NCBI GenBank assembly: GCA_965220685.1
Contig: CBDCQR010000004.1
Location: 14,542-78,541 of the forward strand
Source: Alphaproteobacteria bacterium
GTDB taxonomy: Bacteria; Pseudomonadota; Alphaproteobacteria; Bin65
Length of the DNA: 64,000 bases
Direction: 5' to 3'
Positions within the stretch are counted from its first letter, which is position 1; every line of letters begins with the position of its first letter. Both the position numbers and the translations under genes were made by a program. Positions 1-64,000 of this stretch are shown piece after piece. The notes under the pieces are model-generated. The model saw nothing but the letters and a program-made list of their open reading frames with translations, did not search any database and was not told the DNA's origin.

Positions 1-494
1 TCGGGAGGCAGCGCATCATCGACAAGTTTGCCACGTGGGAAGCCGATGGCAGGGCCAGAATAGAAATTCACAACCACAGCTATCGATGTGTTCAGGAAAT
101 CTGCGACGCAGCGGACAAGCTGTTCCCGGACGTGGCGGGAACGATATCGCGAAACCACGCGCGAACGGGACACGACGGTATGTTTCTCGTTCGTCAAAGG
201 GACGTCAGCGCCTACGCGGAAGAGTTTTCTCCTCAATCATTGCGCTACAGCCGCAGAACAAAGAACGTCCCAGGACTCCCATACAACTTCGGCGAAGCGA
301 AGGGGATGACGTTCGACCGTGTATTGATTTTTCCGCACAAGCCGTTGGAAACGTATTGCTTGACCGGCAAGTTAGAGGATGCCGGGAAGGAGTTGCCGAA
401 AACCTATGTGGCAATGACCCGGGCTCGGCAGAGCGTCGGCATTGTCATGCCAAACCGGACGGAAGGGGGAATTGCTCCGGTCTATGTGCCCTAG
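1..494 (+). CDS. UvrD-like (superfamily 1) helicase C-terminus, Gabija GajB-like; 5'-truncated by window edge
   Basis: Frame is open from position 3 and reads ...SYRCVQEICDAADKLFPD...NFGEAKGMTFDRVLIFP...YVAMTRARQSV, i.e. helicase motifs IV-VI of short GajB-type UvrD proteins. Confidence 0.75.
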   Translation, partial: GRQRIIDKFATWEADGRARIEIHNHSYRCVQEICDAADKLFPDVAGTISRNHARTGHDGMFLVRQRDVSAYAEEFSPQSLRYSRRTKNVPGLPYNFGEAKGMTFDRVLIFPHKPLETYCLTGKLEDAGKELPKTYVAMTRARQSVGIVMPNRTEGGIAPVYVP

Positions 495-626
495 TGGATG
501 GATGGTCCGACCCTCCCGAGGACAAAGTGGCTTCTTTCGAAGGCAGGACTTGGACCTGCGGCCTTAGATTGTGGGTTAGTGGATTTGGCAGCGTGAGCGA
601 GGATGGCTCCGCAATGCGGGAACCGT

Positions 627-3600
627 TCAGTTCAGTTCAGTCCCATTCGCCCGCAGGATTTCCAACAATCTTTGAAATCTATGGTCGTGTTCGAGTTCCG
701 ATTGACTGGCTCGTATCGCATTCAAACAGTTGAGCAGATCACGGAACAACCCTCGCGCGTCATTGGCGACAATGCGGTGCAGGAATTCAAGGGCGTGTTC
801 GGGAAACCGATCGTCCTGTCCTGCCTTATGAAGGGCACGTGCAATTCGATCCGGGAATTGTAGCGATCGTAACCAAGAACTGGCCTGCCCCAAAGCGTCG
901 GGGAAGGCGTCCCCTGCAGCGATGCACGCTCGACCGAAGCTCTCCGAAACCGTCGGCGAAATCACATCGGGCGTCTTCGGCCAGATCGACCTCAAAAAAG
1001 GCGCCGCCCGGTTCCTCCAGTACTCGGCTCGCTGGTCGCCAGCGCTGTCGACTGCCCGGAAGAATGTGTCGGCCGCGTGATCGAGCGCCCGCTGTGGAAG
1101 TGCTTCCATGGCGAGTGCCAGTTCGGAGGTTCGGAAAATATCTCCTGGATCAAGCCCGATGAACGTCAGCAGTGAGGCGTACTGTTCCCTGTGCCGACCC
1201 AGCCGGTCGTAGTGCTTCGCCGTATCGAGGAATGCCGGCTTGAGCACCTCCATCAGGGGGCGATGGAGCCTTGGTGACCAAAGGAAGCCCTCCCACGCCG
1301 AGCGGGCCTCTGCTTCGGAATTCTCCCACTCGAAGAGCGGAAGCATGAACTGCGCCGTCCAATCGGGGTCCACCCGAAACAACGAAATGACGTGAGTTGC
1401 CAGCAACACACGGCCATGACGAAATTTCACCGTCTCCGTCTCGCAGAGCTGACTGAACCGCCGCCTTGGCTCGTCGGCAAGGCGCTGTTCGTCTTCCAGA
1501 ATCCCTCGGTACCACCACTGAAGCAGGGCCTCCGTCACATGCCCCACCGGATGGTTGATGGCTCGACCGACGATATCCTCGTTCTCGTCTTCGACGTCGT
1601 AGTCGAGCGCCAATACCCGGTCGCACAACGAAAGGAACGTTCCCTCCTGCCCCACAAAGGTCCGGGAGAGCTTCTCCAGCCACCAACTCAGTCCGTGCTC
1701 AAGCTTCTTCAGTACCTCGTCCGGCGCGTCAGCCAATACCCGAGCCATCTCGCGCCAGGAGCGTTCCCTCAGCTCGTCCTCGGACCACCGCTGGAGAGCT
1801 TCGCGCCACCGAGCGGTCAGCCATGTTCCTTCCGCTGCCAACGCAGCAAGTGCCGACGCGGTGCCGTCAAAGTCGTTTCGGCAGCGCTCCTGCCAATCAT
1901 CGGGTCGCCAGTGATCCGGCTCTGGATTCTCGCGAAGCCAATCCACGAGCTCGTCACTATCTCCCGGCGTCGTGACGTGGACGCGTAACTCTCCGGCGTC
2001 CCCCGACCAGGTAGGAAACTCATCCCGTTCGTTCTCGGCGAGTTGCCACTCAGGGTACTTCGCGGATAGTGCGCTCAGTCGTTCCTGCGAAGCGCCGCTC
2101 AGTCTCACGCCCCCCTGGTCGATCTTGGCCAGTCGAACCCAGACACTGCTTTCCTGGATCTGTGCCCAGCGCTCGTCTTCGATGTCCGCCCTGTACATGT
2201 CGCGTGGTGGACCGGCGAGTATGGCGCGCTCAAGACTGGCCAGTTCGTGTTCGTCGAGTTGCCACGCTAGGGCGACGAGCAACCGCATGCATTCTCGCTG
2301 GGTCTCCACCGACCACAGCCACCAGCGGTCATCGGCCAGCAGCCACCCCAGTCCCTGGCTGTGGGGAACGACACCGTGCTGCGCCGCGGCAAAGAGGGTC
2401 AGGCGACGGAAGACAGGGTAACGAATCTGCGACCAGACTTCCGCCCTGCGATACGCTTGTTCGCCCGATTCAGCGGCCATGGCCAACCAGGCGTCCCGAC
2501 TCAGTTCGATCAGCGCCGTCCAGTCTCTGAAAGACGAATTCTGCGGGTGCTCGCTGATCGATGGTTGGCTCACATACGACAAGTCGCTCTTCTCGTCCGC
2601 CCCACCAAGCTCCCGCATGAGGTCGAGCGTATCGCGAAGCAGTCCGGTTACGTCATCAAGCAGCTTTGCCAGGGCAGCAGTCCAGTTATTGCTGCCCTTC
2701 AACTCGCGCAGAGCTCCGTGCACATGGCTAGTCGAAAGAACAATCTCCCAGTCAACAAGTTGCCGTATGCCCCTTGGGTCTTCCTGATCCTCGCCGAAAG
2801 GCCATCGGAACGGCTCGCGCAACAACACGCGCGGGCTCAGCATCTCTCTCAGTTCCAAACGTAGGGTGGTTGTCAGCCCGTCTCTCTCGAAACGGCTCCG
2901 CCACCTGTAGAGATCAAGGTCCGGTCCGGGCAGCTTGACTCGTTGGGACAGTAAAAGTCCCCAAAGCGTGCGCATCCTGGAATCCGGGATTGCGTCGGGA
3001 GCATCGCTACGGATGCGACCCATTTGCTCGCGGTCGCCTTGGCTCTCCAGGTCGGAGAGCGCTTCCAGGCGAGACGCTATCTGATCCGCCCAATTCGTGT
3101 GCAGTCTACCGCCTTGCTTGACCAGCCAAAGAAGCAGGGTGGGGTTGTTGAGATGACGGTTCAGCCAGCGTTTGAGCTGCCACATCACCTCGTCAAGTTG
3201 ACTCTCCTGGACATCTGAAGCAGCGAGTGCCATCTGCGGAGCCAAGTGGTACGGCGTGGGTCTACGCGTCAAACTAAATGCGAGCTCCTTATCCACGCTC
3301 CCTCGGGGAGGAACTCCAAAGCGAATCAGATCGGCGTGACCGAAGCGGTCCTCGCAGAGCGGTTCGAGCCAATCGAGAGAAGGCACTGGATTCATCTCCG
3401 CGAATCTCCTGGCTGGAACGCCACGAGGATCGCTCAGCGCCCACAGCATGCGGCTGACAAAATCATCCTGGCTGGTGGCCGTGCTCGGACGTGCCATGGC
3501 GTACTCGATGACAATGCGTTCCTTTCCGCGCGCGCCATCGCGATAGGTGTCGGCCCAGGCGCGAAGCGTCCTGTGCAGATAGGCATGACGCCAGTGTTCC

Positions 3601-4412
3601 CGGTAGAGGATGGGTATCACGTTCTTGGCGCGCCAATCGTTGGCGCGCGCCGCTTCCTGGCCTCGGGAGTAGCTTCCGAAGGCGAACATTTCAGGTGGCG
3701 ATTCGCCAAGTAGCCGATCCGCCGCGAGGGCATCCATCATGTAGCGCAGGACAGGGTCTTCGATACTGTATCCAACGAAACACACGACGAAATTCTGGAT
3801 CAGCTCGCTGACGAACCGTGCCGCCCAACGTTCTGTAAGGTAGGCGAGGCCGAAGTCGCCGCTGGAAACGACAATATTGTCAAGGTTCTTGCCGACCGGA
3901 TCTCCGGGCAAAAGACCATGGAGATATACCAGTCCGTCCCAGCGATTCTTGGGCACTGGAAGCAATGGGGCCTCGAATCGTTTCGTCGACGGCCCCCCAT
4001 TCTGGATTACATGCTCGAACAGACGATCGAAGTTCGTGGTGATCAGCCGCGTTCGGCGTTCCCGGCATTTACCCAGCGTCAGCAGCGCGCCGTGGGTTGC
4101 CGTCGCATTGGGGATCGAAAGGTCCGGCTTGAGGATCTCCGCGATCATCTCGCGCACCACGCGGCGTTCGCCGACGATGTTTGCCTCAAGCAGACCGACA
4201 GCGGTGTCGTACCGCCGGTCTTTAATGGCGGCAGCCTGCACGGCGCTGGGTGCGATCCCCAGCCGAGAATACAATTCCTTCACCAGCTTGGCGAAGCCTG
4301 GCAAACGCGCGGGATAGGATATTCCCGCTCCGCAAAAAAACACCACCCGCCCGTCTTCATGCGCCTGCAACAGGCTCTCGGGTACGTCCGGACCTCCTTT
4401 CACAAACTGCAT
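627..4412 (-). CDS. dsr1: Anti-phage defence-associated sirtuin, Dsr1-type (N-terminal SIR2 NADase plus long helical C-terminal region), 1261 aa
   Basis: N-terminus MQF..GPD.P..LLQAHE.GRVVFFCGAGIS, TTNFD, YLHG and FVGYSIEDP are SIR2 motifs; N-terminus and length match the Dsr1 family as I recognise it. Confidence 0.85.
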   Translation of the reverse strand: MQFVKGGPDVPESLLQAHEDGRVVFFCGAGISYPARLPGFAKLVKELYSRLGIAPSAVQAAAIKDRRYDTAVGLLEANIVGERRVVREMIAEILKPDLSIPNATATHGALLTLGKCRERRTRLITTNFDRLFEHVIQNGGPSTKRFEAPLLPVPKNRWDGLVYLHGLLPGDPVGKNLDNIVVSSGDFGLAYLTERWAARFVSELIQNFVVCFVGYSIEDPVLRYMMDALAADRLLGESPPEMFAFGSYSRGQEAARANDWRAKNVIPILYREHWRHAYLHRTLRAWADTYRDGARGKERIVIEYAMARPSTATSQDDFVSRMLWALSDPRGVPARRFAEMNPVPSLDWLEPLCEDRFGHADLIRFGVPPRGSVDKELAFSLTRRPTPYHLAPQMALAASDVQESQLDEVMWQLKRWLNRHLNNPTLLLWLVKQGGRLHTNWADQIASRLEALSDLESQGDREQMGRIRSDAPDAIPDSRMRTLWGLLLSQRVKLPGPDLDLYRWRSRFERDGLTTTLRLELREMLSPRVLLREPFRWPFGEDQEDPRGIRQLVDWEIVLSTSHVHGALRELKGSNNWTAALAKLLDDVTGLLRDTLDLMRELGGADEKSDLSYVSQPSISEHPQNSSFRDWTALIELSRDAWLAMAAESGEQAYRRAEVWSQIRYPVFRRLTLFAAAQHGVVPHSQGLGWLLADDRWWLWSVETQRECMRLLVALAWQLDEHELASLERAILAGPPRDMYRADIEDERWAQIQESSVWVRLAKIDQGGVRLSGASQERLSALSAKYPEWQLAENERDEFPTWSGDAGELRVHVTTPGDSDELVDWLRENPEPDHWRPDDWQERCRNDFDGTASALAALAAEGTWLTARWREALQRWSEDELRERSWREMARVLADAPDEVLKKLEHGLSWWLEKLSRTFVGQEGTFLSLCDRVLALDYDVEDENEDIVGRAINHPVGHVTEALLQWWYRGILEDEQRLADEPRRRFSQLCETETVKFRHGRVLLATHVISLFRVDPDWTAQFMLPLFEWENSEAEARSAWEGFLWSPRLHRPLMEVLKPAFLDTAKHYDRLGRHREQYASLLTFIGLDPGDIFRTSELALAMEALPQRALDHAADTFFRAVDSAGDQRAEYWRNRAAPFLRSIWPKTPDVISPTVSESFGRACIAAGDAFPDALGQASSWLRSLQFPDRIARALHKAGQDDRFPEHALEFLHRIVANDARGLFRDLLNCLNAIRASQSELEHDHRFQRLLEILRANGTELN

Positions 4413-4812
4413 GTGGGTACTCCCCGGTTCATCTGTACTCGGCCTCCTTCCACTCGGATTGCGCTAGCCCGACTGGTAAGCGCGAGTTGTGCTCGATGCC
4501 AACCACAATTCGTGCTGTCCAAGTCATGAAACTCGCTATACCCAGCAATGTTGGCTCTCACGCATGCGATAGGTCGCACACTAATCCAATTGGCGACTTT
4601 CGCCATGCGCCATGCGAGACCCGGTGCGCGAATTCCAGCTCCTTATAGACCGCCGCGCTTCGAGTTGACGACAATCCCGGACACTATGTCTGGCCGTTAT
4701 CCTGCCCCAGGCGGCGGTGCATTCATCGTGACCCGCGAACTGAGTGTTCTTTGCAAGGTATTCGGTTGGGCAATGGCCCAATTTAGTAGTCGGAAAAAAT
4801 GCTGTGCGATGC

Positions 4813-6009
4813 CTAGCCACTCCGCCGGGACAGAAGCGCGGACAGACCGCCCCAATGACCGTCGTCTGACGGCGCCGGTGCGGGAGGTCTGAAAAGCGCT
4901 TCGAGAATTAGGAGCCGCTCGTTTTCGTCGACCGTAGCCGCCCCTTCCCTGGTCAGCGCGAGGAAAGTCGTCGTCATCGTCTCCCGCAATCTCGCATCCG
5001 CGCTCCGTTCGACGTTCGTGACGAACAATCGGGCGACGTGCTTCAGCCCCCACAGGGCGGTCAACGCAGGGATCGACACGAATGCGAGGGTGGTAAAAGG
5101 ACCTGCATTATTCGATGCCGAAACGTCCTCAAGAAATTCGGGCCCGAAGACAACGAGGACGCCAATGATCGCAATTGCGATGATCGAAAACGCAAACAGC
5201 GACCGCTTCGCAACCTTCGACATGGTATCGGCTTGATCTCGCCAGTATTTCACCGGGGATTCCAGCCGCAACTGGCTTTCGAAAGTGCTCCGAAGCACCT
5301 CCCACTCGCCTTGAGCCGTATCGGAGAAAGCAGCCCAGTCGGATTGTTCCTTCTTCAACTTGCGAGTAGATTCTTCAACCGAACTCGTCGCGGCTTCCTT
5401 CAGTTCTCTTTGGTCGTTTCTCGCCTGAACCGCAATGTAGTCGAATTCCTTCAATTGTTTGTCGATCTGGTATTTATGCTCGGGAAGGTCGGACCGTCGC
5501 ACCACATTCGCCGGGTGGCACAGGGCGTATCCCGACAGAACAACGCTGAGCTCGCTCTCGTTCGAACCCCACTTGCGCAATATGTCGATAGCGGGTATCC
5601 CCAGATTTGAAGCCAGAGCGCCTATGGCCAATAGTTGTCTGTCACTGTGCTTCATCGTCAATATTTCGTCGCCAATTCGACTTGCCGAATATATCGAACG
5701 ATAGTCGGCGTACTGTTCGAACTGTTCATTGATCGACTCCAGGGCTGCGCGCAGTTCATCACCTTGCAAATCCGCAACTCTCTCAAGCGATTCGCTTATC
5801 GCACGAGGCAACTGAATCTGCCGTTCGAGTATATACGATACTGCAGAACCGCTAGTTCCCGGAATCTCATATCGTTTCCACGCATTTACTTCCCGATCGA
5901 CCCAGTTCTTCGCCTCTTCGAGAGTGCAAAATGCGACCTTCCCTCCGTTATCCCCGAGATCGGCTTCGATGATCGGTTCGTCTTCAATCTGCGCGCTGTC
6001 GGTGCTCAT
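4813..6009 (-). CDS. Coiled-coil protein with two C-terminal TM helices, DUF6161-like
   Basis: 398-aa ORF with a long helical region, then L.LESPVKYW, two hydrophobic helices and ERLLILEALFRP, a pattern resembling DUF6161. Confidence 0.6.
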   Translation of the reverse strand: MSTDSAQIEDEPIIEADLGDNGGKVAFCTLEEAKNWVDREVNAWKRYEIPGTSGSAVSYILERQIQLPRAISESLERVADLQGDELRAALESINEQFEQYADYRSIYSASRIGDEILTMKHSDRQLLAIGALASNLGIPAIDILRKWGSNESELSVVLSGYALCHPANVVRRSDLPEHKYQIDKQLKEFDYIAVQARNDQRELKEAATSSVEESTRKLKKEQSDWAAFSDTAQGEWEVLRSTFESQLRLESPVKYWRDQADTMSKVAKRSLFAFSIIAIAIIGVLVVFGPEFLEDVSASNNAGPFTTLAFVSIPALTALWGLKHVARLFVTNVERSADARLRETMTTTFLALTREGAATVDENERLLILEALFRPPAPAPSDDGHWGGLSALLSRRSG

Positions 6010-6143
6010 TCCTGTATCCTCACCTCAAATTCACGGCCTGGGCATCTTAGTCGGACTCGAAGGCGCAGGGGATGGCGAGCTCCGTCGGATGAATCTCCAG
6101 CGACCCGATCGGCCGTGACCCCTCGCGCCGAACGGCCGGCTCC

Positions 6144-7355
6144 CTACCGCTCGGACCCACTCGTCGCTGCTGCACTTTCGCCGTGCAGGAAGTCCCCGGC
6201 AATGCTGTCCGAGACCCGCGCCGCGGAAGCCCTGACCGAATCCCGCTCCAGATGCGCATAGCGCGATGTGGTCCGGATCTGCCTGTGGCCGAGCAGCTTT
6301 GCGATCGCCGGCAGGCTCTCGCCGAGCGCCAGCGCCCGCGAGGCGAAGGAATGACGGCAGTCGTGGATACGGACATCGTCGAGCCCGGCGCGTTTCCGCA
6401 CGACCCGCCACGGGTCGTCCAGGTTGACCATGTGCGTACCCGGCTTCCGGCCGGGGATGACCCAGGGACTGTCCAAAAGGCGCGGCAGTTCCTCCAGCAC
6501 CCGGACCGCCGGAGGCGACAGCGGCACCGCGCGCGGACCGGTCTTGCTGTCGCCGAGCCGGAGCTCAGCCGCCGCCAGGTCCACGTCCTGCCATTTCAGG
6601 GACAGGATCTCGCTCTTGCGGCACCCGGTCAGCAACAGCAGCCGGATCGCCGCCGCCGCGTGACCGGACACCCCGCCGTCCGCCGCCGCCCGGTCGAGCA
6701 CCGCCCCGAGACGGCGGAACTCCGTATCGGTCAGGAACCGCTCGCGCCGCCGCTCCCGATGCCGGACAATGCCCCGGCACGGGTTCGTGCCGTCCGGCAC
6801 CATCCCCCAGGCCGCCGCTGCCCCGTACATGCGCGAGAGCAAAGCCACCGCGTGGTTCGCCGCGTAGGGGGCACCGCTCATCCGGGCATGGAACACCGCC
6901 ACGCCTTCGCGTTCCACCGCCAGCAGCGGGAGCCTGCCGAACGCGGGCAGGATGTGCCTGTCGACCAGCTTCCGCATGGCCACCGCCGACGACTCCCTGC
7001 AACGCACCGCGACATGCTCCTCCATGTAGCGCGCGGCCAGGTCGGCCACCGTCGGCCCGCCTGCGAGCCCGGCCGGCAACGCTTCCGCAACCGGTTCCTC
7101 CCCCGCCTTGATCCGGTTGACGATCCGCGCCGCCCGGCGGCGCGCATCGTCGGCGCCGATCACCCCGTGCCGGCCCACCGTCACCCGCACCGACTTCCCG
7201 TCCGCCCGGCTCTGCACGACATACATCTTTGTGCCCGAGGGATAGACCCTGACACCGAACCCCGGCAGGTCCCGGTCCCAGAACACCGTATCCTTCTTCA
7301 CCGCGAGCGCCTCGACCGTGCGCCGCGAGATCGACCGCCGGTTCAGCTTGGCCAT
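6144..7355 (-). CDS. Tyrosine recombinase/integrase with N-terminal arm-DNA-binding domain (copy 2)
   Basis: Start MAKLNRRSISRRTVEAL at 7355; WDRDLPGFGVRV arm domain; catalytic LTGCRKSEI, HDCRHSFAS, LLGH, TSRYAH. Confidence 0.92.
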   Translation of the reverse strand: MAKLNRRSISRRTVEALAVKKDTVFWDRDLPGFGVRVYPSGTKMYVVQSRADGKSVRVTVGRHGVIGADDARRRAARIVNRIKAGEEPVAEALPAGLAGGPTVADLAARYMEEHVAVRCRESSAVAMRKLVDRHILPAFGRLPLLAVEREGVAVFHARMSGAPYAANHAVALLSRMYGAAAAWGMVPDGTNPCRGIVRHRERRRERFLTDTEFRRLGAVLDRAAADGGVSGHAAAAIRLLLLTGCRKSEILSLKWQDVDLAAAELRLGDSKTGPRAVPLSPPAVRVLEELPRLLDSPWVIPGRKPGTHMVNLDDPWRVVRKRAGLDDVRIHDCRHSFASRALALGESLPAIAKLLGHRQIRTTSRYAHLERDSVRASAARVSDSIAGDFLHGESAAATSGSER

Positions 7356-8548
7356 GGCGAACCCTCCGCCTCTTCCGCCGCCAGGAGGTCGGAACCGATG
7401 CTGCCGCCGACCTTCGCCGCCGAGGCCCTCTCCGTGTCGCGCTCCAGATGGGCGTAGCGGGCGGTGGTCTCGATCCTGCTGTGACCCAACAGCTTCCCGA
7501 TCATGCTCAGGCTCTCGCCGAGCGCCAACGCACGGCTCGCCCAGGAGTGCCGCAGGTCGTGGATGCGCACCCCGCCGACCCCGGCCTCGGCCAGCACCAG
7601 GGCCCACGGATCGGAGATGTTCACAAGACGGGCGCCCGGCTTGCGCCCGACGATCACCCACGGATTGTCCGGAACCCGGGGAATGCTCTCCAGCACGCCC
7701 CGCACCGCCGGCGTCAGCGGCACCATGCGCGCGCCGGTCTTGCCGTCGCGCAGCCGCAACTCGCCAGCCGCCCGGTCCACATCGTCCCAGCGCAGCTCAA
7801 GCACTTCGTTGCGCCGGCATCCGGTCAGCACCAGAAGCCGGATCGCCGCCGCCGCACGCCGCGACACCCTTCCCATGCATTCCAGCCGATCGAGCGCGCG
7901 GCCGAGGCGGCGGTACTCCGCGTCCGTCAGGAACCGCTCGCGCGGCCGCGTCCGGTACGGGCGCACCGCGCGGCACGGGTTCGGCCCGGCCTCGCGCAGA
8001 CCCCATTCCACGGCCAGCGAAAGCATCTTGCCGACGATCTTGAGCGCCATGTTCGCCGCATGCGGCGCGCCGCGCATCGCATAGTGCAGGTCCGTCACAT
8101 GTTCGCGCCCGACCGCGCCGACCGGCATCTCTCCCAGAACGGGCAGGATGTGTTTGTCGAGCGCCCGGCGGTAGACCGCCGCGCTCGACGCCCTGCAGCG
8201 CGCCGCCACATGGTCGCGCATGTAGCGCTCCGCGACGACCGCCATGGTCGGCGCGGGTTCCGGCGCCGGCGGCAGCGGATCCCGGCCCCGCTTGATGCGG
8301 TCGATGGCCTCCGCCGCGCTGCGGCGCGCCTGCTCGGCGGAGACGTCGCCGTGCCGTCCCAGCGTCGCGCGCCGCGAACCGCCGGGGCCCCGGCTCTGGA
8401 CCACATACTTCTTCAGGCCCGAGGGATAGACCCTGACGCCGAAGCCCGGCATATCCCGGTCCCAGTAGACGGCATCGCGGCCTTCGACCGACAATGCCTC
8501 GACGGTGCGTTTCGTGATCGCCGTTTCCTGGCGTTTCGGCATCGGCAT
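7343..8548 (-). CDS. Tyrosine recombinase/integrase with N-terminal arm-DNA-binding domain (copy 1)
   Basis: WDRDMPGFGVRV; catalytic LTGCRRNEV, HDLRHSWAS, LLGH, TARYAH; overlaps the start of copy 2 by 13 bp. Confidence 0.92.
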   Translation of the reverse strand: MPMPKRQETAITKRTVEALSVEGRDAVYWDRDMPGFGVRVYPSGLKKYVVQSRGPGGSRRATLGRHGDVSAEQARRSAAEAIDRIKRGRDPLPPAPEPAPTMAVVAERYMRDHVAARCRASSAAVYRRALDKHILPVLGEMPVGAVGREHVTDLHYAMRGAPHAANMALKIVGKMLSLAVEWGLREAGPNPCRAVRPYRTRPRERFLTDAEYRRLGRALDRLECMGRVSRRAAAAIRLLVLTGCRRNEVLELRWDDVDRAAGELRLRDGKTGARMVPLTPAVRGVLESIPRVPDNPWVIVGRKPGARLVNISDPWALVLAEAGVGGVRIHDLRHSWASRALALGESLSMIGKLLGHSRIETTARYAHLERDTERASAAKVGGSIGSDLLAAEEAEGSPWPS

Positions 8549-8783
8549 CCCCGCGGTTGCTTCCTATCCGCTTGCCGGCTCCGCTAAATCCGTAAGCACC
8601 AAGCAAGCGACCGGCTTCCAGTCGGCGTCGATACTGGTGGATTGGAGTCGGCGATGCAAGTGCGAAATGGAGACAGATGAATTAAAAATATTTCTATATA
8701 TCAACAGGTTATCATAGAATTGCCGTTACCTGCCCGTCCCTGGCTTACCTAGTCTCCCATTGGCGAATCCATTCCAAATACTA

Positions 8784-8949
8784 CACCATGAAATGTCAGG
8801 ATTCGTCATGTTCGGCTTTCGTGCCGTCCCGTTCGCCCTCGTCCGCCATTCCGACCGGAGCCGCCCATCGGTCGGGATGACGCGGAGGAAGAGCGCCCGG
8901 TCGCGGTGACGGAAGGGAAGGTCGCGATGTGTCATGAAATGTCATGATG
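8784..8949. repeat. Two clusters of 10-bp-phased (T/C)GTCATGANN repeats flanking a short hairpin element
   Basis: 8784 CACCATGAAA-TGTCAGGATT-CGTCATGTTC and 8920 GGTCGCGATG-TGTCATGAAA-TGTCATGATG, with CATTCCGACC...GGTCGGGATG between them; same motif family as 53598-54386. Confidence 0.75.
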
Positions 8950-8991
8950 CGGTGCGGGACCACGGGAGCTCGGCCGAATCAGTAATTTTTC

Positions 8992-9020
8992 ATAATATAG
9001 GGTTTATTCCAAATATTCAA
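8992..9020 (-). promoter_or_regulatory. Putative sigma70 promoter pointing toward the repeat clusters and integrases
   Basis: Minus strand reads TTGAAT-N17-TATTAT. Confidence 0.5.
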
Positions 9021-9198
9021 GATGACCGGTCATTTTTTTCAGGAGCCGACGGCGGCGTGGGACATCGCGGGCGAGGCGCGTTCTTGCGGCGGTACGCGGC
9101 GGCGCGCTAGGTTCCGGCCGATGCCGGAGATCGGGCGGCGGACTCCCGCCGGGCCATCTTCGGGCAACGGAAAACCGATCAGGGAAGGGAGTGCCCCG

Positions 9199-9834
9199 AT
9201 GAAGCTCTACTACGATCCGCGCACGGTGAACTGCCGCAAGGTTGTGGCCGGTTTCAAGCATATGGGCGTGGAATTCGACTCCGTGGATGTCGACTATTTC
9301 ACCCAGGGCCAGCAGTCGCCGGACTATATGGCGATCAACCCCAACGCCGCCCTGCCCGCGCTGGTCGACGGCGATCTCAAGCTCTGGGAATCCAACGCGA
9401 TCCTGCAATACGGAGCGGACAAGGTGGGCGCCGAAGCGGCCTATCCGTCCGACCTGGCGACTCGGGCCGACGTCAACCGCTGGCTGCTCTGGGAATCGAG
9501 CGCCTGGTTCCCGACCTGCTACGTCTACCTGGTCGAGAATGTCGTGAAGCCGATCCTCGAAGCGGAGCCGGACCAGGCGATCCTCGACGGCGAGGGGCCG
9601 AATTTCCACAAGCACGCCGCGATTCTCGACGACCGGCTCGACGGGCAGGACTGGCTGTGCGGCACGCCGGAGCCGACCATCGCCGACATCGCGGTCGCAT
9701 CGCCGATGCACCTGCACCAGTATCAGCAGCTCCCGCTCGGCGAGCACCCGAACCTGCAGGCCTGGATGGGCCGGATGGAGGCGCTGCCGGCGTGGGAGAG
9801 CACCGACGTCGCGCCGCTGCTCGGCCTCGCCTGA
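9199..9834 (+). CDS. Glutathione S-transferase family protein
   Basis: [41 protein letters not shown]; AGGGAAGGGAG RBS upstream. Confidence 0.9.
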
Positions 9835-9864
9835 GCCGCATCGCCGGTCCGGTGCAGGGCCCCA

Positions 9865-10632
9865 ATGCGGGATTCTGAATTCGCGGGCCGCACGGCCCTG
9901 GTGACGGGCGGGTCGCGCGGCATCGGCCGGGCGATCTGCCTGCGCCTCGCGGCGAGCGGCGCCCGGGTCGCCGTCAATTACGCGGCCAACCGCGAGGCGG
10001 CCGAGGAAACCCGCGCCGCGATCGAGGCCGGCGGCGGCACGGCGGCGATCTATCCCGCCGATGTCGGCGACCGGGCAGCGACCGAGGCGATGTTCGACGC
10101 CGTCGAGCGCGATCTCGGCCCGGTCGACCTGCTGGTCACCAACGCCGGCATCGCCCGCTCGGCCGATGCGCTGTCCATGACCGCCGAGACCTGGCACGAG
10201 ATCATGCGGGTCAATCTCGACGGCACCTTCCACGCCGTCTGGCGCGCCAAGGACGGCATGGTCGCGCGCGGCTTCGGCCGGATCGTCTGCATCTCCTCGG
10301 TGCTCGGCCTGGTGCCGAACCCGATCGCGACCGAGCGCATGTTCGCCTACGGCACCTCGAAGGCGGCGATCATCGGCTTCGTGCGTCAGTGCGCCGCCGC
10401 CCTCGGCCCGGCGGTGCGGGTCAACGGCGTCGCGCCCGGCTATGTCGAGACCGACATGACCGCCGACGTTTCGGACGAGGCGCACGAACGGCTGACCGCC
10501 GCGGCGGCCCTCAGGCGCTTCGGCCAGCCGGAGGAGATCGCCGAACTGGTCCACTTCCTGCTGAGCGAGCGCTCCAGCTTCACCACCGGCCAGACCCACA
10601 TCGCCGACGGCGGCTACAAGTTCGTGCCGTAG
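9865..10632 (+). CDS. SDR family oxidoreductase (FabG-like)
   Basis: [16 protein letters not shown] (YxxxK), VNGVAPG. Confidence 0.9.
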
Positions 10633-10645
10633 CGCAGCGCGCGGC

Positions 10646-10984
10646 CTACTCCAGCACCGGCTCGGCGAGCGCCCAGGCGCCTTGCGGGTCTTCGATTTCG
10701 ACCACCCAGAGGTCCGGGTCGTAGCCGCGCTGGCGAGCGATGTAGGCGTCGGCGTCGGCCTCCGGCACCGGATCGTCGCCGGTGCCGCGCCGCCATGCCC
10801 GGCCGCCGTCCGGCGACCCCGTGGGCACATAGACGGTGCAACCGGCATCGATCCGGTTGTGCTTGATCAGGATGGCGCCGGCATGCTCGTCGCCCCGGCG
10901 CACCAGGTAGGCGTCGATGCCGTTGACCCGGCAGCGCCGGATTTCCGCATCGACCCAGATCGCCGCCTTGATGCGGGGGATCAT
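10646..10984 (-). CDS. DUF1491 family protein
   Basis: RIKAAIWV.A.IRR, RRGDEHAGAILIK, YDPDLWVVEIED. Confidence 0.8.
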   Translation of the reverse strand: MIPRIKAAIWVDAEIRRCRVNGIDAYLVRRGDEHAGAILIKHNRIDAGCTVYVPTGSPDGGRAWRRGTGDDPVPEADADAYIARQRGYDPDLWVVEIEDPQGAWALAEPVLE

Positions 10985-11005
10985 GGCCGGGGTGTGCGGC
11001 CGCAT

Positions 11006-11108
11006 CCCTCGATACGGCCCTCCGGGCCTACTCGGGATGAGGGGAAATGTGAGGAAACCCCAAACCTCTCCCTCACCCTGAGTAGCCGCGAAGCGGCGTA
11101 TCGAAGGG
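11006..11108. repeat. REP/MITE-like palindromic element, family A
   Basis: CCCTCGATACG..CTACTCGGGATGAGG...CCTCACCCTGAGTAG..CGTATCGAAGGG; further copies at 18221 and 57253. Confidence 0.8.
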
Positions 11109-11188
11109 CGGCGGGGGACGCCTCGCGGCGCCAACCGCTGAACCCCGATGGCCGATAATTCCGGCTGACTCTTGCAGGCAACACGCCC

Positions 11189-12373
11189 CTAGATCACCCC
11201 GTCCGCGCGCAAGGCGGCGATCTTCGAGGCGCCGTAGCCCAGCCCTTCGAGAACGCTCTCCGTATCGGCGCCCAGGCCGGGCGCCGGGCGGGCGGGGGCC
11301 GGCTCGGCGGTGCGCACCGGCGGCGCGACCAAGCGATAGGGGCCGTCGGCGCTGTGCTCCACGGTCTGGAGACGGCCGGTCTCGGCGACATAGGGGTTGT
11401 CGAGGGCGGCGGCGACATCGTTGACCGGGGCGGCCGGCACGACGCCGGCGAAGCGTTCCAGCCAGTCGGCGGTGGTGCCGGCCTGCAGGGCATCGTCCAG
11501 CATCCCGGTGATCAGGTCCCGGTTCTCCAGCCGGTCCGGGAAGCGCCGGAAGCGCGGGTCGCCGGCCCATTCCGGCCGGCCGACGGCGCCGCACAGGGCA
11601 GGCCAGAACTTCTCCTTGTTGCACATCAGGAAGATCCAGCCGTCCGCCGTCCTGTAGAGCTGGCAGGGCGTGAGCGACGGGTGGGCCGAGCGCGGCAGGC
11701 GCGGCTGGTTGAAGCCCGCGTTGAGATACCAGGCCGCCAAGTAGCCGGTGTTGTGCAGCGCGACGTCGAACAGGCTGACGTCGATATCCTGCCCCTGCCC
11801 GCTCGCCCGCGCGCCGGTCAGGGCCGCCAGCAGGGCATAGGCCATGGCGAGACCGGTCATCATGTCGACGACGGAGAGGCCAAAGCGCGACGGCGCGCCC
11901 TCCGGCTCGCCGGTCAGGGCGAAATAGCCGGCCTCGGCCTGCATGACATAGTCGAAGCCCGGCCAGGCGGCGCGCGGCCCGTCGCGCCCGTAGGCCGAGA
12001 GATGGGCGCACACGATCTGCGGGTTCGCCGCCTTCAGATGGGCGTAGGTCAGGCCCAGCTTCTCCGGCACGTCGCCGCGCATGTTGCTCGCCAGCGCATC
12101 GGCCGAGCGCACCAGGTCGTGCAGCACGGGCCGGGCCTCGGGCCGGCTCAGGTCCAGCGTCAGGCTTTTCTTGTTGCGGTTGAAGCTGTGGAAGAACTGG
12201 CTGTCGCCGGAGGGAAAGAAATACGGCCCGACGGTGCGCGCCATGTCGCCGCCGTCGTTCGGGTTCTCGATCTTGACGACTTCGGCGCCCTGATCGGCGA
12301 GGAACATGGTGCCGAACGGCCCGGCGCCGTATTGCTCGACCGCGAGGACGCGGACTCCCTCGAGCGGCAGCAT
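11189..12373 (-). CDS. CaiB/BaiF family (class III) CoA-transferase
   Basis: LEGVRVLAVEQYGAGPFGTMFLADQGAEVVKIE, NRNKKSLTLDL, PGFDYVMQAEAG. Confidence 0.92.
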   Translation of the reverse strand: MLPLEGVRVLAVEQYGAGPFGTMFLADQGAEVVKIENPNDGGDMARTVGPYFFPSGDSQFFHSFNRNKKSLTLDLSRPEARPVLHDLVRSADALASNMRGDVPEKLGLTYAHLKAANPQIVCAHLSAYGRDGPRAAWPGFDYVMQAEAGYFALTGEPEGAPSRFGLSVVDMMTGLAMAYALLAALTGARASGQGQDIDVSLFDVALHNTGYLAAWYLNAGFNQPRLPRSAHPSLTPCQLYRTADGWIFLMCNKEKFWPALCGAVGRPEWAGDPRFRRFPDRLENRDLITGMLDDALQAGTTADWLERFAGVVPAAPVNDVAAALDNPYVAETGRLQTVEHSADGPYRLVAPPVRTAEPAPARPAPGLGADTESVLEGLGYGASKIAALRADGVI

Positions 12374-12378
12374 GGCGG

Positions 12379-13530
12379 CTACACCGGGTTCCGCGCGATC
12401 AGCTGCTTCGCGATGATCAGGCGCTGCAATTCGTTGGTGCCCTCGCCGATCGCCAGCAACGGCGCATCGCGGTAGTAGCGCTCGATATCGAACTCCGTGG
12501 AATAGCCGTAGGCGCCGTGGATGCGCATGGCCTCCAGGCTGTTCTCGACCGCCGCCTCGGTGGCGTAGAGCTTGGCCATGCCGGCTTCCATGTCGCAGCG
12601 TTCGCCCCGGTCGTAGGCCTGCGCCGCCGCGCCGGTGAGCAGCCGCGCCGCCTCGACCCGGGTCGCCATGTCGGCGAGCTTGATCTGGATCGCCTGGTGC
12701 TCGGCGATCGGCTTGCCGAATGTCTTGCGCACCTGCGCGTATTCGACCGCCTTTTCCAGGCAGACCCGGGCGATGCCGACGCCGCGCGCCGCGACGTTGA
12801 TGCGGCCCAGTTCGAGGCCGGCGAGGATCTGCTGGAGGCCGCGGCCTTCCTCGCCGCCGACAAGATTGTCGAACGGCACCTGGCAATCGTCGAAGATCAC
12901 CTGCCCGGTATCGACGCCGCGATAGCCCAGCTTCTTCAATTTGCCGGTTTCGACGCCTTCGCCCTGCTCGACCAGCAGCAGGCTCATCCCCCTGTGGCGC
13001 GGCTCGGCCCCGGAATCGGTCTTGACCAGCACGGCGAGGATATCGCCCTCGACGCTGTTGGTGATCCAGGTCTTGGTGCCGTTGACGAGATAGGCGTTGC
13101 CCTTGCGCTCCGCCCTTGTGCGCACGGCCTGGAGATCGGTGCCGCAGTCCGGCTCGGTGAGCGCGATGCCGCCGCGCAGTTCGCCGGTCGCGAATTTCGG
13201 CAGCCAGCGATGCTTCTGCTGGTCGGTGCCGAAGCGCTGGACCGCCGCCGCCATGATGAGATGGGAGTTGACGATGCCGGAGATCGACATCCAGCCCGCG
13301 GTGATCCGCTCGATGATCGCCGAATAGGTCGCCGCCGACAGGCCGAGCCCGCCGTACTCCGGCGCGATGGTGGCGCCGAACAGGCCGAGTTCCTTCATGT
13401 CCTCGACGATGGCGTGGGGGTATGCGTCCTTCGCTTCGAGATCGTGGGCGACCGGCAGGATGCTGCGCTCGACGAAGCGGTCGATGGCGTCGAGGATGGC
13501 GGCGTCGCCGTCGGGACCGGGCGCGTTCAT
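12379..13530 (-). CDS. Acyl-CoA dehydrogenase
   Basis: ALTEPDCGTD, NGTKTWITN, HQAIQIKLADM, HGAYGY, IGEGTNELQR. Confidence 0.92.
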   Translation of the reverse strand: MNAPGPDGDAAILDAIDRFVERSILPVAHDLEAKDAYPHAIVEDMKELGLFGATIAPEYGGLGLSAATYSAIIERITAGWMSISGIVNSHLIMAAAVQRFGTDQQKHRWLPKFATGELRGGIALTEPDCGTDLQAVRTRAERKGNAYLVNGTKTWITNSVEGDILAVLVKTDSGAEPRHRGMSLLLVEQGEGVETGKLKKLGYRGVDTGQVIFDDCQVPFDNLVGGEEGRGLQQILAGLELGRINVAARGVGIARVCLEKAVEYAQVRKTFGKPIAEHQAIQIKLADMATRVEAARLLTGAAAQAYDRGERCDMEAGMAKLYATEAAVENSLEAMRIHGAYGYSTEFDIERYYRDAPLLAIGEGTNELQRLIIAKQLIARNPV

Positions 13531-14051
13531 GAGGATCGGGCGAGCCGGTCGTCGACGCCGAAGCCGCGCCTGGGCACGAGCATGGAGCGCCGGTAGGTCA
13601 TGAACACCGTGCCGTCGGCCTTCGTGCCGGTGGTGCTGGCGATCACGATCCCCTGGTTGGGCCGCGATTGCGATTCGCGCTTCTCCAGCACCTCGGATTC
13701 GGCATAGATCGTGTCGCCGACGAAGACCGGGGCGGTGAGCCGGATATCGGTCCAGCCCAGGTTGGCGACGGCCTTCTGGCTGAGGTCGCTGACGCTCATC
13801 CCGGCGACGATGGAGAGGGTGAGCGCGCTGTTGACCAGCAGCTTCCCGAATTCGCTGTGCTGCGCATACTCCGCATCGAAATGGATCGGATGCGTGTTCA
13901 TGGTGAGCAGCGTGAACCAGGTGTTGTCGGCCTCGCTGATCGTCCGGCCGGGCCGGTGCTCATAGATGTCGCCGACCGTGAAATCCTCGTAGTAGCGCCC
14001 GGCGGACTCGCGGAACCGGCCGGCCGCCACCTCTTCCATCGTCGCGATCAT
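13527..14051 (-). CDS. MaoC family (R)-specific enoyl-CoA hydratase/dehydratase
   Basis: GRYYEDFTVGDIYEHRPGRTISEADN, MNTHPIHFD, PVFVGDTIYAESEVLEKRES. Confidence 0.88.
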   Translation of the reverse strand: MIATMEEVAAGRFRESAGRYYEDFTVGDIYEHRPGRTISEADNTWFTLLTMNTHPIHFDAEYAQHSEFGKLLVNSALTLSIVAGMSVSDLSQKAVANLGWTDIRLTAPVFVGDTIYAESEVLEKRESQSRPNQGIVIASTTGTKADGTVFMTYRRSMLVPRRGFGVDDRLARSS

Positions 14052-14056
14052 GCCGC

Positions 14057-15472
14057 TTACCCGGCGACGGCGCGGATTGCCGGTTCCCCGGCCGGCTGCG
14101 GCGCCGAGAGCCGGAGCACGGCGGAAACGTCGCCGGCTTTCTCCAGCGCCAGCAGGCCGTCGGCGAAGGCCGCGCGGTCCGCCGGCTCCAGATAGGGCGC
14201 CACCAGCCCGTCGAACTTGGTGCGCAGCTCGTCCTCGGTCAGGAAGTTGTCCGGCTCGCCCTTGGGCACGGCGACGAAATCCTCGAACGCGCCGGCCGGG
14301 GTCGTCACCTTCACCGTGGCGGCGAGGTTGGCCGGATATTCGGCCTCCGCCCGCGCATCGACGACCGGGCGGACCTTGCGGTACAGCGCCTTCGCCTGCT
14401 CGTCGGCCAGCAGCGGTTCGTAATCGTCCCACACCAGCCCGCCGTTGATCAGGGCGGCGGCGGCGACGAAGGGCATGGAGAACTGGCCGTCGACGATGCC
14501 TTGCGGGTTCCGCTTGTCGGCGAGCGGGTCGGCGACGATCTTCCAGCCGGTCTCGGGCAGGCCGACCTCGATCTCCTGCACATCCCCGGGCCGGAGGCCG
14601 TGCTTCGCGCGCAGGCCGATGATCGCGTCCATCGCGGCGTGGCCGTAGCGGCAGGACGGGTAGGGCTTGACGGCGATCTGCATGGTCTCCCATTCCGCGC
14701 CAAGGCTGGCGACCGCCTTCGCCGGGTCCGGATCCGGCGCGTGGCTGGCAAGGAAGCCGGCCTTGCCCTCGAAGGCCTGCGCCGGGCCGCGATAACCCTC
14801 GGCGGCCAGGGTCGCCGCCATCAGGCCGCACATGGCGGCGTGGCCGACATGGGAGCGCTTGGTCCAGGCGCCGTCGGCGAGGAACTGCATCGAGCCGGCG
14901 GCCTGGCTGAGGCAGATGCCGAAGGCGCTCTCGATCTGCGCAGCGTCGAGGCCCAGGACGTTGCCCACGGCCGCCGCCGCGCCGAACGCGCCGCAGGTCG
15001 CCGTGGGATGGAAGCCGCGTTCGTAATGGTCGCTGGGGCCGAGCGCGAGGCTGAGCCGGATCTGGACCTCGTAACCCGCGACGATGGCGGCGATGGTTTG
15101 CGCACCGCTCGCGCCGGCCTCTTCCGCCGCGGCGAGCGCCGCCGGCACGATGGGCGCGCTGGCGTGGATCGAGCCGCGGGCGTGGGTGTCGTCGAAATCC
15201 AGCGAATGGGCGAGCGCGCCGTTGACCAGCGCCGCGCCGGCCGCCGTGTAGCGCTCCGGATCGCCGATCGCCGTCGCCGCGCCGCCCGTCATGCCGAGGC
15301 GCTTTACCGCCGCAATCAGGCTGTCGGTCGATTCGGCGTCCCGGCGCGCGCGCAGGGCGATGCCGAGCGTGTCGAAGACCAGCAGCTTGGCGCGCCGGGC
15401 AACCTCCGGCGGCAGATCGCTGTAGGAGAGGCCGGCGGCGAATTCCGCCGCGGTGCGGGTGACGGAGGACAT
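14057..15472 (-). CDS. MmgE/PrpD family protein
   Basis: AHSLDFDDTH, GFHPT, KPYPSCRYGH, PKGEP. Confidence 0.9.
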   Translation of the reverse strand: MSSVTRTAAEFAAGLSYSDLPPEVARRAKLLVFDTLGIALRARRDAESTDSLIAAVKRLGMTGGAATAIGDPERYTAAGAALVNGALAHSLDFDDTHARGSIHASAPIVPAALAAAEEAGASGAQTIAAIVAGYEVQIRLSLALGPSDHYERGFHPTATCGAFGAAAAVGNVLGLDAAQIESAFGICLSQAAGSMQFLADGAWTKRSHVGHAAMCGLMAATLAAEGYRGPAQAFEGKAGFLASHAPDPDPAKAVASLGAEWETMQIAVKPYPSCRYGHAAMDAIIGLRAKHGLRPGDVQEIEVGLPETGWKIVADPLADKRNPQGIVDGQFSMPFVAAAALINGGLVWDDYEPLLADEQAKALYRKVRPVVDARAEAEYPANLAATVKVTTPAGAFEDFVAVPKGEPDNFLTEDELRTKFDGLVAPYLEPADRAAFADGLLALEKAGDVSAVLRLSAPQPAGEPAIRAVAG

Positions 15473-15573
15473 GGGAATACTCCCCGATCGTCGGTTTCGT
15501 TCGGCTGCCCGACCATACCATGCGGGCCGGATCGTTCGACCCTCTTTGTCTGTCGCAGGATCCGGCTTGCCGT

Positions 15574-16248
15574 TCAGGCCGGCGGCAGCGCGATTCCGAA
15601 ATGCCGCTCGAGGATATCGGCGATCAGTTCGTAGCAGGAGCCGACGCGCACGACCTCCAGCGTCATCACGTTGAGCAGGGTCGAGGACGCCCTGTAGGGA
15701 TGGTATTTGCGCAGGCCGTGATCGATCACGATGTCGGCGATGCCGGAAATTTCCGGCTCGATATCCTCGACCCGGAACTTGGTGCCCTTGAGCGACAGGT
15801 TGGCCGACGAGCCGAACAGGGGATGGCCCTCTTCCCGGCTCAGGCGGGAGATTTCCCGGTGGAACGGGCCGGCGTTGAGCAGCATGACGACGGTGCCGTC
15901 CTTCTGGCTGGTGGCGATGGCTTCGCGCGGCAGCTTTGCGAGCAGGGGATGGTCCATGCGCGCCGACGCGATGGCGCCGAGCGGCAGATCGTAATCCTCC
16001 GTGATGCAGGCGACGATCTCGGCGCCGCGCCGGTCGACGACATGGACCTCGCGGTGGATGGCGTTGTCGGCCACCATGGCGTTGAGCTTTGCGGGCGCGC
16101 GCCGCTTGGCCTCGAAAATCCGGCGCAGCGCCGCAGCGCTGCCGCCGATGATCGAATAGCCGACATCCATCGGCAGGATGGCGATGCCGCCGCCTTTGAT
16201 GACATCGAAAGCCCGCCGCGCATCGCCGGCGATATCCGGTCTCGCCAT
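15574..16248 (-). CDS. Non-canonical Sua5/YrdC/YciO family protein (copy 1)
   Basis: GGIAILPMDVGYSI, AKRR (KxR), GSSAN (SxN), SSTLLNV. Confidence 0.7.
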   Translation of the reverse strand: MARPDIAGDARRAFDVIKGGGIAILPMDVGYSIIGGSAAALRRIFEAKRRAPAKLNAMVADNAIHREVHVVDRRGAEIVACITEDYDLPLGAIASARMDHPLLAKLPREAIATSQKDGTVVMLLNAGPFHREISRLSREEGHPLFGSSANLSLKGTKFRVEDIEPEISGIADIVIDHGLRKYHPYRASSTLLNVMTLEVVRVGSCYELIADILERHFGIALPPA

Positions 16249-16359
16249 GGTTCTTCGCTCCATCGCCTGTGGGCGCCCGCCGCGGGCCTTGTGCAATTGC
16301 GCCGCCGCCCTATTGTGGCGCCGCCCCGAAAGGATCGGGGCGCAACAGGGAGGAGCGGC

Positions 16360-17058
16360 GTGTTCGATGGCCGGCCCATCGCGGAAGACGCAGCGCGCAT
16401 TTTCGACACCGTCCGCAGCGGCGGCGTCGCGATCTTTCCGGTCAGCGTCGGCTACGCCATTGTCGGCCACGAGGAAGAATCCGTCCAGCGCATGTACCGC
16501 GCCAAGGAGCGGCCGTTCAGCAAGCCGTGCGGCAACTTCTGCGACTGGCAGCTCTTCACCGAGGCGATCCGGGTGCCGGACCGGGCGCGCGACGCGGTGA
16601 GCACCGTGATCCACGAACATGACCTGCCCTTCTCCATCGTCGCGCCGTTCGACGAGAGCCACCCGGTGATCCGCAGCCTGCCGCCGTTTGCGCTGAAGAA
16701 CGCCACCTTGGCCGGCACGATGGACATGCTGCTCAACGCCGGCCCCCTGCACGACGAGATCGCCCGGCTGGCGCGCGAGAACGCCTATGCCGTGATCGGC
16801 TCGTCGGCCAACCGCTCCGGCACCGGCAGCAAGTTCGTCTACGAGGATATCGAGGCGCAGGTGACGGCGGCGGCCGACCTCTCGGTCGATTACGGCCTGA
16901 CGCCGTTCCACAACGACAGGGGGCTCGGCAGCTCCATCGTCGACCTGATCTCGTGGGAGACCATCCGGGTCGGCGCCGCCTATGACGAAATCTGCGATAT
17001 CCTGCGCGACGGCTTCGATATCGACCTCAAGGCCGTCATGGCCGCGAAAGGAAACTGA
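16360..17058 (+). CDS. Non-canonical Sua5/YrdC/YciO family protein (copy 2)
   Basis: GTG start after GGAGG; GGVAIFPVSVGYAI, AKER, GSSAN, SSIVDL; paralogue of 15574-16248. Confidence 0.72.
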   Translation: MFDGRPIAEDAARIFDTVRSGGVAIFPVSVGYAIVGHEEESVQRMYRAKERPFSKPCGNFCDWQLFTEAIRVPDRARDAVSTVIHEHDLPFSIVAPFDESHPVIRSLPPFALKNATLAGTMDMLLNAGPLHDEIARLARENAYAVIGSSANRSGTGSKFVYEDIEAQVTAAADLSVDYGLTPFHNDRGLGSSIVDLISWETIRVGAAYDEICDILRDGFDIDLKAVMAAKGN

Positions 17059-17060
17059 CC

Positions 17061-17765
17061 ATGGACCGCGAACTGGACGATCTTCAGACGAAACTCAAGG
17101 ACGCCTTCGCCGCCGCGACGGCGCTCTACCGGGAGCGCGGCTTCCAGCGCCGCATCGGCTTCGGCCGCAAGCCGGCGCTGATCAACGTCGACCTCGCCAA
17201 CGCCTGGACCCGGCCGGGCTATCCCTTCACCTGCGAGGGCATCGACGACCGGATCATCCCGGCGACCCGCAGGCTGATCGACGCCTGCCGCGAGAACGGC
17301 CATCCGGTGGTCTACACCACGGTCTGCTACCAGAACCCGGACCCGGACGACCCGCGCACCGACATGGGCCTGTGGCACTACAAGATCCCGATCGAGATCG
17401 CCGACCAGAAGAATGAGGACATCTGGGCGATCGACAGCCGCATCGCGCCGATCGACGGCGAGCAGGTGATGATCAAGAAGCGGGCGAGCGCCTTCCACGG
17501 CACCTATCTCGCCGGCTGGCTGCGCGCCGCCGGGGTCGATACCATCCTGGTCACCGGCGTCACCGCCTCGGCCTGCGTGCGCGCGACGGTCACCGACGGG
17601 CTGGCCGAGGGCTTCCGCCCGATCGCCGTGCGCGAGGCCATCGGCGACCGCATTCCCGGCGCCACCGAATGGAACCTGTTCGACATCGACGCCAAGTTCG
17701 GCGACGTGGAGCCGCTGGAGGCGTGCCTGGCCTATCTGAGGTCGGTGAATTTCAGGAACGATTGA
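17061..17765 (+). CDS. N-carbamoylsarcosine amidase (isochorismatase/cysteine hydrolase family)
   Basis: YRERGFQRRIGFGRKPALINVDLANAWT, DMGLWHYKIP, KKRASAF, TASACVR, WNLFDIDAKFGDVE closely follow the Arthrobacter CSHase pattern as I recall it. Confidence 0.82.
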   Translation: MDRELDDLQTKLKDAFAAATALYRERGFQRRIGFGRKPALINVDLANAWTRPGYPFTCEGIDDRIIPATRRLIDACRENGHPVVYTTVCYQNPDPDDPRTDMGLWHYKIPIEIADQKNEDIWAIDSRIAPIDGEQVMIKKRASAFHGTYLAGWLRAAGVDTILVTGVTASACVRATVTDGLAEGFRPIAVREAIGDRIPGATEWNLFDIDAKFGDVEPLEACLAYLRSVNFRND

Positions 17766-17830
17766 TCAGGGTGAGCGGCGGTGAAGCGTTCCGCGGCCAC
17801 GACGCTCCGGCATTCCGTTATCGATAGACA

Positions 17831-17938
17831 TGCCGCCCCGGACGGCCGCAGGCCGATCCGGGGCCCAGTGCCGACCCGAAAATCCTGCGCCCGTGGCTCT
17901 GGTCCCCGGATTTCCGCTGCGCTCCATCCGGGGTGGCA
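17831..17938. repeat. REP/MITE-like palindromic element, family B
   Basis: Terminal inverted repeats TGCCGCCCCGGA...TCCGGGGTGGCA; second copy at 54060-54159. Confidence 0.8.
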
Positions 17939-17982
17939 CGGCGGGATTTATTGGCGCGTTGTGGCCACGGACTAAGCGTGGC

Positions 17983-18177
17983 TTAGCTGCGGCGAGCGGC
18001 GCGAAGAGCCGGCGTCCGTTTTCCGTCCCGCCTTCGCCGCATCGCCTCAGCGTCGTCCTGCGCCTGCTGCGCAGCGAGATCCTGCTCGGTCGTCGCGTCG
18101 AGAATCGCATGATCGACCCGGCCTTCGGGCAGGCTGCGCGGGTCGTCGGGGTCAATCCTGACGCGCGTCTTGCTCAT
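17983..18177 (-). pseudogene. Truncated XRE/HTH antitoxin-like gene
   Basis: MSKTRVRIDPDDP.SLPEGRVD.A.LDATTE..LAAQQ..DDAEAM resembles the N-terminus of an HTH antitoxin family, but the HTH is absent; lies between two repeat elements. Confidence 0.45.
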
Positions 18178-18220
18178 GGTTCCGAAGTTCCTTCCGGTCG
18201 GCCTTGCGGGCCGGGATGAG

Positions 18221-18338
18221 GCGTCCCTCGATACGGCGCTGGCGCGCCTACTCGGGATGAGGGCAAAATTAGTATTGCTCCTCACCCTGAGTAGCCGCCG
18301 GAGCCGGCGCACCGAAGGGCGGGGCGTACCGAAGGGCG
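18221..18338. repeat. REP/MITE-like palindromic element, family A
   Basis: Closely similar to the reverse complement of 57253-57382. Confidence 0.8.
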
Positions 18339-18356
18339 AGTGCCGCGACCAGCCCC

Positions 18357-20255
18357 CTACTCCGCGGCCAGCTTCATCGGCTGGGCCTGCTGCATCCATT
18401 TCTGGAAGACGGGCTGGCGCGGCGGGTCGAGGCTGGTATCGGCCTTGCAGCGCGCCTTCAGCTCCTCGACCGTGCCGCCGGTGTCGAACAGGGCGACGTC
18501 GCCGCGCTCGGTCGCCATGCGGCTGCGCAGGGTTTCGGTCTCGCGCGCGTCCACGCTCAGATCGTCGTTCAGCACCACGCCGTAGCGCCGCGCGCCGTCG
18601 CGGGTCACCAGCCCGCGCTTCGTATCCAGCGCGACCTGCTCGGCGCTGCGCTCCAGCGGGTCGCCCCAACCGCCGCCGCCCCAGGTGTTGAAGTAGAGCG
18701 TGTCGCCGGGCTCGACATGGACGCGGTCGGCCTTCGATTCCATCCACTGCTCCGAGCCGTCGGCGCGCACCATCAGCTTGGTGCTGCGCCGGCCCGGCAG
18801 GCCGCCGTTGACGCCCCAGGGATGGGTCAGCCAGCGGTCGTCATGGATCGAGATCTCGCCCGGCTCGAGGAACTGGTAGCCCATCGAGAGCCCGTTGCCG
18901 CCGCGGTGCAGGCCGGGTCCGCCGCTGTCGGCGATCGTCTCGTATTTCACGATGCGCAGCGGGAAATAGGCTTCGAGGAACTCGTTCGGCACGTTGGTGA
19001 AGGAGGGCCACAGGGAATGGCCGTCCGGCCCGTCGCCCGCCGGCCGGCCCGGCACGCCGCCGAAGCCGATCTGGTAGAGCTGGTACCACTCGCCGGACTT
19101 GTCGTAGCCCGAATACATGAAGTGCGGGCTGTCGGAGAAGCCGGCGGCGCACAGGGCTTCCGGCGAGCCCTGGCCGAGCAGGCCGCTCATGATGTCGAAG
19201 ATGCGCGCCAGCATGTGGGTGCGCGAAGAGAGCGCGGCCGGGCGGATCGGCTTCAGGATGGTGCCGCGTGGAATGCGCACGTCGACCAGGTCGTAGAAGC
19301 CGTCGTTGAACAGGATCTGCGGATCGAAGATGTTGATGAAGAAGGAGCCGAGGAACATCTTGAACATCTCCTCGTTGAGGAGAAAGTTCACCGAGCTGAT
19401 CGACTGCGGATCGGTGCCCTCGAAATCGAAGATCACCTTCTCGCCCTCGCGCCACATGGTGCAGGCGACCTTGTAGGGCCCCATGCCGAGGCCGTCGTCG
19501 TCGATGAAATCCTCGAAATAACGGCGCGATTCCGGGATCACCATCTGGAGGATCGCGCTCATCGCCCGCTTGTTGCGGTCGAGCATCTCGTCCATCGCCG
19601 CGGCGAGCTCGTCGACGCCGAAGCGCTCGGCCATCTCGTGGACCCTGCGCTCGGCGAGGCGCAGGGCGGCGACCACGGCGTTGAAGTCAGAGCGGTTCCA
19701 GTCCGGCAGGCGGCAGTTGCGCAGGATGAGTTCGAGGATCTCCTCGTTCAGCTTGCCCTTGCGGTAGATCTTGACCGGCGGGATCTGGATGCCTTCCTCG
19801 AAGATCTGCGCCGCGTCGGTCGGCAGGCTGCCCGGCACCTTGCCGCCGATATCTGTCATGTGACCGAACATGGCGGCCCAGGCGACGATCCGGCCGTCGA
19901 TATAGATCGGCATCATGGTCAGCCAGTCGTTGAGATGGCTGATCGCGCCGTTGCACGAATAGGGATCGTTGGTCAGGAAGACGTCGCCTTCCTCGATTTC
20001 CCCGTCATAGCCCTGCTGGAAGCCCCAGAAGAAGGAGCCGAACTGGCCGACCACCATCTTGCCGTCGGCGTTGGCGATCATGGGGAAGGCGTCGTGCTGC
20101 TCGCGGATGCCGGGCGACATGGCGGTGCGGAACAGCACGGCGTCCATCTCCGTGCGCGCGTTGCGCATGGCGTTCTCGATGATGTCGAGGGTGACGGGAT
20201 CGACGTCGACCTTCTTGAACGGGGCGGTATTGGTCTGGATCAGGCGGGCTGGCAT
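18357..20255 (-). CDS. hyuB: Hydantoinase B/oxoprolinase family (N-methylhydantoinase B-like), catalytic motifs intact
   Basis: DPVTLDIIENA, TNDPYSCNGAISHLND, FGHMTDIGG, TWGGGGWGDPLER. Confidence 0.88.
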   Translation of the reverse strand: MPARLIQTNTAPFKKVDVDPVTLDIIENAMRNARTEMDAVLFRTAMSPGIREQHDAFPMIANADGKMVVGQFGSFFWGFQQGYDGEIEEGDVFLTNDPYSCNGAISHLNDWLTMMPIYIDGRIVAWAAMFGHMTDIGGKVPGSLPTDAAQIFEEGIQIPPVKIYRKGKLNEEILELILRNCRLPDWNRSDFNAVVAALRLAERRVHEMAERFGVDELAAAMDEMLDRNKRAMSAILQMVIPESRRYFEDFIDDDGLGMGPYKVACTMWREGEKVIFDFEGTDPQSISSVNFLLNEEMFKMFLGSFFINIFDPQILFNDGFYDLVDVRIPRGTILKPIRPAALSSRTHMLARIFDIMSGLLGQGSPEALCAAGFSDSPHFMYSGYDKSGEWYQLYQIGFGGVPGRPAGDGPDGHSLWPSFTNVPNEFLEAYFPLRIVKYETIADSGGPGLHRGGNGLSMGYQFLEPGEISIHDDRWLTHPWGVNGGLPGRRSTKLMVRADGSEQWMESKADRVHVEPGDTLYFNTWGGGGWGDPLERSAEQVALDTKRGLVTRDGARRYGVVLNDDLSVDARETETLRSRMATERGDVALFDTGGTVEELKARCKADTSLDPPRQPVFQKWMQQAQPMKLAAE

Positions 20256-20269
20256 GGCTGCTGTCCTCC

Positions 20270-22696
20270 CTATCGGCCGTTCATCGGGCGGATGAGGATG
20301 TTGCCGACCTCGTCCACGGCGCCGGTATGGCCGTTCAGGATCAGGGTCGTCGAATCCATCTCGGTGACGATGGCCGGTCCGGCGATGCGGTCGCCGGCCT
20401 TGAGCAGGGCGCGGTCGTAGATCTGCGCCGGGTGTTCGCGGCCTTCGATATAGACCCGCGTCTGCTCGCGGACGGCGCCGGCGGCGTCTCCGGTGCCCTG
20501 CGGCAGCTCCTCGGCCGTCGCCGCGCTTTCCCTGCCCTGCACCAGGGCGCGCAGATTGTAGGATTCGTGCATGGTGTCGAGCCGGAAGGTGAAGAGCTGC
20601 TCGTGCAGCTCGTCGAAGCGGCGCGCGACCTCGCGCAGGCCGCCCTGGGCGAAGTCCTCCGGCGTGATGTCGACGGTGAGCTGCATGCCCTGGCCGTGGT
20701 AGCGCAGGTCGATCTGGTAAAGCGCCGACTGCTCGTTGCCGGGCACGCCCTCGGCATTCAGCGCCTCGGCCGCCTGCCGGGCCAGCGCCTCCAGCGCTTC
20801 GGCGACCTCGGCGTCGGTCGTCTCGTCGAAGCGCCGCACGAAGGTGCGCGAGGCCTCGTCGCGCACCCGCGTCGTCGCATCGCCGTAGGCGCACAGCACG
20901 CCCGGCCCCGGCGGGATGATGACCGGCCAGGAATTCATCAGCCGGCCGAGCGCATTGGCGTGCAGCGGGCCGGCGCCGCCGAAGCCGATGAGCGCAAAAT
21001 CGCGCGGATCGAAGCCCTGCTCGACCGAGACCAGCCGCAGCGCGCCGAACATGTTCTCGTTGACGATGTCGACGATGCCCTCGGCCGCCGCCTTGAGCGG
21101 CAGATCCATCCCCTTGGCGACCTTGCCGACCGCCTCCTCGGCCGCCCGGTAATCGAGCGCCATCTCGCCGCCCAGCCGGGCGCCGGACGGCAGGTAGCCG
21201 AGCACGACGTTGGCGTCGGTCACGGTCGGCTCGCCGCCGCCCTTGCCGTAGGCCGCAGGGCCCGGCTCGGCGCCGGCGCTCTGCGGCCCGACGCGCAACG
21301 CTTTCGTCAACTCCGGCACATAGGCGATCGAGCCGCCGCCAGCGCCGACCGTGCGCACGTCGACCGACGACGCGCGCACCGTCACATCGCCGACCCGCGT
21401 CTCGCGCCGCGTCTGGGCGACGCCTTTCTGGATCAGCGCCACGTCGGTCGAGGTGCCGCCCATGTCGAAGGTCAGCAGGTTGTCGTAGCCGGCCTGCCGG
21501 GCCATCCAGATGGCGCCGGAAACGCCGCCGGCCGGGCCGCTCATCAGCAGGTTGACCGGCGTCGCCTTGGCCGCATCCGCGCTCGCCAAGCCGCCGTCGG
21601 AGCGCAGGATGTGCAGCTGCACGCCGTTCATGCGCCGGTCGAGCTCGGCGTTGAGGCTCTCGATGTAGCGGGAGACCACCGGGCGGATGTAGGAGTTCAC
21701 GACCGTCGTTTCGGTCCGCTCGTATTCGTACATCTCCGGCACGACCTCGGAGGAAATCGAGATCGGCACGCCGGGCAGGATCTCCTCGGCAATGCGCCGG
21801 ATGCGCTGCTCGTGGACGCCGCTGGCATAGGCGTTCATCAGCGAGACGGTCAGCGCCTCGATGCCCTCGCCGCTCAGCCTCTGAAGGTCGCGGCGCAGCG
21901 CGTCCTCGTCCAGCGGCTCGACGATCTCGCCCTTCGCCCCGGTCCGCTCGTCGGCCTCGATGGTCAGTTCCAGCGGCGCCAGGGGATCGGCCTTGTTGAA
22001 GATCACCCAGCCGCCCAGGCCGCCCGGCACATAGGAGCGCGCGATCTGGAGCGTCTGCTTGTAGCCCTTGGTCGTAACCAGGCCGACCCGCGCGCCGGTC
22101 TGCGTCAGGATCGTGTTGGTGGCGACCGTCGTACCGTGCATCACCGCGCCGATATCGGTCGGCCCGATCCCGGCGTAGCCGCAGATGCGCTCGATGCCGT
22201 GCAGCACGCCCTGGGCAGAATCCTGCGGCGTCGAGGGCACCTTGGCGGTCCAGGCGTGGCCGGTTTCCTCCTCGATCAGCAACAGGTCGGTAAAGGTGCC
22301 GCCGACATCGACGCCGAGCCGATAGCCGCCGCCGACGACAGCGCGCCGGCGCGGCCGGGCCATCGGAGCCGGGCGGCGCGCGGCGGCGGCGCTGTCGGGA
22401 AGCGAGCGGGCCTCGCGGGCCTCGATCGCGGCGCCGTCGCCATTGCCTCGGCCGACCTCGGGAACGAACCGTCCGTCGCCGTCGCTGGGCGGCGGCGCGG
22501 GCGCCCGCGCTTCGATGCCGTCGCCGTTCGTGCGGGCGGGAGGCGGCGTCGAAGACGGTTCCGTGGGGGCCGCCGGCCCGCCGGGTTCCGATGCGGGTCT
22601 CGCCGCCTCGCCGTTGCCCAGCTTGTCGATCTGCTCCTGCAGATCGGCGAGTTTGCTGTCGAACCAGTTTGTCAGATCGCTGCCGGAACTGCTCAT
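20270..22696 (-). CDS. hyuA: Hydantoinase A/oxoprolinase family (N-methylhydantoinase A-like) with ~124-aa N-terminal extension
   Basis: GVDVGGTFTD, HGTTVATN, SGPAGG, DMGGTSTDV, GAGGGS, FGGAGPLH. Confidence 0.88.
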   Translation of the reverse strand: MSSSGSDLTNWFDSKLADLQEQIDKLGNGEAARPASEPGGPAAPTEPSSTPPPARTNGDGIEARAPAPPPSDGDGRFVPEVGRGNGDGAAIEAREARSLPDSAAAARRPAPMARPRRRAVVGGGYRLGVDVGGTFTDLLLIEEETGHAWTAKVPSTPQDSAQGVLHGIERICGYAGIGPTDIGAVMHGTTVATNTILTQTGARVGLVTTKGYKQTLQIARSYVPGGLGGWVIFNKADPLAPLELTIEADERTGAKGEIVEPLDEDALRRDLQRLSGEGIEALTVSLMNAYASGVHEQRIRRIAEEILPGVPISISSEVVPEMYEYERTETTVVNSYIRPVVSRYIESLNAELDRRMNGVQLHILRSDGGLASADAAKATPVNLLMSGPAGGVSGAIWMARQAGYDNLLTFDMGGTSTDVALIQKGVAQTRRETRVGDVTVRASSVDVRTVGAGGGSIAYVPELTKALRVGPQSAGAEPGPAAYGKGGGEPTVTDANVVLGYLPSGARLGGEMALDYRAAEEAVGKVAKGMDLPLKAAAEGIVDIVNENMFGALRLVSVEQGFDPRDFALIGFGGAGPLHANALGRLMNSWPVIIPPGPGVLCAYGDATTRVRDEASRTFVRRFDETTDAEVAEALEALARQAAEALNAEGVPGNEQSALYQIDLRYHGQGMQLTVDITPEDFAQGGLREVARRFDELHEQLFTFRLDTMHESYNLRALVQGRESAATAEELPQGTGDAAGAVREQTRVYIEGREHPAQIYDRALLKAGDRIAGPAIVTEMDSTTLILNGHTGAVDEVGNILIRPMNGR

Positions 22697-22709
22697 CGGG
22701 CGTCTCTCG

Positions 22710-23369
22710 TCATTTCGGCTCGTGGCGGTTGAGGCCGCGCCACGCTTCGAGCCAGCCGATCACCGAATCTGCGTCGGTAATATCACAATAGCGCCGGCCG
22801 ATGTCGCGGAGATTATCGCGGTGCGGCGCTTCATGATGGTCGCCGACGCAGTCCTCGGGAACGATGGTGCGGAAGCCCCACTGGAAACTGTCGACCGCGG
22901 ACGCCCGCACGCAGCCGCTGGTCACGCAGCCGGTGACGATCACGGTATCGACCCGCTCTTTCGCAAAGAAGGCGACCAGCGGCGTCTGGAAGAAGATCGA
23001 CGCGCCGGACTTGCAGAAGGCGACATCGTAGGACGGATCGTGGATGCGCGGATCGAGCTGCGTGGACGGATGGCCGTGCACCAGGTCTTCGATCACCGCC
23101 TGGACCTTCCAGTAGGGCCGGTCCCGACCGGTCGCCGAATAGGCGGTATAGCAGGAGGCGACGGGTACATTGGCCCGGCGCGCCACGTCCAGCAGCCGCG
23201 CGGTATTGCCGACTGCGCGTTCGATCAGCGGCGCGCCGCCCAGCGCGTATCGCGGTTCGGTGAAGGCGGTCTGGAAATCGACGACGATGATGCCGGGCCG
23301 GCCGCCATAGCCGATCCCGGCTGCTCCATAGGTCCGGTCGACATAGGTTTCGCTCGATGGGTCGGTCAT
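22710..23369 (-). CDS. Isochorismatase family cysteine hydrolase (maleamate/carbamoyl amidohydrolase-like)
   Basis: GGAGG RBS; IVVDFQ, KSGASIF, GCVTSGCVRASAVD. Confidence 0.85.
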   Translation of the reverse strand: MTDPSSETYVDRTYGAAGIGYGGRPGIIVVDFQTAFTEPRYALGGAPLIERAVGNTARLLDVARRANVPVASCYTAYSATGRDRPYWKVQAVIEDLVHGHPSTQLDPRIHDPSYDVAFCKSGASIFFQTPLVAFFAKERVDTVIVTGCVTSGCVRASAVDSFQWGFRTIVPEDCVGDHHEAPHRDNLRDIGRRYCDITDADSVIGWLEAWRGLNRHEPK

Positions 23370-23498
23370 GGTTTCCTCCGGCAACGGCGGGCGCCAGAAA
23401 ACCAGATTGCCGGCGGAGAGTCCAAGCCGTTTGGAATTCAGGGGCGAACAGGCTAACGTCCGGCCGCCGCCCGACGGCACACCCTGGACGGAGCTTCG

Positions 23499-24560
23499 AT
23501 GGACGCGAGGTCGACAGCTTTTCTGGAAATCATGATCGGCATCGCCGTTGTCGGCCTGCTGGCCTTCCTGGTGCTGCTGCTGGCCGGGCGCATCCGCATG
23601 GCGACGTCCGCCGGCGCGCGCCAGCTCAACATCCGCTGGCCGCAGATCGTTCTGGCGCTCGTCCTGCTCGTCGCCGTCGCCCTGATCGTCGTGTGGCAGT
23701 TTCCGCCGCTCGACGGCGATCCGGCGCAGGCGAAGGCCGACCGGTGGCGCAGCGACCCCGACGCGCTCGCCTTTTTCATCGTGATGCTGGCGGTCGCCGG
23801 CGGCGCGGTCCTCATCTTTCTGGCAACCCTGGTCATCCGGGCCCATCCGCGTCTGACCGCGGCGCCCGCCGGCGAGGAAGAAGCGGCGGACGCGACCGCG
23901 CCCGCCACCGTCGAAGCGCCGTCCGCGGGGCGGCTGTTCGGCCTGCTGCTGCCGGTCGCGGCGATCCTGCTATTGTGCTGGATCGCCCTCAAGCCCGAGC
24001 AGCAATACGCGATTGTGCTGTATCTGCTGTATCCGGCGTCGTTCGCGGTCGCCCTGGTCATGCTGTTCGACAAGGCGACCCGGTCGTGGAGCGCCAAGAA
24101 TGGCGGCGAATCCTTCCGCGAATGGCTGCTCTGCGACCTGCTGGTCTTTTTCCTGATCCTCGGTTTCCTGAACCTGCTGGAGTCGGCGGCGGGCGCAAAA
24201 TACGAGGCGCTGATCTGGGACATGCTGCACCTGGCGGCGTTCTTCCTGGTCTTCTGGCTGCTCGACCGCCGGCTGACGCGGCTCCGCTTCCTGGCCGCCT
24301 ATCTCTACCTGACGCTGCTGCCTATCCTGCTGCTGATCTGGCGCGCGATGCAGGGCGTCCCGGCAGCCAAGGATCCGTCCTGGTGGGAAACGATCTGGCC
24401 GCTCTTCTCCCTCGGCGTCATCTTCTTCATTCTGGAACTGATCGCAGTGATCGCGTCGCGCGACCGGGACAAGCAGGCCGTGCCGGCGATCAAGGACGGC
24501 CTCTATGTCGTCCTCGTCGGCATCGCGCTGATCGCGGCGGTCCCGGCGGCGGAAGGATAG
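23499..24560 (+). CDS. Uncharacterised polytopic membrane protein (roughly 9-10 TM)
   Basis: 353 aa with many hydrophobic helices; 7 bp upstream of the amidase gene. Confidence 0.75.
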   Translation: MDARSTAFLEIMIGIAVVGLLAFLVLLLAGRIRMATSAGARQLNIRWPQIVLALVLLVAVALIVVWQFPPLDGDPAQAKADRWRSDPDALAFFIVMLAVAGGAVLIFLATLVIRAHPRLTAAPAGEEEAADATAPATVEAPSAGRLFGLLLPVAAILLLCWIALKPEQQYAIVLYLLYPASFAVALVMLFDKATRSWSAKNGGESFREWLLCDLLVFFLILGFLNLLESAAGAKYEALIWDMLHLAAFFLVFWLLDRRLTRLRFLAAYLYLTLLPILLLIWRAMQGVPAAKDPSWWETIWPLFSLGVIFFILELIAVIASRDRDKQAVPAIKDGLYVVLVGIALIAAVPAAEG

Positions 24561-24567
24561 GCATACA

Positions 24568-25968
24568 ATGAACGAACTGGCCTGGATGCCGATCGCCGAC
24601 CTGGCGGAGAATATCCGGAAGAAGCGGGTTTCGCCGGTCGAGGCCGTGGAGGCCTGCCTCGACCGGATCGAGCGGCTGAACGACGGGCTGCGCGCCTTTA
24701 TCTCGGTCTATCCGGACCTGGCGCTGGCCGACGCCCGCGCCGCCGAGGCGACGGTCATGGCGGGCGACGATCCCGGCCCGCTGCACGGCGTGCCGCTGGC
24801 CATCAAGGACCTGTTCGCCGTGCGCGGCATGGTGCGGACCTGCGGCTCGCGCCTGATTGCCGAAGGTCCGGGCGCTGCGGACGCCGAATCCGTCGCCGCC
24901 CTGCGCGCGGCGGGCGGCATCGTCGTCGGCCTCGCCAACCTGCACGAATTTGCCTTCGGCCCGACCGGGATCAACCCGCATTTCGGCACGGCGCAGAACC
25001 CGTGGGACCGCAGCAAGGTGTGCGGCGGATCGAGCAGCGGTTCGGGCTGCGCCGTGGCGGCCGGACTGGTTCCGGGCGCCATGGGCACGGACACCGGCGG
25101 TTCCGTGCGCATCCCGGCAACGCTGTGCGGGATCGTCGGACTGAAACCGACCCACCTGCGCATCAGCCAGCAGGGCATCTATCCGCTCGCCGGCGAGTTC
25201 GATACCGGCGGGCCGATGACCCGCTCGGTCGCCGACACCGCGCTGATGATGGCGGCGCTCGACCCGGCCGGCGGATTCGGCCGGCACCGGGCCCTGCCAT
25301 CGCTCGACGGCATCCGGATCGGCGCGCTGCAATCCCTGTTCGAGAGCGAAATCGACCCGGAAATCGGCAGGCTGACTCGCGCGGCCCTGGCGACGCTCGA
25401 AACGCTGGGCGCGGAGATCGAGCGCCTCGACCTGCCGTTCGCGGACGATGCGGTGGCGGCGTGGACGACGATCGCACTCGGCCGGGTCTACGCCCTGCAC
25501 GGCGCGCGCGCCGAGGCGGCGGACAGCAAGCTCTCGCCCAGCGTCCGCGAACGCGTTCTCACCGGACGGGACATATCCTCAGCGGATGTCGACAAGGCAC
25601 TGGCGATCCAGCAGGCAGTGCAGGCGCAGATATCGGACCTCATGCAGCGGTTCGATGCCTTCGTCCTGCCGACGACGCCGATTCCGGCGGTCGACGCCGC
25701 CGACGGGCAGGGCATCCTGAACGGCGCCCCGGTCGACGGTACGGCGGCGCTCGGGCGGTTGGCCCGCATGGCGTCCTTCACCGGCCAGCCGGCGGTCTCG
25801 GTTCCCAGCGGCCTGACATCCGGCGGACTGCCGGCCGGGCTGCAACTGATCGGCGACTGGAATTGCGACGAGAGACTGCTCGAAATCGCGGCCTGCTATG
25901 AAGCCGCGGGCGGCTGGGCCGGCCGGCGCCCGCCGATGGCCGACGCGGAAGAAAAGCGGGCAGGCTAA
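24568..25968 (+). CDS. Amidase signature family enzyme
   Basis: LHGVPLAIKD, GGSSSGSG, GTDTGGSVRIP. Confidence 0.92.
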   Translation: MNELAWMPIADLAENIRKKRVSPVEAVEACLDRIERLNDGLRAFISVYPDLALADARAAEATVMAGDDPGPLHGVPLAIKDLFAVRGMVRTCGSRLIAEGPGAADAESVAALRAAGGIVVGLANLHEFAFGPTGINPHFGTAQNPWDRSKVCGGSSSGSGCAVAAGLVPGAMGTDTGGSVRIPATLCGIVGLKPTHLRISQQGIYPLAGEFDTGGPMTRSVADTALMMAALDPAGGFGRHRALPSLDGIRIGALQSLFESEIDPEIGRLTRAALATLETLGAEIERLDLPFADDAVAAWTTIALGRVYALHGARAEAADSKLSPSVRERVLTGRDISSADVDKALAIQQAVQAQISDLMQRFDAFVLPTTPIPAVDAADGQGILNGAPVDGTAALGRLARMASFTGQPAVSVPSGLTSGGLPAGLQLIGDWNCDERLLEIAACYEAAGGWAGRRPPMADAEEKRAG

Positions 25969-26083
25969 TGCCGATTTGCCTAACCCTTCCGTCTTCGGCT
26001 ATTGAGCGTCACGGGCCGGAACGCGGATCGTACGTCCGGCCCGGAAGCGGCGGCAAGGGAATCGGCAACAGGGGAGGCAAGCG

Positions 26084-26551
26084 ATGAGCGGTTGGGGGTG
26101 GTTCTGGACGCTCGTCGGCTTTCTCGTCTACATCGTCGTCCTGATATTCCTGTTCTTCTACAAGCCGTTCGAAGAACTGTTCAATTTCATCATCGCGGAC
26201 ACGACCTTCGACAACGTCGTGTTCTGGGCGGCGCTGCTTACCGGCATCGTCGGCTTCTGCGGATATCACTGGCGGGCCTACCGGCTGCACATCGTCGAAC
26301 AGCGCAGTATGGAGAATATGGTGCTGAGTTCGCTGCGCGGCTCGACCTTCATCGCCATCCTGATCGGCGCCGGCGCGACGCTGCAATCGGTCCAGACCCT
26401 GATCGTCTATCTGGTGCGCGAGCCGGTCGTCCTCGGCCCGGACCTCGGCAAACGGATCGCCGCCGTCCTGGCGCTGATCGTGCTGACCGGCGTGTTCTCG
26501 ATCATCTTCTGGCTGCTGCGGCTGGTCCGCTTCCACACCGAACGCGCCTGA
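26084..26551 (+). CDS. Uncharacterised 4-TM membrane protein (paralogue of 39473-39991)
   Basis: GGGAGG RBS; four hydrophobic segments. Confidence 0.72.
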   Translation: MSGWGWFWTLVGFLVYIVVLIFLFFYKPFEELFNFIIADTTFDNVVFWAALLTGIVGFCGYHWRAYRLHIVEQRSMENMVLSSLRGSTFIAILIGAGATLQSVQTLIVYLVREPVVLGPDLGKRIAAVLALIVLTGVFSIIFWLLRLVRFHTERA

Positions 26552-26701
26552 CCTGCCGGCGCGGCTTTTCGGTTTGCGGTTTCCCCGTTGACTTGTATGG
26601 TGTGACAGGTTGCGCCGTTTCGCAGCGCGCCGCACCGCCATGGGGCGGAAAGCGGCGGCGGGACGGGCCAACCCCGTTTTTCTCTAGGGAGGAATCCAAG
26701 A

Positions 26702-27985
26702 ATGACCATGCCGAGAAAACCGACATTGCACGAGACGAAGACCGGCCTCTCGCGCCGCCGTTTCGTGCTGACAACCGCAGGCGCCGCCGCGGCCGGAACC
26801 ATGACCGGTGCGCCGGCCATCGTCTATGGCGCCGAATCGATCCGGACCATCGGCTTGGGCGTCAGCATCATCAACGAGATCCAGAGCCGGGCGTCGAAAG
26901 ACACCGGCGACAAGATCCGCGGCCAGGCGCTCGGCTACGGCGCCATGGTCGGCAAGATGCTGAACCAGAACGACCAGTACGAAGTCGGCGAAGGCTACTT
27001 CAACGACATGGATCTGATGATCCCGGCGAAAGTCTGGCAGCCGATCGACACCAAGCGCATCAAGAACTGGGACAAGGTCTCCGACCTGACCAAGACCGGC
27101 CGCCTGACGCCGGGCTCGAGCCTGGGACAGGGCGATGCGCCGTTCCGCCATCTCTGGCTGAACAAGGACGGCAGCCGGGCCAAGGGACCGTCGCGCTACA
27201 TCTCCATGCTGCCGGGCTGGCACAACGCCGATTCGATCGGCTACAACCCGGAGGAGACCGGCCGCAAGATCGAGAGCTGGGCCGAGTTGTTCCACGCCGA
27301 CTTCAGGGGCAAGGTCGCGCTGGTGAACGCGCCCCAGATCGGCACGATGGACGCCGCCATGGCCGTCGAGGCCATGGGCCTGATGAAGTTCGGCAACAAG
27401 GGCGACATGACCCGGGCCGAGATCGACCAGCTGGTCAACTTCCTGATCAAGAAGAAGAAGGAAGGCCACTTCCGCGCCTTCTGGGAAACCTTCGGCCAGT
27501 CGGTCAACCTGATGGTGAGCGGCGAAGTCGCGATCCAGAGCATGTGGTCGCCGGCGGTTACCGCCGTGAAGGCCGAAGGCGTGCCCTGCATCTACGCGGC
27601 GCCGAAGGAAGGCATGCGCGGCTGGCACGGCGGCTGCGCCATCTCCGCCAAGGTAACCGGCAAGAAGCTTGACGCCGCCTACGAGTATCTCAACTGGTGG
27701 CTGGACGGCTGGGGCGGCGCGTTCGTCGCCCGCCAGGGCTACTACATGTCGGTGTGGAGCAACGTGAAGGACCATCTCTCGCAGGAGGAATGGGACTTCT
27801 GGTACCTCGGCAAGCCCGCCGCCAAGGAACTGAACGATCCGTTCGGCACGCCGATCGTCAAGAAGGGCGAGATCCGCGACGGCGGTTCCTACGAGGCGCG
27901 CTTCAAGAACATCGCGGTCTGGAACTCGCTCATGAAGGAGAACGACTACCTCGTGAAGCGCTGGACCGAGTTCCTGAGCGCCTGA
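26702..27985 (+). CDS. ABC transporter substrate-binding protein, PotD/PotF-like, Tat-exported
   Basis: Twin-arginine SRRRFV signal; NADSIGYN, YAAPKEG.RGW, AYEYLNWW. Confidence 0.85.
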   Translation: MTMPRKPTLHETKTGLSRRRFVLTTAGAAAAGTMTGAPAIVYGAESIRTIGLGVSIINEIQSRASKDTGDKIRGQALGYGAMVGKMLNQNDQYEVGEGYFNDMDLMIPAKVWQPIDTKRIKNWDKVSDLTKTGRLTPGSSLGQGDAPFRHLWLNKDGSRAKGPSRYISMLPGWHNADSIGYNPEETGRKIESWAELFHADFRGKVALVNAPQIGTMDAAMAVEAMGLMKFGNKGDMTRAEIDQLVNFLIKKKKEGHFRAFWETFGQSVNLMVSGEVAIQSMWSPAVTAVKAEGVPCIYAAPKEGMRGWHGGCAISAKVTGKKLDAAYEYLNWWLDGWGGAFVARQGYYMSVWSNVKDHLSQEEWDFWYLGKPAAKELNDPFGTPIVKKGEIRDGGSYEARFKNIAVWNSLMKENDYLVKRWTEFLSA

Positions 27986-28025
27986 CGGGCTTAAGCACGC
28001 CGGCCTTCAGGGCCGAAGCGGCAAG

Positions 28026-28054
28026 GCAGGGGCGGGGCCGGTTCCCGCCCCTGC
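28026..28054 (+). terminator. GC-rich hairpin after the binding-protein gene (attenuator or mRNA stabiliser)
   Basis: Perfect 11-bp stem GCAGGGGCGGG/CCCGCCCCTGC with a 7-nt loop; no U-tract. Confidence 0.4.
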
Positions 28055-28120
28055 GGCGCTGTCCCGATTCTTCCCCTTTCGTCCGCCCGGCCTCCACGGC
28101 GGGCGCCGTTTGACGTCGCT

Positions 28121-29116
28121 ATGCTTCAGACCGCGCCAGCGCATGCAAAACGGCATCACCGCGGCCTGATCGGCGACCAGCCCGCGCCGCCGTCGCTGGA
28201 CATCGTCCGCGTCAAGAAGACCAAGCGCGACCAGATGATCCATCCGGGCTGGCTGGTCGCGCCGGCAAGCCTCTGGCTGATCGTCTTTCTCGTCGTCCCG
28301 CTGATCGGCATCGTGGTGTTCAGCTTCTGGACGCCGGTCAGGGGCGGCATGACGCCGGACTTCACGCTCATCAATTTCGGCAACTTCTTCCGGCAGGAAG
28401 GATTCTTCGACCCCGAACACCGCAATTTCCTGAAGCTCAGCATTTTCATCACGACCCTGTGGACGACCTTCCGCTTCACCGTCACCGTGATGGTCGTCTG
28501 CCTGATCATCGGCTACCCGATCGCTTTTTTCCTGGCGATGCAGGTGAAGAATTTCAAATGGCAGCTGGCGCTGTTCCTGGTCGCGATGGTGCCGTTCTGG
28601 ACCAGTTACCTGATCCGCGCGGTGGCCTGGCTGCCGATGCTCGGCCGGCGCGGCCTGTTCAACAAAATGCTGATGAATCTGGGCATCATCGACAAGCCGA
28701 GTTCCTTCTTCCTGTATTCCGAGTTCGGCTACACGATGGCGCTGGCGCAGCTCTATGTCGTGCTGTGCATCGGGCCGATCTTCTTTTCGCTCGCCAAGAT
28801 CGACAGGGACATCCTGGAAGCGGCCCGGGACATGGGCGCGAGCAGCTACCAGGTCTTCCGCGAGATCATCCTGCCGCTGTCCCTGCCCGGCGTCGCCATC
28901 GGCCTGATCTTCCTGTTCGTCATGCTGATGGGCGAGTTCGCGACCGCCGTCGTCGTCTACGGCGGCAAGACATCGACCACCGGCACGGTGATCCTGAACT
29001 ATTACGGAACCGCCAATTATCCGTTCGCGGCCGTGAACGCGATCATGCTGATGATCGCGATGATGATCGGCGTGTTCTTCATCCTGCGCGTCGTCGACAT
29101 CCGCAAGGAGCTGTAG
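28121..29116 (+). CDS. ABC transporter permease, PotB-like
   Basis: PFWTSYLIRAVAW, EAARDMGAS (EAA loop), ILPLSLPG. Confidence 0.88.
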   Translation: MLQTAPAHAKRHHRGLIGDQPAPPSLDIVRVKKTKRDQMIHPGWLVAPASLWLIVFLVVPLIGIVVFSFWTPVRGGMTPDFTLINFGNFFRQEGFFDPEHRNFLKLSIFITTLWTTFRFTVTVMVVCLIIGYPIAFFLAMQVKNFKWQLALFLVAMVPFWTSYLIRAVAWLPMLGRRGLFNKMLMNLGIIDKPSSFFLYSEFGYTMALAQLYVVLCIGPIFFSLAKIDRDILEAARDMGASSYQVFREIILPLSLPGVAIGLIFLFVMLMGEFATAVVVYGGKTSTTGTVILNYYGTANYPFAAVNAIMLMIAMMIGVFFILRVVDIRKEL

Positions 29117-29119
29117 GCG

Positions 29120-29947
29120 ATGGCGCGCTGGACCAGGCGGAGGACGAAGGCGCTGGCCGTGAAGACCGGCTTCAGCGTCTATTACGTCCTGTTCATCGTC
29201 TTCATTTTCGGGCCGATGATCGCGATGTTCGCCCTGTCCTTCCAGGGCCGGCGCGGCGGCACCAGCTTTCCCATGCGCGGTTTCAGCACCTACTGGTGGG
29301 AGAAGCTGCTGGAGCCGTCCTCGATCGGCGACCTGCAGGGCGCGCTCGCGCGGTCGATTATCCTGGCGCTCGTCGTGATGGTCATCACGGCGCTGTTCTC
29401 GACCATGCTGGCGATGGCGTTCCGGCGCAAGTTCCGGGGCGCCAACCTGCTGTTCTACACGATCATGCTGGGCCTGATGGTGCCGGGCGTGCTGCTCAGC
29501 CTGGGCCTCGCCACCCTGTTGCAGCAGATCGGCATTCCGCCGGCCTGGTGGTCGTCGGGCCTGGGCGTCCATGTCGTCTGGACCCTGCCCTTCGGTTTCC
29601 TGGTGATGATGGCGGTCTTCAACCGGTTCGACAGCAGCCTGGAGGAGGCCGCCCGGGATATGGGCGCCGGCGAATGGACGGTGTTCCGCGAAATTACCCT
29701 GCCGCTCATCCTGCCCGGCATCGTCGCCGCCGGCCTGTTCGGCTTTACCCTGTCCTACGACGAGTTCGCCCGCACGACCCTGCTGTCGGGCGAGTACAAC
29801 ACCCTGCCGCTCGACATCAACGCCTCGATGACCCAGCGCATCCGGCCGACCCTGTTCGCGCTCGGCACCGCCTCCACCATCTTTTCCTTCTGCCTGATCG
29901 GCCTGTTCATCCTGGTCTACACCATCCTCTACCGGCGGGCGCGGTAA
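29120..29947 (+). CDS. ABC transporter permease, PotC-like
   Basis: EEAARDMGA, ITLPLILPG, TLSYDEF. Confidence 0.88.
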   Translation: MARWTRRRTKALAVKTGFSVYYVLFIVFIFGPMIAMFALSFQGRRGGTSFPMRGFSTYWWEKLLEPSSIGDLQGALARSIILALVVMVITALFSTMLAMAFRRKFRGANLLFYTIMLGLMVPGVLLSLGLATLLQQIGIPPAWWSSGLGVHVVWTLPFGFLVMMAVFNRFDSSLEEAARDMGAGEWTVFREITLPLILPGIVAAGLFGFTLSYDEFARTTLLSGEYNTLPLDINASMTQRIRPTLFALGTASTIFSFCLIGLFILVYTILYRRAR

Positions 29948-29983
29948 GCCGGACATGCCGGGCCGGAACGATTGCCGGCGCCG

Positions 29984-31129
29984 CTACAGCGACCGCCCGA
30001 TGATGTATTTCATGATTTCGTTGGTGCCGGCGTAGATCCGGTGCACGCGGGCGTCCGCCCAGGCCCGGGCGATCGGCGTCTCCCACATGTAGCCGTGCCC
30101 GCCATGGAGTTGCAGGCATTCGTCGAGCACCCGGTCGGCAAGCTCCGTGGACGCGAGTTTCGCCATCGCAGCAAGTTCTGCGCTCAGTTCGTCGTCAGCC
30201 AGCAACCGGATCAACCGGTCGACGAAGGGGCGCAAGGACGTGCAGGCTGTCGCCAGTTCGGCGAGCTTGAACTGGGTATTCTGAAAATCGAAGACCCGCT
30301 GGCCGAAGGCGGTTCGATCCTTGGTGTAGGCGACGGTCTGTTCGAGCGCGACCTCGGCGATCGCCATGGACCGGACGGCGGTGACCATCCGTTCGCGGGC
30401 CAGGCCGTGCATCAGCTGGCTCCAGCCCTGCTCCGAATCGCCGAGCAGCGCCGATCCCGGCAACCGGACGTCGTCGAAGAAGAGTTCGGCGGTGTCCTGC
30501 GCCTTGTTGCCGATCTTCTTCAGATTCCGGCCGCGGGTGACGCCGTCCGAATCGAGCGGCACGAGGAACAGGGATATCCCCTTTGCCCCGCGGTCCGGAT
30601 GGCGGTTCGCCGCCAGGAGAATGTAATCGGCGATGTGGCCGTTGGTAATGAAGATCTTGGAGCCGTTCACGAGAACGCCGTTGCCGGACGCCGTTGCCCG
30701 GGTCCGCAGCGCGGCGAGGTCGCTGCCCCCGCCGGGCTCGGTCAGGCCGATGCAGAAGATCGATTCGCCGGCCGCCATCGCCGGCAGGATTCGACGCTTC
30801 TGCTCCCCGGTGCCGTGGGCGGCGATCATCGGCGCGATGATGTGCCCGTGCATGTCCCAGGCCGGCGCCGCGAGGCCGTATCGGCCCAGCTCCTCTATGA
30901 CGATGGCATCCCAGAGGAAATCGCCGCCGGCGCCGCCGTATTCCTCGGGGATGCCGGTGCCGAGCAGGCCCATCTCGCCAGCCCGCAGCCAGATATCCCG
31001 CGGCGTGTATCCCGCATCCTCCCAGTCGGCGTAGTGCGGGACGACCTCGGCCTCCAGAAACGACTGCACGGAGGCGCGGAACAACTCGTGGTCCGGCGAA
31101 AAGAGCGTGCGGGGCAGATCGGCAGGCAT
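29984..31129 (-). CDS. Acyl-CoA dehydrogenase (long-chain type)
   Basis: LTEPGGGSDL, NGSKIFITNG, FQNTQFKLAE, QLHGGHGYM, IYAGTNEIMK. Confidence 0.9.
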   Translation of the reverse strand: MPADLPRTLFSPDHELFRASVQSFLEAEVVPHYADWEDAGYTPRDIWLRAGEMGLLGTGIPEEYGGAGGDFLWDAIVIEELGRYGLAAPAWDMHGHIIAPMIAAHGTGEQKRRILPAMAAGESIFCIGLTEPGGGSDLAALRTRATASGNGVLVNGSKIFITNGHIADYILLAANRHPDRGAKGISLFLVPLDSDGVTRGRNLKKIGNKAQDTAELFFDDVRLPGSALLGDSEQGWSQLMHGLARERMVTAVRSMAIAEVALEQTVAYTKDRTAFGQRVFDFQNTQFKLAELATACTSLRPFVDRLIRLLADDELSAELAAMAKLASTELADRVLDECLQLHGGHGYMWETPIARAWADARVHRIYAGTNEIMKYIIGRSL

Positions 31130-31194
31130 GGTCAGGGTTCGTGCCTCTTAACGGCGAACGATCGGCCCGCGGGTGGTCCTTGCGACCCCGCTTC

Positions 31195-32286
31195 CTACGG
31201 ATTCTGCTCCAGCAGCACGCCGGCGTCGGCGGGCCAGCAGATCGTCTCGCGTTCGCCGGGATCGTACATGCGGTCGTTGACGCCGCGGTGCTGCTCGACC
31301 GAGACGTAGACCTCCGGCGCGATCTCGAACACGTCGGTCTCCAGCGATCCCCGGAACTCGGTCGTGGCGTAAGTGCCCTCGACCCGGTTCGCCATGTCGG
31401 GATGCTCTCCGGTGTGCATCAGGTCGGCGCGCACCGAGAAATGCGCCTCGCGGTCGACATGGACGGCCGCGATATAGTCCGGTACCCGGACATAGAACAT
31501 CCTGCCATGGGCCTCGACGAGCACGATCGAGCCGGAGCGCGAGCGCACAATGCCCCGGATCAGGTTGTTGTTGCCGATGAAGGAGGCGACGAAGCTGGTG
31601 CGCGGCGCTTCGTAGATTTCCCGTGACGTGCCGGTCTGCTGGATCAGCGCGTCGCTCATCACGATTACCTTGTCGGCCATCGACATGGCCTCTTCCTGGG
31701 AATGGGTCACCATGATGAAAGTGATGCCGGTGTCGCGCTGGATCTTCTTCAGCTCGATGATCATCGACTGGCGCAGATTGTAGTCCAGCGCGCCGAGCGG
31801 CTCGTCGAGCAGCAGGACCGTCGGCTCGCTGATCAGCGCCCGGGCCAGCGCGACGCGCTGCTGCTGGCCGCCGGAGAGATCGTGGGGCCTGCGGTCGGCG
31901 AGCGGCCCGAGGCCAACCATTTCCACCATGTCCCGGGTCCGGCGCGCCCGCTCCTCCCTGGGCACGCCCTGCATCTTCAGGCTGAACTCGACATTCTGAA
32001 GCACGTTTCGGTGCGGGAACAGCGCGAAACTCTGGAACATCATCGACGTGTTGCGCTGGGACGGCGGCAGGTCGGTCACGTCCTTGCCGGCGAGCCAGAT
32101 CTTGCCGCTGGTCACCTCCTCGAGGCCGCCGATCATGCGCAGGGTCGTCGTCTTGCCGCAGCCGCTCGGTCCCAGCATCGCGACGAACTCGCCGTGCCGG
32201 ATTTCACAGTTGAAATCGATCACCGCGCGCACGTTGCCCGGAAAGGTCTTGTTCACCCCCTCCAGGACGACGTCGAAATCGGTCAT
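31195..32286 (-). CDS. ABC transporter ATP-binding protein, PotA-like
   Basis: GPSGCGKTT, LSGGQQQRVALARAL, LLLDEPLGALD. Confidence 0.92.
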   Translation of the reverse strand: MTDFDVVLEGVNKTFPGNVRAVIDFNCEIRHGEFVAMLGPSGCGKTTTLRMIGGLEEVTSGKIWLAGKDVTDLPPSQRNTSMMFQSFALFPHRNVLQNVEFSLKMQGVPREERARRTRDMVEMVGLGPLADRRPHDLSGGQQQRVALARALISEPTVLLLDEPLGALDYNLRQSMIIELKKIQRDTGITFIMVTHSQEEAMSMADKVIVMSDALIQQTGTSREIYEAPRTSFVASFIGNNNLIRGIVRSRSGSIVLVEAHGRMFYVRVPDYIAAVHVDREAHFSVRADLMHTGEHPDMANRVEGTYATTEFRGSLETDVFEIAPEVYVSVEQHRGVNDRMYDPGERETICWPADAGVLLEQNP

Positions 32287-32341
32287 CGGCGGTACCGCCG
32301 GCGCATCGGCAACGGTTCCTCCGGCCCGGCGGGCGCTTCGG

Positions 32342-34900
32342 TCAGTCGGTCCTTTCCGTCAGCGCGCTCAGCAGCGACCAGATCGTCTCGAACGGCACGT
32401 CGGCGAAATCGCCCTCGGCCGCGACCTGTTTGAGAAGGCCGACGGCGCGCTGCTGCGCCGGATCGTTGCCGGCCGCTTCTTCCAGCTTGCCGACCGCCTC
32501 GCCGAGCGGCGCCTGCCGGGCCGCCTCAGTGCCCAGTTCGCGCTCGACCAGAACCTTGAGCTGGCCGTGGGTCTGGAGCAGCAGGCCGCTGTCCGCAGGC
32601 CGGCCGAACAGGCCGCGCAGCCCGTTGGCGTTGAAGCGGTCGCGCAGGCCGTCCGGCATCGAGTGGGCCAGCCCCTCCATCGCCTCGCCCAGGCCGAAGC
32701 CGGAGTTGAACAGGCCGCGAATCGTGTCCATCGTGCCGTCGTTGCTGCCGCCATACATGCGGATATGCGCGCCTTCCAGGGCGTTGCCCATGGCCTTGGC
32801 CTGGTCGATATGGACGTCGCGCTCGGCCTCGATGAAGAGCTTCGAAAGCTCCAGGAACATTGCGGCCTCGTTGTATTTCTTGAGCGCGTCGGCCTTGGCC
32901 TCCATGCCGGCGGCCTCGGCCTTCAGCTTTTCCTCGGTCCGCTGCACGCGCAGCGCCTCGATCTCCATCTCGGCCCGGCCCCGGGCGCCGGCCTCGCGCT
33001 CAACGCCCTCGGCGGTGATTTTCTGCGCCTCGCTATTGGCATTGGCCTTTGTCAGCGTGGCCGCGGCCTCGCGCTCCGCCGACTGCTGGCGCGCCTCGGA
33101 CTGGGTGACCATGTGCATGCTGGCGATCTGCGCCTTCGCTTCTTCGGCGATCCGCTCGGCCGCGGCCTGCTTCTCGGCCTCGATGCGCCGGATTTCCTTC
33201 TCCGTCTCGGCGTCGGCGAGATGGCCGGCGGCCTCGGCGGCGTGGGTTGCCCGGATGCGGTCCGCGGTGGTGGCCAGCCGGTCGGCCTCGGCGGCCTCCA
33301 GTTCCCGCGTCTTCTCCTCCAGCGCGATCTCGCGGTCGCGCTCCTCGATCTCACGCGCCAGGAAACGCCGGATGTCGACGGTCTCGCGCTCCTGTTCCTT
33401 GCCGATCAGCGCGATTTCCCGCTCCCGCTCCTCCAGTTCGACGGCCAGCTGGCGTTTGATCTCGGCGGCTTCCTTCTTGGTCCCCTCGTCAATGATCGCC
33501 GCGTCCTTCTCGATCCGAGCGGCCTCGTAGGCCCGCTCCTTTTCGATCTCCTCCTGCTGTACGGTCCAGCGCTGTTCGATGATGAAGCGCTGGGATTCGC
33601 TCATCGTCCGCGCCTTCTCGTTGGAGACCTCCTGCTCCTGGTTGGCGGAGGCGAATTCCTCCTCCTTGTCCAATTCCAGCAGGTTCAACCGGGTCGCCAG
33701 GCTCAGCCGGCGGGTTTCCAGCGCCGCCTGTTCGGCGGCCTTGTGGCGCTCGATCCGGGCCGACTCCTCTTCGGCGGCGACCGCGGTCGCCTGGGCGATG
33801 TCGGCCTTCTGGCGCTCGACCTCTTTCTGGATCAGGCCGATCTGCTTGTCCTTCTCCGCCTTCTCGCGCGCCAGTGAGCGGTCGATTTCGGCCAGTTCCT
33901 CTTCCTTGGCCTTGGCGATAATGGCGATTTCCTTGTCGCGGCGCTCCTGCTCCAGTTTCAGGGCCTTCTGGATTTCGGACGCCTCGCGCTTCTGGGCCTC
34001 TTCCGTGATCGCCAGTTCGCGGTCGGTGCGCATCTTTTCGAGCTCGACCTCGTTGCCAATCTCCTGCTCTTCGACGGCCTTGCGCTGGTTGAGGATGAAG
34101 ACCTGCTTCTCGCGCATCTGCAGGGCTTCCTCGTTGGAGATCGCCTTGTCCTGATTGGCGCGCGCGGTCGCTTCCTGGCGCTCGATCTCGAGCAGTTCGA
34201 GCTGGGTGTCCAGATCCTTCTGGCGGATCGCGACCGTGGTGCGTTTTTCGGTGTCGTGGACCTTGCGCCGGGCGTCGCTGGTGATCTCAGTGATGATTTT
34301 CAGGCCCTCGGCGTCGAACACGTTGTCGGTCTTGAAATGCTCCTTGCCGGTCTGTTCCAGGGTGACGACGGTGACCTCTTCCAGGGTCAGGCCGTTGGCG
34401 TTGAAGCTTTCGGTCACGTTGGCCTTGATCGCCTCGGCCATCGCTTCGCGGTTCTCGTGCAGTTCCTTGAGCGACTTGGTGGCGGCATAGCTGCGCAGGG
34501 CACCGACCACCTTGGCTTCGAGCAGGCTGCGCACCTTCTCCGGATCGAAGGTCTTCTCGCCCAGGCTGCGCCCCGCGGTCAGCAGTTCCTGCTCGGTCCG
34601 GCCGACATGGGTGTAGAGTTCCGCCCCGACATCGACGCGGACATTGTCATGGGTCAGAATCGCCTGGTCGCGCGAGCGGCTGACGATCAGCTTGATCGTC
34701 TCGAGCGAGACCCAGGTCACCTCATGGAAGACGGGCAGGACGATCGCACCGCGGCCCAGGCACACCTTGGTGCCGAGGAAGCCGGTGCGGATGAAACCCA
34801 TGTTCGACGGCGCGCGCTTATACACCCAGATCGACAGGATGTAGATGATCGCGATGACGATGATCGCCAGCACGATGCCGACGATGATGTTCTCAACCAT
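32342..34900 (-). CDS. Flotillin-like SPFH protein with very long coiled coil, 852 aa
   Basis: N-terminal TM helix, SPFH domain (RTGFLG..V...GAIVLPVFH, T.DNVRVDV), NVFDAEGL, then about 500 aa of E/K/R/A-rich helix. Confidence 0.88.
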   Translation of the reverse strand: MVENIIVGIVLAIIVIAIIYILSIWVYKRAPSNMGFIRTGFLGTKVCLGRGAIVLPVFHEVTWVSLETIKLIVSRSRDQAILTHDNVRVDVGAELYTHVGRTEQELLTAGRSLGEKTFDPEKVRSLLEAKVVGALRSYAATKSLKELHENREAMAEAIKANVTESFNANGLTLEEVTVVTLEQTGKEHFKTDNVFDAEGLKIITEITSDARRKVHDTEKRTTVAIRQKDLDTQLELLEIERQEATARANQDKAISNEEALQMREKQVFILNQRKAVEEQEIGNEVELEKMRTDRELAITEEAQKREASEIQKALKLEQERRDKEIAIIAKAKEEELAEIDRSLAREKAEKDKQIGLIQKEVERQKADIAQATAVAAEEESARIERHKAAEQAALETRRLSLATRLNLLELDKEEEFASANQEQEVSNEKARTMSESQRFIIEQRWTVQQEEIEKERAYEAARIEKDAAIIDEGTKKEAAEIKRQLAVELEEREREIALIGKEQERETVDIRRFLAREIEERDREIALEEKTRELEAAEADRLATTADRIRATHAAEAAGHLADAETEKEIRRIEAEKQAAAERIAEEAKAQIASMHMVTQSEARQQSAEREAAATLTKANANSEAQKITAEGVEREAGARGRAEMEIEALRVQRTEEKLKAEAAGMEAKADALKKYNEAAMFLELSKLFIEAERDVHIDQAKAMGNALEGAHIRMYGGSNDGTMDTIRGLFNSGFGLGEAMEGLAHSMPDGLRDRFNANGLRGLFGRPADSGLLLQTHGQLKVLVERELGTEAARQAPLGEAVGKLEEAAGNDPAQQRAVGLLKQVAAEGDFADVPFETIWSLLSALTERTD

Positions 34901-35002
34901 GCTTCCGCCCCTCCGTGTCGGGCATTCTCGTACGGCGGCACCTGGCCGGCCGCCGCCCCGTTTCCGGCCTGCGATGGCCGTTCATTCGTCCGCCGCCCGA
35001 AA

Positions 35003-37249
35003 TCACCGCGCGCTCCCGCCGCCGGACCGGCCGCCGGATCTGCCGAGCGTCTCGCGCAGTTCCTGAGTCGCCTTCCTGTCGATCGTACAGGCCGCCGGGC
35101 TGCCGGCGACGACGACACCATAGCGATCCCGGGCCCCGGCCGTCGAGACCAGGCCGCGCCGGACATCTTTCTGGACCTGTTCGGGGCTGCGGTCCAGCGG
35201 ATTGCCCCATCCGCCGCCGCCCGCGGTCCGGAAGATCAGTCGGTCCCCGGGCGCCACCCCCACACCGCCGGCCTTCGAGCCCGGCTGTTCGCGCGATCCG
35301 TCGGTTCGCACCACGATCTTCTCGGAACACGCCCCGGCCTCGCCGCCGTTGCGGCCCCAGGGTTGCGATTGCTCCCGTTCGTCGCGCCAGCTCAACGTGC
35401 CGGCCGTCCGGAACCTGTAGACTTTCTCGACACCACAGCCGCCGCGATGCGCACCGGCGCCGCCGCTGTCGGCAATTGCCGTTACGCTCTCGACTGTGAC
35501 GGAGAAGTCCGATTCCAGCTGTTCGGCCGGCCGGCTCCTGGCGCCGGCGGAGAGCGACCGACCGTCCCCGCCGTCGCGCCCGGAGCGCGCCGGCGCGCCG
35601 CCGAACAGGCGGTCGGTCAGGGAAACCGCCCGGCCGCCGTCGTCCTCGCCGGTGAATACGAGCTGCGGGCTGGACCCGTAGCCGGCCGCGGCGCCCGCGG
35701 CGCCGGCGAACTGGCCGAGCACGCCGTTCAACACATCGTAGACCCGCGCCAGGGTCTGGGCGCCGTTGCCCAGCGGCGCCGGAAAACGCGGGTGCAAAAG
35801 GCTGCCCGGGGGAAGCGTGATGCGCAGCGGCGCCAGCACCCCGTCGTTGACCGCAATTTCCGGATCGAAGGTCCGGATCAGCAGACCGGCGGCGATATGG
35901 GCGAAGACTGTATCGTCAAGCAGCAGGTTGACCGGTCCTTCGGCCTGGGCTGCCGTGCCCGTCCAGTCGAAAAACGCCTGTTCGCCCTCGCGCCATACCG
36001 CCAGCTTGAGTGTGAACGGTCCGTTGCCGCAGCCGTCGCTGTCGATCCTGTCCTCGAAGGATTTCGGCTCTTCGGGGAGATGCTCGGCAACGATCCGGCG
36101 CAGGGCCCGCCCGGTGCGCTCCAGCGCCGCGGCGCAGGCCTGCCGGTAACTCTCGGTCCCGAAGCGGACGCACAGGTCGGCGATTCCCCGTTCGCCGGCC
36201 TGCGCCGCTTCGACCAGCGCGCGGAGGTCGCCGTGGGCCGCCCCGGATTCGGGAATGTTGTTCAGCATGAGGTCCAGCGCCGCGCTGCCGGCCTGGCCAT
36301 TGTCGAAAATGCGGATCGGCGGAATCCGCAGCCCTTCGCCGTAGACCGAGCGCGCGCCGTTCGGGGCGCTTCCCGGGGCCGCGCCGGCGCTGCCGGCCAT
36401 CGGCTCCGTCGCGGCGCTGAAACCGACCGGATCGCCGCCGGTCTCCGCGGCGAATACCGGAACGATCGCCGTCCACGTCCCGGCCTGAACGCCGGCGTAG
36501 GGATCGCCGACCAGGAAAACGTCGCCCGGGCGGAGATCGCGCGACCGGTTGCGGGCCAGGCCGGCGACGGCCGGCACCGGACGGCCGATCAATGTGGCGC
36601 CGCGGGCGTCGGTCAGCGTCGCCGTTTCGGCGGCCTTCTGCCGCACCGGTTCGGCGATCGCAGCCTGCGCCAGAACGTTGCCCGCTTCCTTGCGGATCTG
36701 ACGCCAGGCCGCCTCGATCCGGTCGAGGGCGAGCGCATCCAGTGCGCCGCTCGGGGCCGGAGCGGCGCGCTGCCCCGTAGTCGCTGGGGCCGCAGGAGCG
36801 CGCGGCGGGGCAGGATCCGTCGTGGCCGCCGACGGTTGCGCGCCGTGGGCCAGCGCATCGGCCGCCCTTGCGAGGGCCGACCGGCGCGCCGACTCCAGCG
36901 CCGCCTCGCGGTCCTGGTCTGCCGGCGCATCGCCGAATTCGAGGGCGGAGCGGCCGTCCACCGTCAGCCGGTAGAGCGCCGAAAGCGTGTTGCCGGTCAC
37001 TTGTGTTTCGACCAGCTCGGCGGACCAGTCCGCGCCGAACCGCCGGCTCAGCACGGCATCGATGTCCGAAGCCGCCTCGGCGTGCGGTTCGGCCGCCGGC
37101 TCTTCCGGAGCCGCAGCGCGCTGTCCTCGGTTGCGCAGTCCGGCGGCGTCCGCCTGGCGCAGCCGGTCGGCAAAAGTCCGGTCGAATTGCTCGCGGGTCG
37201 ATTCCAGCATCGCGTCGAGCGACGGAGTCGAGGAACGGGGCGGCGTCAT
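35003..37249 (-). CDS. Degenerate hydantoinase B/oxoprolinase-like protein with N-terminal extra domain
   Basis: ATG at 37249 overlaps the upstream stop (ATGA); HyuB fold motifs EGLRIPP, DSDG, TAGGGGWGNPLDR; metal-ligand motifs are missing. Confidence 0.8.
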   Translation of the reverse strand: MTPPRSSTPSLDAMLESTREQFDRTFADRLRQADAAGLRNRGQRAAAPEEPAAEPHAEAASDIDAVLSRRFGADWSAELVETQVTGNTLSALYRLTVDGRSALEFGDAPADQDREAALESARRSALARAADALAHGAQPSAATTDPAPPRAPAAPATTGQRAAPAPSGALDALALDRIEAAWRQIRKEAGNVLAQAAIAEPVRQKAAETATLTDARGATLIGRPVPAVAGLARNRSRDLRPGDVFLVGDPYAGVQAGTWTAIVPVFAAETGGDPVGFSAATEPMAGSAGAAPGSAPNGARSVYGEGLRIPPIRIFDNGQAGSAALDLMLNNIPESGAAHGDLRALVEAAQAGERGIADLCVRFGTESYRQACAAALERTGRALRRIVAEHLPEEPKSFEDRIDSDGCGNGPFTLKLAVWREGEQAFFDWTGTAAQAEGPVNLLLDDTVFAHIAAGLLIRTFDPEIAVNDGVLAPLRITLPPGSLLHPRFPAPLGNGAQTLARVYDVLNGVLGQFAGAAGAAAGYGSSPQLVFTGEDDGGRAVSLTDRLFGGAPARSGRDGGDGRSLSAGARSRPAEQLESDFSVTVESVTAIADSGGAGAHRGGCGVEKVYRFRTAGTLSWRDEREQSQPWGRNGGEAGACSEKIVVRTDGSREQPGSKAGGVGVAPGDRLIFRTAGGGGWGNPLDRSPEQVQKDVRRGLVSTAGARDRYGVVVAGSPAACTIDRKATQELRETLGRSGGRSGGGSAR

Positions 37250-39291
37250 GCGGCGTTGCCCCCGTCCCGGTCCGGCGCGATGACGAGCGCGCCGTCGGCC
37301 CCGGCCGCGCCGGCATAGCCGGGATGAACCACCGCCGTCCAACCGTCCCCGGCGACCAGCGCCGGGCCGGCGACCCGGCTGCCGGCCTCCAGCCTGTTTG
37401 TCGCATAAACCGGCGCGGTCAGGAAATTGCCGTCGAGATAGATTCGCTGCTCGCCGACCTTTGCGCCGGAAGCGTCGCCCCGGCCGGACGGCCGCGGCGC
37501 GGACCGGCCCGGCGATGCGCCGTTGCGCCGTCCTGCCGCCCTGCCGCCTGCGACGGCGCGCAGCCGGACCAGTTCGACCGGCGCATCGAGCCGGACCCCG
37601 TGACGTTGCTCGAAGGCAGTCGCGAAGCGGTCCGCCAGGTCGCGCAGGCCCCAGTTGGGCAGGTTCACCGGATCGATATCGAGCGTGAAATCGCTGCCCT
37701 GACCGCGATAGCGCACATCCGCTTCGAAGCGGAGCTGCCGGCCGGTTGCGGACTCGCCCTCCTCGTCCAGCCAGGCGTTGGCGCTGCCGCCCAGCGAATC
37801 GAGAATCTCTCCGACGGTCGCGGCGTTCGTATCGTCGAGCAGGCAGCGGCAGCTGTGCCCGAATTCCTGCCGGGGCTGCGCATCGACAAAGCCGCGGGCC
37901 GACATCGAGCCCGGCCGCGCCGGGATGACGACCGGCCCGTCGCCGCACAGGATGGCGAGCGCATTGCCGTGCAGCGGCCCGGCGCCGCCATAGGCGACCA
38001 GCGGCATCGACGCGATGTCGACGCCGTGCGCCGCCGCAGTCTGGCGCAGGGCGCCGTACAGTTTCTCGTTGGCCAGGTCGCGAACGCCCTGCGCCGCCTG
38101 ATAGGGGTTCACGCCCAGCCGGTCGGCGAGGCGGGCGATCGCAGCCTCCGCCGCGGCGCGGTCGGGCGCAAATCCTTCGACGGACCCGGCCGGGATCAGG
38201 CCGAGCACGAGGTTCGCGTCGGTGAGCGTCGGCCCGTCGCCGCCGAAGCAGGCGGGCCCGCCGGCCGCGGCCTCCGGCCCGACGCGCAGCGCGCCATGAC
38301 CGGTGATCCGCACCGCCGCACCGCCGCCGGCGCCCGCCTGGAGGACGGCGATGGACGGCAGTGTCAGGTTCGCGCCGGCAACCCGCGTCCTGCGGGTCAC
38401 GACCGGCGCGCCGTCGAGAACGATCCCGATCGTGGTCGCGCCGCCGCCCATATCCAGCGCGAGCGCATCGCGGCAGCCGGCATGCGACGCTGCTACGGCG
38501 GCGGCGGCAACGCCCGCGGCGGGCCCGGCATTGAGCGCATCGACCGGCGCGTCGCCGGCATGCACGACCGACATCGATCCGCCGTCGGCGCGCGCGACAC
38601 GGATCTCCGCCGTGGCTTCCAGAGTGCGCAGCGTGTCGGCAAAGCCCTCGAAATAGCGGGTGAGCGCCGGGCGCAGCACCGCCGTCGACACCGCGGCGAC
38701 CGTCCGCTCGTAATCGGCCGATTCCCGGACGACATCGCTGGACAGGACGACCGGCATATCGGCGGCAATTTCGCCGATCAGCGCCTTGAGCGCCCGCTCG
38801 TGCGCCGGGTTCGCCGCGGCGTGGAGCAGCGAAACCGCGATGGCAGTCGCACCGAGGTCGCGCAGCGTCTGGATCGCGTCTCTTGCCCTCGCTTCGTCGA
38901 TCGGCTGCCGGACCTGACCGCCCGCCTCCATGCGCTCGGCAATGCCGAGGGTTGCGACGATGCGGCCGGCCAGCGGGCTCGTCCCCTGGCCGCGGCCGAG
39001 CAGCAGCACATGCTCGAAGCCGGCCGTGACCAGCAGGCCGACGGTCGGACCGCCGGTTTCCGCAGGGTCGAGCCCCGAGACGCCGTGAACGACCGTCGCG
39101 ATATCGCCGGGCGCGACGCCGGCCCCGGAGGCCAACTCGCGAATGCCGCCGGCGATGGCGGAAGCCGGATCGTCGGGGCTGTTCGCCGTCTTGAGCGCGT
39201 GCACCGTCCCGGAATCGTCGAGCAGCAACAAATCCGTGAACGTCTTGCCGATATCGATACCCAGACGATGGGGCATGGAGTTTTCCGTCAT
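37246..39291 (-). CDS. Divergent hydantoinase A/oxoprolinase-like protein
   Basis: GIDIGKTFTD, DMGG, GAGGG, PTLTDAN, YGGAGPLH; several ATP-site motifs altered. Confidence 0.82.
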   Translation of the reverse strand: MTENSMPHRLGIDIGKTFTDLLLLDDSGTVHALKTANSPDDPASAIAGGIRELASGAGVAPGDIATVVHGVSGLDPAETGGPTVGLLVTAGFEHVLLLGRGQGTSPLAGRIVATLGIAERMEAGGQVRQPIDEARARDAIQTLRDLGATAIAVSLLHAAANPAHERALKALIGEIAADMPVVLSSDVVRESADYERTVAAVSTAVLRPALTRYFEGFADTLRTLEATAEIRVARADGGSMSVVHAGDAPVDALNAGPAAGVAAAAVAASHAGCRDALALDMGGGATTIGIVLDGAPVVTRRTRVAGANLTLPSIAVLQAGAGGGAAVRITGHGALRVGPEAAAGGPACFGGDGPTLTDANLVLGLIPAGSVEGFAPDRAAAEAAIARLADRLGVNPYQAAQGVRDLANEKLYGALRQTAAAHGVDIASMPLVAYGGAGPLHGNALAILCGDGPVVIPARPGSMSARGFVDAQPRQEFGHSCRCLLDDTNAATVGEILDSLGGSANAWLDEEGESATGRQLRFEADVRYRGQGSDFTLDIDPVNLPNWGLRDLADRFATAFEQRHGVRLDAPVELVRLRAVAGGRAAGRRNGASPGRSAPRPSGRGDASGAKVGEQRIYLDGNFLTAPVYATNRLEAGSRVAGPALVAGDGWTAVVHPGYAGAAGADGALVIAPDRDGGNAA

Positions 39292-39472
39292 TCCTCCCGC
39301 GCGCCGCCCGGGGGGCTGGCGCGCAGGCGGATAATTCCCAACGCGGCCCGCGCCGTCAACCGATGCAGCGCCCGTTGCGGGGCGACCGATCGGCCCCTGC
39401 GTCGGGGCTTTTTTTCCGAAACCCGGTATGCTGTACTGCCGGCCGTTTCAACAACCGGACCCCGTTCGAGCC

Positions 39473-39991
39473 ATGGCGCAGGTAACCGAGGGCCTACGTT
39501 CCCTTCGATTCTGGATCGTTGTCGTCGGCCTCGTGATCCTGGCGGTCTTCGTCTATTTCTATCCACCCTTCGAGAAACTGGTCAGCGACAGCATCCGGGG
39601 CCTGGCGTCGTCGACCATCGTTTTCTGGTTCGCCGCCTTCGTCGGCGTCGTCGCCTACGTCATCGCGCACTGGCAGTCGTTCCGCCAGCACTTCTTCCGC
39701 CGGGTCAGCGATCTGGACGCTGAAGGGCTGGTCTTCGACACGCTGCAGGTCGCGCTGCTGGTCGCGCTGATCCTGTGCGCCGGAGGGATTCTTCAGCTCA
39801 TCGAAATGCTGAGCCTGCACCTGATCGACAAGGGCACGGTGCTCGACCCGGTCTTTGGGCGCAAATTGCTGGCCATGATCGTTCTGGTGATCCTGGCGAT
39901 CGGCTTCTACCTGCTGCACCGCATGGTGCGCGCCTTCCGCCTCGGCCGCCGCCCCGGCCGCACCCCGCCACGCCGCAGTTCGAGCGCCTAA
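39473..39991 (+). CDS. Uncharacterised 4-TM membrane protein (paralogue of 26084-26551)
   Basis: YFYPPFEKL / VFW / HWQSFRQH pattern shared with 26084-26551. Confidence 0.72.
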   Translation: MAQVTEGLRSLRFWIVVVGLVILAVFVYFYPPFEKLVSDSIRGLASSTIVFWFAAFVGVVAYVIAHWQSFRQHFFRRVSDLDAEGLVFDTLQVALLVALILCAGGILQLIEMLSLHLIDKGTVLDPVFGRKLLAMIVLVILAIGFYLLHRMVRAFRLGRRPGRTPPRRSSSA

Positions 39992-39996
39992 GGGAC

Positions 39997-41013
39997 CTAC
40001 GCGGCCGCCAGCGCGTTGAAGGCGCCGAGCGAGCCTTCGATCTCCGCCCGGTCCATGTCCTGAACGATGAAGACGATGCGCGAGCGGCGGTCGCCGTCGG
40101 GCCAGCCGGTCATGTGGGTCGGCGGATGGACGATGTGCTGGACGCCGTTGATCAAGACCGGGTCGGCGACACCGGCAACGTTCAGCATGCCCTTGACGCG
40201 CAGGACGCGCTCGCCGTGCCGGTTGAGCAGCATGCTCATCCACAGGCCGAACGCCGTCCAGTCCATCGGCCCGTCGAATCGGAGGCAGAAAGAGCCGACC
40301 CCGTGGCTGTGGTCGTGGTCGTGTCCGTCGCCGGAAGCCCCGGCGAATCCGTCCAGCCAGCCGGCGACCTCGCGCCGCTTGCCGCCAGTCGCATAAAGAT
40401 CGTCGGTCAGGAGGGCGTCCGGATCGAGCGGGTCGGAGTCCAGGTCGAGAACCGGCGCGGCGGCGTTGATGTCGCGCACGGCGGCGCGGACGGCCCGGCC
40501 GCCGTCGTCCGCCATCGCCGTCTTGGTCAGCACGAACCGATCGGCGATCGCTGCCTGCTTGACCGATTCGGGATGGCGTTCGAGCTGCGCCGCCCCGTTC
40601 ACCGCATCGATGACGGTGACGGCGTTGCCGAGCCGGAAGTGATGCTGCAGTACCGGCTCGGCGAGGATCGTGTAGGCGATGGGAGTCGGGTCGGCGAGGC
40701 CGGAAGTCTCGATGGCGATGCGCCGGAAGGCCGGGATCTCGCCGCGCGTGCGCTGGGAGAACAGGCTTCTCAGCGCGCCCTGCAAGTCGCCGCGGATGGC
40801 GCAGCACAGGCAGCCGCTGTCCATCAGCAGGACGCTTTCCTCGGCATGCTCGATCAGGTGATGGTCGAGGCCGACTTCGCCAAACTCGTTGATGAGGACG
40901 GCGGTGTCGCGCAGGGCCGGTGACTGGAGCAGCCGGGCCAGCAGGGTCGTCTTGCCGCTGCCGAGGAATCCGGTGACGATGTTGATCGGGATCAGCGTGT
41001 CGTAGGCGGTCAT
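39997..41013 (-). CDS. CobW/COG0523 family GTPase metallochaperone
   Basis: TGFLGSGKTT, INEFGEVGLDH, GCLCC, IETSGLADP, His-rich HDHDHSH, LRVKG. Confidence 0.92.
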   Translation of the reverse strand: MTAYDTLIPINIVTGFLGSGKTTLLARLLQSPALRDTAVLINEFGEVGLDHHLIEHAEESVLLMDSGCLCCAIRGDLQGALRSLFSQRTRGEIPAFRRIAIETSGLADPTPIAYTILAEPVLQHHFRLGNAVTVIDAVNGAAQLERHPESVKQAAIADRFVLTKTAMADDGGRAVRAAVRDINAAAPVLDLDSDPLDPDALLTDDLYATGGKRREVAGWLDGFAGASGDGHDHDHSHGVGSFCLRFDGPMDWTAFGLWMSMLLNRHGERVLRVKGMLNVAGVADPVLINGVQHIVHPPTHMTGWPDGDRRSRIVFIVQDMDRAEIEGSLGAFNALAAA

Positions 41014-41333
41014 CGTGCCGCGAGGCCCGCGAGCAGCGCCGGGTCCAGGGGATCGCAGCCGCGGCCGGTCAGGGCCTCGGCCGCGATCCAGACCTCGGTG
41101 ATGTTGTCGACGATCTTCGAGCGCCCGGTGTGGGTCGACAGCACATAGGACCCGCCGCTGAAATCCGCGAGCTTCAGGCCGTAATGGCCGAGGATGCGGT
41201 TGGCGAGGCGGATGCGCTCCTGGCGCTCGCGCCGCCGGGTCACCTCTTCCCGGCGGCTGGCGAAGGCTTCGGGCGAAGAACTGCTTTCGGTCCAGTGGCC
41301 GCGCCCGCCGAGCACGCCGCACAGGCCGCACAT
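41010..41333 (-). CDS. Small conserved protein with N-terminal CxxC (MCGLCG)
   Basis: 107 aa; stop overlaps the CobW start (ATGA). Confidence 0.75.
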   Translation of the reverse strand: MCGLCGVLGGRGHWTESSSSPEAFASRREEVTRRRERQERIRLANRILGHYGLKLADFSGGSYVLSTHTGRSKIVDNITEVWIAAEALTGRGCDPLDPALLAGLAAR

Positions 41334-41383
41334 GGCGGAGCCGCCGCGCTGCGACTATCCGCCGGGCCGCGCCGGCGCCACGC

Positions 41384-42475
41384 TCAGACGAGCACCGATT
41401 CCGGCCGCGCCGCCCCCTCGCGCGGATAGCGCTGGATGAAATCGTCGGCGATCTCGTCGAAGGTGCACCAGCGCACGCCGGCATGCTGGCTGATATAGTC
41501 GAACACCCGCTCCAGCATCAGCAGGACCTGCGGCCGGCCGGCGACGTCCGGGTGGATGGTCAGCGTGTAGACCGCGTAGTCGTATTCCCGGTAGACCCAT
41601 TCGAACTGCTGGAGCCACAGGTCCTCGATATCCCGCGGGTTGACGAAGCCGAAGCTGTTCGGCGCCGACTTGATGAACATCATCGGCGGCAGGTCGTCGA
41701 GATACCAGCTGCCTGGAATGTCGACGAGGTCGGTCTCGACGCCGCGCACCAGCGGCTTCATCCACTCATCCGCGTTCTTTGAATAGTCGATCTTGGTCCA
41801 GCTGTCGCCGACCCGCGCGTAGAAGGGGTGGAAATCGTTGTTCATCAGGCTGTGGTCGTACTTGATGCCCTTCTTGAGCAGCAGCTCGTTGGTGATCGCG
41901 CTGAACTCCCACCAAGGCGCGACATAGCCGGTCGGCCGGCGGCCGGACAGCCGCTCGATCAGCTCGATGCACTTGTCCAGAACCGCCTCTTCCTGCTCCG
42001 GCGTCATGGAGATGGGGTTCTCGTGGGAATAGCCGTGCATGCCGATCTCGTGGCCGGCGTCGACCACCATCTTCATCTGCTTCGGGAATGTCTCGATCGA
42101 ATGGCCGGGAATGAACCAACTCGTCCGGATGCCGAACTTGTCGAACAGCCGGACCAAGCGCGGCGAGCCGATCTCGCCGGAAAACAGGCCGCGGGAGATG
42201 TCGCAGGGCGAATCCTCACCGCCGTAGGAGCCGAGCCAGCCGGCGACCGCATCGACATCGATCCCGATGGCGCACAGGATGTCCTTCTTGCCGCCGCCCG
42301 AGGCTGCCGCTGCGGGCGCAGGGCGGGTCGGAGCAGCCAGCGGCGGGCCGCCGCCGGGCGCACGGCCGCCCGGGTCAGTCCCCCGGTCAATCAGGGAACG
42401 TGGCTGGTAACGCGGCCCGATCCCGCCGGAAGCGCGGGTCGCCCGCATCGAATCGCTGGTTCTGTCGTCGCTCAT
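41384..42475 (-). CDS. Polysaccharide deacetylase family (CE4, H. pylori PgdA-like) with ~62-aa N-terminal extension
   Basis: [44 protein letters not shown]. Confidence 0.88.
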
Positions 42476-42725
42476 GTCACCCTCTTCGCTCGGGTATCGC
42501 AGTAGCCCGGAGAGTGTCGATTTTTGCGCCGAAGCGCAATGGCCGGATATGCGGGCGTTTGGATCAGGCCAAAACGCCGACCGTCATTTCGACCGGAGCG
42601 GCGTCAGCCGCGAAGCTGCGGTTCGCTCCGGTCGAAATGACGGGAAGGGGCGCGCCACACCCGGCCGGAATGCCGAGACAGGACGGGACCATCCCGGGAC
42701 GCGCGCCGACGCCCCGGCAGACCCT

Positions 42726-43802
42726 TTATTCCGCCGCCACCGCCATTGCGCTTTCGGCCGCCACCATCCGTTCGATCTTGCGCCGGGCGTGGATGCGCGC
42801 GCTGTCGTGCTTGATGTCGACCAGCGGGCGCTCGGGATCGGTCTCCAGGCAGGCCTGCTGCCGCTCGACGAAATCGATGTCTTCCAGGAAGGTGTTCCAG
42901 ATCTCCTGGAACAGCTTGTCGTTGTCGGCCTCGCTGCGCGCCATGCAGCCGTTGTTGATGGCGAAGTAGTAGTGGCAGCTGGTATCGGTCTCCGGGGTCG
43001 CGCCGTGATAGATGCGCAGCGAGAACCCGCCGTCCTGGTCCCGGTTCTCGCGCGCGCCGCGGCCGCTTTCCAGCGCGCCGGTCCATTGCAGCACCGTGAT
43101 CGGCGCGACATATTCGAATTCCTGCCAGCGGTCGACCTTCGCGCCCTCGGCAAATCCGGCCGCCTTGACATAGGTCGGCGGCGGCTGGATGCCTTCCATC
43201 CAGCGGATATAGTGGACGCCGGTATCCGTCCGCTTCGTGATCATCTCGGCATTGACCTGGCCCATCTGGTCGCCGCCGCCGATGGTCTTGCGGTGGATGT
43301 AGGGGATGTGGGTCAGGTCCATCAGGTTTTCCATGACCAGCATGTAGTTGCACTTGAGGTGCATCCGGCCGTAGCGGACCGGCCAATTCTCGGTGTCGTC
43401 GTTCCACGGCCAGTCGATCAGGGTCGTATCGTCGATCCGCTCCGGATCGCCGGTCCAGAGCCACACCATGCCCTGGCGCTCGACGACCGGATAGGCGCGG
43501 ACGCAGGCCTGGGGCGGGATGCTGTCCTGGCCGGGAATGAAGACGCATTCGCCGTCGCCGTTGAAGGTCAGGCCGTGATAGCCGCATTCGAGGCCGCGGT
43601 CGGTAACCTCGCCGAGAGAAAGCGGCGTCGCCCGGTGGCTGCAGCGGTCTTCCAGCGCCGCCGCCTTGCCCGCCCGGTCGCGGAACAGCACGACCCGCTC
43701 GTTCAGGATCGTCCGCGCAAGAGGCTTTTCGGTGACTTCGTGAGACCAGGCGCCGACATACCACGCGTTGCGCGGGGCCGGTAGCGTCGCGATGTTGTGC
43801 AT
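42726..43802 (-). CDS. Rieske non-heme iron oxygenase alpha subunit (VanA/demethylase-like)
   Basis: CSHR...CGYHG Rieske motif; [12 protein letters not shown] iron-binding motif. Confidence 0.9.
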
Positions 43803-43981
43803 CGATTGCCCTCCGGAATCGGGTTCGCCGACAGCCTATACCAACAGGCGGGCGGGTCAAAGCGGGGAAAGCCGGCCTTCCGGGCAGGCCCGTCATGCGT
43901 CGCCGCTGCCGGTTCACCGGCGGACGGCGGCGGGCTACATCCTCAACCGACCGACAAACCCTGGAGCAGGGGCGAAACACG

Positions 43982-45382
<1,401 letters not shown>

Positions 45383-45405
45383 GGCGCGGCGCCGCACGAC
45401 CCGCG

Positions 45406-45627
45406 ATGGCAGAGCATCCGGTCGAGAAACGCTCGGTCACGATCCGTGGCCACCAGACCAGCGTGTCGCTGGAGGCGCCGTTCTGGGAAGCGCTGAAAGA
45501 AATGGCGGCGGCCGAGGGCCGCTCGCTCGCCGGCCTGATCGCGGAAGTGGACGACGCGTCGGACGGCAATCTGTCGAGCGCCCTGCGCCTCCACGTTCTG
45601 GCGTGGCTGCGCGGGCGGCTTACTTGA
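45406..45627 (+). CDS. Ribbon-helix-helix protein (RHH_4)
   Basis: KRSVTIRGHQTSVSLEAPFWEALKEMA, NLSSALRLHVL; usual neighbour of fumC in Alphaproteobacteria. Confidence 0.88.
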   Translation: MAEHPVEKRSVTIRGHQTSVSLEAPFWEALKEMAAAEGRSLAGLIAEVDDASDGNLSSALRLHVLAWLRGRLT

Positions 45628-46090
45628 GCACGCCGGGCCAGTTCTTATCGGCCTTGCGGATGTAGCCGGGGATGTCCCGCTTCCAGGTCCGCTGCACGCT
45701 GCGGTCGTAGTTGAGGTAGAGCCTGCCGTCGACGACCGACCACTGGTCGACCTCGATCTTGACGGCGTAGCCCTGGGCGACGCCGTAGGCGCAATAGCCG
45801 CCGTATTGCGGCGCCCAGCGCTCCGGATCCTGCCGGAATTTGTCCCGGTTGGCGGCACTGGAGAAATACCAGGTCGCGCTTTTCCATACGTGGGTGAATT
45901 CTGGCTTGCCGGCGACCGGTTTGCCTTCGGTGAAATAGGCGACCGGGTCGTAGCCGCGGATCGCCATGCCGCCGGGCGCGAAGATTTCCGGCTTGGCGGC
46001 GGTCGCCGGCGCGACGGTGTAATGGCCCGCAAGGGCCGCGACTGGCACGGCGAGGGCTGTGGCGAGAAGGAAGCGGCGGGAGAGAGTCAT
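45620..46090 (-). CDS. Exported YHS-domain protein
   Basis: Signal peptide; AIRGYDPVAYF, PQYGGYCAYGVA, RLYLNY. Confidence 0.85.
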   Translation of the reverse strand: MTLSRRFLLATALAVPVAALAGHYTVAPATAAKPEIFAPGGMAIRGYDPVAYFTEGKPVAGKPEFTHVWKSATWYFSSAANRDKFRQDPERWAPQYGGYCAYGVAQGYAVKIEVDQWSVVDGRLYLNYDRSVQRTWKRDIPGYIRKADKNWPGVLK

Positions 46091-46333
46091 CGGGGCCTCC
46101 GCACGGCACGGGGTTCGGGATCGGTTTCCATGTGGGTATCGCGAACCGGGCTTTCAGCACAAATCGACATAACAGCGCTGTGAAACCGGCGTGCGCCACC
46201 CGCCGCGCGACGCGGAGTCAGGGTTGATCCGCCGCCGGCCGCCTCTAAAACACAAGCCGATTGTCGCTTTCTTCCGCCCGTCGCGGAGCACGAGGGAGAT
46301 ATCGGAGTGAGAGCCCGTCGCTGGGTCGGCGCC

Positions 46334-47302
46334 ATGAGGCCGGGCGAGACGCTGCCCGGCCGGAGCCGCGCCGACAAGAGGGGATCGGAGGTCGAAAGCA
46401 CGCCCGCCGCGGACGCGGCCGGGCTGCGCGGCCGGCTGCGCGCCGTGATCGACGGGCCGCATTTCCAATGGACGGTCACCGCGCTCATCACCGTCAACGC
46501 GCTCACCCTCGGCCTCGAGACGTCGAAGGTCGCCATGGCCCACGCCGGCGGGCTGATCGCCGGACTGGACCGGATCATCCTTGCCGTCTTCGTTCTGGAA
46601 ATCCTGCTCAAGATGGTCGCCTACGGGCCGGCCGGTTTCTTCCGGCGCGGCTGGAACGTCTTCGATTTCGTCATCGTCGGCATCGCGCTGGTGCCGAGCG
46701 CCGGAGCCTTCTCGGTCCTGCGGGCGCTACGCATCCTGCGGGTCCTGCGGCTGGTCTCGATCGTGCCGGCCATGCGCAAGGTCGTGCTCGCCCTGCTCGC
46801 CAGCATTCCCGGCGTCAGTTCGATCATGATGCTGATGGTGCTGGTCTTCTACATCTTCGCCGTGATCGCGACGCGGCTCTATGGCGAGACCTTCCCGCAA
46901 TGGTTCGGCACGGTCGGCGAGAGCATGTATTCGCTGTTCCAGATCATGACCCTGGAAAGCTGGTCCATGGGCATCGTGCGGCCGGTGATGGAAACCTTCC
47001 CGAACGCCTGGCTGGTTTTCGTGCCCTTCATCCTCGTCACCAGCTTCGCCGTGCTCAACCTGTTCATTGCGGTGATCGTCAACGCCATGCAGGAGCAGCA
47101 GGCCTACGATCTCGAAGAGGCCCGCGACACGCTCGAGCAGGACATCGCGGAGCAGACCATGAAGCTGACCGAGGAAGCGAAGGCGCGGACCGAGATACTC
47201 GGCCAGAAGGTCGACGCCCAGACCGAAGAGCTGACGGCGGAGATCGGCGCGCTCAAGGCCGAGATCCGCGAGCTCAAATCCCTGCTGGCGGAAAAACCGT
47301 GA
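46334..47302 (+). CDS. Bacterial voltage-gated sodium channel (BacNav, 6-TM), copy 1
   Basis: S4 LRALRILRVLRL, filter TLESWSMG, S6 NLFIAVIVNAM, long C-terminal coiled coil; start codon uncertain (46307 or 46334). Confidence 0.9.
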   Translation: MRPGETLPGRSRADKRGSEVESTPAADAAGLRGRLRAVIDGPHFQWTVTALITVNALTLGLETSKVAMAHAGGLIAGLDRIILAVFVLEILLKMVAYGPAGFFRRGWNVFDFVIVGIALVPSAGAFSVLRALRILRVLRLVSIVPAMRKVVLALLASIPGVSSIMMLMVLVFYIFAVIATRLYGETFPQWFGTVGESMYSLFQIMTLESWSMGIVRPVMETFPNAWLVFVPFILVTSFAVLNLFIAVIVNAMQEQQAYDLEEARDTLEQDIAEQTMKLTEEAKARTEILGQKVDAQTEELTAEIGALKAEIRELKSLLAEKP

Positions 47303-48144
47303 CCGCGCTGCCGGAGCCGACCTCGCCGCTCAACCGGGTGCGCCGCCGGGTCGGCGCCTTCATGGAGAGCCCGCGGATCACGCGCGCGATCACCGCGGTG
47401 ATCGTCTTCAACGCGATCACCCTCGGCCTTGAAACCTCGGCCGGCGTCATGGAGCGCGCCGGGCCGCTGCTCCTGTTCCTCGACGACGCCGTGCTGGCGA
47501 TCTTCGTGATCGAACTGCTCGCCAAGCTGTTCGCCTTCGGCTGGCGCTATTTCACCAACGGCTGGAACGTCTTCGATTTCATCATCGTCGGCATCGCGCT
47601 CGCGCCGGCGAGCGGCGACCTCACCGTCCTGCGTGCGCTGCGCATCCTGCGCGTGCTGCGGCTGGTCGCCATCGTGCCCTCGATGCGCAAGGTGGTGATG
47701 GCGCTCATGGCGGCGATCCCCGGCGTCTCCAGCGTCATCGCCCTGCTCGCGCTGGTCTACTACGTCTTCGCCGTCATGGTGACCAAGCTCTACGGCAAGG
47801 CCTTTCCCGACTGGTTCGGCACGGTCGGCGAGAGCATGTATTCGCTGTTCCAGATCATGACCCTGGAAAGCTGGTCCATGGGCATCGTGCGCCCGGTGAT
47901 GGAACAGTTCCCCAACGCCTGGATGGTCTTCGTGCCGTTCATCCTTTTGACCAGCTTCGCCGTCATCAACCTGTTCATCGCCGTGATCGTCAACGCCATG
48001 ACCGAGCAGAGCCAGGCCGAGTCCGCGGCGCTCAAGGAGGAGATGCACGCCGTCACCGAGGCCGAAGCCTCGGCCCTGATGCAGCGCATGGCGGCCCTGC
48101 AGCGCCAGATGGACGAGATCAAGGGAATGCTGGAGCGGCGTTAG
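47299..48144 (+). CDS. Bacterial voltage-gated sodium channel (BacNav, 6-TM), copy 2
   Basis: GTG start overlaps the upstream TGA (GTGA); S4 LRALRILRVLRL, filter TLESWSMG. Confidence 0.9.
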   Translation: MTALPEPTSPLNRVRRRVGAFMESPRITRAITAVIVFNAITLGLETSAGVMERAGPLLLFLDDAVLAIFVIELLAKLFAFGWRYFTNGWNVFDFIIVGIALAPASGDLTVLRALRILRVLRLVAIVPSMRKVVMALMAAIPGVSSVIALLALVYYVFAVMVTKLYGKAFPDWFGTVGESMYSLFQIMTLESWSMGIVRPVMEQFPNAWMVFVPFILLTSFAVINLFIAVIVNAMTEQSQAESAALKEEMHAVTEAEASALMQRMAALQRQMDEIKGMLERR

Positions 48145-48851
48145 CCGGCCGCTTCCAGCAGCAGCGCGGCGGTCTCCTCCGGGTGCGAGATCATCAGGTC
48201 GTGCGGGCCGTCGATGCGGCGGCGCAGCCAGCCGGCTTCTGCCGCCACGCGCTCATGGATCGCGTGGAAGGGCGACGGGTCGTTGGCGGTCGCCAGGATA
48301 TGCATCCTGCGGCCGACCGTTTCCCACGCGCCGGACAGCACAATGCGGTCGGTGAGGCAGCGCAGGGGATGCGGCGTTACCTTACGGGCCACCCAGGCCT
48401 GCTGCGCCGGATCGTCGAGCCAGGCACTCGCCGGCAGGGGCGGTACTTTCCAGCTATCGCCCCGTTCCGCGGCGGACCTCTCGAACGCCGCGACGCGCTC
48501 CGGCGGGGCCATGTCGTTGACGCACTGGCCGTCCGCCGGCACGAAGGCGTCGAGATAGACCAGCGCCCTGAGGCGCCCGGCCGCCCGGTCCGCCGCGCCG
48601 GTCACAACCATGCCGCCGTAGCTGTGGCCGCACAGCACGATTTCGTCCAGCTCTTCCCATTCGAGCAGGTTGGCGACGTCGAGGATATGGGTGTCGAGGC
48701 CGGTCTCGGGCGTCAGCAGATGCGCGCGGTCGGCGAGGCCGGTCAGCGTCGGCGCAAACACCCGATGGCCGGCCGATTGCAGCCGGCCTGCAACCTCCCG
48801 CCAGCACCAGCCGCCGTGCCACGCGCCATGCACCAGGACGAAGGTCGTCAT
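48141..48851 (-). CDS. Alpha/beta hydrolase (esterase, AB_hydrolase_6-like)
   Basis: LVHGAWHGGWCW, GHSYGG nucleophile elbow, GPHDLM. Confidence 0.9.
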   Translation of the reverse strand: MTTFVLVHGAWHGGWCWREVAGRLQSAGHRVFAPTLTGLADRAHLLTPETGLDTHILDVANLLEWEELDEIVLCGHSYGGMVVTGAADRAAGRLRALVYLDAFVPADGQCVNDMAPPERVAAFERSAAERGDSWKVPPLPASAWLDDPAQQAWVARKVTPHPLRCLTDRIVLSGAWETVGRRMHILATANDPSPFHAIHERVAAEAGWLRRRIDGPHDLMISHPEETAALLLEAAG

Positions 48852-49846
48852 CGGCCGGCCTCCCCCTCGGCGGCGGCGCCGTCCGCAAGATCGTCGGCGA
48901 TGAAGCTTCGAACGATTTCGTCGATCGAACCGTCCGGGACAATGCCCAAAGCTTCGGCCCTAGCGCCGCAGGCCGCACCGGGCCAGCCGCCGACGATCTT
49001 CATGGTCGCCGGGTCCGGCTTCCAGCGGATCGCGCCCAACCTGCGGTTGCCGGCGTTGCGCGCCACGGCCTCGGCCATGTCCGACGCTGTCGCCCGGAGG
49101 CCGGACAGCAGCAGCGTGCGCTTCAGGCCGAGCCGGCCACCGGGCAGGTCGTGCGCGGCGATGAAGGCGTCGACCGTGCGCCGGGGCGACAGGCAGGCCA
49201 TCGCGACGCCGGGCTCGACCGGGCAGTCGTAGTCCCGGCCCTGCAAAGGCTCGCGGATGATCGAGCTCGCCCAGGTCGAGGCCGCCCGGTTGGGCGCGGG
49301 CCGGACCATGATCGTCGGCAGGCGCAGCGCCCGGCCATCGATATAGCCCTTGCGGGTGTAGTCGTGGACCAACTGTTCGCCGACCAGCTTCTGGATGCCG
49401 TAGGAGGTCTGCGGCAGCGGCGGGGTATCGTCCTCGATCGTCTCCGGCAGGTCGCCGCCATAGACCGCGATGGAGGAGGCGAAGACCAGGCGCGGCGGGC
49501 GCTCCAGCCCGCGGCAGGCTTCGAGCAGGTTGCGCGTGCCGTCCAGGTTGACCCGGTAGCCGAGCGCGAAATCCTCCTCCGCCCCGGCGCTGACGATGGC
49601 GGCAAGATGGAAGACGCTCGCCGCACCGCCGCCGACCAGATCGCGTATCGTAGCGGCGTCGGCGATGTCGCCGGTCACCGCCTCGGCCCGGCCGCCGAGA
49701 TCGTCCGACGGGACGGTGTCGAACAGCACGAGTTCCGATACCGGGGCAGGCGCGCCGTCCGGTCCGGCGAGCGTCCCGCGCTCCAGGATCGCCCGCGCCA
49801 GCTTCCACCCGAGAAACCCGGCCCCGCCGGTGATGATGACGCGCAT
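48848..49846 (-). CDS. denD: NAD-dependent epimerase/dehydrogenase, D-erythronate dehydrogenase-like
   Basis: ITGGAGFLG, HLAAIVSAGAEEDF, SYGIQK, PNRAASTWASSIIREPL. Confidence 0.7.
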   Translation of the reverse strand: MRVIITGGAGFLGWKLARAILERGTLAGPDGAPAPVSELVLFDTVPSDDLGGRAEAVTGDIADAATIRDLVGGGAASVFHLAAIVSAGAEEDFALGYRVNLDGTRNLLEACRGLERPPRLVFASSIAVYGGDLPETIEDDTPPLPQTSYGIQKLVGEQLVHDYTRKGYIDGRALRLPTIMVRPAPNRAASTWASSIIREPLQGRDYDCPVEPGVAMACLSPRRTVDAFIAAHDLPGGRLGLKRTLLLSGLRATASDMAEAVARNAGNRRLGAIRWKPDPATMKIVGGWPGAACGARAEALGIVPDGSIDEIVRSFIADDLADGAAAEGEAGR

Positions 49847-49981
49847 GAATGCCGCTTCCGCTCGATTGCTTCCGTCGGGTTTTCTCTGACAGGGGCGCCG
49901 CCCGGTCAACCGTGCAAGGGGTTGGCGTTTGCCCGTCTCCTCCTGTAGGGAAACGGCGACCGAAATTTCGATCCGGCAGCC

Positions 49982-51142
49982 ATGACTTTCCCCGCCGGCC
50001 GCATCCTGGCCACCCATGTCGGCAGCCTGCCGCGGCCCGACGACCTGATCGACCTGCTCGTCGCGAAAGACCGGGACCGACCCTACGATCCGGCCCTGCT
50101 CGACCGGCGCGTCACCGAATCGGTCGCGGAGATCGTCCGGAAACAGGTCGACTGCGGCGTCGACATCGTCAGCGACGGCGAAATGTCGAAAATCTCCTAC
50201 ACCAACTATGTCAAGCACCGGCTCAAGGGCTTCGGCGATCCGGAGCCGCTGCGCTGGATGCCGTCGGACCTGAAGGCCCATCCGGACTACGCCGCCAGCA
50301 TGCGCGCCAACGCCAGACTGCCGAACCTCGACCCGCCGGCCTGCCGCGCGCCGATCGAACCGGGCGATACCGGGCCGCTGGAGACCGACCTCGCGAACTT
50401 CCGCGCGGCCGTGGACATGACGCAGCCGGCCGGCGCCTTCATGAACGCCGCCTCGCCCGGCGTCGTCGCCCATTTCATGCCGAACGGCTGGTACGAGACG
50501 CGCGACGCCTATGTGCTGGCGCTCGGCGAGGCGCTGGCCTGCGAATACGAGGCGATCCACGAGGCCGGCTTCCTGCTCCAGATCGATTGCCCGGACCTCG
50601 CCATGATCCGCCACATGGAGTTCGCCGGCCGGTCCCTCGAAGACTTCCGCCACGCCGCCGAAGTCGGCGTCGAGGCGCTCAACCACGCGACCCGCAACAT
50701 CCCGGCCGAGGCGATGCGCATGCACATCTGCTGGGGCAACTATCCCGGCCCGCACACCCATGACGTGCCCTTCGCCGCGATGGCGGACATCGTGTTCCGG
50801 GCGCGGCCCGCGACCGTGCTGTTCGAGGGCGCCAATCCCCAGCACGGCCACCAGCACGAGGAACTGGCGGACCTGCCCATCCCCGAAGACAAGATCCTCG
50901 CACCCGGCGTGATCGACACCAACACCAACCATGTCGAGCACCCGAAGCTGGTCGCCCAGCGCCTGTGCGCCTACGCCGATATCGTCGGGCGCGAGCGGGT
51001 CCAGGCCGGCACCGACTGCGGCTTCTCCACGCTCGCCAGCCTGCCGCGGGTCTGGCCCAGCATCGTCTGGGAGAAGCTGCGCGCCCTGGCGGACGGCGCG
51101 GCGCTCGCGACCGACCGGCTGTGGGGGCGGAAGGCCGCGTAG
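49982..51142 (+). CDS. Cobalamin-independent methionine synthase II family (single MetE C-terminal domain)
   Basis: THVGSLPRP, MHICWGNY, GVID, AGTDCGF. Confidence 0.88.
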   Translation: MTFPAGRILATHVGSLPRPDDLIDLLVAKDRDRPYDPALLDRRVTESVAEIVRKQVDCGVDIVSDGEMSKISYTNYVKHRLKGFGDPEPLRWMPSDLKAHPDYAASMRANARLPNLDPPACRAPIEPGDTGPLETDLANFRAAVDMTQPAGAFMNAASPGVVAHFMPNGWYETRDAYVLALGEALACEYEAIHEAGFLLQIDCPDLAMIRHMEFAGRSLEDFRHAAEVGVEALNHATRNIPAEAMRMHICWGNYPGPHTHDVPFAAMADIVFRARPATVLFEGANPQHGHQHEELADLPIPEDKILAPGVIDTNTNHVEHPKLVAQRLCAYADIVGRERVQAGTDCGFSTLASLPRVWPSIVWEKLRALADGAALATDRLWGRKAA

Positions 51143-51143
51143 C

Positions 51144-52421
51144 ATGGAGGCTCCGCCTTTCCGAATCCACGTCTGCCAGCCGGAGCGGCGCGAGCCCGGA
51201 TTCATCGTCCTGCCGGTCGGCAAGGCGGTGCGCGCGATTTCCCGCGAGTCCGTCTTCGAGGCGCTGGTCGCGCTTGACCGCGAGGGCAGAATCGCCTGGC
51301 AATGGCGCTCGCCCGGCAACCGCTCGCTGATGGATGTCAAGCGCACGCCGCGCGGCACGCTGCTCGCGATGACAACCGACGGCTGCATCCTCGAGGTCGC
51401 GCAATCGGGAGAGACGATCCGCGCATGGTCGTCGCCGGGCCGCGGCCCGCAGGCCGAGAACGCAATATCCGTCGATACCCTGTATTTCCACCATTCGGTG
51501 CAGGAACTGCCCGACGGCAATTTCGCCGCCCTGTCGCTGGCGACGCGGACCTTCGACGATTACCCGCTGTCCGAGGCCGACATCGCCGGGCCGCGCGGGC
51601 AACGGCTGCTGGCCGGCGACACGGTCGTCGAGTTCACCGCCGACGGCACGGTGGTGCGCGAACACGACTTCTTCGACATCATCGACCCGCACCGCATCGG
51701 CTACGGGCTGGACGCGCCATTCTGGACCATCGCGGAGGTCGCGCCCGGCGCCGCCGACTGGACCCATGCCAACGGGCTGATCCACGATCCGTCGGACGAC
51801 AGCTTCATCGTTACGGTCCGCCACCAGGACTGCGCCATCAAGATCGACCGGCAGAGCGGCGCGCTCGCATGGATCCTCGGCACGCCGGACGGCTGGCGCG
51901 AGCCCTGGGCGTCGAAACTGCTGAAGCCCGCCGGCCGGCCTGACTGGTTCTGGCATCTGCACGATCCGAGCCTCATGCAGGACGGCTGCCTGCTGCTGTT
52001 CGACAACGGCGAAAGCGGCGCCTTCCCGCCGGCGCCCAAGCGGGACATCGACAGCCTGGTCAGCCGCGCCATCGCCTACCGGATCGACGAGCGGGCGATG
52101 ACCTGCGCGCCGGCCTGGTCGTTCGAAGGGCCGTATTCCATGTATGTCAGCGGCGCGCACGAACTGCCGCAGACCGGCAATATCTTCGTCACCTTCGGCG
52201 GCATCACGCTGACCCGGCCGGAGGGCGCGCGCACCGACCTGCCGCCGAAAGGCTACGGCAGCGCGGAGATGTTCGAGGTGACGCGGACCGATCCGCCGGA
52301 AATCCTGTTCCACGCCGAACTGAACGACCGTGACGGCCCCAAGGGCACGGATTCCGAAACCGGCTGGGCGATCTTCCGCGCCGAACGGGTGCCGCCGGAC
52401 TGGTTCGGCGGCAGCCCGTGA
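51144..52421 (+). CDS. Aryl-sulfate sulfotransferase (ASST)-like beta-propeller
   Basis: FHHSVQELPDGN, DWTHANGL..D, VRHQD, WILG, LFDNG. Confidence 0.78.
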   Translation: MEAPPFRIHVCQPERREPGFIVLPVGKAVRAISRESVFEALVALDREGRIAWQWRSPGNRSLMDVKRTPRGTLLAMTTDGCILEVAQSGETIRAWSSPGRGPQAENAISVDTLYFHHSVQELPDGNFAALSLATRTFDDYPLSEADIAGPRGQRLLAGDTVVEFTADGTVVREHDFFDIIDPHRIGYGLDAPFWTIAEVAPGAADWTHANGLIHDPSDDSFIVTVRHQDCAIKIDRQSGALAWILGTPDGWREPWASKLLKPAGRPDWFWHLHDPSLMQDGCLLLFDNGESGAFPPAPKRDIDSLVSRAIAYRIDERAMTCAPAWSFEGPYSMYVSGAHELPQTGNIFVTFGGITLTRPEGARTDLPPKGYGSAEMFEVTRTDPPEILFHAELNDRDGPKGTDSETGWAIFRAERVPPDWFGGSP

Positions 52422-52467
52422 TGCATCCGCGGATGGCGGCGGGAAACCGAAGGCAGGGGAGGCGGCG

Positions 52468-53586
52468 ATGACGACCGGCCTGGTCTGGGACGAGCGCTTC
52501 ATGTGGCACGACACCGGCACCCGCTTCGGACCTATCGGCGGGCTCGACTGGATGGAGCCCGTCGAGCCGCCGGAAAGCGCGCCGGGCAAGCGGCGGATCA
52601 AGAACCTGCTCGACGCCAGCGGCCTGTCGCGCGCGCTGGTCATGCTCGCGCCGGCGCCGGCCGGCGACGCCGACCTGCTGCGCGTCCACACGCAGGCCCA
52701 TCTCGACCATGTCCGGGCGGTCAGCGAATCGGGCGGCGGCAACGTCGCCCGGCGTTTCGCCACCACCCGGGTCGGCGCGGACGGCGAAAGGATCGCCCGC
52801 CTCGCTGCCGGCGCCGGGATCGCTGCGGTCGACGCCGTGCTCGCCGGAACGGTCGACAACGCCTATTGCCTGCACCGGCCGCCCGGCCACCATGCCGAGC
52901 CGGACGAGGCCATGGGCTTCTGTATCTACGCCAACGCCGCGATCGCCGGCAGCCATGCGCTGGACGTGGCCGGTCTTGAGCGCATCGCCTTCGTCGACTG
53001 GGACGCCCATCACGGCAACGGCACCCAGGCAGCCTTCCGGCGCGATCCCCGGGCGCTCACGATCTCGCTGCACCAGGATTGCGCCTTCCCGCCGGGCAGC
53101 GGGGCTGTCGACGAGATCGGGGAAGGCGCGGCCGTCGGCACCAACATCAACATTCCCCTACCGCCGGGCTCGGGCGAGGGCGCCTATCTGGCAGCGTTCG
53201 AGCGCGTCGTCCTGCCCGCGCTCCGTGCCTTCCGGCCCGACATGATCTTCGTGCCCAGCGGCTTCGATTCCGGCGGCCACGACCCGCTCGCCCGCATGAT
53301 GCTGACCAGCGAGAGCTTCCGCCGGATGACGGAACTGCTGCTGGCGGCGGCCGGCGACCTGTGCGGCGGGCGCCTCGTCCTGCTCCACGAGGGCGGCTAC
53401 GCGCCCCATATCGTGCCCTTCATGGCGCTCGCGGTCTTCGAGGCGCTGAGCGGCGAAAAAACCGGCGTGACCGACCCCTTCCTGCCCGCGCTCGCGGGCA
53501 ACCCCTGGCAGGCCCTCCAGCCCCACCAGGACCGCGCCGTCGCCGCCGCCGAGCGGGCCGGGCTGGCCGCCCTGCTGGCGCGCTAG
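52468..53586 (+). CDS. Class II histone deacetylase-like amidohydrolase
   Basis: RPPGHHA, GFCIYAN, DWDAHHGNGTQ, GFD, HEGGY. Confidence 0.9.
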   Translation: MTTGLVWDERFMWHDTGTRFGPIGGLDWMEPVEPPESAPGKRRIKNLLDASGLSRALVMLAPAPAGDADLLRVHTQAHLDHVRAVSESGGGNVARRFATTRVGADGERIARLAAGAGIAAVDAVLAGTVDNAYCLHRPPGHHAEPDEAMGFCIYANAAIAGSHALDVAGLERIAFVDWDAHHGNGTQAAFRRDPRALTISLHQDCAFPPGSGAVDEIGEGAAVGTNINIPLPPGSGEGAYLAAFERVVLPALRAFRPDMIFVPSGFDSGGHDPLARMMLTSESFRRMTELLLAAAGDLCGGRLVLLHEGGYAPHIVPFMALAVFEALSGEKTGVTDPFLPALAGNPWQALQPHQDRAVAAAERAGLAALLAR

Positions 53587-53653
53587 CCGTCTGCGGGTGT
53601 CATGATGTGTCATGTTTTGTCATGATTCGTCATGGCATCCCTCTCCACTCCAA

Positions 53654-53783
53654 CCGTCATTCCGACCGTAGCCCCGGATTGAATCCGGGGCGGAGTGGAG
53701 GAATCTCGTCGCAGGACTCCTGCGCCATTTCGATGGATCGAGCCGGGATCCCTCCACTCGCTGGCGCTCGGTCGGGATGACGG
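53654..53783. repeat. REP/RPE-like palindromic element, family D
   Basis: CCGTCATTCCGACC...GGAGTGGAGGAATC...GATCCCTCCACTC...GGTCGGGATGACGG. Confidence 0.8.
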
Positions 53784-54059
53784 TGATGGATGTGTCATGA
53801 GATGTCATGGTTCGCCGCGGTCTGCGACAAAACAGACCGGTCTATACACCGCACTTTTTTTGCTCCTCCCACCGCAAAATCCGCAGAAATCAGCCATTCC
53901 CGCCCGACGGCCGCGCACAAACGGCGAAATGCTGTGTATAATTTCCCATGCCGTCCACACCGGGCGGGCACGCCGATACGGCGGCACGGGTGCACCGGGA
54001 TGTTCGAGACGCGTCATGAAATGTCATGATTCGTCACGATCCTGCATTTCCACTCTTCT

Positions 54060-54159
54060 TGCCGCCCCGGACCCGATCCGGGGCCCAGTGGCGACCCGAA
54101 CGGTCTCAGCCTGTGGCCCCTGGACCCCGGATCTCCGCTGCGCTCCGTCCGGGGTGGCA
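54060..54159. repeat. REP/MITE-like palindromic element, family B
   Basis: Closely similar to 17831-17938. Confidence 0.8.
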
Positions 54160-54422
54160 AAGGGGAGTGGCGGTAAGTTCGGGATACGTCATGAAATGTC
54201 ATGATTCGTCGCGATTCTCCGTTCCGGCCAATTCCCGGCCTCAGGTCCGGCAGCCTCTCTCCGGCTGGATTCTTCTGTGAAAAGGGCACCGACCGAATCC
54301 CCCTCCCCCCAGGGGAGGGGGACTCGAACAGGGCCGGTGAGGGGGATGTCCGGCGGTGTCAGGAAATGTCATGTTTCGTCATGGCCGGGTCCGGCGGCAG
54401 GGCCGATCCGCTCCGGCCTGAT

Positions 54423-54437
54423 GTTCATATAATGTTC
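54423..54437. promoter_or_regulatory. Alphaproteobacterial LexA (SOS) box
   Basis: Exact GTTC-N7-GTTC (GTTC ATATAAT GTTC). Confidence 0.7.
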
Positions 54438-54453
54438 TCTCTTCGTTTGTCAA
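54426..54453 (-). promoter_or_regulatory. Putative sigma70 promoter overlapping the LexA box, pointing into the repeat array
   Basis: Minus strand reads TTGACA-N16-TATATG. Confidence 0.55.
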
Positions 54454-54516
54454 CCCACAAACCGCGCAAGGCGACGGACCGGCCGTTCGGACCGGCAATC
54501 CCTCCGCCGCCTCTGG

Positions 54517-55365
54517 CTACCGGGTCAGCACCGCCCCCGGATCGCCGACATCGACCACGCCGATGGCGCGGTGGGCCTTGTAGCCGAGCACTTCCTGGAC
54601 GCGCTTCGGGAAGCCGCGGACCTGCTCCAGCGGCACGGTGAGAAACATGTTCTCCTCCGTGCGCAGCCAGCCGACGACATAGCCGACGAACATGCCGCGC
54701 CGCGCCTCGGCCGCCGTCCGGTTGGCGCCGCCGCCGTGGATCGTCGAGCCGAGATAGAGCAGCGCCGAGCCGGCGGGCATCTCGGCCTGGAGGATTTCCG
54801 CCGGCTCCGGCTCGCGGCCGGCCGGCCACAGATGGCTGCCGGGCACGACCTGCGTGGCGCCGTTCGCGGCCGTGAAATCGGTGAGCGCGACCATCGCCTC
54901 GACCTCGAGCTGGGCGCGCGGACCCCCGGCGATCCGGGCGGCGATCAGCGGTCCGAAGCGCCAGGCGTCCTCGTCGCGGTGCAGGCGCTGGGCGGTCTCG
55001 CCGGGCCGGATCTCGATGAACTGGCCGGTGTTGAACAGGTAGTCGAGGCAATGGGGCAGCAGATAGTGGTCCGCGAGGCCGGTCAGCACCGGCGACTGCA
55101 TCGCTTCGACGAAGGCCGCCGACTTGCCGGGCAGACCGTCGAAACGCACGGTCGTCGCGCCGTAGAATTCCTCCATCGCCGGCATCGTCGGACGGCGCAC
55201 GCCGGGCGCCAGCGTTTCGACAATCCGGTCGAAATCGGTATTCAGCGCCTCAAGCTGCCCCGGCGTCAGGAAGCCGTCGACGACCGCGGCGCCGTCAGCA
55301 TCGAGCGCAGCGATGAAGTCGTCAAGCGGGGCAGTTGCGGACAATCGGGCAAGGCTGGCGGTCAT
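54517..55365 (-). CDS. Phytanoyl-CoA dioxygenase (PhyH) family Fe(II)/2-oxoglutarate oxygenase
   Basis: QRLHRDED, ALTDFTAANGAT.VVPGSH, HGGGAN, RTEEN. Confidence 0.9.
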   Translation of the reverse strand: MTASLARLSATAPLDDFIAALDADGAAVVDGFLTPGQLEALNTDFDRIVETLAPGVRRPTMPAMEEFYGATTVRFDGLPGKSAAFVEAMQSPVLTGLADHYLLPHCLDYLFNTGQFIEIRPGETAQRLHRDEDAWRFGPLIAARIAGGPRAQLEVEAMVALTDFTAANGATQVVPGSHLWPAGREPEPAEILQAEMPAGSALLYLGSTIHGGGANRTAAEARRGMFVGYVVGWLRTEENMFLTVPLEQVRGFPKRVQEVLGYKAHRAIGVVDVGDPGAVLTR

Positions 55366-55571
55366 TGCGGTCTCCGCTCCTGCAAACGGCAATGCGCCAT
55401 TTTTCCACGAGTCGGCGGCAAGGGAAACGGCGTCGACAGAACCGATGGGTCGGGCCCGCCGCCAGCACCGCGGTCGCCGCATGCATCCGGCGTTTGCCGC
55501 GCCGCCGGCTTGCCGGACACGCCGGCCCCGCCTATCGTCGGCGAGAAATCCGGGCTAGAGGAAACGGAGCG

Positions 55572-55907
55572 ATGATTCCGGTCACGGACGAGCTTCTGGG
55601 CGCGATGGTTCGGGCCATCGTGGACGAGGTCGATCCCGAACGGGTGATTCTGTTCGGCTCCCGCGCGCGCGGCGAAGCGCGGCGGGAGTCGGATGTGGAT
55701 CTGATCGTCATCGAAGCCGAACCCTTCGGCCCGGCGCGCAGCCGCCGCCGCGAGGCCGCCCGGCTCTACCGCGCCACGGCGCATTTTCCCGTGCCCGCCG
55801 ACATTCTCGTCTTCTCGCGCGCCGAGGCGGACTACTGGCGCGATTCCCTGAACCATGTGCTGGCCCGCGCCTTGCGGGAAGGCAGGGTGCTGCATGAGCG
55901 ACATTAA
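55572..55907 (+). CDS. Minimal nucleotidyltransferase (MNT antitoxin)
   Basis: ILFGSRARG, SDVDLIV. Confidence 0.88.
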   Translation: MIPVTDELLGAMVRAIVDEVDPERVILFGSRARGEARRESDVDLIVIEAEPFGPARSRRREAARLYRATAHFPVPADILVFSRAEADYWRDSLNHVLARALREGRVLHERH

Positions 55908-56292
55908 ATGCGCCCGGATGCTGCTGCGCGCGGCCGAACGCGATCTGCTTGCGCTCCGCAGCATGTCGGCTGCAGCGCCCGAAGAGGCGTTCGGATTCCA
56001 TGTGCAGCAAGCGGCGGAAAAGGCTCTCAAGGCCTGGCTCGCCTTGCTCGGCGAGGCCTACCCCCTCACGCACAACCTCACAACCCTGCTGACTCTCCTG
56101 TCCGCCCTCGGCGCCGCCGTGACGCGTTACGAGACTCTCGCAGATTACACGCCCTACGCTGTCGAGTTCCGCTACACGGGCGTGGACCCGGAAGCCGAAG
56201 CCATCGACCGCGGCGGCGCGGCGGCGCTCGTCCAGGGGCTGCTGTCGGACGTCGGCCGGGCGCTGGAGAAAGCGGCGGGCGAAAGTCGGTAA
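55894..56292 (+). CDS. HEPN-domain protein (MNT-HEPN partner)
   Basis: FHVQQAAEKALKA, THNL, FRY; overlaps the MNT gene. Confidence 0.88.
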   Translation: MSDIKCARMLLRAAERDLLALRSMSAAAPEEAFGFHVQQAAEKALKAWLALLGEAYPLTHNLTTLLTLLSALGAAVTRYETLADYTPYAVEFRYTGVDPEAEAIDRGGAAALVQGLLSDVGRALEKAAGESR

Positions 56293-56394
56293 CGGGAAAA
56301 TCGACGGCCCGGCGACCGCGGGCGCGCCGGCCCTCGCCAGACGGCGGCGGGTTTCGCTATTCTGGCCCGGCCTCGCCTTATCGGACGCATCGGT

Positions 56395-57186
56395 ATGCCC
56401 GCTCTCCCCCAGTACCGGATCTTCGCCATCAAATACGCCGAACGGATCGGCCGGCGCGCCGAGGTGTTCCTGGGCGGCGATCCGCACGACGCGCCGATGG
56501 CGATGGACTATTTCGTCTGGGCGGTGGTGGATCCGGGCAGCGGCCGGGGCTGGGCGGTCGATACCGGCTTCAGCGCGGCCGACGCCGCGAAGCGGCAGCG
56601 CATCCATCTGCGCGGCGCAGGGGAGGGGCTGGCGCTGATCGGGCTGGACGCGGCGGCCCTTGCGGACGTCGTCATCACCCACATGCACTACGACCATGCC
56701 GGCGGCTTCGCCGATTTCCCCGCAGCGCGCTTCCATCTCCAGGACGACGAGATGGCCTTCGCCACCGGCCGCTGCATGACCGAGCCGGCGATCGCCCACG
56801 CCTTCGAGGCCGACCATGTCGCCGCCATGGTCCACCGCGTGTTCGAGCGCCGGGTCGCCTTCCATGACGGCGACGGCGAGCTGGCGCCGGGGCTGACGCT
56901 CCACCGGGTCGGCGGGCACACGAAGGGCATGCAGATCGTGCGGGTCCACACCGCGAAGGGCTGGATGGTGCTGGCCTCGGACGCAGCCCATTACTACGAG
57001 AACCTCGACGACCGGCGGCCGTTCTGGATCGTCCACAATATCGAGGACTATCTGGCGGCGCTGGACAGGGCGCTGGCGCTGGCGGACGAACCGGGCCTGG
57101 TGATCCCCGGCCACGACCCGCTGGTCTTCGAGCGCTTCCCGCCGGCGAGCGACGACCTGAAAGGGATCGTTCACCGCCTCGCCTAG
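56395..57186 (+). CDS. N-acyl homoserine lactonase-like metallo-beta-lactamase fold hydrolase
   Basis: THMHYDHAG, GGHT.G, LASDAAH, PGHDP. Confidence 0.85.
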   Translation: MPALPQYRIFAIKYAERIGRRAEVFLGGDPHDAPMAMDYFVWAVVDPGSGRGWAVDTGFSAADAAKRQRIHLRGAGEGLALIGLDAAALADVVITHMHYDHAGGFADFPAARFHLQDDEMAFATGRCMTEPAIAHAFEADHVAAMVHRVFERRVAFHDGDGELAPGLTLHRVGGHTKGMQIVRVHTAKGWMVLASDAAHYYENLDDRRPFWIVHNIEDYLAALDRALALADEPGLVIPGHDPLVFERFPPASDDLKGIVHRLA

Positions 57187-57229
57187 AGCCTGTCCGTTTC
57201 TGCCGGAACCGCCCACGCAACCAGGGACG

Positions 57230-57401
57230 CCCCTTCGTCAGGCTCAGGACAGGCCCTTCGATACGCCCCGCCCTTCGATACGCGGCCTGCGGCCGCTACT
57301 CAGGGTGAGGATGAGGGTATTGAAGATGGCTGTGATTCCCTCATCCCGAGTAGGCGCGCTTGCGCGCCGTATCGAGGGACGCCCTGAGCGAAGTCGAAGA
57401 G
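57230..57401. repeat. Nested palindromic elements: a family A copy inside a second REP-like element
   Basis: Inner 57253-57382 is the family A reverse complement; outer arms CCTTCGTCAGGCTCAGGAC / CCTGAGCGAAGTCGAAG. Confidence 0.7.
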
Positions 57402-57561
57402 GACGCCGCGCCACTGTGGTTCAAGCCAATGCGGATATGCGCCGGGCGCGGTTTCCGGCAGCCGGCCGGCCTGTCGTTGCGTTTCAAAATTCGATACTTG
57501 ACTCGTATCGATAAATCCATTGACTATGCGCACGAATCGGAACAAACAGGGGGAAAATACC

Positions 57562-58395
57562 GTGCGCAATATTTTCACGGCGGCGCTCGCGGCGGGGGCG
57601 ATCCTGCTTGCCGGCTGCGCAACGCCTCATCTCGATATCGCCGAACCCGACGAGCGCCAGAAGGCGGAAGCCGCAGCGACGCTGAAGCACGCCCGGATCG
57701 GCCCGCCGCGCAATGTCGCCGCCGACCGGATGGTGCCGACTGTCAGACGCGTCATACGGCGGGTCAGGCTCGCCTCCCATGCCGTCTGCACGGATCTCAA
57801 GCTGCCCGAAGAGCGGTGCAAGCCGATGCTCGAAGCGAAGGTCATCGTCCATACGAACAAGAAGGACATCAACGCATTCGCCGACGCCGACGACAATGTC
57901 GGCGTTTACGGCGGCCTCGTGCGCCACATGGGGACGGACGCCGAGATCGCGGGGGTGCTGGCGCACGAATTCGCCCACGTCATGTACGGCCATGTCGAAA
58001 GCAAGCAGATCAACGCGTTTATCGGCGGCCTGATTCTGGGCAGCCTCGCGGCGGCTGCATCGGCCGCCGGCGGCGGAAAGAACCAGCAGATGGTTCACGA
58101 TTCGACGCGCCTGGGATGGGAATTCGGCGCGACCGCTTACAGCCCCGAAATGGAGATCGAGGCCGACCGGACGGCCGTTTACATCCTCCACAGAGCCGGG
58201 TTTCCGCTCAACGCGTTGCAAAGTGCGCTGTTGCGCATGAACCGCGCCAGGGCGGAACGGTCGTCCGGCACGTTCTCGGGAACCGTCGGTTTTCTGGAAA
58301 CGCATCCGAGCAACGACCGCCGCCACGCGCACCTGATTTCGGCGATCGAAGACGTGCAAGCGGGCAAGCCGCTGAAGCCGGCGGAGGAGGAATAG
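57562..58395 (+). CDS. M48 family metalloprotease lipoprotein
   Basis: Lipobox LAGC, INAFA, LAHEFAH, EIEAD, THP; GTG start after AGGGGGA. Confidence 0.88.
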   Translation: MRNIFTAALAAGAILLAGCATPHLDIAEPDERQKAEAAATLKHARIGPPRNVAADRMVPTVRRVIRRVRLASHAVCTDLKLPEERCKPMLEAKVIVHTNKKDINAFADADDNVGVYGGLVRHMGTDAEIAGVLAHEFAHVMYGHVESKQINAFIGGLILGSLAAAASAAGGGKNQQMVHDSTRLGWEFGATAYSPEMEIEADRTAVYILHRAGFPLNALQSALLRMNRARAERSSGTFSGTVGFLETHPSNDRRHAHLISAIEDVQAGKPLKPAEEE

Positions 58396-58523
58396 GCGAC
58401 GCAACGCCGGGGCAACCCGATTCGGTTCGGTCAAGGCAGTTTCGCGATCCGTCCTTCGCTACGTCCCCTTGGAATTCCCCTGCGAAACCGCGAACGGGAA
58501 GCGACAAAGTAACCGAAGCGATC

Positions 58524-58646
58524 CCCCCTCCCCTTGGGGGAGGGGGTTAGGGGGAGGGGTATGGGGCGGCCGGATCGGTGCCGGATCGGACGGCGGTGGA
58601 GCGGCGGGCGACCCCTCCCCTAGCCCCTCCCCCAAGGGGAGGGGGA
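58524..58646. repeat. Palindromic element, family C (CCCCTCCCCTTGGGGGAGGGG type)
   Basis: Long inverted repeat between convergent genes; partial relative at about 54298-54345. Confidence 0.75.
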
Positions 58647-59333
58647 CTTTTTCGGCGGCGATTTGTCCGCCATCCGCGCGACCGCCGCCTCAAGGAAACC
58701 GACCAGATCGTCCGTCGAATGGTGGATATAGTCGGCGTCGTGGCCGCTCATGGCCCAGTCGCTGTCCGTGCGGACGTGGACCGTCGTCATGCCGCGGTCG
58801 TGGGCCGGCTTCAGGTTTATCGCGATATCCTCGACCAGCACCGTGGCCTCCGGGTCCATGCCGTGCCGGTCGAGAAACAGGTCGTAGAACGGGTCGAGCG
58901 GCTTGGGGTGGAAGCCGGCGGCGGCGATATCGAAAATATCGGCGAAATGGCCGGCGACGCCGAGCCGGTCGAGCACCGCTTCGGCATGTTTCACCGACCC
59001 GTTTGTGAAAATGTATTTCGGGCCGTCCAGCCGGCCCAGCACCGCCGCCAGATCGCCCGAGGGCGGAACCGGGCTGTAATCGATATCGTGAACGTAATCG
59101 AGGAAATGGTGCGGATCGATGCCGTATTCCTGCATCAGCCCCTTCATCGTCGTGCCGTAGCGCCGGAAATAGCCCTTCTGCATCAGGCGCGCCGCGTCGT
59201 GCGGCAGGTCCAGCGTCTCGGCGATGTAGGCGCCGATCCGGACGTCGACCTGGGCGAACAGGTTGCACTCGGCCGGATAGATCGTGTTGTCGAGATCGAA
59301 CGCCCAGTGGCCGATATGGGACAGGTCGGGCAC
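58620..59333 (-). CDS. Pyrimidine 5'-nucleotidase (HAD family)
   Basis: WAFDLDNTIYP, YGTTMKGL, FTNG, KP, VEDIAINL..A...GMTTV. Confidence 0.9.
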   Translation of the reverse strand: MPDLSHIGHWAFDLDNTIYPAECNLFAQVDVRIGAYIAETLDLPHDAARLMQKGYFRRYGTTMKGLMQEYGIDPHHFLDYVHDIDYSPVPPSGDLAAVLGRLDGPKYIFTNGSVKHAEAVLDRLGVAGHFADIFDIAAAGFHPKPLDPFYDLFLDRHGMDPEATVLVEDIAINLKPAHDRGMTTVHVRTDSDWAMSGHDADYIHHSTDDLVGFLEAAVARMADKSPPKKSPSPWGRG

Positions 59334-59350
59334 GGCCGGCGCAGCCCCGC

Positions 59351-60265
59351 CTAGTCCGCGCGGATCAGGGTGCCGGTGCCGCTTTCGGTGAAGATCTCCA
59401 GCAGCATGGAATGGGGCACCCGGCCATCCAGGATCACCGCGGCCTCGACCCCGCCCTCGATCGCGCGGATGCAGGTCTCGACCTTGGGGATCATGCCGCC
59501 TTCGATGGTGCCGTCCTCCATCAGCGCGCGCGCCGCGGCGACGGTCAGTTCGGGGACGAGCTCGCCGGCCTTGTCGAGCACGCCGCGCACGTCGGTGAGC
59601 AGGAACATGCGGATCGCCTCGCCGGCGGCGGCAACGGCGCCGGCGACCGTGTCGGCGTTGATGTTGTAGGTCTCGCCCCTGGCGCCGATGCCGATCGGGG
59701 CGATGACCGGGATCAGGCCGCTGTCCAGCAGGTCTTCGAGGATTTCGGCATCGACGGCTTCCGGCTCGCCGACGAAACCGAGATCGAGAATGCGCTCGAT
59801 GTTGGAATCCGGATCGCGCCGGCTGCGGGTCAGCTTCTTCGCGCGGATCAGGCCGCCGTCCTTGCCGCTGAGGCCGACCGCCCGGCCGCCGGCCTTGTAG
59901 ATCGACTGGACGACCTGTTTGTTGATCGAGCCGGACAGCACCATCTCGACGATATTCACCGTCTCGGCGTCGGTCACGCGCAGGCCGTCGACGAACTCGC
60001 TGGTGATGTTCAGCCGCTCCAGCATCTTGCCGATCTGGGGCCCGCCGCCGTGGACGACGATCGGATTCACGCCGGCGTGCTTGAGCAGCACGATGTCGTT
60101 GGCGAAATTGTCGGACAGGCGCTGATCGCCCATCGCGTGGCCGCCGTATTTGATCACGAAGGTCTGGCCGTCGTAGCGGCGCAGATAGGGCAGGGCCTCG
60201 GTCAGGGTCCGCGCGGTGCGCAGCCACTGCTTCGCTTCGGTCAGGTTGAACTTCCGGTCAGCCAT
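59351..60265 (-). CDS. argB: Acetylglutamate kinase
   Basis: [36 protein letters not shown]. Confidence 0.97.
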
Positions 60266-60325
60266 GGGGCGGCCGTTCCTGTCTGCTGTTCCGGCGGCGA
60301 TCGTAACGGAAGATGAGGCGAGCGT

Positions 60326-60982
60326 TTAGGCCGGGAGCGCGACCGTGGCAAGGGCGGCGCGCAATTCGGCGATGCCCCGGCCCTTTTCCGCGCTGGTCGC
60401 GGCGATATCGGGATGGCACGCCGGATGGCGCGCGGCGGTGCGCGCCGTCTCCGTCAGGCAGGCCGCAAGCTCGCGCTCGTGCAGCTTGTCCGACTTGGTG
60501 AGGACGATCTGGTAGGAGACGGCCGAGGCGTCCAGCAGTTCCATGATCTCCCGGTCGCCGGGCGTCAGGCCGCGGCGGGCATCGATCAGCAGGCAGACCC
60601 GGCGCAGGCCGGCCCGCCCGCGCAGGTAATCGCGGATCAGCGCGTTCCAGCGCCGCACCTTGTCCTTCGACGCCCGGGCGTAACCATAGCCCGGCAGGTC
60701 GACCAGATACAGCCGGCCGCCGAGGTCGAAGAAATTGACCTGCTGCGTCCGGCCCGGCGTGTTCGAGGTCCGGGCCAGCGCCTTGCGGCCGGTGAGCGCG
60801 TTGATCAGGCTCGACTTGCCGACGTTGGACCGGCCGGCGAAGGCGACCTCGGGCAGCGCGTCCGGCGGCAGGCCGTCGACCCGCACGACACCGGCCACGA
60901 AGCTGCATTGCTGCGCAAAGAGCAGGCGGCCGGCTTCGAGAGCGGCGGCTTCGGCTTCGGGATGCGATGCGGCGTCGGTCAT
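60326..60982 (-). CDS. engB: Ribosome biogenesis GTPase YsxC/EngB
   Basis: AGRSNVGKSSLIN, SNTPGRTQ, DLPGYGY, TKSDK. Confidence 0.95.
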   Translation of the reverse strand: MTDAASHPEAEAAALEAGRLLFAQQCSFVAGVVRVDGLPPDALPEVAFAGRSNVGKSSLINALTGRKALARTSNTPGRTQQVNFFDLGGRLYLVDLPGYGYARASKDKVRRWNALIRDYLRGRAGLRRVCLLIDARRGLTPGDREIMELLDASAVSYQIVLTKSDKLHERELAACLTETARTAARHPACHPDIAATSAEKGRGIAELRAALATVALPA

Positions 60983-60996
60983 CGGCGCCGGCCCGG

Positions 60997-63081
60997 CTAC
61001 TTGCGTTTGCCGCGCCCGCCGGTGCTGCCGCGGCGGCCCCGTCCGCCCTTGGCGCGGCCCTTGCCGGACTTGTCGGCCGGCGGCTTGTTGCGGCTCTGCT
61101 TGCTGCGGCCCGGATTGGCGCCGGCGCCGGCCGGGGCGGACGCCTTGCGCCTGGCCGGCTTCCTGGCTTCCGCCGCCTCGTCGTCCCCGGCTTCCCCGGA
61201 GTCCCCGGAGTCCCCGGCGTCCCCGGCGGCCCCGGCCTCGCCCTCGACGGGAACGAGATCGCGGATATTGCCGGCGCCCTGCTTCTTCTCCCACACGCCC
61301 ATGCGCTTCATGATCACCCATTGCTGGCCGATCGAGAGCGTGTTGTTCCAGGCCCAGTAGATGATCAGCCCGGCCGGGAAGATCGCCAGCATGATGGTGA
61401 ACACGAAGGGCAGCGCCATGAAGATCTTCTGCTGCATCGGATCGGCCGGCGGCGGATTGATCTTCTGCTGCAGAAACATCGTCAGCCCCATGATGATCGG
61501 CCAGATGCCGATATCGACATAGGGAATGCCCGACGGCCCCCAGGGCAGAATGCCGAACAGGTTCACGATGGTCGTCGGGTCCGGAGCCGAGAGATCCTGG
61601 ATCCACCAGAAGAAAGGCGCGTGGCGCATGTCCACGGCGATGAACAGCGTCTTGTAGAGCGCGAAGAAGACCGGAATCTGGAGCAGGATGGGCAGGCAGC
61701 CGGAAGCCGGGTTGATCTTCTTCTCCTTGTAGAGCGCCATCAGCTCCCGGTTCATCGCCTGCTTGTCGTCGGCATAGCGCTCGCGCAGCTTCATCATCTC
61801 CGGCTGGAGCTTCTTCATCCGGCTCATGGAGCGGTAGGAGCGGTTGGCGAGCGGGAAGAAGACGATCTTCACCAGGATCGTCACGACCAGGATGGCGACG
61901 CCGAAATTGCCGACATAGCCGAAGATGATCTGGAGCAGCCAGTAGAAGGGCTGGGTCAGGAAGAAGAACCAGCCCCAGTCGACCAGCCAGTTGAACCGCG
62001 GGATGCCGAGATTCTCCTCATAGGACTTGAGGGCGGCGGTTTCCTTCGGCCCGGCCAGGATCCGCAGCGTCCGCGCGATCTCCCCGCCCGGTGCGATCCG
62101 GAGGTCGTTCTCGGTCTTGAAGTAGGTCCGGAAGACGTCCTCGTAGCCTTCGAACTTGTCCCGGTGATCGAAAGTGAATGCGTACTTCCCGCTCTGGTCC
62201 GGGGCCAGCGCGACGGCCCAGTACTGGTCGCTGAAGGCCGTCCAGCCGCCGGTCGTGCGGTAGGTCTGGGACTCGTCCCTGATGTCCGAATAGTCCAGCG
62301 GGCTGTCGAAGATTTCCTGTCCGACCGTGATGTAGTTTTCCTCGCCGGGCTCCTTGATCGTCGCATGGCCGCTTTCGCTGAGGATGAAGAAGCCGAAGGT
62401 CTTCGGCTCGCCGTGGCGGTGGATGAAGCCGGTCGGGCGCAGCACGAAGGGCCGGGCGCTGCGGTTCAGGACCCGGCGTTCGACCGTCACGAGGTATTTC
62501 CGGTCGATCGAATAGGTGCGGCGGAATTCGACGCCCTCGCCGTTCGTCCAGCTCAGCGTTACCGGCTTGCCGACCTCGAGCGTGTTGCGGTCGGCCTGCC
62601 AGACGGTATCCGGGCCCGGCACGATGCCCTCGCTCCGGCCCGGCACCTCCCAGGTCATGCCGACATAGTAGGCGCCCTTCGTGCGGCCGGGGCGCAACAG
62701 GTGGATCCGCTCCTGCTTCTTGATGGTTTCCCAGTGCTTCTCCAGCGTAAGGTCGTCGAACACCGCACCGATCCGGCAGATCGACCCGGTGACGACGTCG
62801 GTCCTGATGGCGATGCGCAGGGACCGGCCGTCGCTGCCGCTGCATGCAGCCAGCGCTTCCTTGCGCGGCAGGACGGGCTTGTCATCGACGACGCGGACCG
62901 GGGCCTTCGAGCGCGATGGTCCGGCACTGTCCTGACCCTGCTGCACATCGGACTGGCTGCCGCTGTCCCGCTGGCCGAGCTTCTCCTGCGGGGCGAAGAT
63001 GATCTGGAACCCGAAGATGATGGCGATCGAAAACAGGATCGCCATGATCAGGTTATGGGAGTCCGTCCGTTCAGGTCCCAC
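60997..63081 (-). CDS. yidC: Membrane protein insertase YidC with long charged C-terminal tail
   Basis: VDWGWF.FLT.P, GNFGVAI, KINPASGCLPILLQIPVFFALY, WIQDLSAPDP, YWAWNN. Confidence 0.96.
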   Translation of the reverse strand: MGPERTDSHNLIMAILFSIAIIFGFQIIFAPQEKLGQRDSGSQSDVQQGQDSAGPSRSKAPVRVVDDKPVLPRKEALAACSGSDGRSLRIAIRTDVVTGSICRIGAVFDDLTLEKHWETIKKQERIHLLRPGRTKGAYYVGMTWEVPGRSEGIVPGPDTVWQADRNTLEVGKPVTLSWTNGEGVEFRRTYSIDRKYLVTVERRVLNRSARPFVLRPTGFIHRHGEPKTFGFFILSESGHATIKEPGEENYITVGQEIFDSPLDYSDIRDESQTYRTTGGWTAFSDQYWAVALAPDQSGKYAFTFDHRDKFEGYEDVFRTYFKTENDLRIAPGGEIARTLRILAGPKETAALKSYEENLGIPRFNWLVDWGWFFFLTQPFYWLLQIIFGYVGNFGVAILVVTILVKIVFFPLANRSYRSMSRMKKLQPEMMKLRERYADDKQAMNRELMALYKEKKINPASGCLPILLQIPVFFALYKTLFIAVDMRHAPFFWWIQDLSAPDPTTIVNLFGILPWGPSGIPYVDIGIWPIIMGLTMFLQQKINPPPADPMQQKIFMALPFVFTIMLAIFPAGLIIYWAWNNTLSIGQQWVIMKRMGVWEKKQGAGNIRDLVPVEGEAGAAGDAGDSGDSGEAGDDEAAEARKPARRKASAPAGAGANPGRSKQSRNKPPADKSGKGRAKGGRGRRGSTGGRGKRK
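61184..61237. repeat. Six 9-bp tandem repeats (TCCCCGG-NN type) in the yidC tail
   Basis: Encode AGDAGDSGDSGEAGD-type tripeptides. Confidence 0.7.
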
Positions 63082-63346
63082 GCGACGGCTCCATCGGGCG
63101 GCGCGGCGGCACCGGGTCGTAGCCCGATCCGCCCCAGGGATGGCAGCGGCCGATCCGCTTCAGGCCGAGCCAGCTGCCGCGCAGGGCGCCATGATCGCGG
63201 ACGGCCTCGGCGGTGTATTCCGAGCAGGTCGGCGCAAAGCGGCACTGGCGGCCGAGCAGGGACGACAGGGTGAGCCGGTAGCCCTGGATCGCAATCAGGA
63301 TCAGGCGCGCAGCGGGGCTCGGCGGCGGTACGGCGGCGGGCGGCAT
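63071..63346 (-). CDS. yidD: Membrane protein insertion efficiency factor YidD
   Basis: CRFAPTCSEY, RIGRCHPWGGSGYDPVP. Confidence 0.95.
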   Translation of the reverse strand: MPPAAVPPPSPAARLILIAIQGYRLTLSSLLGRQCRFAPTCSEYTAEAVRDHGALRGSWLGLKRIGRCHPWGGSGYDPVPPRRPMEPSRGT

Positions 63347-63350
63347 CGGC

Positions 63351-63788
63351 TCAGGCGGCCTCCCCGCGGGCCGCGGCTGCCGCGGAAGCGCCGTCCGGGC
63401 GGCGCAGCTTCTTCAGCCGGCCGAGGGCCTCGTAAAGATCGCGCTGCAGGTCCGGCCACGGCCGGGTCAGCGTGGCCCGGCGCGCGATCAGCACATAGTC
63501 GGTACCGGGCCTGGCGAGCCTTGCCAGATCGCCGGTGGCGAGCGCCCTGAGCCGCCGCCGGGCGCGGTTGCGCTCAACGGCGTTGCCGACCTTCTTGCTG
63601 GCGGTCAGCCCGAAGCCGATCTCCGCCGGCCGATCCGTTTGGGCCGTTCGGGCCGTTCCGGCATTGCGCACGGCACAGGCCTGCAGGACCAGCCCCGGCG
63701 CAATCCAGCGGCGGCCCTTGTGCCGGACGCGCAGGAATTCCGGGCGGCGCCGGAGACGCCGAAGAGTCGGTTCTGCTGCCATCCTCAC
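63351..63788 (-). CDS. rnpA: Ribonuclease P protein component
   Basis: GLTASKKVGNAVERNRARRRLR. Confidence 0.95.
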   Translation of the reverse strand: MRMAAEPTLRRLRRRPEFLRVRHKGRRWIAPGLVLQACAVRNAGTARTAQTDRPAEIGFGLTASKKVGNAVERNRARRRLRALATGDLARLARPGTDYVLIARRATLTRPWPDLQRDLYEALGRLKKLRRPDGASAAAAARGEAA

Positions 63789-63871
63789 GGGCTTTCCGCT
63801 GGCCGGATTGTGGGCGATCCGTCGATAGCGCTGCGTTCTTGCGTTGCCGCCGCGGGCGCGCGGGCGGCGGG

Positions 63872-64000
63872 TCAGGCCGAAAGCCGCTTGCGGCCCTTGG
63901 CGCGGCGGCGGGCCAGAACGTGGCGGCCGGCCTTGGTCGCCATGCGCGCGCGGAAGCCGTGACGCCGTTTGCGCACCAGCACGCTGGGCTGGTAGGTGCG
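63872..64000 (-). CDS. rpmH: 50S ribosomal protein L34 (first two codons outside the window)
   Basis: [42 protein letters not shown]. Confidence 0.97.

Follow-up and report, generated by a model that had tools for sequence, protein, structure and literature searches.

We found that the intergenic region at 53598-54453 of the analysed DNA (a stretch of 64,000 nucleotides, hereafter the window) carries an array in which copies of a phased decamer site (X) alternate with four repeat cassettes (A-D) and which ends in a LexA-box promoter module (P). We tentatively read this array as an SOS-promoted platform of attachment sites, genus-specific, oriented, intergenic and unoccupied at this locus, and sequence comparison brings this reading close to probable, though not past it. 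The anatomy and the statistics of the system are solid; its mechanism is what we infer from them.

Results

Anatomy of the array

The window corresponds to C4:14542-78541 of the source genome G000 (4.05-Mb assembly, 67% G+C). Its assembly was confirmed by short-read contigs from the source sample, and cassettes A and B were also found in a second sample; the apparent 'joints' in read contigs derive from other repeat copies and are therefore uninformative. The array is held by 930 non-coding bases between two convergent genes, and its parts are listed in Table 1.

Table 1. Features of the array locus and of the integrase island in the window.
Feature	Position	Strand	Remarks
int2, P4-type tyrosine integrase	6144-7352	-	Arm-DNA-bind_3 (PF13356) + Phage_integrase (PF00589)
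int1, P4-type tyrosine integrase	7343-8548	-	Arm-DNA-bind_3 (PF13356) + Phage_integrase (PF00589)
Second array of the window	8787-8946	+	X 8787-8810, shortened A-type hairpin, X 8931-8946; 5' edge joined to island
Histone-deacetylase-family gene	52330-53586	+	Pfam search; 5' flank of array
X site 1	53598-53635	+	Four phased decamers GTCATGATGT GTCATGTTTT GTCATGATTC GTCATG; abuts deacetylase stop codon
Cassette A, long hairpin	53636-53791	+	Core 53653-53784; terminal inverted repeats CCGTCATTCCGACCG/CGGTCGGGATGACGG
X site 2	53792-53812 (cluster 53794-53809)	+	Two decamers
Cassette D, unstructured repeat, 3-5 copies	53813-54010	+	Carries AGACCGGTCT (53834-53843) and a T-run (53855-53861)
X site 3	54013-54038	+	GTCATGAAAT GTCATGATTC GTCACG
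Cassette B, REP-like double hairpin	54039-54187	+	Core 54059-54160
X site 4	54188-54213	+	GTCATGAAAT GTCATGATTC GTCGCG (last decamer degenerate)
Cassette C	54214-54357	+	Conserved ends tttctccgtttccggcc ... ggggactcgaac; C/G-run hairpin 54285-54335
X site 5	54358-54383	+	GTCAGGAAAT GTCATGTTTC GTCATG
P module (putative LexA-box promoter)	54423-54453	-	Leftwards into array; TTGACA 54453-54448, 10 nt, GAACATTATATGAAC 54437-54423
PhyH dioxygenase gene	54517-55482	-	Pfam search; 3' end faces array

A preliminary description of this locus, made from the letters of the window, had reported five clusters of 2-4 decamers with an exact 10-bp period recurring every ~170-220 bp. All five GTCATG clusters were found in place with that period, at start-to-start distances of 165-219 bp, and the pattern GTCATG-N3-Y-GTCATG (at most one mismatch) gave 11 matches in the window against 0.19 expected. 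The spacers had been taken for three palindromic families or unique sequence. Cassettes A, B and C are indeed hairpins: DNA folding gave A (z = -6.96) as a long hairpin from end to end, B a z of -3.18 and C a strong central C-run/G-run hairpin. The supposedly unique D, without significant structure, proved to be a repeat family. The LexA box GTTCATATAATGTTC (GTTC-N7-GTTC on the plus strand) lies at 54423-54437, forty bases past the last X; it had been said to overlap TTGACA and is in fact 10 nt away from it. Nor is the locus singular, being one of about 30 arrays per genome, and all of its parts (decamer cluster, four cassettes, promoter box) belong to dispersed repeat families.

The view that the region holds no credible protein gene was borne out. 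ORFs of the array region had no Pfam match, and a permissive Rfam search of 52500-55500 returned no relevant family. The long ORFs begin at ATGs of the repeat: since TCATGA is palindromic and the period is 10, every X supplies ATG and TGA in three frames on both strands, so that spurious array ORFs begin with MTFHD, MTNHDIS or MKCHD. Candidate gene cassettes in the long spacers of relatives were rejected as artefacts of the same kind, beginning at ATGs of X. No small hydrophobic ORF is conserved downstream of the LexA promoter and no ORF is shared between copies; cassette D holds a frame of 19 aa that, on reading the sequence, is interrupted in the paralogue.

Consensus, copy number and phyletic range of X

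The 26-nt site X is GTCATGAAATGTCATGATTCGTCATG. Paired phased GTCATG hexamers (at most one mismatch) were matched 159 times in G000, in 47 clusters, and merge to 95 sites. These form 24-30 arrays, within each of which all X sites share one orientation. All arrays of G000 are intergenic and none lies inside a long ORF; a census of gene orientation near arrays was unreliable owing to antisense ORFs in this high-G+C genome. The consensus of 179 sites (.g..gtc.gga.gT GTCATGAAAT GTCATGATTC GTCATG) consists of three good direct decamers behind a degenerate one, lacks dyad symmetry and has 38% G+C compared with 67% for the genome.

With up to two mismatches, the 26-mer was present in 10 of the 13 species of one genus, an uncultured group of Rhodospirillaceae associated with sponges. 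None of 28 genomes from outside the genus had it, and reversed-pattern controls gave no match. When 185,579 species genomes were searched for exact matches, 74 loci emerged, nearly confined to MAGs of sponge-associated Rhodospirillaceae/Alphaproteobacteria, and IMG/VR viral contigs contained no X. The 26-mer is thus a specific clade marker for sponge metagenomes. It also causes assembly breaks, because many copies sit at contig ends.

X pairs flanking one cassette were as identical (0.872) as random X pairs (0.876) and therefore give no sign of recent neighbour copying at insertion, and on this ground a CRISPR- or TSD-like duplication of the neighbouring X with each insertion was rejected. The uniform identity of ~87% looks more like constraint on a recognised site. 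As a part of the platform reading, and with the same tentative standing, X is a candidate protein-recognition and attachment site.

Direct repeats, three or four in number and spaced by exactly 10 bp, could also be expected of an operator array, in which an OmpR/PhoB-like or MraZ-like factor would bind X and control the neighbouring genes, and TGTCAT in X presumably resembles a Pho-box half-site. This explanation is very improbable: the arrays examined sit between convergent 3' ends, not in promoter regions, and recur as many as five times at one locus; their period of 10 differs from the 11 of Pho boxes, and the neighbouring genes share no function.

Cassettes between X sites

All three hairpin cassettes also occur outside arrays. 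Genome-wide, ~33 copies were counted for the A core and 56 BLAST hits for the B core, the majority beyond the arrays and inside other flanking modules, and both cores also occur in relatives at X-free loci, which makes A and B independent hairpin (MITE/REP-like) elements. Within arrays, the orientation of cassettes relative to X is constant (A, 12 of 12 copies; B, 8 of 8; C, 7 of 7). The linkers from X to the A hairpin vary from 18 to 31 nt and in sequence, and the B core of the locus is 95% identical to non-array copies compared with 87% to the best array copy. Both observations fit independent nesting rather than transfer of [X + cassette] units, and an oriented insertion of the hairpins by their own means is conceivable. 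The hairpin cassettes, which the preliminary description considered to be collected by the array, may have been gathered by recombination or nested by their own transposition. A REP/RAYT system was rejected for G000, where the Y1 (RAYT) transposase PF01797 is absent, as it is from 11 of the 13 genomes of the genus.

Spacer lengths range from 37 to 600 nt overall and group at 140-200 and 240-260 nt; simple G+C hairpins of 37-67 nt form a minority. Few cassettes carry genes; one of these, between X sites, is a vapB-vapC pair with its own TTGACT-N17-TATAAT promoter (C15:854900-856150, minus strand), after which C- and A-type cassettes come next. A 1.6-kb version of cassette C (C12:137704-139376) was considered as an autonomous form and rejected, being a cassette with an inserted IS. 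This 1.4-kb IS interrupts the central G/C hairpin of C between two X sites, appears to encode an integrase-type DDE transposase and has three more copies (99.7-99.9% identical).

Cassette D begins with a recurrent module, TTAGAC-AGACCGGTCT-N10-T(6-9) (53834-53861 in the window), of which G000 has ~27 copies (for example C15:209351 and C9:340430). A perfect palindrome of 10 bp with a T-run behind it, the module does not make a hairpin terminator; 12 loci have it no more than 600 nt from P, in constant relative orientation. It is also found near one end of a 600-bp non-coding repeat (C15:209229-209828) with at least 10 other copies (85-95% identical), one of which stands between an X site and a P module (C2:31677-32308).

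A predicted LexA-type promoter reads into the arrays

The P module consists of TTGACA, 9-11 nt and GAACATTATATGAAC, and a profile search found 20 copies in G000; GTTCAT(A/T)TAATGTTC followed after 9-11 nt by (T)GTCAAG has 17 exact occurrences. Its -10 element is non-canonical and must fall inside the LexA box, and for this reason a simple sigma-70 consensus scan missed P. GTTC-N7-GTTC is the LexA site of alphaproteobacteria. The lexA gene of G000 (C15:608474-608662, minus strand) is preceded, 77 bases upstream, by GTTCTACTTTAGTTC-N9-GTCAAG (C15:608739-608775) reading towards the gene, so that the lexA promoter has the layout of P, namely TTGAC, ~9 nt, GAAC-N7-GAAC. The earlier proposal of a LexA-type promoter is strengthened by this match, and there is sequence-level support for P as a predicted LexA-repressed promoter with TTGACA directed towards the box.

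P lies within 700 nt of the 3' side in 14 of the 30 arrays of G000 and in 44 of 76 arrays of relatives, 62 of which had enough flank to judge. As proposed from the single locus, it points into the array: it does so in all 58 arrays, with none opposite on the 3' side and only three modules on the 5' side. Of the P modules, 14 of 20 in G000 and 44 of 47 in relatives adjoin arrays. Searched with a fixed 11-nt spacer, P occurred in 8 of the 10 X-bearing genomes and in none of the three species of the genus that lack X.

Downstream of P there is a convergent gene in 11 of 17 cases and a metabolic gene in the other 6, and no repair gene was found among the six co-directional genes. P as an ordinary promoter of the SOS regulon was accordingly rejected. 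The ~20 predicted high-affinity LexA sites that P modules provide per genome could titrate LexA. A second LexA-type promoter, TTGACA-N14-GAACAATAAAAGAAC, was seen in relative G012 (locus L132, G012:C5, ~7560-7650) beside an island-occupied X, reading away from X into a small gene.

A promoter that always reads into arrays, hairpin segments alternating with AT-rich linkers, and a convergent gene facing 11 of the 17 P modules would also suit a DNA-damage-inducible non-coding RNA gene. P would then drive a transcript of stable hairpins and AU-rich single-stranded X segments, the latter serving as RNase E-type processing sites or sites for an RNA-binding protein, and the product would be an antisense or sponge RNA, at the present locus antisense to the 3' end of the deacetylase gene. 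Array fragments do occur in contigs of one sponge metatranscriptome; these are sparse and directionless, stem from a relative strain and could partly reflect DNA. Further points against such a gene are the missing Rfam match, the unstructured cassette D and the integrase junctions, which it leaves unexplained. Since cassette content differs between loci and species, no conserved RNA exists. We regard this explanation, with all its parts, as improbable.

Integrase islands end at X

The tandem genes int1 and int2 (6144-8548) stand at the end of an island, 240 nt from the X at 8787. Such tandem P4-type pairs, sometimes trios, are amplified in the genus (1-40 matches per genome), and integrases more than 55% identical to int1 were found in X-bearing genomes only. 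With its varying cargo, the tandem integrase pair is a mobile two-integrase module that proliferates; G012 has up to 40 integrase matches with several identical copies.

Three copies of a 2.7-4.9-kb integrase module in G012 are 97-99.7% identical up to '...gctgctttgttttg'. The edge reads '...ctttgttttg' joined directly to 'TCATGA...', and beyond it each copy meets a different X and different flanks; the sequences past the module end, TCATGATTCGTCATG, TCATGACTTGTCATGATCCGTCATG and ctattATTCGTCAaG, are each an X or a degenerate X. Because identical modules are followed by three different X sites and flanks, X is part of the target, and the element stops at the 5' edge of this site. An X 240-470 nt upstream of the outer integrase, pointing away from it, was found in G000 (the window and C16), G004, G007, G008 (twice) and G012, where five of ~17 integrase modules have an X at this distance. 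In at least five species, the 5' edge of an X is the exact end point of tandem integrase modules, and in four species P, X, int1 and int2 follow in this order, all co-directional.

An empty/occupied pair was obtained at the locus of the second array of the window, which carries the island in G000 and none in G002. The empty site of G002 reads X-59 nt-X-A'-X upstream of the same GST gene, and the island junction of G000, '...tactacac' joined to CATGAAATGTCAGGATTCGTCATG, equals the 5' edge of the second X. The island ends at X bear 4-7 bases resembling the spacer part of the decamer (ATGAAAT, TTTT, ATTC), suggesting that crossing over took place within the first decamer of X. The segment at ~8550-9185, left of the GST gene (9199-9834), differs in all eight related genomes and is, on this comparison, a hypervariable integration hotspot.

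The distal island junction was not found in G000 or the relatives searched, and a core shared by both sides was not recovered. Islands flanked by X on both sides were rejected, no second X lying within 23-40 kb. No X remnant was seen at the left ends of elements, and no empty sites were found for the module copies of G012. No integrase is near most arrays, that at 53598-54453 included, and in G005 a single partial integrase match stands against 28 X sites.

Arrays differ between species by whole units

Comparison of spacer content among relatives, as the preliminary description had proposed, showed orthologous arrays differing by [X + cassette] units, which means that change is by whole units. 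The orthologous locus in G002 (L011) reads X(4)-D-X-C-X-P, and the window array has an extra [A + X] and [B + X] compared with it; in G012 (L014) the locus holds the A element only, without X. At C1:84006-84415, G000 exceeds G002 (L092) by one [X + A] unit. At 7 of 14 comparable loci a relative has an array and G000 has none. X-to-X recombination is presumably behind the gain and loss of units, and would explain it together with the fixed orientation.

A selfish or neutral mosaic of nested, decaying non-autonomous repeats, like E. coli BIMEs or rhizobial RIMEs, has to be weighed against this. X might there bind a host DNA-binding protein, the LexA box would be a fossil without role, and islands would insert since the repeats are tolerated and recognisable targets. 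Every component is dispersed, the A and B cores mostly outside arrays and within other modules; half of the orthologous comparisons show an array present versus absent; an IS sits inside one C cassette; the variable X-A linkers argue for independent nesting; and recent duplication of X has left no sign. The mosaic nevertheless leaves unexplained the orientation rule of P and X (58 to 0), the fixed orientation of cassettes, the conservation of the 26-mer across ten species, and the exact placement and co-orientation of the integrases, and a REP-type transposase is absent from 11 of the 13 genomes. Taken with all these parts, it is unlikely, with a real minority chance of being correct.

Discussion

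The reading of the array as an attachment-site platform would work as follows. Arm-domain tandem tyrosine integrases carried by islands would recombine at the 5' edge of X, and arrays would gain or lose whole [X + cassette] units via X-to-X recombination; the cassettes would be mostly dispersed hairpin (MITE/REP-like) elements whose orientation is held constant. LexA would repress P at the 3' end of the array, and upon DNA damage P would transcribe through the array towards its 5' edge. Docked islands would place their integrase genes co-directional with P, and island recombination would thereby come under SOS control. LexA binding, transcription, integrase recognition of X, X-by-X movement of cassettes and host benefit are the steps that we infer.

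Counting for this platform are the abundance of X far above chance and its restriction to one clade, the exact island/X junctions, one empty/occupied pair and the orientation rule of P and X. Counting against it, the consensus scan misses P, most arrays lack an integrase and only about one third of the G012 integrase modules adjoin X. Cassettes of 37-260 bp are, moreover, too short for easy circularisation as duplex DNA. Since islands dock at the promoter-distal end, read-through across the hairpins would be needed.

The preliminary description had offered a recombination or target array as one interpretation, which gains support from integrase islands whose junctions coincide exactly with the 5' edge of the repeat. 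The genome-wide scan that it proposed placed the motif in clustered, oriented arrays, many of them with P and hairpins and a minority with integrases. Its interpretation as a whole is partly supported.

A bolder version, which we consider rather doubtful, is a dispersed, multi-locus analogue of the integron, in which LexA-repressed promoters and triple-decamer sites would let integrases dock islands and shuffle small cassettes, such as hairpin elements and toxin-antitoxin pairs, across ~30 loci per genome. If the platform reading is true, these symbionts would possess dozens of standard landing pads wired to the DNA-damage response, and the movement and induction of islands in unculturable bacteria would be explained. 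It would be a third cassette-array architecture of tyrosine recombinases, after integrons and dif modules, and its site, lying on the chromosomal side, would be made up of direct repeats in helical phase. Should the arrays be selfish repeats, they still follow an unusually strict grammar of intergenic repeats.

Comparison with known systems

The literature was searched for both orientations of the motif and for MITEs with LexA boxes, and no description of such a system came up. The arrays work most like integrons or dif-module arrays, yet fail defining features of both. With integrons they share an end promoter with predicted LexA control, an oriented array of sites and cassettes, gain and loss of units, an occasional toxin-antitoxin cassette and tyrosine recombinases. 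However, attC is a folded imperfect palindrome (R''-L''...L'-R'), whereas X consists of three direct decamers; integron cassettes are mostly promoterless ORFs, in contrast to the mostly non-coding hairpin and repeat elements without Pfam hits found here; and there is one array there compared with ~30 per genome here. IntI lies beside attI, but no integrase lies at the array 53598-54453, and the recombinases here are P4-type with arm domains, in tandem on islands and at the promoter-distal end.

In XerCD/dif systems (IMEX; pdif of Acinetobacter plasmids) a short conserved site likewise flanks varied modules, including toxin-antitoxin modules, and arrays arise by site-specific integration at a repeated site. 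The dif site is a 28-bp dyad (11-6-11) bound by XerC and XerD, whereas X has no dyad and runs in one direction, and most modules here are non-coding and measure 140-260 bp. BIME/REP elements and rhizobial RIMEs are similar in being intergenic palindromic units with short linker motifs, often between convergent genes, genus-specific and present in many copies; BIMEs differ in their alternating orientation and RAYT, in place of the fixed orientation without RAYT seen here. We know of no BIME that has direct repeats in phase as its linker, ends in a LexA promoter or serves integrases as a target in this way.

As in CRISPR arrays, a repeat of 26-36 nt alternates with other sequence and a promoter-bearing 'leader' stands at one end, but the spacers are repeat families of 37-600 nt instead of uniform unique sequences (~21-72 nt), X is a direct triplet and there are ~30 loci per genome; the early judgement that the array is unlike CRISPR holds in spacer size, uniqueness and locus number. 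The P module resembles alphaproteobacterial LexA operators in its GTTC-N7-GTTC box overlapping the predicted promoter, with TTGACA 10 nt off in a lexA-like layout, and departs from them in having no DNA-damage response gene downstream (0 among 17).

P4-family integrases also have their gene beside the junction and an N-terminal arm domain that binds short direct repeats (cf. P'1-P'3 of phage lambda). They usually target tRNA genes at the 3' end, with arm sites on the element; here it is the chromosomal side that bears the direct repeats, and a multicopy repeat that serves as target. In its junctions at independent insertions and in the empty/occupied pair, X is like the attachment site of a tyrosine integrase.
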